NCBI RefSeq assembly: GCF_964355755.1
Contig: NC_092676.1
Coordinates: 21,036,871-21,100,870 of the forward strand
Direction of reading: 5' to 3'
DNA length: 64,000 nt
Source: Antedon mediterranea
Taxonomy: Eukaryota; Animalia; Echinodermata
Positions 1 through 64,000 of the stretch are shown in pieces; position 1 is the stretch's first letter; each line of letters starts with the position of its first letter. A model generated the notes under the pieces. The model made no database searches. It was not told where the DNA came from and saw nothing but the letters and a program-made list of their open reading frames with translations. Both the position numbers and the translations under genes were made by a program.

Positions 1-24
1 GGTCAGGTTGCCGCCAAGAGCGAG

Positions 25-633
25 ATTTACCGAAGCAACGGCGTTCTAGCGTAATTTGAGACCGTTTTAATATATTTTAGAGGCGAGTTTTTAAAGTGCA
101 AAAAATACCTAAGAATATTAAAAGTTTGACTGACAGGTAAAAAAAGCTACGCCGATGAACGAATTACTAAAAATCGTAAAAAAATCCTCTTATTTTAGGG
201 TAAAGTAGGCCTACGGATATTGCGCCTCTTTTCATCCATCAACGAATGTTCTCAGTTTAGAAAATTTGAGCGTATCTCAACATTGAATAATTGACAATAA
301 TTTTCAGTGACAAGTATTTTTATATAGGCAAAAAGTGTGCATCTTCGACTGGTAGTTGTTGATATCATTTAAGCCAACAAACGCGAAATTATTACTGGTC
401 ACTGATCCTACTTTTTAACTGAGAGGTATCAAGTGCATTTTGTTTAGTCCGTAGTAATTAGTACAGTCTTTTTGTTTATTTTTAATTCATTTATGTGTAA
501 ATTTACTTTGTATGGACCAGAGATTCCGAAATAAAAGATTGAATGAATAAAATAAATGAATAACCAAGAGGACGGCATTGTTCATTGTCCTCTTATTGAT
601 ACCCAATATAATATGGTTTTACAGATTTTAACA
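25..633 (+). repeat. Diverged direct copy of 3087-3917 (local segmental duplication)
   Basis: 25-190 aligns with 3087-3345 (GATTTACCGAAGCAACGGCGTTCTAGCG...) and 197-633 aligns with 3487-3917, with indels and substitutions. Confidence 0.85.
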
Positions 634-669
634 TAAAGATTCATCAATATAACTCTATATATCTTTATA

Positions 670-1125
670 TTTTGCAAAGCACGCTCGTTGAGCTTGTGCA
701 CTTTTTGTGCTCATAATCAATGTACCATGTCCCGCATAACTGGCTCAGCCTATATATTGTGCCAGTTCTGCGGTACATATTATTTCGAAACCTGAACTGC
801 ACTGACGAGATCTAATAACATCGAAACAGTACTGTCTGCAGATTGGATATTACGCTCCTCTACTTTCTGCTATATATAGTATTTTGTTTTGTAGAGCACT
901 CTTCAGTTCGAAACGGTGCATTTTTTGTGTGAATACTATTAGCATTTTGCAAAGCACGCTCGTTGAGCTTGTGCACTCTTTGTGTTCATAATCAGTGTAC
1001 CATGTCCCGCATACCTGGCTCAGCCTATATATTGTGCCAGTTCTGCGGTACATTTCATTTCGAAACCTGAGCTGCACTGACGAGATCTAATAAGATCGGA
1101 ACAGTACTGTCTGCAGATTGGATAT
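670..1125 (+). repeat. Tandem duplication of a ~180-bp unit (670-850 and 946-1125)
   Basis: TTTGCAAAGCACGCTCGTTGAGCTTGTGCAC...CTGCAGATTGGATAT occurs twice with a few substitutions. Confidence 0.9.
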
Positions 1126-1226
1126 ATATATATATATCGAAACTTCACATAAACCATTTAAACGATTTGTTACGAAAATGACGTTCCAAAACACTATTTT
1201 ACAATCCTACTTTTAAATTGTCCCGG

Positions 1227-4204
1227 CCCCCCGGCTGTCGTGTCTGTAGTGTCGTATTGAAAATTGCTTTGGGAATAATTAGAACCAAAATGCAAAATAA
1301 GAATTGTTATTATAATTATTTAGGAATTATAGCCATACTCACCTGTGGTGGCGCCAGGTTGGAATAGGTGAGGGAAGGGGGTTGTTGCTAGTACGTGAAG
1401 AAATTTTCGTAAATGGTTCACTACACGGGGTTTCGACGTGCGGAATGCATTTCATACACGTTTAAGATTTATTCATTGAAAATCAAGTTCTTTAATGAGG
1501 TAGAGTAACATATGTTAAAATCTGTAAAACCATATTATATTGGGTATCAATAAGAGGACAATGAACAATGCCGTCCTCTTGGTTATTCATTCATCATTCA
1601 TTCAATCTTTTATTTCGGAATCTCTGGTCCATACAAAGTAAATTTACACATAAATGAATTAAAAATAAACAAAAAGACTGTACTAATTACTACTGGACTA
1701 AACACAATACACTTGGTACCTCTCAGTTAAAAAATGACCAGTTATAATTTCGCGTTTGTTGGCTTAAATGATATCAACAACTACCAGTCAGAGATGCACA
1801 CTTTTTGCCTATTTAAAAATACTTTTATCACTGAAAATTATTGTCAATTATTCAATGTTGAGATACGCTCAAATTGTCTAAACTGAGAACATTCGTTGAT
1901 GGATGAAAAGAGGCGCCATATCCGTAGTTCTATACTTTACCCTTTGATAGACTATGTAAGAGGAACGAAATAATCTAATTTTCATTAAAAATGTTTGGGT
2001 TTTATTTGTGGGAAATATTTGATTTGTTCAGCCAATCACTATGTTAAACAACCTCATTCATTCTAAACCGGGCGGTTTAGAATTAATGTTCTTTGCCTGT
2101 TGTGTTTTATATATATATATAATATATACATATATATAAATCCAAAGGCAAATTACTGAAAAAATGGCAATGCTGTGGATATCAGTGACTGGATCTCAAT
2201 GGAGATACAAAAAAAAAGCGAAGAGCTAAATCAAAACGATAAAGTAAAAGTTAAAAACAGCCAGAAAAGTTAGCAGAGCTTTCGGGCAACACTAGCCCTC
2301 CATCAGTGCAAGTAAAGGAATTTGGATAACGTCATAGTATAAGAAATGGCAAGTGCTGCCTGGGTGGACAGGAATAAAAGAAATACAACAAAAGGAGACA
2401 GAATGGAGTCTGAATAAGAGTAGAAAACAAAGAAGGTAGTATATTATATATATAATTATTATACTGTTGGTTTTTCCATAAAACTTAAATAGATACCAAA
2501 CGATTGGGCGGCATATATTGGTTGATTAATTCTCTTATACAAAGAAAATAATAACAATATTCATTCTTTTCTTGCGCCTAATTGGTTCTAAAAATTCCCG
2601 AAACTTTAATATTAGTCGACACTAGAAGCTTCACTGATGCAGCCGTGTACGGGACAAGCTGTAAAAGTAGGGATTGTAAGTAGTGTTTTGGAATGTAATT
2701 AGTGTTTTGGAATGTAATTTTCCTAACAAACAAATCGTTACAAATTAGGTAGTTTACTGGAAGTTTCGAATTACCGACTGCGATAAAGTACACTTTGAAA
2801 TCCCGAAATTAAACCAGTGAAGAAATGTTGGACTTAACTATGGCAAACAGCATTTATTTGAAACTTCGAGTTTGCGACTTAAAGAAGGTTGTGCATACTA
2901 GAGTCTGTCCATGATAACATTACATTTTTTTAATGCATTCTTACCGTAATTGTTTACCCTATTTAAAAATAGAAAACTTGTCCTGTGACGTCATTTATAA
3001 CATTACGACATTGTCGGGGTTTTCCGTAAGATCTAAATAGATATCAAAAAATTAGATAGCAAATAAGATAGGAATGCAAGGGCGATATTTACCGAAGCAA
3101 CGGCGTTCTAGCGTAATTTGAGACCGTTTTAATATAATATTTTAGAGGCGAGTTTGTCATTTTTTAAGTGAAAAAAATACCTAAGATTTATCGTGACATT
3201 GTTATGTAATAAATATAAATATTGAAAGTTTGACTTGGTTTAGTGGCCAAGTATTATCAATAATTATTATTCTATAGAATGTTAAGATCAGGTAAAAAAA
3301 GCTAAGCCGATGAACGAATTACTAAAAATCGTAAAAAAATCCTCTTGTTTTTTCATTGCATTGCACATTGCATGAGGTTGTTTAACATAGTGATTGGCTG
3401 AACAAATCAAATATTTCCCACAAATAAAACCCAAACATTTTTAATGAAAATTAGATTATTTCGTTCCTCTTACATAGTCTATCAAAGGGTAAAGTATAGA
3501 ACTACGGATATGGCGCCTCTTTTCATCCATCAACGAATGTTCTCAGTTTAGACAATTTGAGCGTATCTCAACATTGAATAATTGACAATAATTTTCAGTG
3601 ATCAAAAGTATTTTTAAATAGGCAAAAAGTGTGCATCTCTGACTGGTAGTTGTTAATATCATTTAAGCCAACAAACGCGAAATTATAACTGGTCATTTTT
3701 TAACTGAGAGGTACCAAGTGTATTGTGTTTAGTCCAGTAGTAATTAGTACAGTCTTTTTGTTTATTTTTAATTCATTTATGTGTAAATTTACTTTGTATG
3801 GACCAGAGATTCCGAAATAAAAGATTGAATGAATGATGAATGAATAACCAAGAGGACGGCATTGTTCATTGTCCTCTTATTGATACCCAATATAATATGG
3901 TTTTACAGATTTTAACATATGTTACTCTACCCCATTAAAGAACTTGATTTTCAATGAATAAATCTTAAACGTGTGTGAAATGCATTCCGCACGTCGAAAC
4001 CCCGTGTAGTGAACCATTTACGAAAATTTCTTCACGTACTAGCAACAACTCCCTTCCCTCACCTATTCCAACCTGGCGCCACCACAGGTGAGTATGGCTA
4101 TAATTCCTAAATAATTATAATAACAATTCTTATTTTGCATTTTGGTTCTAATTATTCCCAAAGCAATTTTCAATACGACACTACAGACACGACAGCCGGG
4201 GGGC
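1227..4204. repeat. Long inverted repeat, arms 1227-2057 and 3372-4204 (~830 bp each)
   Basis: CCCCCCGGCTGTCGTGTCTG...AAACAACCTCAT is the near-exact reverse complement of ATGAGGTTGTTT...CAGCCGGGGGG, with only a few SNPs. Confidence 0.9.
2273..2312 (-). ncRNA. Minimal type I hammerhead ribozyme-like motif (Penelope/retrozyme type), core variant
   Basis: Minus strand reads UUGCA-CUGAUGG-A-GGGC-UAGUGUU-GCCC-GAAA-GC-UC-UGC. It has stem II GGGC/GCCC, palindromic stem III AGCU and stem I GCA/UGC. The core is CUGAUGG instead of CUGAUGA. It lies in a (TA)n-flanked segment (~2110-2455). Confidence 0.5.
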
Positions 4205-4686
4205 GATTTTTTTTTTCGTACATAAGTTGGGGACCCCCTCATGAAACGTCACAAAATAAACATGAATAATTCATCAGTTAAATTTTCTTGTTCCGTGTGC
4301 ACCCAAGCGTATAGCAACAAGAAGTGATTACAGTAGTTTACACAAGTGCGGTACGATTCTAGGCCTATCTCCGCTGTGGTTGCCGCGTGCGATTTCATAA
4401 TAGAATAGCGGCGTTTTGTGTGGATTGTCGAAATAATCAGCCTTTAGTTTATGGTGTGTTTAATATAATTTATTACTAAAGAATTACGTGTTAAAATTAT
4501 AGTTTCTATTGATACTATTAGGCCTAATTACTATTCTCTAAACCCATGTCTATTCTAGTAGTAGCTGTGTTGGTGTGTGTGACGTGTGTGTTAGAGTCAG
4601 CAAAATTAAACAATAAACATTCAACAAAAATACATTTTTTATTCTCGTGGGTCTAACCTTCCCATCTCATGTGTTCATATACGCGC

Positions 4687-5177
4687 TGTTACCGTAGGCG
4701 TCCATCATAAATAAATTACAAATTTTGTAGATACTGATGTTCCTTTATTTATTCTCTGAACTATCTCTTGTATCTCTACAAATTACAGTATCATTAGCAA
4801 CTTGAATAAACACCGTGAAAACTATAATAAAACAAAGATTAGCATTACAATGTAGGCCTAATCATATCATCATTGTACAGGCAGACAAGCACAGGTCTGA
4901 CTCATGGGGCCGGGGAACATGGTACCCTAAGGCCTAGGGCTAGCTCTCAGCAATGAAGTAAAACTCAACTAATTAAAAATACAAGTCATAAGTTATAATT
5001 ACAATCACATGAATAACCATGTGTAAATACCTTGTAGCCTATTTGGAGCCTATGGTAAAGATACTTTTAACAATGATTATCTCTAAACTTTATGTCATAA
5101 AATGTGTCTTATTCTCTCTTATCACTTTTTATCTATCTGAGCTCTAGAGGGCCTCCTGTAAGTAGGCTGCAGTTACA
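4687..5177 (-). repeat. 3' LTR (491 bp)
   Basis: No differences from 11309-11799 found by eye. Confidence 0.95.
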
Positions 5178-5294
5178 CTCCCACCCAAATCATCTATGAT
5201 TTAACCTAAACTTCCACCCGTGCCAGAATAAACACTAGCAATGCAAAACTGGAAGTACCTTAACAATATTTACCAAAACTATTGAAAGAATAAG

Positions 5295-8144
5295 TTAACA
5301 GTTTGTATTTTCTAAAATCAAGGTTAGTTTATGAATTGGCCTTTCCAAATATGTTGCGCGTTTCAACCGTTTTCCATCATTATCGATATTTGTGTCTGCA
5401 ACAATTAACCTAACTTTTCTCACTAGTCCGTCCTCACTTGGCATTAATTCAGATATTCTGGCCAATTTCCAGTCTCCGCGTATCAAATGTTCTTCTTTTA
5501 GTAGTACTATGTCTCCTATCTCAAGGTTTCGGCGTACTTGGTTCCACTTAGCTCTCGATTGAAGGTTGGTCAAATATTCCTTTTTCCATCTTGACCAAAA
5601 TTCATTGGCCAGAAACTGAACTCGACGCCATCTTCTTAATGCATATACGTCTTCCTTGACAAAGAACCCAGGCGGTGGAAAAACGATTTTCGATTTCATT
5701 GTGAGTAGCTGGTTTGGAGTTAAGGCTTCGGGTCCATGTGGATCATTTAGATTTTCGGTTGTTAGAGGTCTACTATTGACGATAGCCATCGTTTCGTACA
5801 GGAATGTACGGAGAGACGTGCTATCTAATCTTGACTTGTATTGATTAAGAATGGAATAGAGAACGTTACGGATTGTTCTTATTTGTCTTTCCCAAATGCC
5901 TCCCATATGACTGGCGGAAGGAACATTAGAAAAGAAGTTACAGTTTTGATCTGCTAGGAACTTTCGCACCTTATCTTCTTTAATCTCCTTAAAGGCCTTT
6001 GTGAGCTCATGTTGTGCTCCCATAAAGTTACTGCCTTGATCACAACGAAATTGACGAACATTGCCACGTATAGCAATGAAGCATCTAAGAGCGTTGATAA
6101 AGGCGTCTGTTGTCATGTCGTCGAGCATCTCTATATGAATGGCTCTTGATGCCATACATGTGAATAACAATCCATACCTTTTTAATTCTCTTCTTCCCTC
6201 CTTAACCAAAAATGGTCCAAAACAGTCAAACCCAGTATATGTAAACGGAGGGGTTGGTTCCAATCTTTCATTTGGTAAGTTTGCCATTTTTTGGTCTTGA
6301 TTACGCCCACGTAATTTTCTGCATTGAACACACTTGTAGATATGGCTTGATACAGCTGAACTTATTCCAACTATCCAAAATCCATTGGATCTAACTGCAT
6401 TGGTCGTAAAGCCTCTTCCTTGATGGGCTGTTTTCTCATGGTAGTGTTTAATTATTAAATGTGTTACATGGCTTCTTTTTGGCAATATTGCAGGATGTTT
6501 AACACCCATATCTAGAGAGGTGGCTCGTTTCAGGCGACCACCAACTCGCAGTAATCCGTCAACATCTACGTACGGGTCTAACTTCGCAAGATTGCCTGTG
6601 CACTTGGAAGATTGCTTGTAGAGTTGGTCGATGTCTTTTTTGAAGAACTTATGTTGGACCATTTTGATGATGGTCTTTTCAGCTTCGATTCTGTCTTCTA
6701 CAGAGGTAATGGTATAATGATTTTTGGTTTTTCTTGTTTTGATGAATTTCTTAAGAGCGGCAACTCCTGTAACTGCTCTCTTATAATCGGAAAAACGTTC
6801 TACACGATTTAGCAAGCAATTTTCTTCAGTGGAATTTATCGCAAGCACGCTAGCTTGGTTTACTTCCGGATCGTTGGAAGATACGTCAAATTTTTGATTA
6901 TTTTCCACTATATTTCCGCATTTCCAAAGGAGTTTTGGTCCTTGAAACCAGTTGGATGTCTGTAAGTCCTTTGCTCCAAGACCTCTTGAAGCATGGTCGG
7001 CTGGATTCTCATTCGTAGATATGTAGTTCCATTGTTCAGGATTTGTGGTATCTCTAATGCGTTGGACGCGATTAGCTACGTACACATGGAAACGTCTGGC
7101 TTCGTTTCTGACATAACCAAGTACTACCTTCGAGTCAGTCCAGAAGTAGTGTGCTGAATTTTTATATTCTAGTTCTTGATATAGAATGGTACTGACTTTC
7201 GTTGACAACACCGCGGCTTGTAGCTCTAATCTTGGAATACTAACAACCTTTTTGGGTGCCACTCGGGCCTTTGCCATTATCAGCGCACAGTGAATCTCAG
7301 AGAAGTCATTTTCAAGTCTTATATACGAGCACTGCCCATAACCAGAATTACTTGCGTCGGAAAAGTGATGAAATTCGACCTTTCTTTGTTGGAAATCTTT
7401 TGGTTTGAAGCACCTATTAATCGTAATGGTGGCAAGCTTTGGAAGGTCTAATCTCCATTTCTCCCATTTTGGACGAAGCTCCTCGGAAAGTTTTTCGTCC
7501 CAGTCTGTTCCCTCCTTGCACACTTCTTGCAGTATTTGCTTACCCTTGAGTGTAAATGGGGCAAGAAGTCCAAGTGGGTCGAAAATTGATGCTACAGTGG
7601 ATAGAATTCCTCGGCGTGTCAATGGAGTGTCTTTCATGGTGATTCTAAATTGAAAGTTATCTGACTCGACGCACCATTGTATTCCAAGGGCCCTTTCAAC
7701 TGGTAAGTCTTCGAATGATAGGTCTCGATCTACGGTTCCTTTAGCCTGTTCTGATTTTGGGATGGTAGACATAACGTCTCGTTGGTTGGAAATAAATTTA
7801 TGTAGTCTAAGTGAGCCCTTTGCACACAGTTTTCTGGCATCTTCTATTAATTCAACTGCTTCAGGTACAGTTTCTACGCTCTTTAGACCATCGTCTACAT
7901 AAAAGTTGTTCTTAATGAAGTTAACTGTCTCTGGTTTGTGTTGTTCGGCAAAGTGTTCCGCCATGTATTTTAGTCCGAAATTAGAGCAACCTGGTGAGGA
8001 AGCGGCTCCAAACAAGTGGACCTTCATTCTGTAATCTATGGGTTGCCTTTCGAGATTTCCATCTTCCCACCACAAGAAGCGTAGATAGTTTCTGTCATTC
8101 TGGTTAACATGAAACTGGTGAAACATCCTCTCTATATCACACAT
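5295..8144 (-). CDS. BEL/Pao pol: reverse transcriptase, RNase H, integrase (distal part of one polyprotein frame)
   Basis: Motifs CDIERMFHQF, NFYVDD, HHFSDAS, PRLELQAA, WTDSKVVL, HHCC zinc finger (HYHEKTAHQG...CVQC), D-CFGP / CDQGSNF / GIWERQI and YLERPIHKL. The same frame continues upstream to 8222 (HLLTGPDLNNTLIGVLCRFRQEPIAI). Confidence 0.93.
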   Translation of the reverse strand: MCDIERMFHQFHVNQNDRNYLRFLWWEDGNLERQPIDYRMKVHLFGAASSPGCSNFGLKYMAEHFAEQHKPETVNFIKNNFYVDDGLKSVETVPEAVELIEDARKLCAKGSLRLHKFISNQRDVMSTIPKSEQAKGTVDRDLSFEDLPVERALGIQWCVESDNFQFRITMKDTPLTRRGILSTVASIFDPLGLLAPFTLKGKQILQEVCKEGTDWDEKLSEELRPKWEKWRLDLPKLATITINRCFKPKDFQQRKVEFHHFSDASNSGYGQCSYIRLENDFSEIHCALIMAKARVAPKKVVSIPRLELQAAVLSTKVSTILYQELEYKNSAHYFWTDSKVVLGYVRNEARRFHVYVANRVQRIRDTTNPEQWNYISTNENPADHASRGLGAKDLQTSNWFQGPKLLWKCGNIVENNQKFDVSSNDPEVNQASVLAINSTEENCLLNRVERFSDYKRAVTGVAALKKFIKTRKTKNHYTITSVEDRIEAEKTIIKMVQHKFFKKDIDQLYKQSSKCTGNLAKLDPYVDVDGLLRVGGRLKRATSLDMGVKHPAILPKRSHVTHLIIKHYHEKTAHQGRGFTTNAVRSNGFWIVGISSAVSSHIYKCVQCRKLRGRNQDQKMANLPNERLEPTPPFTYTGFDCFGPFLVKEGRRELKRYGLLFTCMASRAIHIEMLDDMTTDAFINALRCFIAIRGNVRQFRCDQGSNFMGAQHELTKAFKEIKEDKVRKFLADQNCNFFSNVPSASHMGGIWERQIRTIRNVLYSILNQYKSRLDSTSLRTFLYETMAIVNSRPLTTENLNDPHGPEALTPNQLLTMKSKIVFPPPGFFVKEDVYALRRWRRVQFLANEFWSRWKKEYLTNLQSRAKWNQVRRNLEIGDIVLLKEEHLIRGDWKLARISELMPSEDGLVRKVRLIVADTNIDNDGKRLKRATYLERPIHKLTLILENTNC

Positions 8145-8222
8145 TATGGCTATGGGTTCTTGTCTAAATCTGCATAGTACACCTATGAGTGTGTTGTTTA
8201 GGTCTGGTCCAGTAAGAAGATG

Positions 8223-11200
8223 TTAATTCAAGGCTGTACCTTTGTAGTTAGCGGAGCAGTCAAAGACAACACGAATTTTGGTGGGTTTCTTAGGGTGGTA
8301 AATTCCGTGATGAGGTATGTACCATGCTGGCTCTTTTTGTATTTCATTTGCTGGTACTTTCTCGGCATCTCCATTTTGAAGTATTTCTGTCATAAATTTT
8401 TGATAATCTTCAAAGTACTTCTCATTCGTCAGGAAACGTCGTTTTAGGTGGTTCAATCGATGCAGTACACAAATTCTGTTATTCGGTAATACTGGCCTCT
8501 TTTTAAAGGGTAATGGCATTTCGATATGTCGGTCTTCATTGATATGGACTTCCTTTTTTAGAGTATCCATAAACTGCACGTCTTCTTGAGAGAGAACTGT
8601 GTCTCTTGTAACTTTCTCCGTGAAGTCGTACTCCAAGGCTCTTATTGCATCTAATGGAGTAACTATTTCTTTAACAGCTGTTTTTAAGACATAGTGAACT
8701 TCTTTGGTTGGTTCCGATTTCAAATTAGATTCGTACGTTAAGTGTAGATCGTTTGGAATTTCCTTCACCATTACTCTATGACTGTGACCGATTTTATCTT
8801 GAGGAACATAAGATGTCTCAGCTCCTCCTCCTACCACACTCCAACCCAATTGAGTTTTGATAGCGAATGGTTCATTTCCATTTCCTGAAATATGGTCTAT
8901 GGGTGCCAGAGCCTGTGGAACGTTATACCCAATAAGCAACCCTATTTCACAGTTTTGTCTAGATGGTATCTGTTGACTTATCCTTTGTAGATGAGCATAA
9001 CATCTCGTCTTTTCGGGTGTAGGAATATGTGATTGGTCAACTGGTATGTATTCTCTAGTATATGCCGTTGGTAGCTGAATTTTTGTTTCTTCAAAGAAAC
9101 CTCTAATCATTAGGTTGTTATACTTCTTGCAAGATACGACTTCCCTTTTAGACGTCATCGTAGTCAATCTTAGTGTTGCTGGTTCGCAACTTGCACCAAT
9201 TTGGTTTGCAGTATCTTCTAGCACAAAGGTTGTGTCGGATTGTGTGTCTAATAGGGCATATACAAGATGTTCCTTTTCAGGTTTATGTTCATTGGATATC
9301 CAGACGGGAACTATCATTGAAGACATTGTGTTGTTTGTGTTTCTGCGGACATTTTTGCAGTTTGAAGTCTTTACTGATTTTACCACTTCAGACTTAGCGT
9401 CACCATTCGGCCGAGTCTCGGCGTCAATCTCGTTAGCCTGATCTCTCTCCTTTACATTTGAAGTCTTTACTGATTGTACTACTTCAGACTTAGCGTCAAC
9501 ATTCGGCTGTGTCACGGCGTCAATCTCGTTAGCCGGATCTCTCTCCTTTACATGGAGACTTGTTGGATGTCTCCTTTGGCAAATTTTACAAATACTTTTC
9601 TGGTTACAGTTCCTTGACACATGGCCATGTTGTAAGCAGCTGAAACATAGACCATTTTGCTTGATGTATTGCTGTTTTTCGGTATCGGGTTTTCTGGCAA
9701 ACGCTCTGCAGTCACTTAGGTGATGGTTATTCATTTTACACATGAAGCATGATGGCATTCCACTGATACTGGTGGCTAGCGTTTGAGATTGGTTTCGATA
9801 TCTTGAACTTTTTTCTGTGAATTTTGTTTCATTTTCTGGTATTAAGGTAACAGGATCGCAAACAATTTCAGCTTCGGTCGTCAAAAATGTGGAAAAGTCA
9901 TTGAATGTTGGATAACTACCCTTGATTTGCATAGCGCTCACTGCGTTTCTTCGCCATCTATTCACTAACCAATCTGGTAATTTTTGAAGAATTTTCCGGT
10001 TTTCTCTGCTGTCATTAAGAACTTCCAAGCCTTTCATTTCCTTCATTGCTATGTTGCATTGGTTCAGAAAGTCAGAGAGTCGCCTAAGGCCATTGTAATC
10101 TCTTGCTTGAATCCTTGGCCAGCTGTCTAATTTGTCTCTAAATGCTTCGGAAACTATAAATGGATTTCCATATCTTTTTTCTAAAACTGATTTAGCGTTT
10201 TCATAAGCATGTTCACCTTGTAGCAGAAAGTGTCCACTGACAACTTCCTTTGCTGGGCCTCCTATGTATCTCTTAAGGTAGTGAATTCTGTCTGCCTTAG
10301 AAATTCCTTTATTTTCGATTAAACATCTAAAGGATGCGTTCCAATCATAGTACTTAAGAGGATCGCCATCAAATATTGGTGGCTCTGGTGCTGGTATGCG
10401 GTTCATCCTGAAGGCTGAAGAAAAGGCTTCTGCTAAAGCGTTTAAGTCTGTGGTACTGCTAGATTGATTTTGAGGCATTGTCGATTGGGCTGTTGTTGCT
10501 TGTGTCTGTGTCATTAGAGGTTGAGGTTTGGTTAGGTTGCGAAACCTTAGTGCATGATCATTTGAGGTTTGGTGTGGGGTGGTCATAATTTCTCCATATC
10601 CGTTCTGAATTTCCTGTTGAATTGCATCAACTCGTGCATTCTCTACAGCTGCAGCTTGTTTAGCCTCTAAAACTTTGAACTCTGCTTCAGCTTTGGCATG
10701 TTCTGTTCTTTGCTGTGCTTCCCGCCTTATTTCTTCAAGCCTTGCTTCTGCTTTCTTAATTTCCATTTCAGCTTCCTTTGCTGTAAGGTCTGCTTTCTGT
10801 TTAGCCATTTTTTCAGCAAATTGAGCAGTTTTGTTGGCTGCAGCAGCATTCGCCACAGCTTGAGCTTTAATGCTAACAATAGATCGACATGAACTCCTTG
10901 ATGCTGCAGATTTTGAGGCTTGACACTCCAGGGCTAATGCATGTGCCCTATCCATAGCGCTTGTTATACTAGCTTGGATGGAGTTGGTAATGGTGAGATA
11001 TATGTTCTCATTCTCCAGGTGATCTTCGCGATGAATACCATCTCTATCTTGTGCATACAATTTATTCAATACGCACCAAGCATCACTATATTCCTTTAAT
11101 GCAGCTTTAGCTTTGCATAATGCAGTTTGTATCTCAAATTCGTCGCTTGGAACATCTTCTAGTTCACTTGATGCTTCTTGAGCCTTTCTCTGAGTTTGAG

Positions 11201-11330
11201 TCAACAGTTTTACTTCAGTAGCAATGCTAATTGACAGGGCCTTAGCTGTAGGGCGTCTCTCACTCTGTTCTCTTAGATTCATTGAGTTTTCGTCAGCTAA
11301 GTTTTCACTGTTACCGTAGGCGTCCATCAT
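8223..11330 (-). CDS. BEL/Pao gag-protease-RT N-terminus; ends at a single in-frame TAA
   Basis: Gag motif FDGDPLKYYDW, three Cys/His knuckles (CFMC..H....C, CFSC...GH....C, CKIC...H...LH), aspartic protease ALLDTQSDTTF and RT start WYIPHHG...KIRVVFDCSA. Confidence 0.93.
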   Translation of the reverse strand: MMDAYGNSENLADENSMNLREQSERRPTAKALSISIATEVKLLTQTQRKAQEASSELEDVPSDEFEIQTALCKAKAALKEYSDAWCVLNKLYAQDRDGIHREDHLENENIYLTITNSIQASITSAMDRAHALALECQASKSAASRSSCRSIVSIKAQAVANAAAANKTAQFAEKMAKQKADLTAKEAEMEIKKAEARLEEIRREAQQRTEHAKAEAEFKVLEAKQAAAVENARVDAIQQEIQNGYGEIMTTPHQTSNDHALRFRNLTKPQPLMTQTQATTAQSTMPQNQSSSTTDLNALAEAFSSAFRMNRIPAPEPPIFDGDPLKYYDWNASFRCLIENKGISKADRIHYLKRYIGGPAKEVVSGHFLLQGEHAYENAKSVLEKRYGNPFIVSEAFRDKLDSWPRIQARDYNGLRRLSDFLNQCNIAMKEMKGLEVLNDSRENRKILQKLPDWLVNRWRRNAVSAMQIKGSYPTFNDFSTFLTTEAEIVCDPVTLIPENETKFTEKSSRYRNQSQTLATSISGMPSCFMCKMNNHHLSDCRAFARKPDTEKQQYIKQNGLCFSCLQHGHVSRNCNQKSICKICQRRHPTSLHVKERDPANEIDAVTQPNVDAKSEVVQSVKTSNVKERDQANEIDAETRPNGDAKSEVVKSVKTSNCKNVRRNTNNTMSSMIVPVWISNEHKPEKEHLVYALLDTQSDTTFVLEDTANQIGASCEPATLRLTTMTSKREVVSCKKYNNLMIRGFFEETKIQLPTAYTREYIPVDQSHIPTPEKTRCYAHLQRISQQIPSRQNCEIGLLIGYNVPQALAPIDHISGNGNEPFAIKTQLGWSVVGGGAETSYVPQDKIGHSHRVMVKEIPNDLHLTYESNLKSEPTKEVHYVLKTAVKEIVTPLDAIRALEYDFTEKVTRDTVLSQEDVQFMDTLKKEVHINEDRHIEMPLPFKKRPVLPNNRICVLHRLNHLKRRFLTNEKYFEDYQKFMTEILQNGDAEKVPANEIQKEPAWYIPHHGIYHPKKPTKIRVVFDCSANYKGTALN

Positions 11331-11799
11331 AAATAAATTACAAATTTTGTAGATACTGATGTTCCTTTATTTATTCTCTGAACTATCTCTTGTATCTCTA
11401 CAAATTACAGTATCATTAGCAACTTGAATAAACACCGTGAAAACTATAATAAAACAAAGATTAGCATTACAATGTAGGCCTAATCATATCATCATTGTAC
11501 AGGCAGACAAGCACAGGTCTGACTCATGGGGCCGGGGAACATGGTACCCTAAGGCCTAGGGCTAGCTCTCAGCAATGAAGTAAAACTCAACTAATTAAAA
11601 ATACAAGTCATAAGTTATAATTACAATCACATGAATAACCATGTGTAAATACCTTGTAGCCTATTTGGAGCCTATGGTAAAGATACTTTTAACAATGATT
11701 ATCTCTAAACTTTATGTCATAAAATGTGTCTTATTCTCTCTTATCACTTTTTATCTATCTGAGCTCTAGAGGGCCTCCTGTAAGTAGGCTGCAGTTACA
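11309..11799 (-). repeat. 5' LTR (491 bp)
   Basis: Starts TGTAAC and ends GGTAACA on the minus strand; AATAAA at ~11366-11375; the ORF's first ATG (11330) lies inside it. Confidence 0.95.
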
Positions 11800-13129
11800 C
11801 GCGCAGTTCCTTTGATTACATGCATATTGTTTGATAATAAAATAGCAGAATTAAAAAAATACAGTACACAAATTATACACATTCTTTATTCTTGTGGGTC
11901 TAAGCTTTCTTTGGGCTATGTCCAATGAATTACTACTTAGTGTAATGTCTTGCCTAGCTGTCGATTAGCCTCGACTCGACACATTTTGCATAGTGGTGTG
12001 CGTGTGTGTGTGAAGAAGAGTGCGCGAAGGCAGTCACGTGAATTGACTTAGAATCCTAGGCCTACTGTAAAAAGTATCGTATCGCAGTTGTGTAATCACT
12101 TCTTGTTGCTATACGCTTGGGTGCACACGGAACAAGAACATTTAACTGATGAATTATTCATGTTTATTTTGTGACGTTTCATGAGGGGGTCCCCAACTTA
12201 TGTACGAAAAAAAAAATCGCCCCCCGGCTGTCGTGTCTGTAGTGTCGTATTGAAAATTGCTTTGGGAATAATTAGAACCAAAATGCAAAATAAGAATTGT
12301 TATTATAATTATTTAGGAATTATATCCATACTCACCTGTGGTGGCGCCAGGTTGGAATAGGTGAGGGAAGGGGGTTGTTGCTAGTACGTGAAGAAATTTT
12401 CGTAAATGGTTCACTACACGGGGTTTCGACGTGCGGAATGCATTTCACACACGTTTAAGATTTATTCATTGAAAATCAAGTTCTTTAATGGGGTAGAGTA
12501 ACATATGTTAAAATCTGTAAAACCATATTATATTGGGTATCAATAAGAGGACAATGAACAATGCCGTCCTCTTGGTTATTCATTCATCATTCATTCAATC
12601 TTTTATTTCGGAATCTCTGGTCCATACAAAGTAAATTTAAAAGTAGGATTGTAAAATAGTGTTTTGGAACGTCATTTTCGTAACAAATCGTTTAAATGGT
12701 TTATGTGAAGTTTCGAGTGTTACGGTTATTAATACTGACTGAGAAAAAGTACACAATGTAAGGTATTGGAACCCCGGAATTAGGCCTGTAAGGAAGGTAG
12801 GATGGTTTATGAGTTCCACCGAGTGGCGCCAAATATATTTTCTTATTTTTTAGACGTTTGTTTGATCTCCGAGTTTGCCACTTTTGGAGAAGTATGTGTA
12901 TGTCCATCACATGACGTCTGTTATTTTTACATTATTATTAGTTGTTTTCCGCTTGTATAAATACAAATATACACTTTTTTCTGTGATCTCATTTATAATA
13001 ACACCTTCCAAATAGTGTATAAGTGAATTACAACATTACTGTTCATGTTTTTATACACCGTATAAAAGTTTTAAGCATTGCCATTTTTTTTACTGTGACA
13101 ATGTGCGCTTCACATTTTATTTTTAGATT

Positions 13130-16100
13130 ATGATGTCTTTCAAAATCAGTTGCGTCTGTTTACTTGTAATCTGTATGGGAAATAGATGCATGTCTAAACG
13201 TTACGACATCTCTAACTTAAGAGAAACATGTTCAACGACAAGCCAATGCGGTCCTCATCAATATGAACTAGGCTTAACAGAGACTGAAATCAACAAGTTT
13301 GCGCCGAAAGAGGCCAAGACATTTCCATGTCATTTAAATCGGAATCAACAAATCAGGTAATTTAGAAGAATTATCAAATTTATTTTATTGTATTGATGAT
13401 TTTGTTATATTGTATTTATTCGTTTGCATAGCACCTCGCCACGAACAGAGCGAGAGAACAGCTGATATACTACTTGATAAAAAGAAAATGCATACGTTTA
13501 AATAGAGGCACCAACAACAGGAAGCATGTCCCAGATGCATGAGGAAAAGGCCACCAACTTTCCTTTACATAATAGTTTTGTTACAAAGAATAACAGTAGA
13601 TAATATAATATTAATATACATAAAATGTATAATTTTAAGAAAAAAAAATGTTGAGTATATACTGTAATATATAAATTACCTCTAATGATTAAACCATTAG
13701 TTACGGCATTTTAGTTTACACCATGCTGCATCACATTTCATTTAAATATTTTTTTCTTTATTTGTTTTAATCCAACAATACAAATTTCATAATAACATTT
13801 TCATAAATTACTACCGGTAATGGCAAGAAAAGGAGGAGGAATTTAAGGATTTTAATCTCTTCCCCCCGCCCCACTTTTTTTAATCGAGAGTAATTGTTTA
13901 ATGACATGGAATGGAACACCTACTCTGAAAAACATAAATACTTCAATTAATATGCGAGTTTATTTTATCGTTTATTGCAGATACTATATTTGTCACCCGT
14001 GTTCTGTATGTGAACCACCATTTACAGTTCTTCTTGAATGTGGAAGAAAACACGACACAGTATGCTACCCCAATCATTCAAAAGGTTATTAATTTTACCA
14101 TTTGTTCTAATTTGATGCAAACACTCAACATATATATTCAACAAAAAATATGATAATAAATAGGACATAACCCAAGTAATTTTACCAATGAGAAGCGTGA
14201 TAGCTCTTTTGCGTTCATTTTCATGAGAACTTGGTTAAAACGTGGTTCCCACTAGGACGCAACGCAGCGACGTATCGACGCAAAGTGTTGTATTGCGTAA
14301 TCACAAGTGGGAACCGACGACGCAATAGTGCTGCAAACATCGCAGGTTTGATTTCACGCAGGCAGGGGCATCCAAACACAATTATTGGAAGGGAATTTTT
14401 TTATTTTGCGTAGATTGCGTTACGTTGCGTCGCTAGTGGGAACCAAGCTTAAGAAAAGCCCAGCCAAGAGAAGTATGCAAACGAATTAAATTGTTACGAT
14501 GATCCGCCCTGATAATGATATGAGCAGCTCTGTTCTGCATCTTTTGAAGCTGATCGGACAGACCCTTACCACAATTTCGCAAACTAAATCACAATAATTA
14601 ACGATTTGTAAAGTAAATTGAGTTTGGTTGTCAATCTTAATCAATCTCCATCTACCGCATTGTTTACCAAAATAAGTTTTTCTTTTTAACAGTTCAGCCG
14701 AGCTACATACCTAACCCTTCAACAAACGTGTCCCCAAAAACCATATTATATAGACAGCGTTTGCAAATAACTGCAGCCATGGATATACCGATCAATGAAG
14801 ATAGTGAAAGTAATAATAGAATAAAATGGCGGTTGTGGATGATTATTACTCTTGGTATAATTATTTGCGTTAATGTGGCGTTGGTTATCATAGTGAGGAA
14901 ACGGTAAGTGTATGACATTTAAAAAAAAAAAAAATTAATCCTTAAATGTATTATTCTTTAAGCGTGGTTCCCACTAGCGACGCAACGCAAGGACGTAACG
15001 CAACGTAAGTGAATTGACCAATCACAAGCGATGGCTTATTCGCATGTGATGTGTCTATAACTTCGCTTGTCATTGGTTAAAATGCTTGTTTGTTTGTTTG
15101 TTTTTATTTTTTGCTCATATAAAAATCAACAGTGGTACAGAAAATATATATACATCAAAAGTCGCAGACTTAACAAACAACAAAATCAGAACAAAGACAA
15201 CAACAAAAAACGAGTAGGAGCAAAAGATAACCCTCTAAACCCGGAGGTTTGCGTTGCGTTTCGTCCTTACGTTACGTTCTAGTGGGAACCAAGCTTTAAA
15301 GCGTGGTTTCCACTAGAACGCAACGCAGCGATGTATCGACGCAAAGTGCTGTATTGCGTAATCACAAGTGGGAACCGAGACGCAATATAGTGCTGAAAAC
15401 ATCGCAGGTTTGATTTCACGCAGGCGGGGGCAAACACAATGATTTTTACGTTGCATAGATTGCGTTACGTTGCGTCTCTAGTGAGAACCAAGCTTAATGA
15501 ACGGTGTTTTTAAACGCTGTTCATTAACAGATAATCAACACGTAAACAAGGACACTCAATAGCTGCTGTAACTGAAAAAATACCTGCGAAAGTGCACACA
15601 ACCATTAATTTGAATACACTATATTATTACATTTCAGGAGTAGACGTCCTTCCAAAAGAACTTTCAGAAATGAATCAACGGTCAACGTAATTCCCGCATC
15701 ATCTGAACAAACAGCCATAGGAGTAGACATACTCACAAACTGTAATATATCTTTAAGCACAACCACTCCGATGACTATGATAACAAGCACTAAACAGACA
15801 TCATACGACCCATTCTGGCTGGAAATTAAAGCAACCATTGGACCAGAAGGCGGTGTTTTATGTGACTCCAGATCTAGTGTAAGCTTAATTGTACCACCCG
15901 GGTCTATTCCAGAAACTCACCCCAAACAAGAGATTATCGTCCGAGTTGCACTTAAACCATCTAATTTTGGGCTTAACCAGCAAAAGTATTTAACTCTGCT
16001 AGGACCAGTGGTTGAATGTTTGTCGCCTGGTTTAGCAGAATTCAACTCGAATGTCACTTTGGTGGTGCCACATCGTGCTAAACTCAACCCCGACTGGAAG

Positions 16101-18013
16101 TTCCAGGTTCTACATTCCGAAGACAAGTACTCGGATCCCGTTTCTAAATTTCGATGGACAGTAACAAGTTCTAATCAAGATGCGAAACATGGTCTGCACT
16201 TTGAGGTTGACGAACATTTCTTTAGGATCAAAACAAGTCACTTTACAACATACACATGTGCTGGGAGCTGTTCTAGAAAGGCGCCCTTGAATCTGCAGGT
16301 TGTGGTGTATGGGGACTATGTTCATATAGACGGGAGGAAACAAACAGTCGATCTACGATGTTACGTCTGTGATACAATAAAGGATTATTCTCATACATTT
16401 CGTGTTAACGAGCGCAATGGTCCTTTGTGTGTACCACGACCAATCAACCATTTCTTCGACAAAAAGACAAAGAAAATTGAATTGTTTTTTCCAGAAGATG
16501 ATTTTGGAAGAGACTTTCCGTGGACATCTGAGACGTTTAACGATTCTCTTCCGAATTCAAGGGTAATTATCAATATTGATCAGTCACCATTAAAACCGTT
16601 ATCAGCAACATCAGAATAAACATCATCGTGATCAACATCATCATGATCAACACAAGCATGCTCAACACCTGCAGCATGATCAACACCAGCATGATCAATG
16701 CAAGCATGATCAATACCAGCATGATCAACACCAACATGATCAACACCATCTTGATAAAAACCATCATGATCAACACCATCACGATAAACACCAGCATGAT
16801 GAACACCATCATGATGAACACCATCATGATAAACACCATCATGATCAACGCCATGCATGCTCAACACCATCATGCTCAACACCATCATGCCCAATACCAT
16901 CATGCTCAACACCATCATGATCAACAACACCATCGTGATCAACACATATTGAACTCATTTTACTAAGTTTATTGATTACATATTTACAGGAAATATCTTT
17001 GAAGCACGTAGCCCGATGTTGTTCAGAGGCGATTCCACATTACGAGGCCTTCACGCTGAAACCTAAAGACGAGGAAACACAGGTCGACAGTTTAGAGATG
17101 ACATTGAAAATTTTTGCGAATGGTTTAACAGAAATCATTGGTCCAATAAGGATGATTACAATGGTACGTTCAATATTATACCTCTATTATTGTAGTTGTT
17201 TAAAATTAATCAAAAAACTGTTTACGAATTCCTGACAGTGTTAAACTAATGATATACTAAATTTGTTGTACTTATCGTTTGTTAAAGTATAAAGGCAAAT
17301 AGACAAAACTGAATGGGAACCTTTAATTGACTAAACTAATACATTTTTTATTTAGGATACCGGACGATTTCAACCACCAGCTCACTATACAGGTATTTGA
17401 CATTAATTTAAAATGAGAAAATATTTGCTTTTTCAAACTGCGCTTGACTGTCAACACATTAAGCTTTGTCTACACTATCAAACTTTATGTGATGTGTCCA
17501 TATATAGACATGATGATGTCATAACACTCCCATATTGCGGAGGTACCTAGAATTTTAGAAGAGCGTAACCTTTCATGGTATCTATGCATATTTACTAATT
17601 ATGATGCGGCGTTGATGTTTTGAGCGCGTCTACACAAACTAGCATAAAGTAAAACTTTGCATCATTAACCTATTGTATATAATGATAAAAATAATGTTTT
17701 TTGTTTAAATGTAGATATTGTGAGTAACGAAACATTAAGAGAAGTTTCACGACAGATTCCCAGAGATAAGTGGAAAGATGTCTATCGCACATTGCATGAT
17801 TTTGCGAAGTTTGAGGGAAGCGCGAACATTGATATTGAAAATATCGAGCACAACAATCAATCAGAAATGGGAGAAATGAAATACCAGGTATTGATGCTAT
17901 GGCGTACTAAAGCGGGCAGACAAGCTACGAAGACTGCATTAACGCAAGCCCTCAGGAGCTGCCAACTTAACAGTATCGCAGACGATTGCATCAAATTAGA
18001 GAGCACAATATAA
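13130..18013 (+). CDS. TNFR-like type I membrane receptor with cytoplasmic ZU5, UPA-like region and death domain (~658 aa)
   Basis: Exons 13130-13356, 13981-14084, 14693-14903, 15638-16562, 16990-17163, 17356-17392, 17715-18013; all introns GT-AG with consistent phases and no stops. Signal peptide; CHPCSVCEPPFTVLLECGRKHDTVC (TNFR repeat); TM LWMIITLGIIICVNVALVIIV; ZU5 GPEGGVL...VSLIVPPG...LGPVVEC...VTLVVPH; death domain KWKDVYRTL...YQVLMLW...LTQALRSCQLNSIAD. Confidence 0.85.
14239..14449. mobile_element. PIF/Harbinger-like MITE
   Basis: TIR A(A/G)CGTGGTTCCCACTAG / CTAGTGGGAACCAAGCT, TSD TAA. Confidence 0.8.
14961..15494. mobile_element. Two adjacent PIF/Harbinger-like MITEs of the same TIR family (14961-15295 and 15300-15494)
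   Basis: Same TIRs as 14239-14449, with TSDs TTA and TAA. The second copy is internally similar to 14239-14449. Confidence 0.8.
16621..16945 (+). repeat. Intronic 15-bp minisatellite (consensus CATCATGATCAACAC)
   Basis: About 20 degenerate tandem units inside the intron 16563-16989. Confidence 0.9.
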
Positions 18014-18503
18014 TTACATTCCATATTTCAGCTTGGTATAATTTGACGACGTGTCTAATAGGCTACAAACAGGAAGTCCATGAACAGGGAACCCACAATC
18101 CTCAAATCAAATGGCAAGATTCTACTTAAGTGTGTTATAACTTTATCATTATGTAGTCCACCCTTCACAACCCAAACGACATGTCACAATATTGTACACT
18201 TTAACACATTATTATTTTTGTATTGTATATTACCTGTATGATAGATAAAACTAAGACTGAAAGGATCCTATCATTGGTCGTCCAGTGCCCACTTTGAAAC
18301 AAGAAAGTGCATAAAGCCAATCATCTGAGGCAGATACTAGATGCAGTCTTTCAAGAACATGTCATTTTTTAATAGTCGAGAAAGATTATTTAGGGGGTTA
18401 GGTTTAGTATATTTAGGAAGTAGATCAGCTATCTTGCAATTCTTTATAATAACAAATATTATTATCATGATTTCTGTCTCAATTGCATAGAAAAAAAAAA
18501 TAA

Positions 18504-18599
18504 TACTCCCTTGTCCCATCCAACTCTACTAACCGGACCAACGTTGCTTATTCGGTGATCTGACGTGAACCAGTGTTTCAACGTGGTAAATGTTTAAAC
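18504..18599 (-). pseudogene. 5S rRNA-derived sequence (pseudogene or SINE3 head)
   Basis: Minus strand TACCACGTTGAAACACTGGTTCACGTCAGATCACCGAATAAGCAACGTTGGTCCGGTTAGTAGAGTTGGATGGG matches invertebrate 5S rRNA with indels. The 3' part is truncated and followed by a T-run. Confidence 0.8.
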
Positions 18600-19845
18600 C
18601 TGTTATGTATAGCAGCCTGGTAATGATGTGTATTAACATTTTATAAATATTAACGCTAAATTATAAACAATTCTCGACATTTTGCTCAGATATATACGTA
18701 CCCATACCAAAACAATATCCATTTCAAATAAAAGTGACATATTTCAAATGTGACCTGCTCTGGCAAAGTGAAACATAAGTCGAAAATTAAAATGTTTCAG
18801 ATTTGTATTCTATCTGGTAGGAAATGTAATATCCTTTACAATTATACGAAACTTAATATTTAACAATATATAATATATAAGGGGATCTTGAGATATTGTA
18901 CATTATGTCGAAGCATGTATAAAGAAATACAAATAACTATAATAACAATAATCGTTATTTTTATAACCTACGGTTATAAAATTAACTATTACATTTTATA
19001 TACAAATAACAGTTTTGAGAAAATCATGATTGCATGTAAATTAATGTTGGTTAATCTAATTGTGTATACTTTATAAGTATCACACATTCACAAAATATGA
19101 TACAACGAAATGTTTTTTTTTTTGGGTGGATATTGATTACCTTACTGTGCTATGCTATGTTAAGTACATACTTATGTTTCTTTTAAGCACTTACTTAAAA
19201 TGGTAAAAAAAGGGGTAAATTAATATTTTTTACACTGAAAAATTGTATTATTCTTTAAAATAACTTAGGCCTAAACTAATGTATACATTAAATTAAGTTA
19301 TATAACATTACATACCATTTCTTGAACTACTGGATTTAAGTACATTCTTAAAAGTGTACTAAAACAATTTAAGATAGCCTTTGTGTACGGTTTATTAACC
19401 GGTCAATTGAATTATGTCGAAGCTCAATGTGTGATCTTAATTTCATTTAATCCATGTCTTGTTTTTATACTATATTTTGATAATTAAATTTTAATGAATA
19501 TTATAATTATTAAGCGTTTCAGTGTACTGGTATTAAACGGCCCGGTTTTGGCCATGAAATAGGCATACTAATAAAAAAATAACGGATATTATGAACTCAA
19601 AGGTCCTTAACCTAATAAACGGCTTGTTAAACCTATAAAACATGGTAAAGATCAGAGACTTTAATAAACATTTTATCTGCACTCTGGCGGCCCACTGTTC
19701 AATTTTACTTTAGGCTGTATTTGTTTATTTTTTTCTCCTTTTTAAACATGTTTATTGAAAATTTCTCTGCTCATGTATTCTGGTAAATGTTGCAGTTTAG
19801 CATAATTAATAATGCCAACAATTAATAGAAACTGTGTCGGACGAC

Positions 19846-19881
19846 GGGGGGGGGGGGGGGGGGGGGCGGGGGGGGGGGGGG
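19846..19881 (+). repeat. Poly-G tract followed by a short (GA)n, ~200 bp upstream of the dehydrogenase ATG
   Basis: 36-nt G run with a single C. Confidence 0.9.
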
Positions 19882-20079
19882 CTGCCAGAGAGAGAGAGAC
19901 CTGGGAAACTTATTGAATACTGCGCATGTGCCGTACGATATTGCCTCATTTAACAACAGCCCAGATTCTGCAGGCAGAGAGGCGGTCTAGCTTGTACCAA
20001 AAGAACTTGTGTTATAAGTTCTTTGCTTGTACGTGATCTTGACTGGTCGTTGTCTCGGAAACTGGGCTAGATTTTAAGG

Positions 20080-23000
20080 ATGGCAAGTGCACGGTAATGT
20101 TTTGTTTATTTAATAATGAACGGTATGACTATGATGGATGTCCCTACTACTACTAGCCTAGAGGCTAGACTAGGCCTAAAGTAATACTATTTATTAGAAG
20201 TAGGGCCTACTAACTACTCTAGCTAGCTAGGCCAGGCCTACTAGGCCTAGCTAATAATATTAATGATAATAAGTAGGCCTAGCTAGGCCCCTAGGCCTAG
20301 GTCGATTTACCGCCTAGGCCTACTACCTATGCCCTACCTAGGCAAGTAGTAGAATCTGTCTACAAATAGAGGTAGGCCTAGCGAAGTCTACTAGGGCTAG
20401 GCCTAGAAACTAGCTCTTCCTTCCTAGCTAAGCTTAACTAGAAGCCAGCTATCCTAGCTATAGGCTAGTATTACTAGAAGAAGCCAGTTTTCAACCGTAT
20501 GTAATTCCCGGTATTAACTATTAATGGTATTTTCAAATTCAAGAGACAATATTAATTATTATTATATTAATTTCAGAAAATAGAATTCGTCCTATTTATT
20601 TATGCAGTACCAAATAAAAATGAAGGCAATTTGTAAGAAATTAGTAGCATATACCACTTTTCATTTTATGCCTAACGTCCAGAGTTGTTCAAGAATTATA
20701 ATTAGGTATGTAAAAACTGCATTTCAAACTTTAAAAAAGACCTTATTTCCTGATTTCACATCCTTTTTACTATAAATATAATATATATAGTATAGATTTG
20801 TCAGCTAAAGTCACTAGATAGTAGTAGTGGGTGTTTTGGGAAGTACTGTTTGCAGTTTTCCTGGATTTGAGTAACGTTGTTTATTTTTTATAACTTACAA
20901 CTTCATTATTATTATATTATTTACAGGGATTACCACATCGTTCCTGTAGAGGAAGCTAGATCTTTCATACAAAGATGTATGGTGGCAACAGGGACGAGGG
21001 AGTCACATGCTAACGATTTAGCAGAGGTTTTAGTAACAGCTGATCACCGTGGTCATTATAGTCATGGAATGAATAGGCTTGGTATGTGAAATTAAAATTA
21101 GGTGAAGTGATTTGCCTAACGGTGGGACCCCTTGTTCGATAATAATTAAGCTGCTTTATGATGATGTCAGGACAGTGGAACTGCTTGCTAAAACACAAAC
21201 TGCATTTTTCTGGCCAATAGTGTATTGTCCGTAACCATCAATACACATACCTAATTATGTGGTACAGTAAATCAAATGCAATTACTTATTATTACAGTAA
21301 TAATTGTATTAATTTTGTACATTGCTATGTTTGGCTAATCTTCCCTTACATCGCTCTGGTCCTCACATCAGTCATGTGCCACCTTAGCCTCGGGGAATGT
21401 CTTTATCTGCTAGAATTGCCCCAAACACATGTAAACTATCTAGCCAGTTCTACTTCAACTTCAAAACCCTGCATACAAGTCTTGTCTACCATCAATTGAA
21501 ATCTTACCAGGTCAAGGTTTACAACAAAACCTTTACTTTTGTATAAAATTGTCCTTTATTTAAATCACAATATATTTATCTTAAGAGAGATAAAAGAAAT
21601 ATTTGAAATTGAATATGATTCAATTGAGCAGTTGGCTGACAATAGTATATGCTGTGATTTTTTTTCCATTTTATTGTATCAAGCTGAATATCATTTTTTA
21701 ATGATTTTTGATTTAATTTATTTTATTATTATTTGTATTTTCAATCAGATATGTATGTCAATGATATAAAAAATGGAATCACAGTCAGCGATAAGGATCC
21801 AGTTATCTTAAAGGAAACGGCAGCAACAGCCTGGGTTGAGGGAAACAACGTCTTGGGACCGGTCGTTGGTAAATTCTGTACAGATATTGCAATCAAGAAG
21901 GCAAAGGAGGCTGGTATTGGATGGGTAGTGGCCAAAGGTTTGCACTGCTTTGTGCTGTAAATATATGCTGGGATGTAAGGCAGTTCATAATAACATACCA
22001 CTGTACAGTAATACTGTATTTACTTAATACAGTGGCAGATCCAAGACTTTTAAATAGTTTAAGTAGGGGTGTCTGTGTCTAGAAATTGTAAAATTAAGTG
22101 CATTTTGGATCCACCCATGACCTATTGTACCCAATACCAACTTAGCTAAAATATCGGGTTGATTTTGTTGTACAGTAAGTATCAACACATCCTTGTAGTG
22201 TTCTCCCAATATTAGAAATCAAGTCTGGCAAATTGTCTATCAAACTTACAAAATATAGCCTTTGATTTGGTCTATGTGTATAATGGCTAGGCCTAACCTA
22301 CAACTACTTGATAAGTATTAGGTTATGTATAATTTTCTTCTTATACTTTTTTATTACCGATTAGAGCCAATTTAGTCCGGCAAATCTTACTGGCAAAACC
22401 TGCTTTGGTAGACTACCCTTATCTCTTTTTGAACAGTGAGTTTTGTGTACCAATTTGTATTTTCTGCCAAAGTAATAAAATAATCACTGTCGGGCCTGAC
22501 GCTTTTTTTTACTATTGACATTTAATGTAAAAACTACAATTTAAGTATATACACTGGGTACACTTCATCTTTTAGGTAGTAACCACTACAGTATAGCAGG
22601 TTGGTATGCATTAAAGGCTATGCAAGAAGGTTTAATCGGAATGTCTTTTACAAACACGTCACCGCTAGTAACTCCAACCCGTGCACAAAAGGTAAGGGCA
22701 GATATTGTAGTTAATACTTATTCAGGCAGCTGGAAATCCAACATTAATATGCAGTAGGTTTACCACCAGATTATGATTAATTTTACACAGAATTATAAAA
22801 TGTGGATATAAGCCAACACACTGCATATTTGTTCTCAGCCAAAATCAATTAAAAACAAATACTATTTCAACCATCAACCAAGAGGGTAACCCTTACAGTT
22901 TGGGCCAGTGGCTTAACTGATATTCAGCGGCCCTCTTTATTAAAATTAAAATACATTACAAACAATAATATTAACAATAATAATTAACAAGCAATCATCA

Positions 23001-26000
23001 AAACTCATATATATATATATATATAAAATATAACATTAAATTAGGAAAATCAGTATCAATATTATATAATATAAAATCAAATAATGTAGTAACAAATAAA
23101 TCAATAGGTCAAAAGTTTAAAATATACCTTTTCAACTTAAGTATATTTTCAATTTTGCCTCAGTGGATTCTTATTCTAACAGTTTCATTTCATTATTTTT
23201 TTGGTCTATTTAAGTATATACAAAACAAAAAAAACTGATATAATACTGCACATACTTTTACAATACCAATGCAATTTATTATTTAATTTTTATCAAGTTA
23301 TCAAAATAGAATAAAGTCATTGAGATTTTATTATATTATTGCTTATAATTACATATTGCCTAATTAATTTAATTTTGAGTACACATAATATTTTCAAATT
23401 GCTGTCTTTGTAATAATTTCAACTTGATGAAATGATATAAAATCTTAAATAATATATTCAGCCGTCACTTGGAACAAATCCTATAGCGTGTGGAGCACCA
23501 GCGAAAGATGATGATGGCTTTGTTTTGGACATGGCAACTTCAGCAGTGGCTTTAGGAAAGGTACAGTAGTGAATTTATATATTTTAAATTAAACGTACTA
23601 ATCTGCCCGCATTACTTTTTGCCAGTGTTTTAAGGCAGAAATTATTTTCAATGAAAAGAATTTTAAAGATAGCTGACATATTTTGTAACTGAACCTAACC
23701 CTGAAAAATATTCTCTAGCAGATATTAAAAAAACAAAGAAACCAATGGCACTGAACTCAGAGCTTGAAATCCAGCCTAACCATTCACTGGCTTCAGATAT
23801 CTTAGTTTTCTAGACACCCTCTCAGAAAGGCTATTGTTATAGTTTCATTTATGTCCATGCTTATATAGCGCCCTCTATAAGGATATATGTCACAACTATG
23901 CTCATAACTATACTTTTTTTTACCATTATTTCTTAATAGATTGAGTTGAATGATCGTAAAGGCATCCCAATTCCAGATGGATGGGGCTCTGATGCCAGTG
24001 GAAAGGTACAGTAATTTTCCCTATAATCCATAATATTTAAACAAAAATTAATAAAAATTCTCCATTTCAATTATTCAAATTAATTTTTTTGAACTTTAAA
24101 AACTTGATTTACTCACAATGAAAATAGTGTCATAGCATTGTATACTATAAAAAAAAACACATTAATGTATTTACTGTACTAAGATCTTATTTTAATATTT
24201 TATATAATATTTTTTAGGTATCTAATGATTCCAAAGCAGTTTTGAGTGGAGGAGGTTTAATGCCGCTAGGAGGTACAGAGATGTGCAGTGGTTATAAGGT
24301 ACAAGTACTTCAAATTGACCCTAATTTATGTAAATTTTAGCTATTTTATCTTTATGGAAAAACGTATATATTAATTAAATAATAATACCAATCACTTTTC
24401 ACAAAATTAGTATTTCTATTACAAATAGTTACCTCTTCATCAAATTAAATTGATTGATATTGTAATTTGAGCCATTTTGCTTGAAGGAAAGTGGTATATA
24501 ATTATACATAAGAAAATGCTATTTCTATTACAAATAGTTACCCATTATACGAGGTCATTGATAACCCTATCCTATCTAATATTACAAACAATTTTAGCAC
24601 TAATTTTTTTCTTAAAGGGCTTGTATAATTGTTTAAAAAAATAGAAATGTAAACCATTTTGGTTGGAATAAGTTCCTCTAGATGCTATAATGTTTAAGCA
24701 TATCAGTGGACTGTGTCTTGAATTTGCTAATCTTTTCCATTTACACATTATTTCCTAGGGTTATGGATTGGGAATGATGGTGGAACTATTTTGTGGCATT
24801 CTTGGCGGAGCAAACTATGGTCCAAACATTAGGAAATGGAAATCGTCTAGTGAAGTGGCAAATCTGGCAAGTTTTATAATGCTTTTGTTTTAGGTGACCC
24901 ACTTAATTTAATGCTTTAGTTAATAATTACACTTATAGGGCACTTACTTTCTATCATGTGACCAACAATCATCCAATCAAATGACTGGATTCTATTTACG
25001 TGTTATATATTTGTGCCTAATGCATTTTTCTCAAATTCTTTTCTATGAAAGGCTCTGAAACCTTATAATTGATCGAAATGACACTTTACAATTAATTTCA
25101 CTCTTCCCTGGCTATATTAAATATTTTAATGAACACTGTAGTTAAGATGATCGTTTGATCATTTCAATGTGATTGTTCGGTGGAGCTATTGTATTTAGTG
25201 GAAAAGGGCAATACACAGATACATTGTTAACAATTTTATGATTTTGTGTTTGAAAAACTGCTTTATTTTTTTTATAGGGACAATGTTTTGTAGCCATTAA
25301 TCCAGAGGCCTTCGCTCCAGGCTTTCCAGACAGAATGCAATCTTTTATTGATGACTTTCGTAATTTACCGGCAGTGAGTAATTAGTTTTTTAAATTATTT
25401 AATTAATTATAAAAAATTAAATGTTTTGTTGTATTAATAATAATAATAATAAATTTGGACTTTTAAGTGCATAATGCATAAAGCCTTTATGCACTTCACA
25501 TGAAAATAAAAGTAATCCATGAAATAAATAAAATAAAAAGGCTATTTTAATGTAATTCTTCATTTTGTTAATTTCTAGGCTGAAGGTGAAACAGAAGTGC
25601 TTGTGGCTGGAGATCCAGAGAGAAAACACATTGATAAAGTGAAGAAAGATGGAGGCTTATCTTATCACAAAAATCTTATTGAACACATTGTAAGTATACA
25701 GTGTATTTTATATATATATAGCCGAGAATGTTAAAAAGTCGCTATCCAATCGAGTTTGAACAATACCATGAAAGCCCCAGTGGTCTAATGGTTAGGACAT
25801 CTGCATATCAAGCAGGCGGTCCGAGTTCGAGTCTCGGTAGGGGCGACTTTTTCTCATTCTCACAGATTTCCTCATCTTTATCGTTTCAAATTAATTAATT
25901 AAATTTCAGTATATCACCGGGCGGTTTAGAATTAATGTTCTTTGCCTGATGTGTTTATATATATATATATATGTATATCAATAAGCTTCACCATTGTTTG

Positions 26001-26275
26001 ACATACCGCGTTCTACTATTTTGTGTCATTTATTCCTGGGCAGGGTGCAGGAGGCAAGTGTAATTTTTGTCCATATTTTCTTCAGTCTTCTTCTTTTTAC
26101 TTTCGCTAGAGCTAGTTTTGCAGGTGCATTTATTTAGTTTAATTTAGGTTTACTTTTAGAAGGCATTTTTCATCCAAGTTTAAATGCTAGCTATCTTATA
26201 ATTTCTCTCTGATTTTGTTTACAGAACACACTTGCCAACAGTCTTAATGTTGAGCCAATAAAGACCATAGATTAA
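20080..26275 (+). CDS. Ldh_2-family (malate/L-lactate/L-sulfolactate/ureidoglycolate dehydrogenase-like) oxidoreductase, ~361 aa
   Basis: Exons 20080-20093, 20927-21081, 21749-21937, 22576-22691, 23462-23560, 23940-24005, 24218-24298, 24759-24866, 25278-25373, 25579-25689, 26225-26275. Motifs [36 protein letters not shown]...[26 protein letters not shown]. One GC-AG intron. Confidence 0.92.
22860..23170 (-). mobile_element. Probable LINE 3'-end remnant
   Basis: Minus strand GAGGGCCGCTG...TACCCTCT stem-like motif followed by an AT tail, of the kind seen at the 3' ends of CR1/L2-group elements. Recognition only. Confidence 0.35.
25774..25845 (+). pseudogene. tRNA-Asp(ATC)-like cloverleaf inside a (TA)n-flanked repeat (25712-25975)
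   Basis: GCCCCAG-TGGTCTAATGGTTAGGAC-ATCTGC-ATATCAA-GCAGG-CGGT-CCGAG-TTCGAGT-CTCGG-TAGGGGC-G, with A and B boxes and a T-run downstream. It has an acceptor-stem mismatch and an unusual ATC anticodon. The repeat's 3' tail recurs at 2067-2120. Confidence 0.7.
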
Positions 26276-27680
26276 TAGCAGAGTTTTATTAGTAATTGAG
26301 TATGTATACAAAGGTTTTATACTTTTTATAATTCGTTTTACTAATTTTACTTGATATTTACAAGTATCAATAATAATAATAATGTTACTGTATGTCAACA
26401 ATAATATCAATAAATATTTAAAAAAATCAGATTATATATTACATTAATTTGATTGTTAACATTTAGATGAAAAAAATTAATAATATTATGCAACTGGGCT
26501 TTCATTATGGTATTTTCAAAGAGGCTAATGCGGTCATTGTTTTATGTTATGCTACCGTTACTATCTATTTTCCAGTAAACAGATGTCTTAAAAATATAAA
26601 TCTATTAGGTGCTGCTTCTCTAACTGCAGTTTACCCGTCCATATCTAGGCTGTATCATGTTTATATCATATAAGTGTTTTGGTGGGTGTAGTATTTTCCT
26701 GCTTTAAAACAAATTAATTATATTTTTGCATAACATTTTACCCACGCAATGAAAGTTATTTTAATTTAACGTTGGTTTTAAGATGTAATCATGTAAAGAT
26801 AATGAAGTATTATTTTAAATCATGATCTAACATATATATTTTTAAATTGCTAAATTGTATTAACTTATAGTGTAAATACAGATATCAATAAACAATTATT
26901 CATAAATCCATAAGCTGATTCTGTATTATGATGTAGACATTAGCGTATTCTGTTAGAAAAGCAACACTGACAGATTCCCTCTGCCTCTAGGTTATTTTGT
27001 ACTTTTGTCTAGAAAATGTGCAATTCAACACACTTGTAATTTTGTATATTTACAATGTACAATATCCACTTTACTATAGATGGTCCAACAAACAGTCCCC
27101 AACTCTTTTGAGTCGTGTTTCGTTTTTTTCTGTGTTTACAAAGATCGACCGCCTTTCTGAACGATGATGGCAGAATATAGGCTCTTTCTCATAAATGTTA
27201 ATTCCTTACTGTACATCTTATTTAGATAAAGTAAAACAATTGAAAATGATAACACTTCACAAATCATTTTTTCCAAACAAATTTATTTGGTAAATAAGAG
27301 CAGCCTAGCAACCCTTGCTAGAAATTAAAATTTAAAAAATTTGCATAATAAGCTGAAAATTTTCAAGATATTGCCCCACCCCTCCCAGTACTTTGCAACA
27401 ACATTTATTTTAGACTAAGTAGCACAACTAATACTAAATTTACTCATTAAAACATGCACCATATGATACTGTACTTTCAGAAAATCTTTGTTTTAATAGA
27501 AATCAACAATAGCAATTGAAAACCTGTTTCTATAAATGTTGATTGTCCATCAGAAATCAATCTCTAGGAAATGTTATCCACGATGTATGAACAATTATCA
27601 TTATTTAAAAAGTTAGATAGATAGAAAAACATTACTATACTACTTTCATGCAATCCAATAAGTACTATGCTGTTCACTAA

Positions 27681-27881
27681 CAGGCCTTGTCTTTTGAAAA
27701 TCATAGGTGTGCTACAAATTGCACTCCTCAATACATTCAGGGGTGCTGTAGGTGTGCTGTTTGTATTTTCGGTGTAAAAGTTTACCAAATTAAGGCGTGT
27801 TGTAAATCACACTCCTCAAGGGCACTTTAGGAGGGTGTTAGGTGAGTGATCGCACTCACTCGCCTTAAAAGACAAGGCCTG
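27681..27881. mobile_element. MITE with CAG termini (hAT-like)
   Basis: TIR CAGGCCTTGTCTTTT / AAAAGACAAGGCCTG; CACTAA on both flanks. Confidence 0.7.
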
Positions 27882-28413
27882 CACTAACTGCTAAATTAAA
27901 ATTTATTAAAATCTAACACAGGTACAACAAAACATGTTAACAAATTTAGAAAGTTTTTTTCGGTAAAAAAATATTTCTTATCAAGCTGAGCTTTATTGGC
28001 ATAGTATTCAATGGTATATTTATCTTATAATTATATTTTTATCAAATGTACAAACTTACAACTTAAAGAATATGAACATTTACATTAAAAGTCACTGTTG
28101 ATCACCTTTTGCAACTGTACCGAGCGACAATAGAAAGCATACAATTTTGATATCATTGTTTAATTCTGTAGATACTAATGCTTGTCATATGATGTTTGCT
28201 TTTTTAAAAATAAATATACAAGACCTGAGTACTCGGACGACAAACAATATAATGACTTATGGAGTTGACAAAAGTATTGACTTTGTTTAATGTACACTTA
28301 TTTAACCTAATTTAAAAATATGTTTAATAAACAGATTCAAATTGCTTCACTGCAGCAGAATTGTACAAAAATAGCACCATAGAAATAAAGTTTAAGATTT
28401 AAATTGAATGTAT

Positions 28414-31400
28414 TTAGAATTCGTCGTGCTTGATGAGAGCCTCTCCGAAGTCCGTGACTTGGCTGCCGACAAAGAGATCATACTGATCTAGAATTTCTTG
28501 TTTAGTAAGTTTCTCGTCCTACGCAAAAAAAAAAAATGAAATCAATATTAATATTATAACATTTCTTATAAGTGAGCTTACAGAACGTTTCGAAACGGGT
28601 TTTATTCTCAACTGACGTTTCCTCGTCTGGCGTTGTTTATCCTACGACAATGATGAGTTGGTATGGCACCACCAATAGGTCCAAAAGGACGTGCCCACCC
28701 TCCTCTTTCTTCAATAGTTGATCATATATGTGTGACAATTCATGGGCTCTCTTATCTCTGTTCATGATTTTCCCATGCTTCCTGATGTTAATCAACTCTT
28801 TTTTTCCCCTCTTTTGTTTGCGTATTGCATTCTTTTCCAAGAATAGCAGCATCCCAATCTAGGAGGTGATTGTGCTGTCACACAGATATGATTATGATTA
28901 TCTACCTATTGTTACCATTACTTACTTTATCTTTGTCTGACTCGTGTATTAAATGCTTTGCTTCAGCTTCAGCATGGTCGTAGTCTCTGGGCATAATCCA
29001 GTCGCCGATCTCCTCCCTGTCCATCTTTCCATCCTTGTTCTTGTCACGGTGTGTACTAAATTGTTCACGCTCCGTCTTTACCCAATCTGGTTCTTTTTCT
29101 CCGTTTTGAGCAACAAACATATCGCCTGTAGGTTATCAAATTGAATGTTAAATAGTAAATAACAGGTAATATGTAGTTTCAAAATATGTAAAGAATTCGT
29201 AAGGCATTGGTGACACCCTGTTAGGTCCCAAAGGTGTCTTCTTTAATATGGCTTCTAATGTAAAGTAAGCCCCCTTTCTTTCTTGTATCATTCTGCCTAT
29301 ATGTTATTACTTTAACTGGCCACTTAAGACCAGAAAGATCACATCCAGCAGAACATTTTCTGGAAAACAAATATAGTCTTACCAATATATTCTTCGAGTG
29401 AGACAGAGCCATCCTGGTTCTTGTCAACATCTTCCATTGTCTCATCAATGACAACCTCTCGCATATGATCAAACTCTTCTGGATGAAGGAAAGCAGTTAA
29501 CTCCTCTTTGTTCAAGTTGCCATCACCGTCTTTGTCAGCAGCTTTCCATCTCCTTTTATCTCTCCTGATCATCTGTTTGAAGTCTATTTGTTCAGCTTCA
29601 TCAAGCTTTAGAAGTTCTTCCTCTGTTAAAAAAAAGAATTATCAGTAATAACTATTTGCAATTTTGCACATATAGAATTCAAATGGTAAAGACAGTTTTA
29701 TCTGCTTAAGTAGTTCTTGGGTATAGTAATAGTATTGAACATTTGAAAGCATTGTAGTAGTTGTGTCAAATATAGCAGGTATCAATTTCAACAATTCAAT
29801 TTGTAGGAGCATTTTTTTACAAGTACTGTAAATTTGTGGGAATAACTACATGTCTTTCTCAGTCTAAATGGGCTGAATTGCGCACAGAATTGGACAATGT
29901 ACATAACATTGTTCATATTGTACAGCTGCCATTCGTTTGTCCACAATGACAAGGGCTGAAATGGATCAGTACAACAGGGTAACCACCTATTCTTTGCAAA
30001 AATGTTTACAAGTTCACACAACCCATATAAGTACAGACTACACAAGACATCCAGTTTTATGAACTCCTCCGTTGAGGAGAGTCTTAACCACGTTTGTGGC
30101 GCTCCTGCCTTAACTACACTACCACTCGACAAATGATTTTAAGTAAGAGGATAGAACCCTCACCAGTAGTGGCATATGTAGACTTGATGTATTCATCCAA
30201 CGTCACATACTTATCACTATCAATATTGTGCAATTGCCAACGTTCATTGACTTGTATAGAGATGTATTTATTCTGTGTATTTAAAGCATATTATACATGT
30301 CATAGTTATCAACAATTCTAATACACAAACACATTTTCTACAATATTAACAAGTAGAAATATACAGAATTTAGACAAGATTGTGTTTTAGTACACAGTAG
30401 CTACAGTATACCATACTATTTTTTTTTTGTTCCCTGGAGTGACAAATTTAATCAAAAGAATTTGGATGTGTTTATGTATAAAAACTGTTGATAAGACCTA
30501 ACAAAAATAGTTTGTTTGCTGTCAATTATTACATTTACATTTAACCTTGGTAGCAGTTGACCCCTCCTCACCCCACTTTGACAATGCAAAAGATAAGAAA
30601 CAATAGAATGACAATAAACAAAGCAAGCTTTTTGTTAGGTCTAAATTTAGTCCTAATTTAAGGACTGAAATAGAAGCTCACCGGGTAACCCGCTGTATGA
30701 TGTTTTATTATATTCATCAAATGTAATTTTGTCGTCCCCATCCACATTGTGGCCGGTCCACTGGGTGTCAACATCTTTAAACACATAAGTTTTCTGAAAG
30801 TGAAATTACGAAAATAAGTCTGTATTTTGAAAAACAAATTTAGTAGTGGTCATGCAATAATATTTAAGCCAAAAATAATTTTAATTGGTAAACATGCATT
30901 TAAAGACCAACAAGTTTTGTTGTATGGTAAATTATGTTTGTGTAAGCACCAGAACAAAACCAAAAATAAATGGGAAATACTGTATGTACCAATTAATAAT
31001 AAGACAAAATAAAATTAAAAAACAAGCTAGTAGTAGGTTGTTAATTTTGATATAAAATTTGCGGTACACCATGTGTATTAGTTCTGAAAAGAACTGTTGA
31101 GTTTCTCGACGTTTCGATCAATATACTTTGTTAATTGTTAGTAAAGTACATCATTTATGACTACTGTGTAATGAATTTAATTGGTAAAGGTCAGGCAGGG
31201 AGTTGTAAAATAATCTAAAATTATTTTACAACTCCCTGGATCAGGCAAGCTTCTCAAAAGTATGAAATACAGAATGAAATAGTTATCAATGTCCTTCAGC
31301 ATGACTCTATTCATGTGTTTTTAATTCTAGTAAATGAATCTTCATATGTTCATCCTGTACAGTATATTTGTTCCAATTCAATTTATTTGTCATGATTTTC

Positions 31401-32568
31401 CGAAAGAACCAATAAATATGAATTATTAATTGTCAAGAGATTATATGATTGTTTATAGGAAAACATTAAATTTGGTATAAATTGTTATTTTCTACCAAAA
31501 TGTGTACACAAAAGATATTGTATGTAATCATTCAATTGTTGTGTTGTGCCACGTTTTAATAGAAAGCACACATTTCTACTGGTATATATTTCTCTTGACC
31601 TCTGGGGCATAAACACTTAGAAGGTCAACAATTAGGAAATGCATGGTGATGATGTGGCACTAATCTATTTTAAAGCAACAGACTTTCCTTCCATGCAAAA
31701 TATACATAATTGAACTATGATAGACTATAAATAATATTTTTTTAATTGAAAGTATTCATTCTTTGTTTTCAATTACCCCATCCATCATAAACATACAAAA
31801 ATAATATTTTATTTTTATTCATATTATAGCAAATAGAATGGAGGCCTATGATTATACTAGCAGTTTAATATCAATGTATCAATATTAATTAAAATGTTTA
31901 AAAACTGAAAAAAAAGTGTTAATAAAAATAGCTAGTTAGTACGAGGTTTGAAGCATTTCAGTGTGATTTACTAATTAATCATTAATATATTAATGTAGTT
32001 TCTTACCTGCTGATTTTCAACCCATAATTTCAATTCATTGACATCAACTTTTTCATCATTATTGGTGTCAATTTTATCAACAATTTCACTGAAAATTTAA
32101 AATAAAACATTATTACTATTGTCAAATATTTTATTATTTTAATAATTTATTTATATTATCTTTTCCATATCATCTTATTAGTTAGACTAGCTAGGAGGCT
32201 ACTGTAGGTCTAATTAAATTAGTATATTATATAATTGCTTCAAAAAAGAAATAATAAAAAGACAATTATTTTCAGTTTCAGTTATTGTTTAGAGGCTAGG
32301 ATAGATCAAATTAAAAAAGGCTACTAACTACCACTTACCCGAGCCTGGCCTTGCTTTCTTCTGGACTAAGATCTTGAAATGTTCTTGCCTCTTCTTCGCC
32401 TAAAAATGCATCATGATCATAATCGGCATTGTGTCCATCACCATGAAAATGATCTGCATGACTTAATTTGTGCCCCCGATTATTACCATTGGGTTGATTT
32501 TCGGCTGGCTTGGCAGCGACTATTCCAATCAAGAAACATGCTAGGCTGAGGTGTACGATTGTTTTCAT
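28414..32568 (-). CDS. CALU: Calumenin/reticulocalbin (CREC family) EF-hand protein, ~322 aa, C-terminal HDEF
   Basis: Exons 32339-32568, 32007-32088, 30682-30793 (or 30164-30272), 29383-29622, 28926-29125, 28414-28518. Signal peptide, [15 protein letters not shown], multiple EF-hands, [19 protein letters not shown]. Confidence 0.92.
28580..28890 (-). mobile_element. Penelope-like element 3' fragment (GIY-YIG endonuclease tail), frameshifted
   Basis: Minus-strand translation [15 protein letters not shown] / [33 protein letters not shown] matches the PLE C-terminal pattern H..DW....L..E...R...E.I.I......MNRD....LS..YD. Lies in the last calumenin intron. Confidence 0.7.
30164..30272 (-). CDS. 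CALU: Alternative (duplicated) calumenin exon 3b encoding EF-hand 2
   Basis: cag|[37 protein letters not shown]|gtgag is homologous to exon 30682-30793 and has the same 0/1 phases. Confidence 0.8.
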
Positions 32569-34439
32569 CTTTCTTTTTGTCTGGCGGCGTTGATTGGGTT
32601 TCTCCGGCGGGACAACAGTTCAACAATGTGGTAAAACTAAAGGCCTTGAATCGTTTTGATGGGTGAGACTGCTTGCTGTTTATATTAAACCAACGAAATT
32701 AATTATAAAAATGTAACAAAACAAAACAGTATTTGATGTTAAATTGACGTACCAACAAAACTAGGCCTACCTCTGAATTATACGAACACAATCTCAGCTA
32801 CTTCGACGTTACAAATGAAGATAACCCAACTTTCGGAATTTTTATAGCACACGGCGTGCATAAACTTTGTGTATACTTCGTGTCAATGTTGCCAGCGTGG
32901 AAAACTAATTGACGAATCACAAGCGTAGAACTGTACCATGTGTCAGTATTTGACGAATCCAGTGATACCTTTAAAAAAACTCCTTGAAAGTTAACCTTCA
33001 TCCAAAGTATATATTACGGTAAGTCTCATTGGATACATTTACCAGTGTTAGCTTAAACGTTTTTGATTGGTGCAATGTAGCCACGTCTTCAATCTCCCAG
33101 GGACGTTTTATTTTTATCTTAAAGGCGGGAGGAAATCTACCCGGCAGGCGATAAATAACTAATGGAATTGATTTACTTAGGTTACTATTTACGGAAGATG
33201 ACGTGCGAAAAGAACTTCTTTCATCATCCAAAACCGATGGTGATGTGGCAACCTAAAAAAAAAAAAAAAACACTTCCAAAAAGAGGCTATAAAATTATAA
33301 TGATACGGATATAGGCCTAGATTGTTGTTTATTACTCCTTTTGGCTAAAATCATCCTATTATGATCCATTGGTTATTTTTAGGCAGTAAATTTCAAGTAG
33401 AAACAAATTGACCGCTACTACTACAGGTTTATACATAGGCTACACCTAATTATACATTTTATTCATAAAAGTGAAATCAGCATTTATTACTAATCAATAT
33501 GCCGTATATATACTGTTTACGTTCTTTATTATACAACATTCTGGAACTCAGAAAGTGATTAAAATTTCAACACAACTTTTGGTTTAATCAAAATTTGCAT
33601 TTTCTATATCTTAATACTAGTAGGGCCTATTTCATGAAATCCTGGGCTAACTACAATGTCTTTTTTAATTCTAAGTTATCAACTCATCATGATTGGTATA
33701 CTGACTGGAAAAAACATTGGCCAGAATAAGAATACTGTATTTAATTGGCGTCGGACCCTCGACTGGATCTTCTTTCCGTGGAACATTCTAGAAATTCTAT
33801 TGCGTCATCTTCACAATCTAATTCGTGAAACGGATTGAAATTAGTCAACAAAGGCCTCGATTACGTATTTTCAGTCCACTTTGGTCCCGCAGATATATGA
33901 TGGCTTATTATTAGAAACAATCCTTTTGGAGACGTGACATTTGGCTTTTATTTTGATTGAATTTTGCATGCGCACGTAGCGTAAAAGTTTAGTACCAATC
34001 ATGGAGTAAAGAATAAGTTATTTACTCCATGGTACCAAATATTATTTTGTGATAACATTACAATTGTTGTTTATGTAATACAGTAGTTGCAAATGATTCG
34101 TATTTTTCATTTGATTTTTTATTGAAAAAAAAATAGTTTAGGCATATATTACTGTATATAAATTTGATAGCAATTAAACCCAAATCACAGTTAGCTATTA
34201 GACCACTATCGCAGAAATGTGGAGAAAAAAAAGATCTGTTCCTAATTAGTTTAAATTAAGAATAATAAGGCCTACGGAAAAAGAAAACAATTTAAAGAAT
34301 TCCAAATATGTCTGTAAATGTGCCCGAGCGGTGGCGCACTTCAATTTAAATCCCACCCGGAAATTAAAAGGCGCTGAAATCAAAATAAGGCAGACGGTCA
34401 TCGTGTAGCCTAGTACTACTGCTCTGCACAACAAAAATC

Positions 34440-37400
34440 ATGAAGATCAAGAGTTTAAAGAGGTTAGTTAGGGATGTCAGAGTATATTTCCTATATTATA
34501 GTACTAGGCCTAGCCTAGGCCTAATTAATCTAAAATTATAAGGAATGGATAACAAAATCGTGAGGTTTCAGTGCGGTGATACTGCTGTTTTTTCAGGCCA
34601 TCCATTCATGCATTATCGACCGAGAGGCCGAGGCCAAGTCGTGCAGCCGGCCCCACTATTTATTCCAATGTCTACTAGCCTAGGCCTATGAAGTACAATG
34701 CAATGGGGAAAATGATCTCGGCATACATACTAGTCCTAGGCTTATACTATGATAGATACTGACGGACTTAGGGATTAGGCCAAGTTGAGCCGCCGACAAG
34801 TTGAGCCGCCACCAGAAAAACGTTATTTTTTATGGAACGCCAAATGCTAACTTTCGCCGGTGCTCGTTCAATTTATATTATTAGGGATCGATGTACATTC
34901 AAAAGTTTATACTGTATATCATGGTTTTTAGTATATATATTATTAAATATATAATTAAAGAAATAATTATGAAAATCTGGCTTGTAGATTCCAAAATATA
35001 AAACATCACCGAAAGTGATCGTTTTTAGCCAAAAATGACGTAAACATGTTGCCCCTCAGTCGGCAGTTGTATGAACTAGGCTTACTCCATTTTTCGGTAA
35101 AATAATTACATAAAATCACGTTTTTTAGTAAAATATTTTGTGTATTAACATTGTAAAATTCAATAAAATATGATATTAAAAGATTAGTAAATAAAAAATA
35201 ATATTTATTTAACCTCATTCAAAGAATGTTAATACTCTATTAATTAGTCCTGAGAGAGGACAACGTGACTTTACGTGGTAGGCCTACACGTGGCGAGAAA
35301 AATTATGAGTGCACTGAATTTTTTCCTCGAAAGATTAAAAACAATTACATTATTAAATATTACTTATGTAATATGAACTTATGTACTAGGACACCATCCT
35401 AATCGCTACGCGAAATGTCGTAAAAGACGGATGCACTGGGCGTTTCATAGAAATCACCGGCGGCTCAACTTGTCGGCGGCCCAACCGGTCATATCCCATA
35501 CTGACAACTGTATAGCCTAGGCTAGGCGTCCTCCTAGCTAGGCCCTAAAGCTACCTAGCTAGGCATGGCTATAGTTGTGCCTAGCCTAGTCCTAGACTAG
35601 AGGCCTACCTATTTCCTTGCATTTCATTAAATTGGTCAACGCCATCCCCACCACCTTTAGGCCGAGCCTAGTTCTGCTAGGTTCTAGCAGTAGGCTCTTG
35701 TCTAAACCCAATAAATGAATACTTTATTCATATTCTTTGCAATATGAATAGGCTACTAGGCCTAGCCTAGGCCTAGAAGTACTATGCAGTATGACGAAAA
35801 TATTAATAAAGTCAATTAATAAGCATTTAATAAATTTTTTTACAGAGATATACTTAAAAAGGACTCATCCAAGTCTTCTCTGAAGTTGCATACATTTGAA
35901 TGTCGACGCAGTAAAAGAATTGAGAGACGTGTTTTAAGCCGATGTTACACAAAACTTGTCACTGAGAGTGTTCTTGGCTATTTTGAGATATTACCTGCTG
36001 AAATTCAATATCATATTATGAAATTTCTTTCAGGTATATGCTGTTTAAATAGTATAGTTTTTTTTTCTAATACTGAGCCTGAAAGATGAAAAAAGCTGAA
36101 CAAAAAAAATAATAAATGAAAATTGCTAAATACAGTATAATATAATTAAACTTAAACATTGTTATTATTATTATTATTTTAATGTTTGTTTTAGTTGAAG
36201 AGCTAAGTATTCTAAGTTTGGTGAGCAAAGCTGTTAGAGATTTTGTACTGAAGTATATGTTAACTCCAATCAAAACAAATCAGTTCTACCCTCGTCCATG
36301 TGATTCGATTGGAAGACAAACCAAATTACTGCGCATGTGGATTGTTGTTTCTAATCATTTTAAAAATCTTGGTAAGAAATTGTTATTAATATACCAGGTG
36401 ATATACTTTCAATCAAATACAAAAATCAATACTGTAGGCATTGGTATAACGCACAAGGCAAAGGTCCCTGATTTAGGCCCCTCCAACGCTGGGTAGTTGC
36501 ATTGAGCTCTGGGGCCCCTTGGTTTAGCCAGAGAGTCCTCATAGCAGTTACGCCACTATATGTAGGCCTACTACTAACTTCATAACTCCAAAAATTACAT
36601 TCTGAAAGAGTATTTGAAGTACAAGCTTAAATTCTTTTTATTTCTTAAACAGGACTTTTGGTTAAGAGAGCAACATGTCTTTTTCCAACAAAAGAAAGAC
36701 TTAAAATAATGGAAAAGTTTTTTTCTCAGGTGGGTTCAATTGCAAAATAATTCACCATGTGATTCATTTACATGATATACAGTAATTCATTCAATCTTTT
36801 ATTTCGGAATCTCTGGTCCACAGTTTAAATAACATGATCAATTCATTTAAGTAATTTGCAATGATAAATTTGTATTAAAAACACACATATTTGTTGGTGT
36901 AAACATTACAAATGTCAGTACTAGCTGTCAGTCCACCAAACAATGAAATGGGTGCATTAATTGTAGAAAGTAACAATGATAAACCTTCTATCTCTCACAC
37001 GCATACTTAATGTATAATATTTTGTGGTTTGTTGTTTATCAAGTCAATGCAAAAGTAACATTTAATATTTCAAAATTGATTGGTTGATTGTTGTGCCTTT
37101 TTATGTCACTAAAAATATATTGATTGCATACTGTATTTCTTATTCATTTTTTTCAGCTTGCATATTTTTCCGATTCCACCTCACATGATGCTCTGAGTTG
37201 CTATGGCAGTTTCCTCTTTGTGTTTGTAAAAGGATGGGAAGAGAAGGAATGCCATAGAGCATTTACATATGTCTCAGATATGCACAATTTTTACAAAAAG
37301 CTTTGTAAGTTATAGTTTAATTTTTATTACTAAACTTAAAAACCCCCAAAAAGGTTTGTCTACATTATCAAATATAGTAGTGATATGCCCAAATATGGTA

Positions 37401-40400
37401 GTGATATGATATCATTATGTCCATATATGGACCTGAGGCCCCTGGTAAAGAAATGTTAAGTGGCCCTCCAACCCTGGAGGCCTTTTTTGGCTTGTTTTAA
37501 TGCCTTTTTTGCTGTTACACCACTGAATGCAGCATATATTGCTACTGGCATCAAGGTATTTTTCAACATCCTCAAAGATTTCTGCAGAATTTGTTTTATG
37601 AGGTATATAAAGCAATCATTATTATAGCATTATTCTTTTTTTAGTACCAGTTTTATCCAACAAGCCTGGTTTCCTAAAAGATCAAGAACTCTTAGTACGG
37701 TGTTTCTACCGATGTGTGTTCCTGGACAGATGTGAGAACAGTAATGAATTTGGTGTTTGGCTCAGCTTTATACTACGGTCACTTCCAATTGTCTACCAGG
37801 CCAGGTTGATATTCATATTGTATGGACCACTTTCTAATGCTACAGGTATTATAACATCATTGAATTTTTTTATTGGTTACTGTACAAAAACTCTCCTACT
37901 ATCAGAATTTTTAAACCAAACTCCCCGAAACCAGACTTCTCTTAAAGGCCAAAGGGTCCCAAATTAATTTTTACTATTAAAAACACATTCTGAATACCAG
38001 ACTTTCCAGAAAACCAGGCAGATTTGGCCAGCCCAAGGATTCCAGTATTGGGAGAGAGCCCAAGGGTTTCTGGTATTGGAAGAGTTGACTATAGGTTTTT
38101 ATCAAATTTTAGTAGTACAGTAATGATATCTTTGCATTTTCATTTAAATGAAACTTCTTTTTTTAAAACATTTCTTCTTTTCTATTTCATCCAAAAAAAG
38201 GAGAGAAAACTACTACACAAAAATGATCTCTAAATTATTTCCAAAAACAATAATTTTTATCTATATTTTCTCGTTGACAGAAGGCGTTAACTGGAATGCA
38301 ATGAGTGAAGATTCTGACTCGTATAGTAATGCTGGAGATCTGGCGGACCTAGCCTTAGCTATCAAGGCATTGTTTAAGCACAAAAGCTGCTCTGATGATG
38401 ATATTATCAGTATTCTTGAAGAATTGACATGTAAGTCACTTATAGTTATTGTTAGAAATGTGTACGTGTTCTGTTTTTATAACTTATGATCTAGATGTGT
38501 GGAGCCATTGAAACACTCGCAATACTGAACAACCCTTTACTTTATTTACTCTCCACCCACGTGTACAAAATGGGTACCTGGTAAGGTCAAGACACAACTT
38601 TGTGCGCTGATTACCAGCTGCGTTGTGGGAGTTTGTTTCTATACATGTTTTATCCATGTGTAATAATAATAATTTATGTATAGAGCTTAAAAGTTTCACG
38701 CTTTATAAATACCGGATGTTATGTTATTATTTAGTGTATAATCACTTTGCTGACACAATACTGTTTTGGTTTAGAAAAATTTAGTGCTCTATTTACCCGA
38801 TTCTCAGTACTGCAGTGTATATAGATTTCTGCAGTATCATAGAAATATTTGATAATACAATATCACATGTGTTTCGCATGTATCATATACCATAACCTTA
38901 CACAACTTAACCTTACATGATACAGGCAACACATGTGATACAAATAAGAGGCTGTATTACTAAATTTTCCTACTATACAATTATTGTAGGATGTGGAGAT
39001 AGAGCACTGAGAATTGGGTAATTGAAAAAGTGAATAATTAATAAGTGACATTAAAATGGCATATTCAACAACAACAAAAAACAATTTTTCTAGGGGGACA
39101 ATATATCTTTAACAAATAGTTCTTCCACAGCTTGTCCAAAAGAGTGGTTAATGGAAAACACATCATATCTGTTAATGCTCTGTGGTGAATCGATTTGTTA
39201 CAAAGTACTGGGCAGCAAGGCTATCAATGGTAAAATGAAAGAACTTGGTAGAATAATAACTTCATTTGCCGTGGTGAGTACTTTCTTACTTTAGTAAGGT
39301 GTTCTTTGACTTTACTTAGGCCAAATAAAAAAATATACTTGTTAAGCGTCACACCCTCATAAATTTTCAGGGGCGGGGGGACGGTTTTTTTTTTTTTTTT
39401 TTTACTTTTTATAGAGGTATATTTTTGCGCGGTGGACGTTTTGCCCCACTTTTTTAGGACGAAACGTCAAACTTTTAAAATGCGAAACAGAACAAAATTG
39501 ACTATGTATGAAATATTATTGCTTATGACAAAATTGAGTTTTGTATTGTTTATATCCAGACGTAATTAAAACATTAAATTTAATTGCCACCAAGCGAAAT
39601 TGTAGGCCTTAGGCTAACTAATCCGTCCAAGGTGCTACCCCAACCTCACTCATCGGCCATCCGCCGTCTCTCGCTCGACTCATCTATCCAGGAAATTCCC
39701 TATCGCGAGAAGCATGATTTGGTCTCAATAATACTAAATAGTGGGCTGATTTATAGTTTGAAAACAGCTTACGGTTGAATTTTTATTCAACGTATTCATT
39801 CTTCTTTGATGAATCCTTTGCCAATTGCTGTGTAAATCAGTATTTAAAGTTGTGATGCAAAAAGTGTATGTAATTATTCCAGGCAGGTAAACCAGGCATA
39901 AGGAAACCCATCGCCCAACAGGACCTCGTGGTGTGCCGATCTCGAGCGCGAGATCATCGTAAACAAAATTGGTAGAGTCCATTATGTATGGGGTGTTTCC
40001 TATTTACGAACCTATAAAAAAACGCGCTTCGACCACTGTGTAGGCAAAATATTTATTTCGTTAAATCCCTAAATTGATAATCGCGTATTCTGTAATCACG
40101 TGACTGATGATGTAATCCTCAGCGACGTACTAAATGCACATGATTTAATGTGTTGGGGAAAAAGCTTGCTGTTTACCACATTACATGATTCACGGTGCTA
40201 TTCGCGTTTCCTTTACGTAAATCGGCGGCGTGTAAATGAAACAATTGTTTTCACCAATTTGCCGTTGTCGACATAGAGCGATCGGCGGCTAGCGTTGTCT
40301 AAGCTAAAAAGTATGTATTTTTTCAAAAATTACACTAGCCTAACAAACATTTGCTAGTTTTGAAATTTTCAAATAGCAATTATGAAGAATCTACTAGCAA

Positions 40401-41717
40401 AATGCTAGTTTGCTAGCGTGAATTTCGAGCCCTACTCTGGAGCTGGGTCGGGCCGCTGAACTTTCCGTTGTATATTGGTAAAAAAAAAATAAAAATAAAA
40501 AGAGAGGCGGCTGGATAATCAAGAGCGGGCGGTGACGCTTAAAAAGTATGTTTTTTTATTTGGCCTTATCTCAAAACATTAATGAGTAAACAATAAGAAT
40601 ATTTATGGACACATAATGTCATTATGCGAGTCTCAAAATAAAAATAAATACTTTGCGATGAGAGAGATTCAAGATTCAGGACATTTTATTTTACACCTCT
40701 GCATGAAGAATGACAAATTTAACAAGATGACAACATATCCAAATTTAAACTACTGTTTTCCAGGTGTTTTTGCATGAGGAACTGTCAATTCACTGGGTTG
40801 TTAAACTTGTCTTGGAGATAGCTTTCAATCTAGGAAGTACAAAGGAAGTAGGATCATTCTTCACCTCTATTATGCATACATTCTCGGACTGTCTGATGGC
40901 CCTCCATACAGAAGGTGAGTCACGGCATCCTGCCTGGTATTTCTTAGCTTCCACTAGGTGTCTGTAAATAAATTAGGCTTATCATTGTTTGTTCACTGGT
41001 GGTGTTATACTTATCAGTTTTGTAAGTAGGGACTTTATGAAACAGAACGGTTAAGGGAGGATGACAAAGATTCTGTTTTGGCTAGAGCGTAATATCATAA
41101 ACAGACAACATAGCCATTTTATTAGTTATTCATAAGCACTGTCCCATGGCTTCTCATTCTGTTTTGTATAGTCCCTATTGTTTTGTGAGTATACTTGGCC
41201 CTCTTGGTAATAGAATTGTACTGAAAAGATTTCCTAGTAAATAAAGAAAAAATAAATATAAAGAAAAATGGAAATGAAATAAATTTGTACACATACTTGT
41301 AAATATGTCGATATATATAAAATGCTATACTTCATAATCATATTACTATATTTGATAAGGCATTTAATTCATTTGTTTATTTATTAATCTTTTTCAACCA
41401 TTAGCGGTCAAACACTACTGTTATGCCACAATTTGATCATTCATAAACGATATGAAAAATTGAATATTAACTAAAAATATTTTAGATTATTAATTTTTAT
41501 ATGATTTAAAGTATTAGTCAACACGTTTCACAAGTCTTTTTCCGCAAACGCAAAAATTAAATTAATTCATCCAATTTTGGAATAGATATTTTATAAACAA
41601 ACTGTTTTGTTTGTAGGTTCCGATGCTGAGATACAGTCAATGCTGAGAGCGCAATCTGAAATGCTTAAGGAGTTTATGCTGCTGTCAATCAAATCTCAAG
41701 TTTGTAAAACAAAGTAA
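34440..41717 (+). CDS. FBXO47: F-box only protein 47-like, ~452 aa
   Basis: Exons 34440-34462 (least certain), 35846-36033, 36195-36371, 36653-36729, 37157-37304, 37645-37845, 38281-38430, 39131-39273, 40764-40914, 41617-41717. F-box LGYFEILPAEIQYHIMKFLS; FBXO47-like motifs LGLLVKRATCLFPTKERLK, GWEEKEC, QARLIFILYGP, EWLMEN, SKAING. Confidence 0.88.
34771..35497. mobile_element. Non-autonomous DNA transposon (MITE) in FBXO47 intron 1
   Basis: TIRs GGGA...GTTGAGCCGCCGACAAGTTGAGCCGCC and reverse complement at 35458-35497; flanks TTA/ATA. Confidence 0.7.
38520..38730 (+). mobile_element. Degenerate SINE remnant
   Basis: CTCTCCACCCACGTGTACAAAATGGGTACCTGG resembles a conserved SINE central-domain motif, followed by a CGCTTTATAAAT...(TTA)n L2-like tail. 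Confidence 0.45.
39319..40565. mobile_element. PIF/Harbinger-like non-autonomous element (1247 bp) in FBXO47 intron 8
   Basis: ~34-bp TIR GGCCAAATAAAAAAA(T/C)ATACTT(G/T)TTAAGCGTCAC at both ends; TSD TTA. Confidence 0.85.
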
Positions 41718-43180
41718 GACAAACTTATATACTACATCGAGACTGTAAATATTTGTCAAGCTCAGGTAGGAAGAAATTATTGTTTTCTTTTGAAAATTAA
41801 TGTTATTTATTTACTGTATATACTGTATTTATATGTTATTTATTGCAGAAGTCGTTTTGGAATAATGTTATTAATGTTATTTATTTTTAACTGAATATGC
41901 AATGTATATTACAAAAATAGATTTTTTATTACAGAAGATGTATAAATTTTATTTATATCAAAAGTTGAATTGCTAAATGCATATATTGTGCAATAATATA
42001 TAATAATCTGCGAATAGTATAGGATTGAAGGAAAATATTTATTTATGCAGAGTACCTCGCTATGTTTCACAAGAGTGTGAACAAATTATTTTACTCAAAA
42101 CAATAAAAAAAATATGTATGTAGCAACATGCGCAGTATGTGCTGCTCAGCGTAAACTCACTTCAACAACGATTAGTCAATTATTTTTCATTTACTTTATC
42201 GATGCCAATTTGGTTTTACAGTATTATTAATATTAACTTTTTGAAGACCCTTGAACAAATACATAAAGCATAGAGATATTATATTATTATTATTATATTA
42301 TCTCTATGCATAAAGTAACTAGAAAAACTTTAACTTTTCTGCTAATTTTAAGTATTTAGGATTAGGTAGTATAAGGAGGTGAGCCCTCTATAGTAATAAT
42401 AGGCCTAATTGTAGTGTTAAAAAGTGTTCATTTTATTCTAATCGTTCTTTCACTTGTTGTCAGGTTAATTTAAACCAATTATGCACAATATTCTTGTTTT
42501 GAATTTTTTATCATAGTAAATATTACTTAAATTATGAAATACTTCAGTTGAGTATACTTCAAAGAGATTTTTATTTTGCAATTGACAAGTAATGGGAGTT
42601 TTCAAAACTACTATAGTACTATTGTGCCTTGATTTATTATTATTCTAAACAATAACTGAGCAAGCAAAAACATTTATTGACGATCACAATACATTTAATT
42701 TTTTTCTTTTATAATATAAAATGAATACGATTAATGTCAGAAAAAATTCAGATGTGTTATTTTCCTTTATAGCTAAAGTTGTCTAGATTTATTACTTAAT
42801 TTAGTTACATGTTATGCATAGTTTTGTAATATTATTTAATGTTTGAAAAAGAGGCCTTAAAAAATTATATCAATAATATAATAGAATTATTATATTATTA
42901 GTGTGTTAGTTAGAATTGACATGTTTTAATTTGTTTGTTAAAAAACTGAGTGAATAAAGTGCAATTTTAGAATCTATTATTATTTTAGGTTTTGTTTTGT
43001 GTTTAGATAGATGTGTTCATATTTAATCCTTAATAGGTTAACGGAGCATTATAATACAGTTCGTAGGCCATCCTGCTCATTTACTTATGGGATCACTTTA
43101 ACCTTTATTGTAGAGTTACTGCTGCATTATAAAACATTAAAAGTCCCTATTCTGAAATATAATAATGAATAGTAATACTT

Positions 43181-43880
43181 AATCATAGAAGAACAGAAAA
43201 ATAAAGCCAAAATCATATTTATAACTTAGTCAGTTAGTACATACCGGTTTCTAAAATGTAGTTCAGCAAAACGGTACCACCACAGACTAGCTGCTTAACT
43301 TTAGGGTTGGGCTTGTATTAAAAAAAAAATAATTGATTAGTAAGGCTCCCATTTACTTTAATGCGATTATAATCATATGCTCTTTGTACAATACTAACAG
43401 TCCCATAATAATTCTTAATCATAATAGGACAGACAACCATAACCTAGTCAGCAAGTAGTACCCATCGATTTCAAGAATGTAGTCCAGTTAACAAAATGGT
43501 TGTGATGTAGCCTGAATAACTTTCAATATTGAGGTAGCTTGCAATCATTCTTTCATTCAATCTTTTATTTCAGAATTTCTGGTCCATAGTATGAAAGGTG
43601 ATATTTTACTATAATATTAATAGGAATGCCCGATTTCTTATTGGATTACTTTTATACTCATTATATAATTTGTATATTGTACAATATTAAAAATCTCTAT
43701 TCTCAAATAGTATACATAAATAGTTATTTTTAATTATAATAGGACAAAAAATTAAAGCGAAAACCATAACTTAGCAATTTACCGGTTGGTTCAAGGAATG
43801 GAATATAGCCAACGGTTCAACTGAGAATTGTAGGCAGACCACCATATTACCTCCTTAGCTTTCAAGATTAAAAGCTTACA
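43181..43880 (+). repeat. Old degenerate tandem repeat (3 copies at ~43181, 43417, 43731)
   Basis: AATCATA(A)TAGGACA...ATAACTTAGTCAG...GTTTCAAGAATGTAG motif recurs. Confidence 0.55.
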
Positions 43881-44064
43881 ATCATCAGAATAAATGGTTA
43901 TTTTTCACTATACAGATAAGACTGTATATTTAGTGTTGTCAGCAACTTCTGGTCGCAATTCATATTGTTTTATGCAAACCAACACGATGCGTTTCATTGG
44001 TATCTTCGTTACCGTTCATTAAATTCATATCATCATCAGCATTGATATTGATTTAGTAGACTAA

Positions 44065-44190
44065 AGCTCTGTCTGCACTATCAAACTAGTTGCCAAAAAA
44101 GTGTCCAAATATGATAGTAATATGACATCATTATGTCCATATATGGGCGCATCACATATTCACATAAAGTTTGATAGTGTAAACAGAGAT
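44065..44190. mobile_element. Short MITE; partial copies at 17462-17530 and 37353-37430
   Basis: TIR AGCTCTGTCT(G/A)CACTATCAAACT / AGTTTGATAGTGTAAACAGAGAT; TAA/TTA flanks. Confidence 0.7.
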
Positions 44191-44295
44191 TTACAATTCA
44201 AAATAACAAAAAGAAAACTTCATACTAGTTTTAACGTATTTCAGATTGCTTTATTATTTGACACAGTGTTTTATTTCGTCAAATGTTACTAAACT

Positions 44296-44475
44296 TAATC
44301 TACGTTTACACTGAGCCCACGTTGATCGGATAGAAAATAGTGAAAATTGGTTAAGCGTGTCCGAATATAACCGTTCACGCTCATTCCGAATTCCATATAA
44401 ACCGTACGTCGTGTGAACCCGGAGTATCTCAAGCCATCGGACCGATTTCGTGGTCGCTCAGTGTGAACGTGGTTA
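44296..44475. mobile_element. Short MITE
   Basis: TIR ACGTTTACACTGAGC / GCTCAGTGTGAACGT. Confidence 0.55.
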
Positions 44476-45977
44476 TATCCTACTAGCGTGTACTAGTTTT
44501 GTAAACGTTGAAGGAATATACAAATGTGTCTCCCTTCACGAACAACTTGAATAATACAGTTCAGTGTAAAAAGATTCTACCTGCTACAATGCTACACAAT
44601 TCGTACAGTCGTCTTTTTCAAATATAAACACATAAATTATTTGACAGTATTTATTCACAAGTTTATTCTATTTTCAAATGTAAAAAAAATGAATTAAATG
44701 TAACATTTACTTATATCTACAAAATCTACAGATAAGGAAATAAACTAAAAAAAACCTCGCATTGGGATGATTTCGTGAGAGTTTAAATTTGTTACCCAAC
44801 TTCCATTATTGCGTTTTACGCAATGTTTATAAATCAGGGAAAAACTACAAATTTAGATTGAATTAGTAATTGAATTATTTATGTTTCTTTTTAAAACAAA
44901 AATAAAATGATTAAAAGAATTAACGTATTTTGATTGACCATACAATAACAAAATTACTACGGGTTTTAGAGACGAATTGTGATTTCCTCCGTGACGTAGT
45001 AATTGAGTTCACAGTACTATGAAATCATCAAAATTAAAAGTTCCTAAAAATGAGTTACGAAATATTCAATTCTAAAAAATATGTTCCTTCTCACGAAGGA
45101 TAGCACATTTAGATGGCAAGAGCGAAACTATTTACAATTATTTACATGTATCTTGTTTGTATTGTACAATTTATTTATTAAACCTAACGGTAATAACTAA
45201 TAATAATATTAGTCAAATAAAATACTATTCCCCGCAATCTAGTTTTGTAACACCCGTTTTTTGGTTATTAATATAAAAAAAGAATTATATAGGCCTAAGT
45301 TTAGAGGTCATCGATCTTTAATAATTTAATCCATTCAAATTCAACTCAATATGAGTGTAAATTTCTTCCAGTCGGTTTTTTTATTTATTAAACTGATGTT
45401 ACCAGACACAACCTCCCCCCCCCCCCACCCCTCCACCCTTTCATGTGATATGACGGTAGTACGTATTAAGCCCCTACAAATGCGTCTTGCGCCTCAAAGA
45501 CATGACCGGCGTAATTTATTTGAAATTATATTGCAGCCAGAAATAGTATTTACCCTGTTTATAATAAAGCGAAATGATATGAAAGCATTATAATTTAAGT
45601 TACGATATACATTCGCATTTCACCCTGTACTAATAAAGTTTAAAGCAGAACAGCCCAACCTAACTATAATGCACTTTTTAGCCGCTGAAAGTTCGTTTCA
45701 ACGCTTTCAAATGAGTTGCGATGCACATTTGTGCGATGTTCATTTTATATCACGCCATTGGCAGTGTTGATGAGATGTATAAATAGTATTACTTCAATGG
45801 AATGATGCAGTCAATTTAAACTGGCATAAACGCTCAACTTTAGCAATATCTGACAAGTGACGTCTTCATCGCCAAAGTTGGTTGCTACAACGCAGAGAAC
45901 CTGTGTTTCAACAACACACGACAATTGACGTCTTCAGCGACAAAGTTGGTGGTGTGTACGGCCTATATAAAGTGTCA

Positions 45978-62576
<16,599 letters not shown>

Positions 62577-64000
62577 TTCTCTTAATTTTAACTTAAACTT
62601 GTTAGCCTGCTTGGATAGGTTTGCTATCGTTAATTTCACACTTTTTGACGAGACACTAGCAGTCTAGCGCGAAATGCAGCTCTCTGGACCAAAGTCGAAT
62701 TACATTTGGTTTTATAATAATACAATATTCAGCGCACACTCGATTAGCGCAGCTCATTTGCATACCAAAGGCTCTCTACCTCATATATCTAACAACCAAC
62801 CGTGAATATCATAATTGGACCGAAAATTCTTTTCATAATTGTTTTGTTTCTTTAGTTATTTTGTTACGGTTTCGTAGAGATTTAGTTGATTTAATGCAGA
62901 CTGTGGAAGCAGCTTGCTAAGTAAGAAGAAAGGGGAGGCTGAAAGAAAAACCCACCGTTGGCGTCGGCCCTATTGTTCTCCATTGTACCAGCCCACCGGC
63001 TGTGAAACGACTGGTCACGAAATCTATAATTTTTCTTCAAAAATGCGAAAACACCGATTTTTCGAAAGAGTGAACACGGCATTCTGTGAGCTATGACATT
63101 AGAGAAAAATACTGTCTAATTATGATAGTCCTAAAATAGGCCGTCACCATAACTTGTGATTATGATGAAATGTTTCTTAGTGATACATCTAAAGTTACAT
63201 ATATCTTTTTGTAAACTTTCATTTTGGTGCAAGAAAGGTCGTGTGCATGTTATATCTGCCTTTTTACATGCGCAATTGAACCTAACAGGTAACTGATACC
63301 TTTTAATTTTATAACCCTTCGCTAAATCCAAGATTCACCATGACTTAAACCAACCATCCGGTTACAATTGAATCATTTCAGTCATTACTCTAATAAAGAT
63401 CATGTTAATTTTGTTTGATGACTTTAGTAAATTTGATAAATCAACTTTATAATCTCCAGAAACTTTTCGCTTCATTTCAAGTTTGAAATTGTATAATAAT
63501 GGTATACTGTATACCTAAAACTTATTTGTTGTATCTCAGACAAGATCACAATGTAAAAAGGTATATTGAAATCATGAATAAATATAATTATATCAATTCA
63601 ATTCAATTTTTATTTCAGAAAATTGTCTATATGGTATAATACATTACACAAAAAAAAAAGATGAAGGAGAGAGGACCAAAACTTTTATCTATTGGTATAT
63701 AACGCCTCTCTCCATTTGTAGTACATGTTTGAATCAATCAACAAATATTTATATATACAAATTAACATTCTGTTTTCGCTTTTCATTATTCATTATATAA
63801 ATATATAATAATAAAATAGCTATACAATATTTTATTGCTTATTGTTTTGCTGAGGTCAATCTATACATACAGTATACAATTTAAAAAATTACTGTATGTT
63901 TCTTCGAAAAATGGAATGAAAAGTTTGCAATTGTGTAATTGGTTCCTTTTCCAATACTATATCGTACTGTATGTTCTTTTATCCTTAATTGGAGTTTAAT

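What the first reader, a model, noticed from the sequence alone, without database searches (positions are those of the whole stretch)
11296..11660. BEL/Pao element lacks a tRNA PBS but carries its own primer-complementary sequence in the LTR (candidate self-priming)
Seen: the 5' LTR is followed directly by GTGAAAACTTAGC (11308-11296, sense = minus strand), not the TGG that pairs with tRNA CCA. The LTR contains AGTTTTCAC (11445-11437), an exact 9-nt complement ending precisely at the LTR/PBS boundary. After a 2-nt GG bulge, TGTT can pair on with the LTR-terminal AACA. The intervening R-U5 has further inverted repeats (GATACTG/CAGTATC, TTGTAGA/TCTACAA) with AATAAA in the loop. Established: Tf1/sushi-group Gypsy elements prime with their own RNA 5' end folded onto the PBS and cleaved. 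Inference: this BEL lineage may have an analogous tRNA-independent mechanism. I do not know of it being characterised in BEL/Pao, but cannot check the literature.
Basis: partly seen in the sequence, partly recalled or inferred. Interest (0 to 1): 0.8.

Follow-up and report, generated by a model that had tools for sequence, protein, structure and literature searches.

The report
Splicing builds a retrotransposon's own primer
This BEL/Pao jumping gene and many related families lack the usual tRNA landing site; an intron in their terminal repeat splits a short sequence that matches that site once the intron is removed, so host splicing likely builds the primer with which the element would start copying itself.

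Summary
The AG that opens the 9-nt complement (11445-11444) is the acceptor of a 209-nt GT-AG intron inside the LTR (11652-11444). Contigs of one public sample hold this LTR with exactly that intron missing. In relatives the unspliced LTR pairs only 5-10 bases with the primer site; the exon-exon junction pairs 10-14 in 30 of 32 families scored and in 4 of 9 further regions searched blind. The primer site changes with each family's own junction, and none begins with TGG. Two more precise intron losses were found. Best reading: Tf1-like self-priming with a primer assembled by splicing. Transcription start, cleavage and priming are untested. This copy alone is weak evidence (10 against 9 pairs), and a competing fold is predicted for it. 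Ten literature searches found no BEL/Pao self-priming; key older papers and Repbase were unreadable. This scan noted the same thing before on other genomes; I reached it before looking.

The parts
11800..11804 (-). Target site duplication, upstream copy (GCGCG)
11309..11799 (-). 5' LTR, 491 nt, identical to the 3' LTR
11653..11664 (-). 3' end of predicted exon 1: 5' half of the predicted primer (last 3 nt extend the main helix; 11661-11658 form a second helix after a 2-nt bulge)
11444..11652 (-). 209-nt GT-AG intron in the LTR: donor 11652-11647, branch-like CTAAT 11464-11460, pyrimidine tract and acceptor 11459-11444
   Evidence: precise skip 11443 to 11653 in runs X2, X3, X4 and X2, X3, X5; sequence
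11437..11443 (-). First 7 nt of exon 2: 3' half of the predicted primer; predicted cut after 11437
   Evidence: cut site inferred from Tf1
11366..11375 (-). Two overlapping AATAAA poly(A)-signal hexamers
11311..11348 (-). U5-end stretch predicted to pair with exon 1 and the spliced junction in a competing fold
   Evidence: z -3.6 against shuffles
11295..11308 (-). Primer binding site position, directly after the LTR; no TGG; 10 contiguous pairs (14 with a bulge) with the spliced junction
8223..11282 (-). gag (DUF1759, triple Cys-His), protease and start of RT; ends in an in-frame stop at 8225-8223, so this copy is broken
5295..8222 (-). RT, RNase H (PF05380), integrase, DUF5641
5178..5192 (-). 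Polypurine tract, directly abutting the 3' LTR
4687..5177 (-). 3' LTR, with the same intron at 5030-4822
4682..4686 (-). Target site duplication, downstream copy

Best explanation
The LTR holds a GT-AG intron whose removal joins two halves of a sequence complementary to the site right after the 5' LTR, and this spliced leader likely serves as the element's own primer in place of a tRNA. Shown: the intron, its precise loss in some copies, and 10-14 pairs between each family's junction and its own primer site. Inferred: transcription starts in the LTR upstream of the donor; the cap-proximal copy of the intron is spliced; the junction folds onto the primer site; the RNA is cut just after the conserved AC (by RNase H, by analogy with Tf1), giving a 3'-OH one base from the LTR end. 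Inferred from standard LTR replication: strong-stop DNA reaches only the cut site, so after strand transfer everything upstream, intron included, is copied from the 3' LTR of the RNA. The intron survives when that copy is unspliced, and intron-less LTRs arise when it is spliced. Speculative: the intron keeps the 3' copy from pairing fully and being cut.
For: Precise GT..AG skip at summed depth 442/432/357 beside intron-containing 609/600/502 in X2, X3, X5. Spliced junction gives at least 10 contiguous pairs in 30 of 32 families; unspliced in 1 of 29 scorable. The donor picked by pairing alone ranks first on an intron-side donor score in 15 of 32 and in the top tenth in 21 of 32; Fisher p 8e-12, and 4e-6 with 18 families, one per clade. 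Cross-family junction/primer-site pairs reach 10 in 38 of 870. Positions 3-10 show 2-4 pair types each in 27 families. Predicted donors were found at the far end of split contigs L008, L020, L044 and L060 and far upstream in L005. Blind search hit 4 of 9 further regions, shuffles of those four 1 of 240. Precise intron loss in L053 and the L007 3' LTR. Second helix beyond a bulge: own -6.95 against cross -5.52 kcal/mol, p 0.0009. No TGG in the first 8 bases in 32 of 32.
Against: No raw RNA reads: start site, splicing of the 5' copy, cleavage and priming are unobserved, and the run types are unknown. The skip is absent from X1. In this copy splicing adds one contiguous pair (10 against 9; shuffle p 0.42). 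With 30 nt or more of exon 1 the window's spliced leader is predicted to fold exon 1 onto U5 instead (primer helix probability 0.0), and across 24 families the helix exceeds 0.5 in 19, 13, 8 and 7 as exon 1 grows from 15 to 100 nt, against 12, 9, 11 and 8 unspliced. Intron-less LTRs are common in one sample and L013 looks intron-less, so splicing is not needed once the junction is fixed in DNA. L076 shows no such pattern, nor do L065, L031, L085, L086. A Tf1-like R:U5 helix is not general (p 0.42).
Confidence: 0.74

Rival explanations
1. The primer is the same spliced junction but comes in trans, from a short LTR transcript that is spliced and polyadenylated at the LTR's own AATAAA (possibly also from solo LTRs) and then cut.
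For: A poly(A) hexamer lies between acceptor and LTR end in 20 of 24 families, which would define a terminal exon. The cis fold is disfavoured in the window with a long exon 1.
Against: Tight covariation of each site with its own LTR needs no second molecule; cis priming has the Tf1 precedent. No short RNA was observable here.
Confidence: 0.11
2. One reading: the RNA starts at the A at 11445 and the unspliced 9-mer is the primer, as in Tf1; the intron is incidental.
For: An RNA starting at 11445 forms the 9-bp helix at about 0.6. In 15 of 27 families exon 1 ends in AG, so 7-9 pairs form without splicing.
Against: In 12 of 27 families the unspliced form gives 5-7 pairs and the junction 10-11. 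Donor quality tracks pairing. The intron is lost precisely in three families.
Confidence: 0.06
3. The pairing is regulatory (translation, packaging or poly(A) control) and an unknown host RNA primes.
For: Competing exon 1:U5 helix in 5 of 23 families at z below -2 suggests RNA switches here. The host tRNA set could not be searched.
Against: The helix ends on an invariant C-G, A-U exactly at the LTR end in 27 of 27 families, the geometry a primer needs. 20 different 10-mers in 30 families are hard to serve with one host RNA.
Confidence: 0.07
4. Chance complementarity in AT-rich LTRs, inflated by my choice of LTR ends.
For: Most LTR ends were picked by an ACA|GT motif plus an upstream complement, so the first 5-7 pairs are partly circular.
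Against: Ends are fixed independently by LTR pairs for the window, L001-3, L007/9 and L047-51 and by contig ends for L024 and L062. Pairing across the junction was not used to pick ends. Shuffle controls.
Confidence: 0.02

Closest known systems
Tf1/Tf2 of Schizosaccharomyces pombe and the Tf1/sushi group, with plant Tcn1 (Ty3/gypsy)
   Same: No tRNA site; about 11 bases of the element's own LTR pair with the site after the 5' LTR. In Tf1 the first 11 bases pair and RNase H cuts between bases 11 and 12 (PMC7175516, passages; PMC5341516, passages).
   Different: Different superfamily. In Tf1 the primer is the contiguous 5' end of the RNA; here it is split by a spliceosomal intron and probably lies some way inside the leader. 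A shared R:U5 helix was not found across families.
TAR lineage of Ty1/copia (Houba, Osr-1)
   Same: Self-priming predicted from complementarity in the 5' LTR (PMC6317226, passages).
   Different: Copia, plants, contiguous complement; that paper's blastn test for 10 contiguous bases would miss an intron-split primer.
Belpaoviridae (BEL/Pao) as described by ICTV
   Same: LTRs, gag-PR-RT-RH-IN order, PF05380, PPT (PMC8742986, whole text).
   Different: [quoted passage not shown]
Penelope-like elements
   Same: Retroelements that keep spliceosomal introns; self-priming hypothesised (PMC3846280, passages).
   Different: No true LTR, gag or integrase; there the intron is not part of building a primer.
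Fungal GalEa copia 'conserved hairpin site'
   Same: LTR elements without a tRNA site (PMC5445492, passages).
   Different: The hairpin lies downstream of the LTR, and no LTR complement was found in that paper.

Membership tests
BEL/Pao (Belpaoviridae) | Paired LTRs with TG..CA ends, TSD, PPT | tested here: met
BEL/Pao (Belpaoviridae) | Gag with DUF1759 and three Cys-His fingers; PR-RT-RH-IN order; PF05380, DUF5641 | tested here: met
BEL/Pao (Belpaoviridae) | 18-nt tRNA-Arg/Gly primer site (a trait in the ICTV description, not the protein-based basis on which I file it) | tested here: not met
   No TGG in 32 of 32; host tRNA set unavailable
Sinbad / Sailor lineage of BEL/Pao | RT/RNase H tree placement with named Sinbad, Sparrow or Surcouf elements | not tested
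   No named references were on hand. Hints only: third finger CX2CX3HX4H, unlike Suzu's; named homologues from fish, molluscs, a nemertean, a brachiopod, a sea urchin and a sea anemone, matching the hosts given
Tf1/sushi self-priming group | Ty3/gypsy chromovirus pol | tested here: not met
   BEL/Pao domains; not a member, works like it
Tf1/sushi self-priming group | About 11-nt complement of the primer site in the element's own LTR | tested here: met
   10-14 after splicing in 30 of 32
Tf1/sushi self-priming group | Complement contiguous in DNA and at the very 5' end of the RNA | tested here: not met
   Split by an intron; start site itself unknown
Tf1/sushi self-priming group | R:U5 structure next to the primer helix | tested here: inconclusive
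   0.68 in the window's 11445-start fold; not general, p 0.42
Tf1/sushi self-priming group | RNase H cleavage releases the primer | not testable with these tools
   needs biochemistry

The most novel reading that the evidence does not exclude
A wide aquatic-animal BEL/Pao lineage has replaced tRNA priming with a primer made by the host spliceosome. An LTR intron is spliced in the 5' copy of the RNA and kept in the 3' copy, so splicing is an obligatory step of reverse transcription and tells the two ends of the genome apart, while an exon 1:U5 switch times the priming.
Probability: 0.5. Interest if true: 0.92.

Novelty: new variant of a known kind. Interest (0 to 1): 0.82.

Why it matters
It would add a third LTR superfamily to the self-primers and contradict the ICTV description of BEL/Pao as tRNA-primed. 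It would be a primer for reverse transcription assembled by splicing, which I did not find in the papers I could search. It explains how an intron can persist in an RNA-copied genome and predicts position-dependent splicing of two identical introns in one RNA, which long-read RNA data can test directly. It also shows why searches for tRNA sites or contiguous self-primers miss these elements.

Tried and rejected
No whole genome is held, so copies in this genome and host tRNAs could not be surveyed; the window's one tRNA-like gene matches the primer site by 2 bases. Viral contigs gave no relatives. No RNA holder listed; all runs are contigs and cannot show a start or strand. GG-bulge extension and inner inverted repeats rejected. 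General R:U5 helix rejected. TATA-like motifs found in 9 of 24 families at 35-260 nt from the donor, so no start site could be fixed. I first read TCAGT as an initiator at the start of the primer; dropped when it proved to be a splice acceptor. In one search the script picked a different site than the good donor for L044 (good donor, 11 pairs) and L080 (good donor beyond the 600-nt range, seen by eye); both still counted as at least 10 and were left out. Of 88 loci, 31 were scored and 9 regions; the rest were left out as repeats of a scored family or because LTR end or donor was not on the contig (for example L006, L011, L022, L033-36, L079). The two failures: L037, whose LTR is cut off inside the intron, and L013, which pairs 9 + bulge + 5 without an intron (by eye). 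The tree was a quick search with many open forks and was used only to pick one family per clade. DeMarco 2004 is not held. Look-alike search of earlier findings by place gave nothing.

Full report
Element. The finding lies in a young BEL/Pao element on the minus strand. Its two 491-nt LTRs are identical (11799-11309, 5177-4687), with a GCGCG target duplication and a PPT abutting the 3' LTR. The coding region carries DUF1759, PF05380, integrase and DUF5641 and is broken by one in-frame stop at 8225-8223. The best protein hits are 57-60% identical; named hits come from fish and marine invertebrates. No genome is held.

Observation. The LTR is followed directly by GTGAAAACTTAGC, and AGTTTTCAC at 11445-11437 is its exact complement; 0.3% of 20,000 shuffled LTRs hold it. 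Folding 11445-11280 pairs the two in the best structure, though overall stability is unremarkable (z -1.2). The proposed bulge extension has probability 0.0 and the two inner inverted repeats 0.19 and 0.05.

Contigs of public runs laid on the element show a joint that skips exactly 209 bases, 11652-11444. On the sense strand this begins GTATTT and ends in a pyrimidine tract and TAG, with CTAAT 16-20 bases upstream: a spliceosomal intron whose acceptor AG is the AG of the 9-mer. The joint stands at depth 442, 432 and 357 beside 609, 600 and 502 for the intron-containing form in X2, X3, X5, which are one sample; X1 lacks it. Run types are not on record. Varied flanks at both LTR ends and very deep cover of the flanking repeat look like DNA. 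If DNA, these are retrotransposed copies of spliced RNA; if RNA, they are the spliced RNA. Either way the intron is removed in vivo (inference).

Relatives. Scans returned 78 metagenome and 10 genome-collection loci, the latter presumably animal contamination in bacterial bins. Where LTR pairs fix the end independently (L001-3, L007/9, L047-51) or a contig ends there (L024, L062), ACA is followed by GT and a family-specific sequence whose complement lies in the LTR. Other ends were picked by motif, which makes the first 5-7 pairs partly circular but not the pairing across the junction. For the window and 31 loci I took every GT in the upstream region as a possible donor. The best junction gives 10-14 contiguous pairs in 30 of 32; the unspliced LTR gives 5-10, reaching 10 in 1 of 29 scorable. 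The donor chosen by pairing alone ranks first on an intron-side score (recalled frequencies) in 15 of 32, Fisher p 8e-12; with 18 families, one per clade of the tree, p 4e-6. Junctions pair with another family's site to 10 bases in 38 of 870 cases, all among families with similar sites, and there are 20 different 10-mers. In 27 families the two pairs at the primer 3' end are invariant, positions 3-10 show 2-4 pair types each (paired by selection), position 11 pairs in 22 and position 12 in 7: a Tf1-like length of about 11. Exon 1 ends in AG in 15 of 27 and in AT, GT, TG or CG in 12; those 12 decide between the spliced and unspliced models.

Independent tests. In contigs broken inside the LTR, the site at the contig start predicted a good donor at the far end in L008, L020, L044 and L060; for L034/35, L079, L057 and L058 the contig held little of the 3' LTR and no donor was found. 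A blind search for the whole arrangement hit L074, L067, L017 and L069 (11-13 pairs; shuffles 1 of 240) and missed L076, L065, L086, L031, L085. L053 lacks exactly the 168-base intron of its sister L050, and the L007 3' LTR exactly the 536-base intron of L009. A second helix beyond a small bulge is better within than across families (p 0.0009; 2 of 200 shuffles as good), so exon 1 is probably longer than the few bases in the main helix.

Against. This copy gains only one contiguous pair from splicing (shuffle p 0.42); its case rests on the skip and on the relatives. With 30 or more bases of exon 1, its spliced leader is predicted to pair exon 1 and the junction with the last 38 bases of U5 instead, and across 24 families the advantage of spliced over unspliced folding disappears for exon lengths of 60-100. 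That exon 1:U5 helix beats shuffles in 5 of 23 families, the window included; it may be a switch, or a sign that priming is in trans or chaperone-dependent. Intron-less LTRs are frequent in one sample and L013 appears intron-less, so the intron is dispensable at least for a time. No start site could be located. Family counts are not fully independent.

Mechanism. Shown: intron, precise losses, covarying complementarity ending at the LTR edge, no TGG (32 of 32). Inferred by analogy with Tf1 (passages of PMC7175516 and PMC5341516): cleavage after the AC and extension from there. Inferred from standard LTR replication (my knowledge): sequence upstream of the cut is copied from the 3' LTR, which explains both survival and occasional loss of the intron. 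Speculative: cap-proximal splicing favours the 5' copy, and the retained intron protects the 3' copy from being cut.

Known systems. ICTV describes Belpaoviridae as tRNA-primed (PMC8742986, whole text). Self-priming is reported for Tf1/sushi, Tcn1 and copia TAR (PMC6317226, passages). Term searches inside PMC554778, PMC3118150 and PMC6238403 found no 'PBS' and no discussion of priming; passages of PMC3601003, PMC5443660, PMC5445492, PMC8220671 and PMC3846280 gave nothing on BEL priming. Ten searches, seen as listings, showed no paper on BEL/Pao self-priming or a splice-built primer. The library lacks most subscription papers; DeMarco 2004 was not held; Frame 2001, Butler 2001, Lin and Levin 1997, Repbase and GyDB were not seen, nor any supplements, and any of them may note this. 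Three earlier notes of this scan report the same idea in other genomes; my reading was written down before, and they are unchecked AI notes, not evidence.

Verdict. A real, lineage-wide feature, richer than first reported: a likely self-primer assembled by splicing. New variant of a known kind; interest 0.82.

Noticed in passing
window 11800-12639 and 3604-4686: The element sits inside a very high-copy repeat (summed contig depth near 100,000 in X2 against about 1,100 for the LTR); near-identical pieces at 1226-1826, 3604-4332, 12091-12639.
   Followed up: no
window 9537-11338 against 5228-9566: Depth step (460 against 142 in X2, 72 against 9 in X1) suggests many internally deleted, non-autonomous copies that keep the LTR, primer site and 5' gag.
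   Followed up: no
window 9361-9552: 96-nt in-frame tandem duplication between the Gag fingers and the protease.
   Followed up: no
L029, L033, L036, L069: A subclade with a 3-4-base spacer between the LTR's CA and the primer site, and a short spacer after the PPT; L029 and L069 still pair through a spliced junction.
   Followed up: partly
L053, L066, L011, L067: The base triplet before the primer site is ATA, not ACA, in four loci on different branches; unexplained.
   Followed up: no
window 11653-11680 with 11311-11348: About 30 predicted pairs between exon 1 plus junction and the end of U5, mutually exclusive with the primer helix.
   Followed up: partly
window 15609-16956: ZU5-domain ORF followed by a 15-nt tandem array.
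   Followed up: no
window 25774-25845: tRNA-Asp-like gene with an ATC anticodon, probably a pseudogene or repeat.
   Followed up: no
L079-L088: BEL/Pao elements inside bacterial genome bins of the species collection, presumably host contamination.
   Followed up: no
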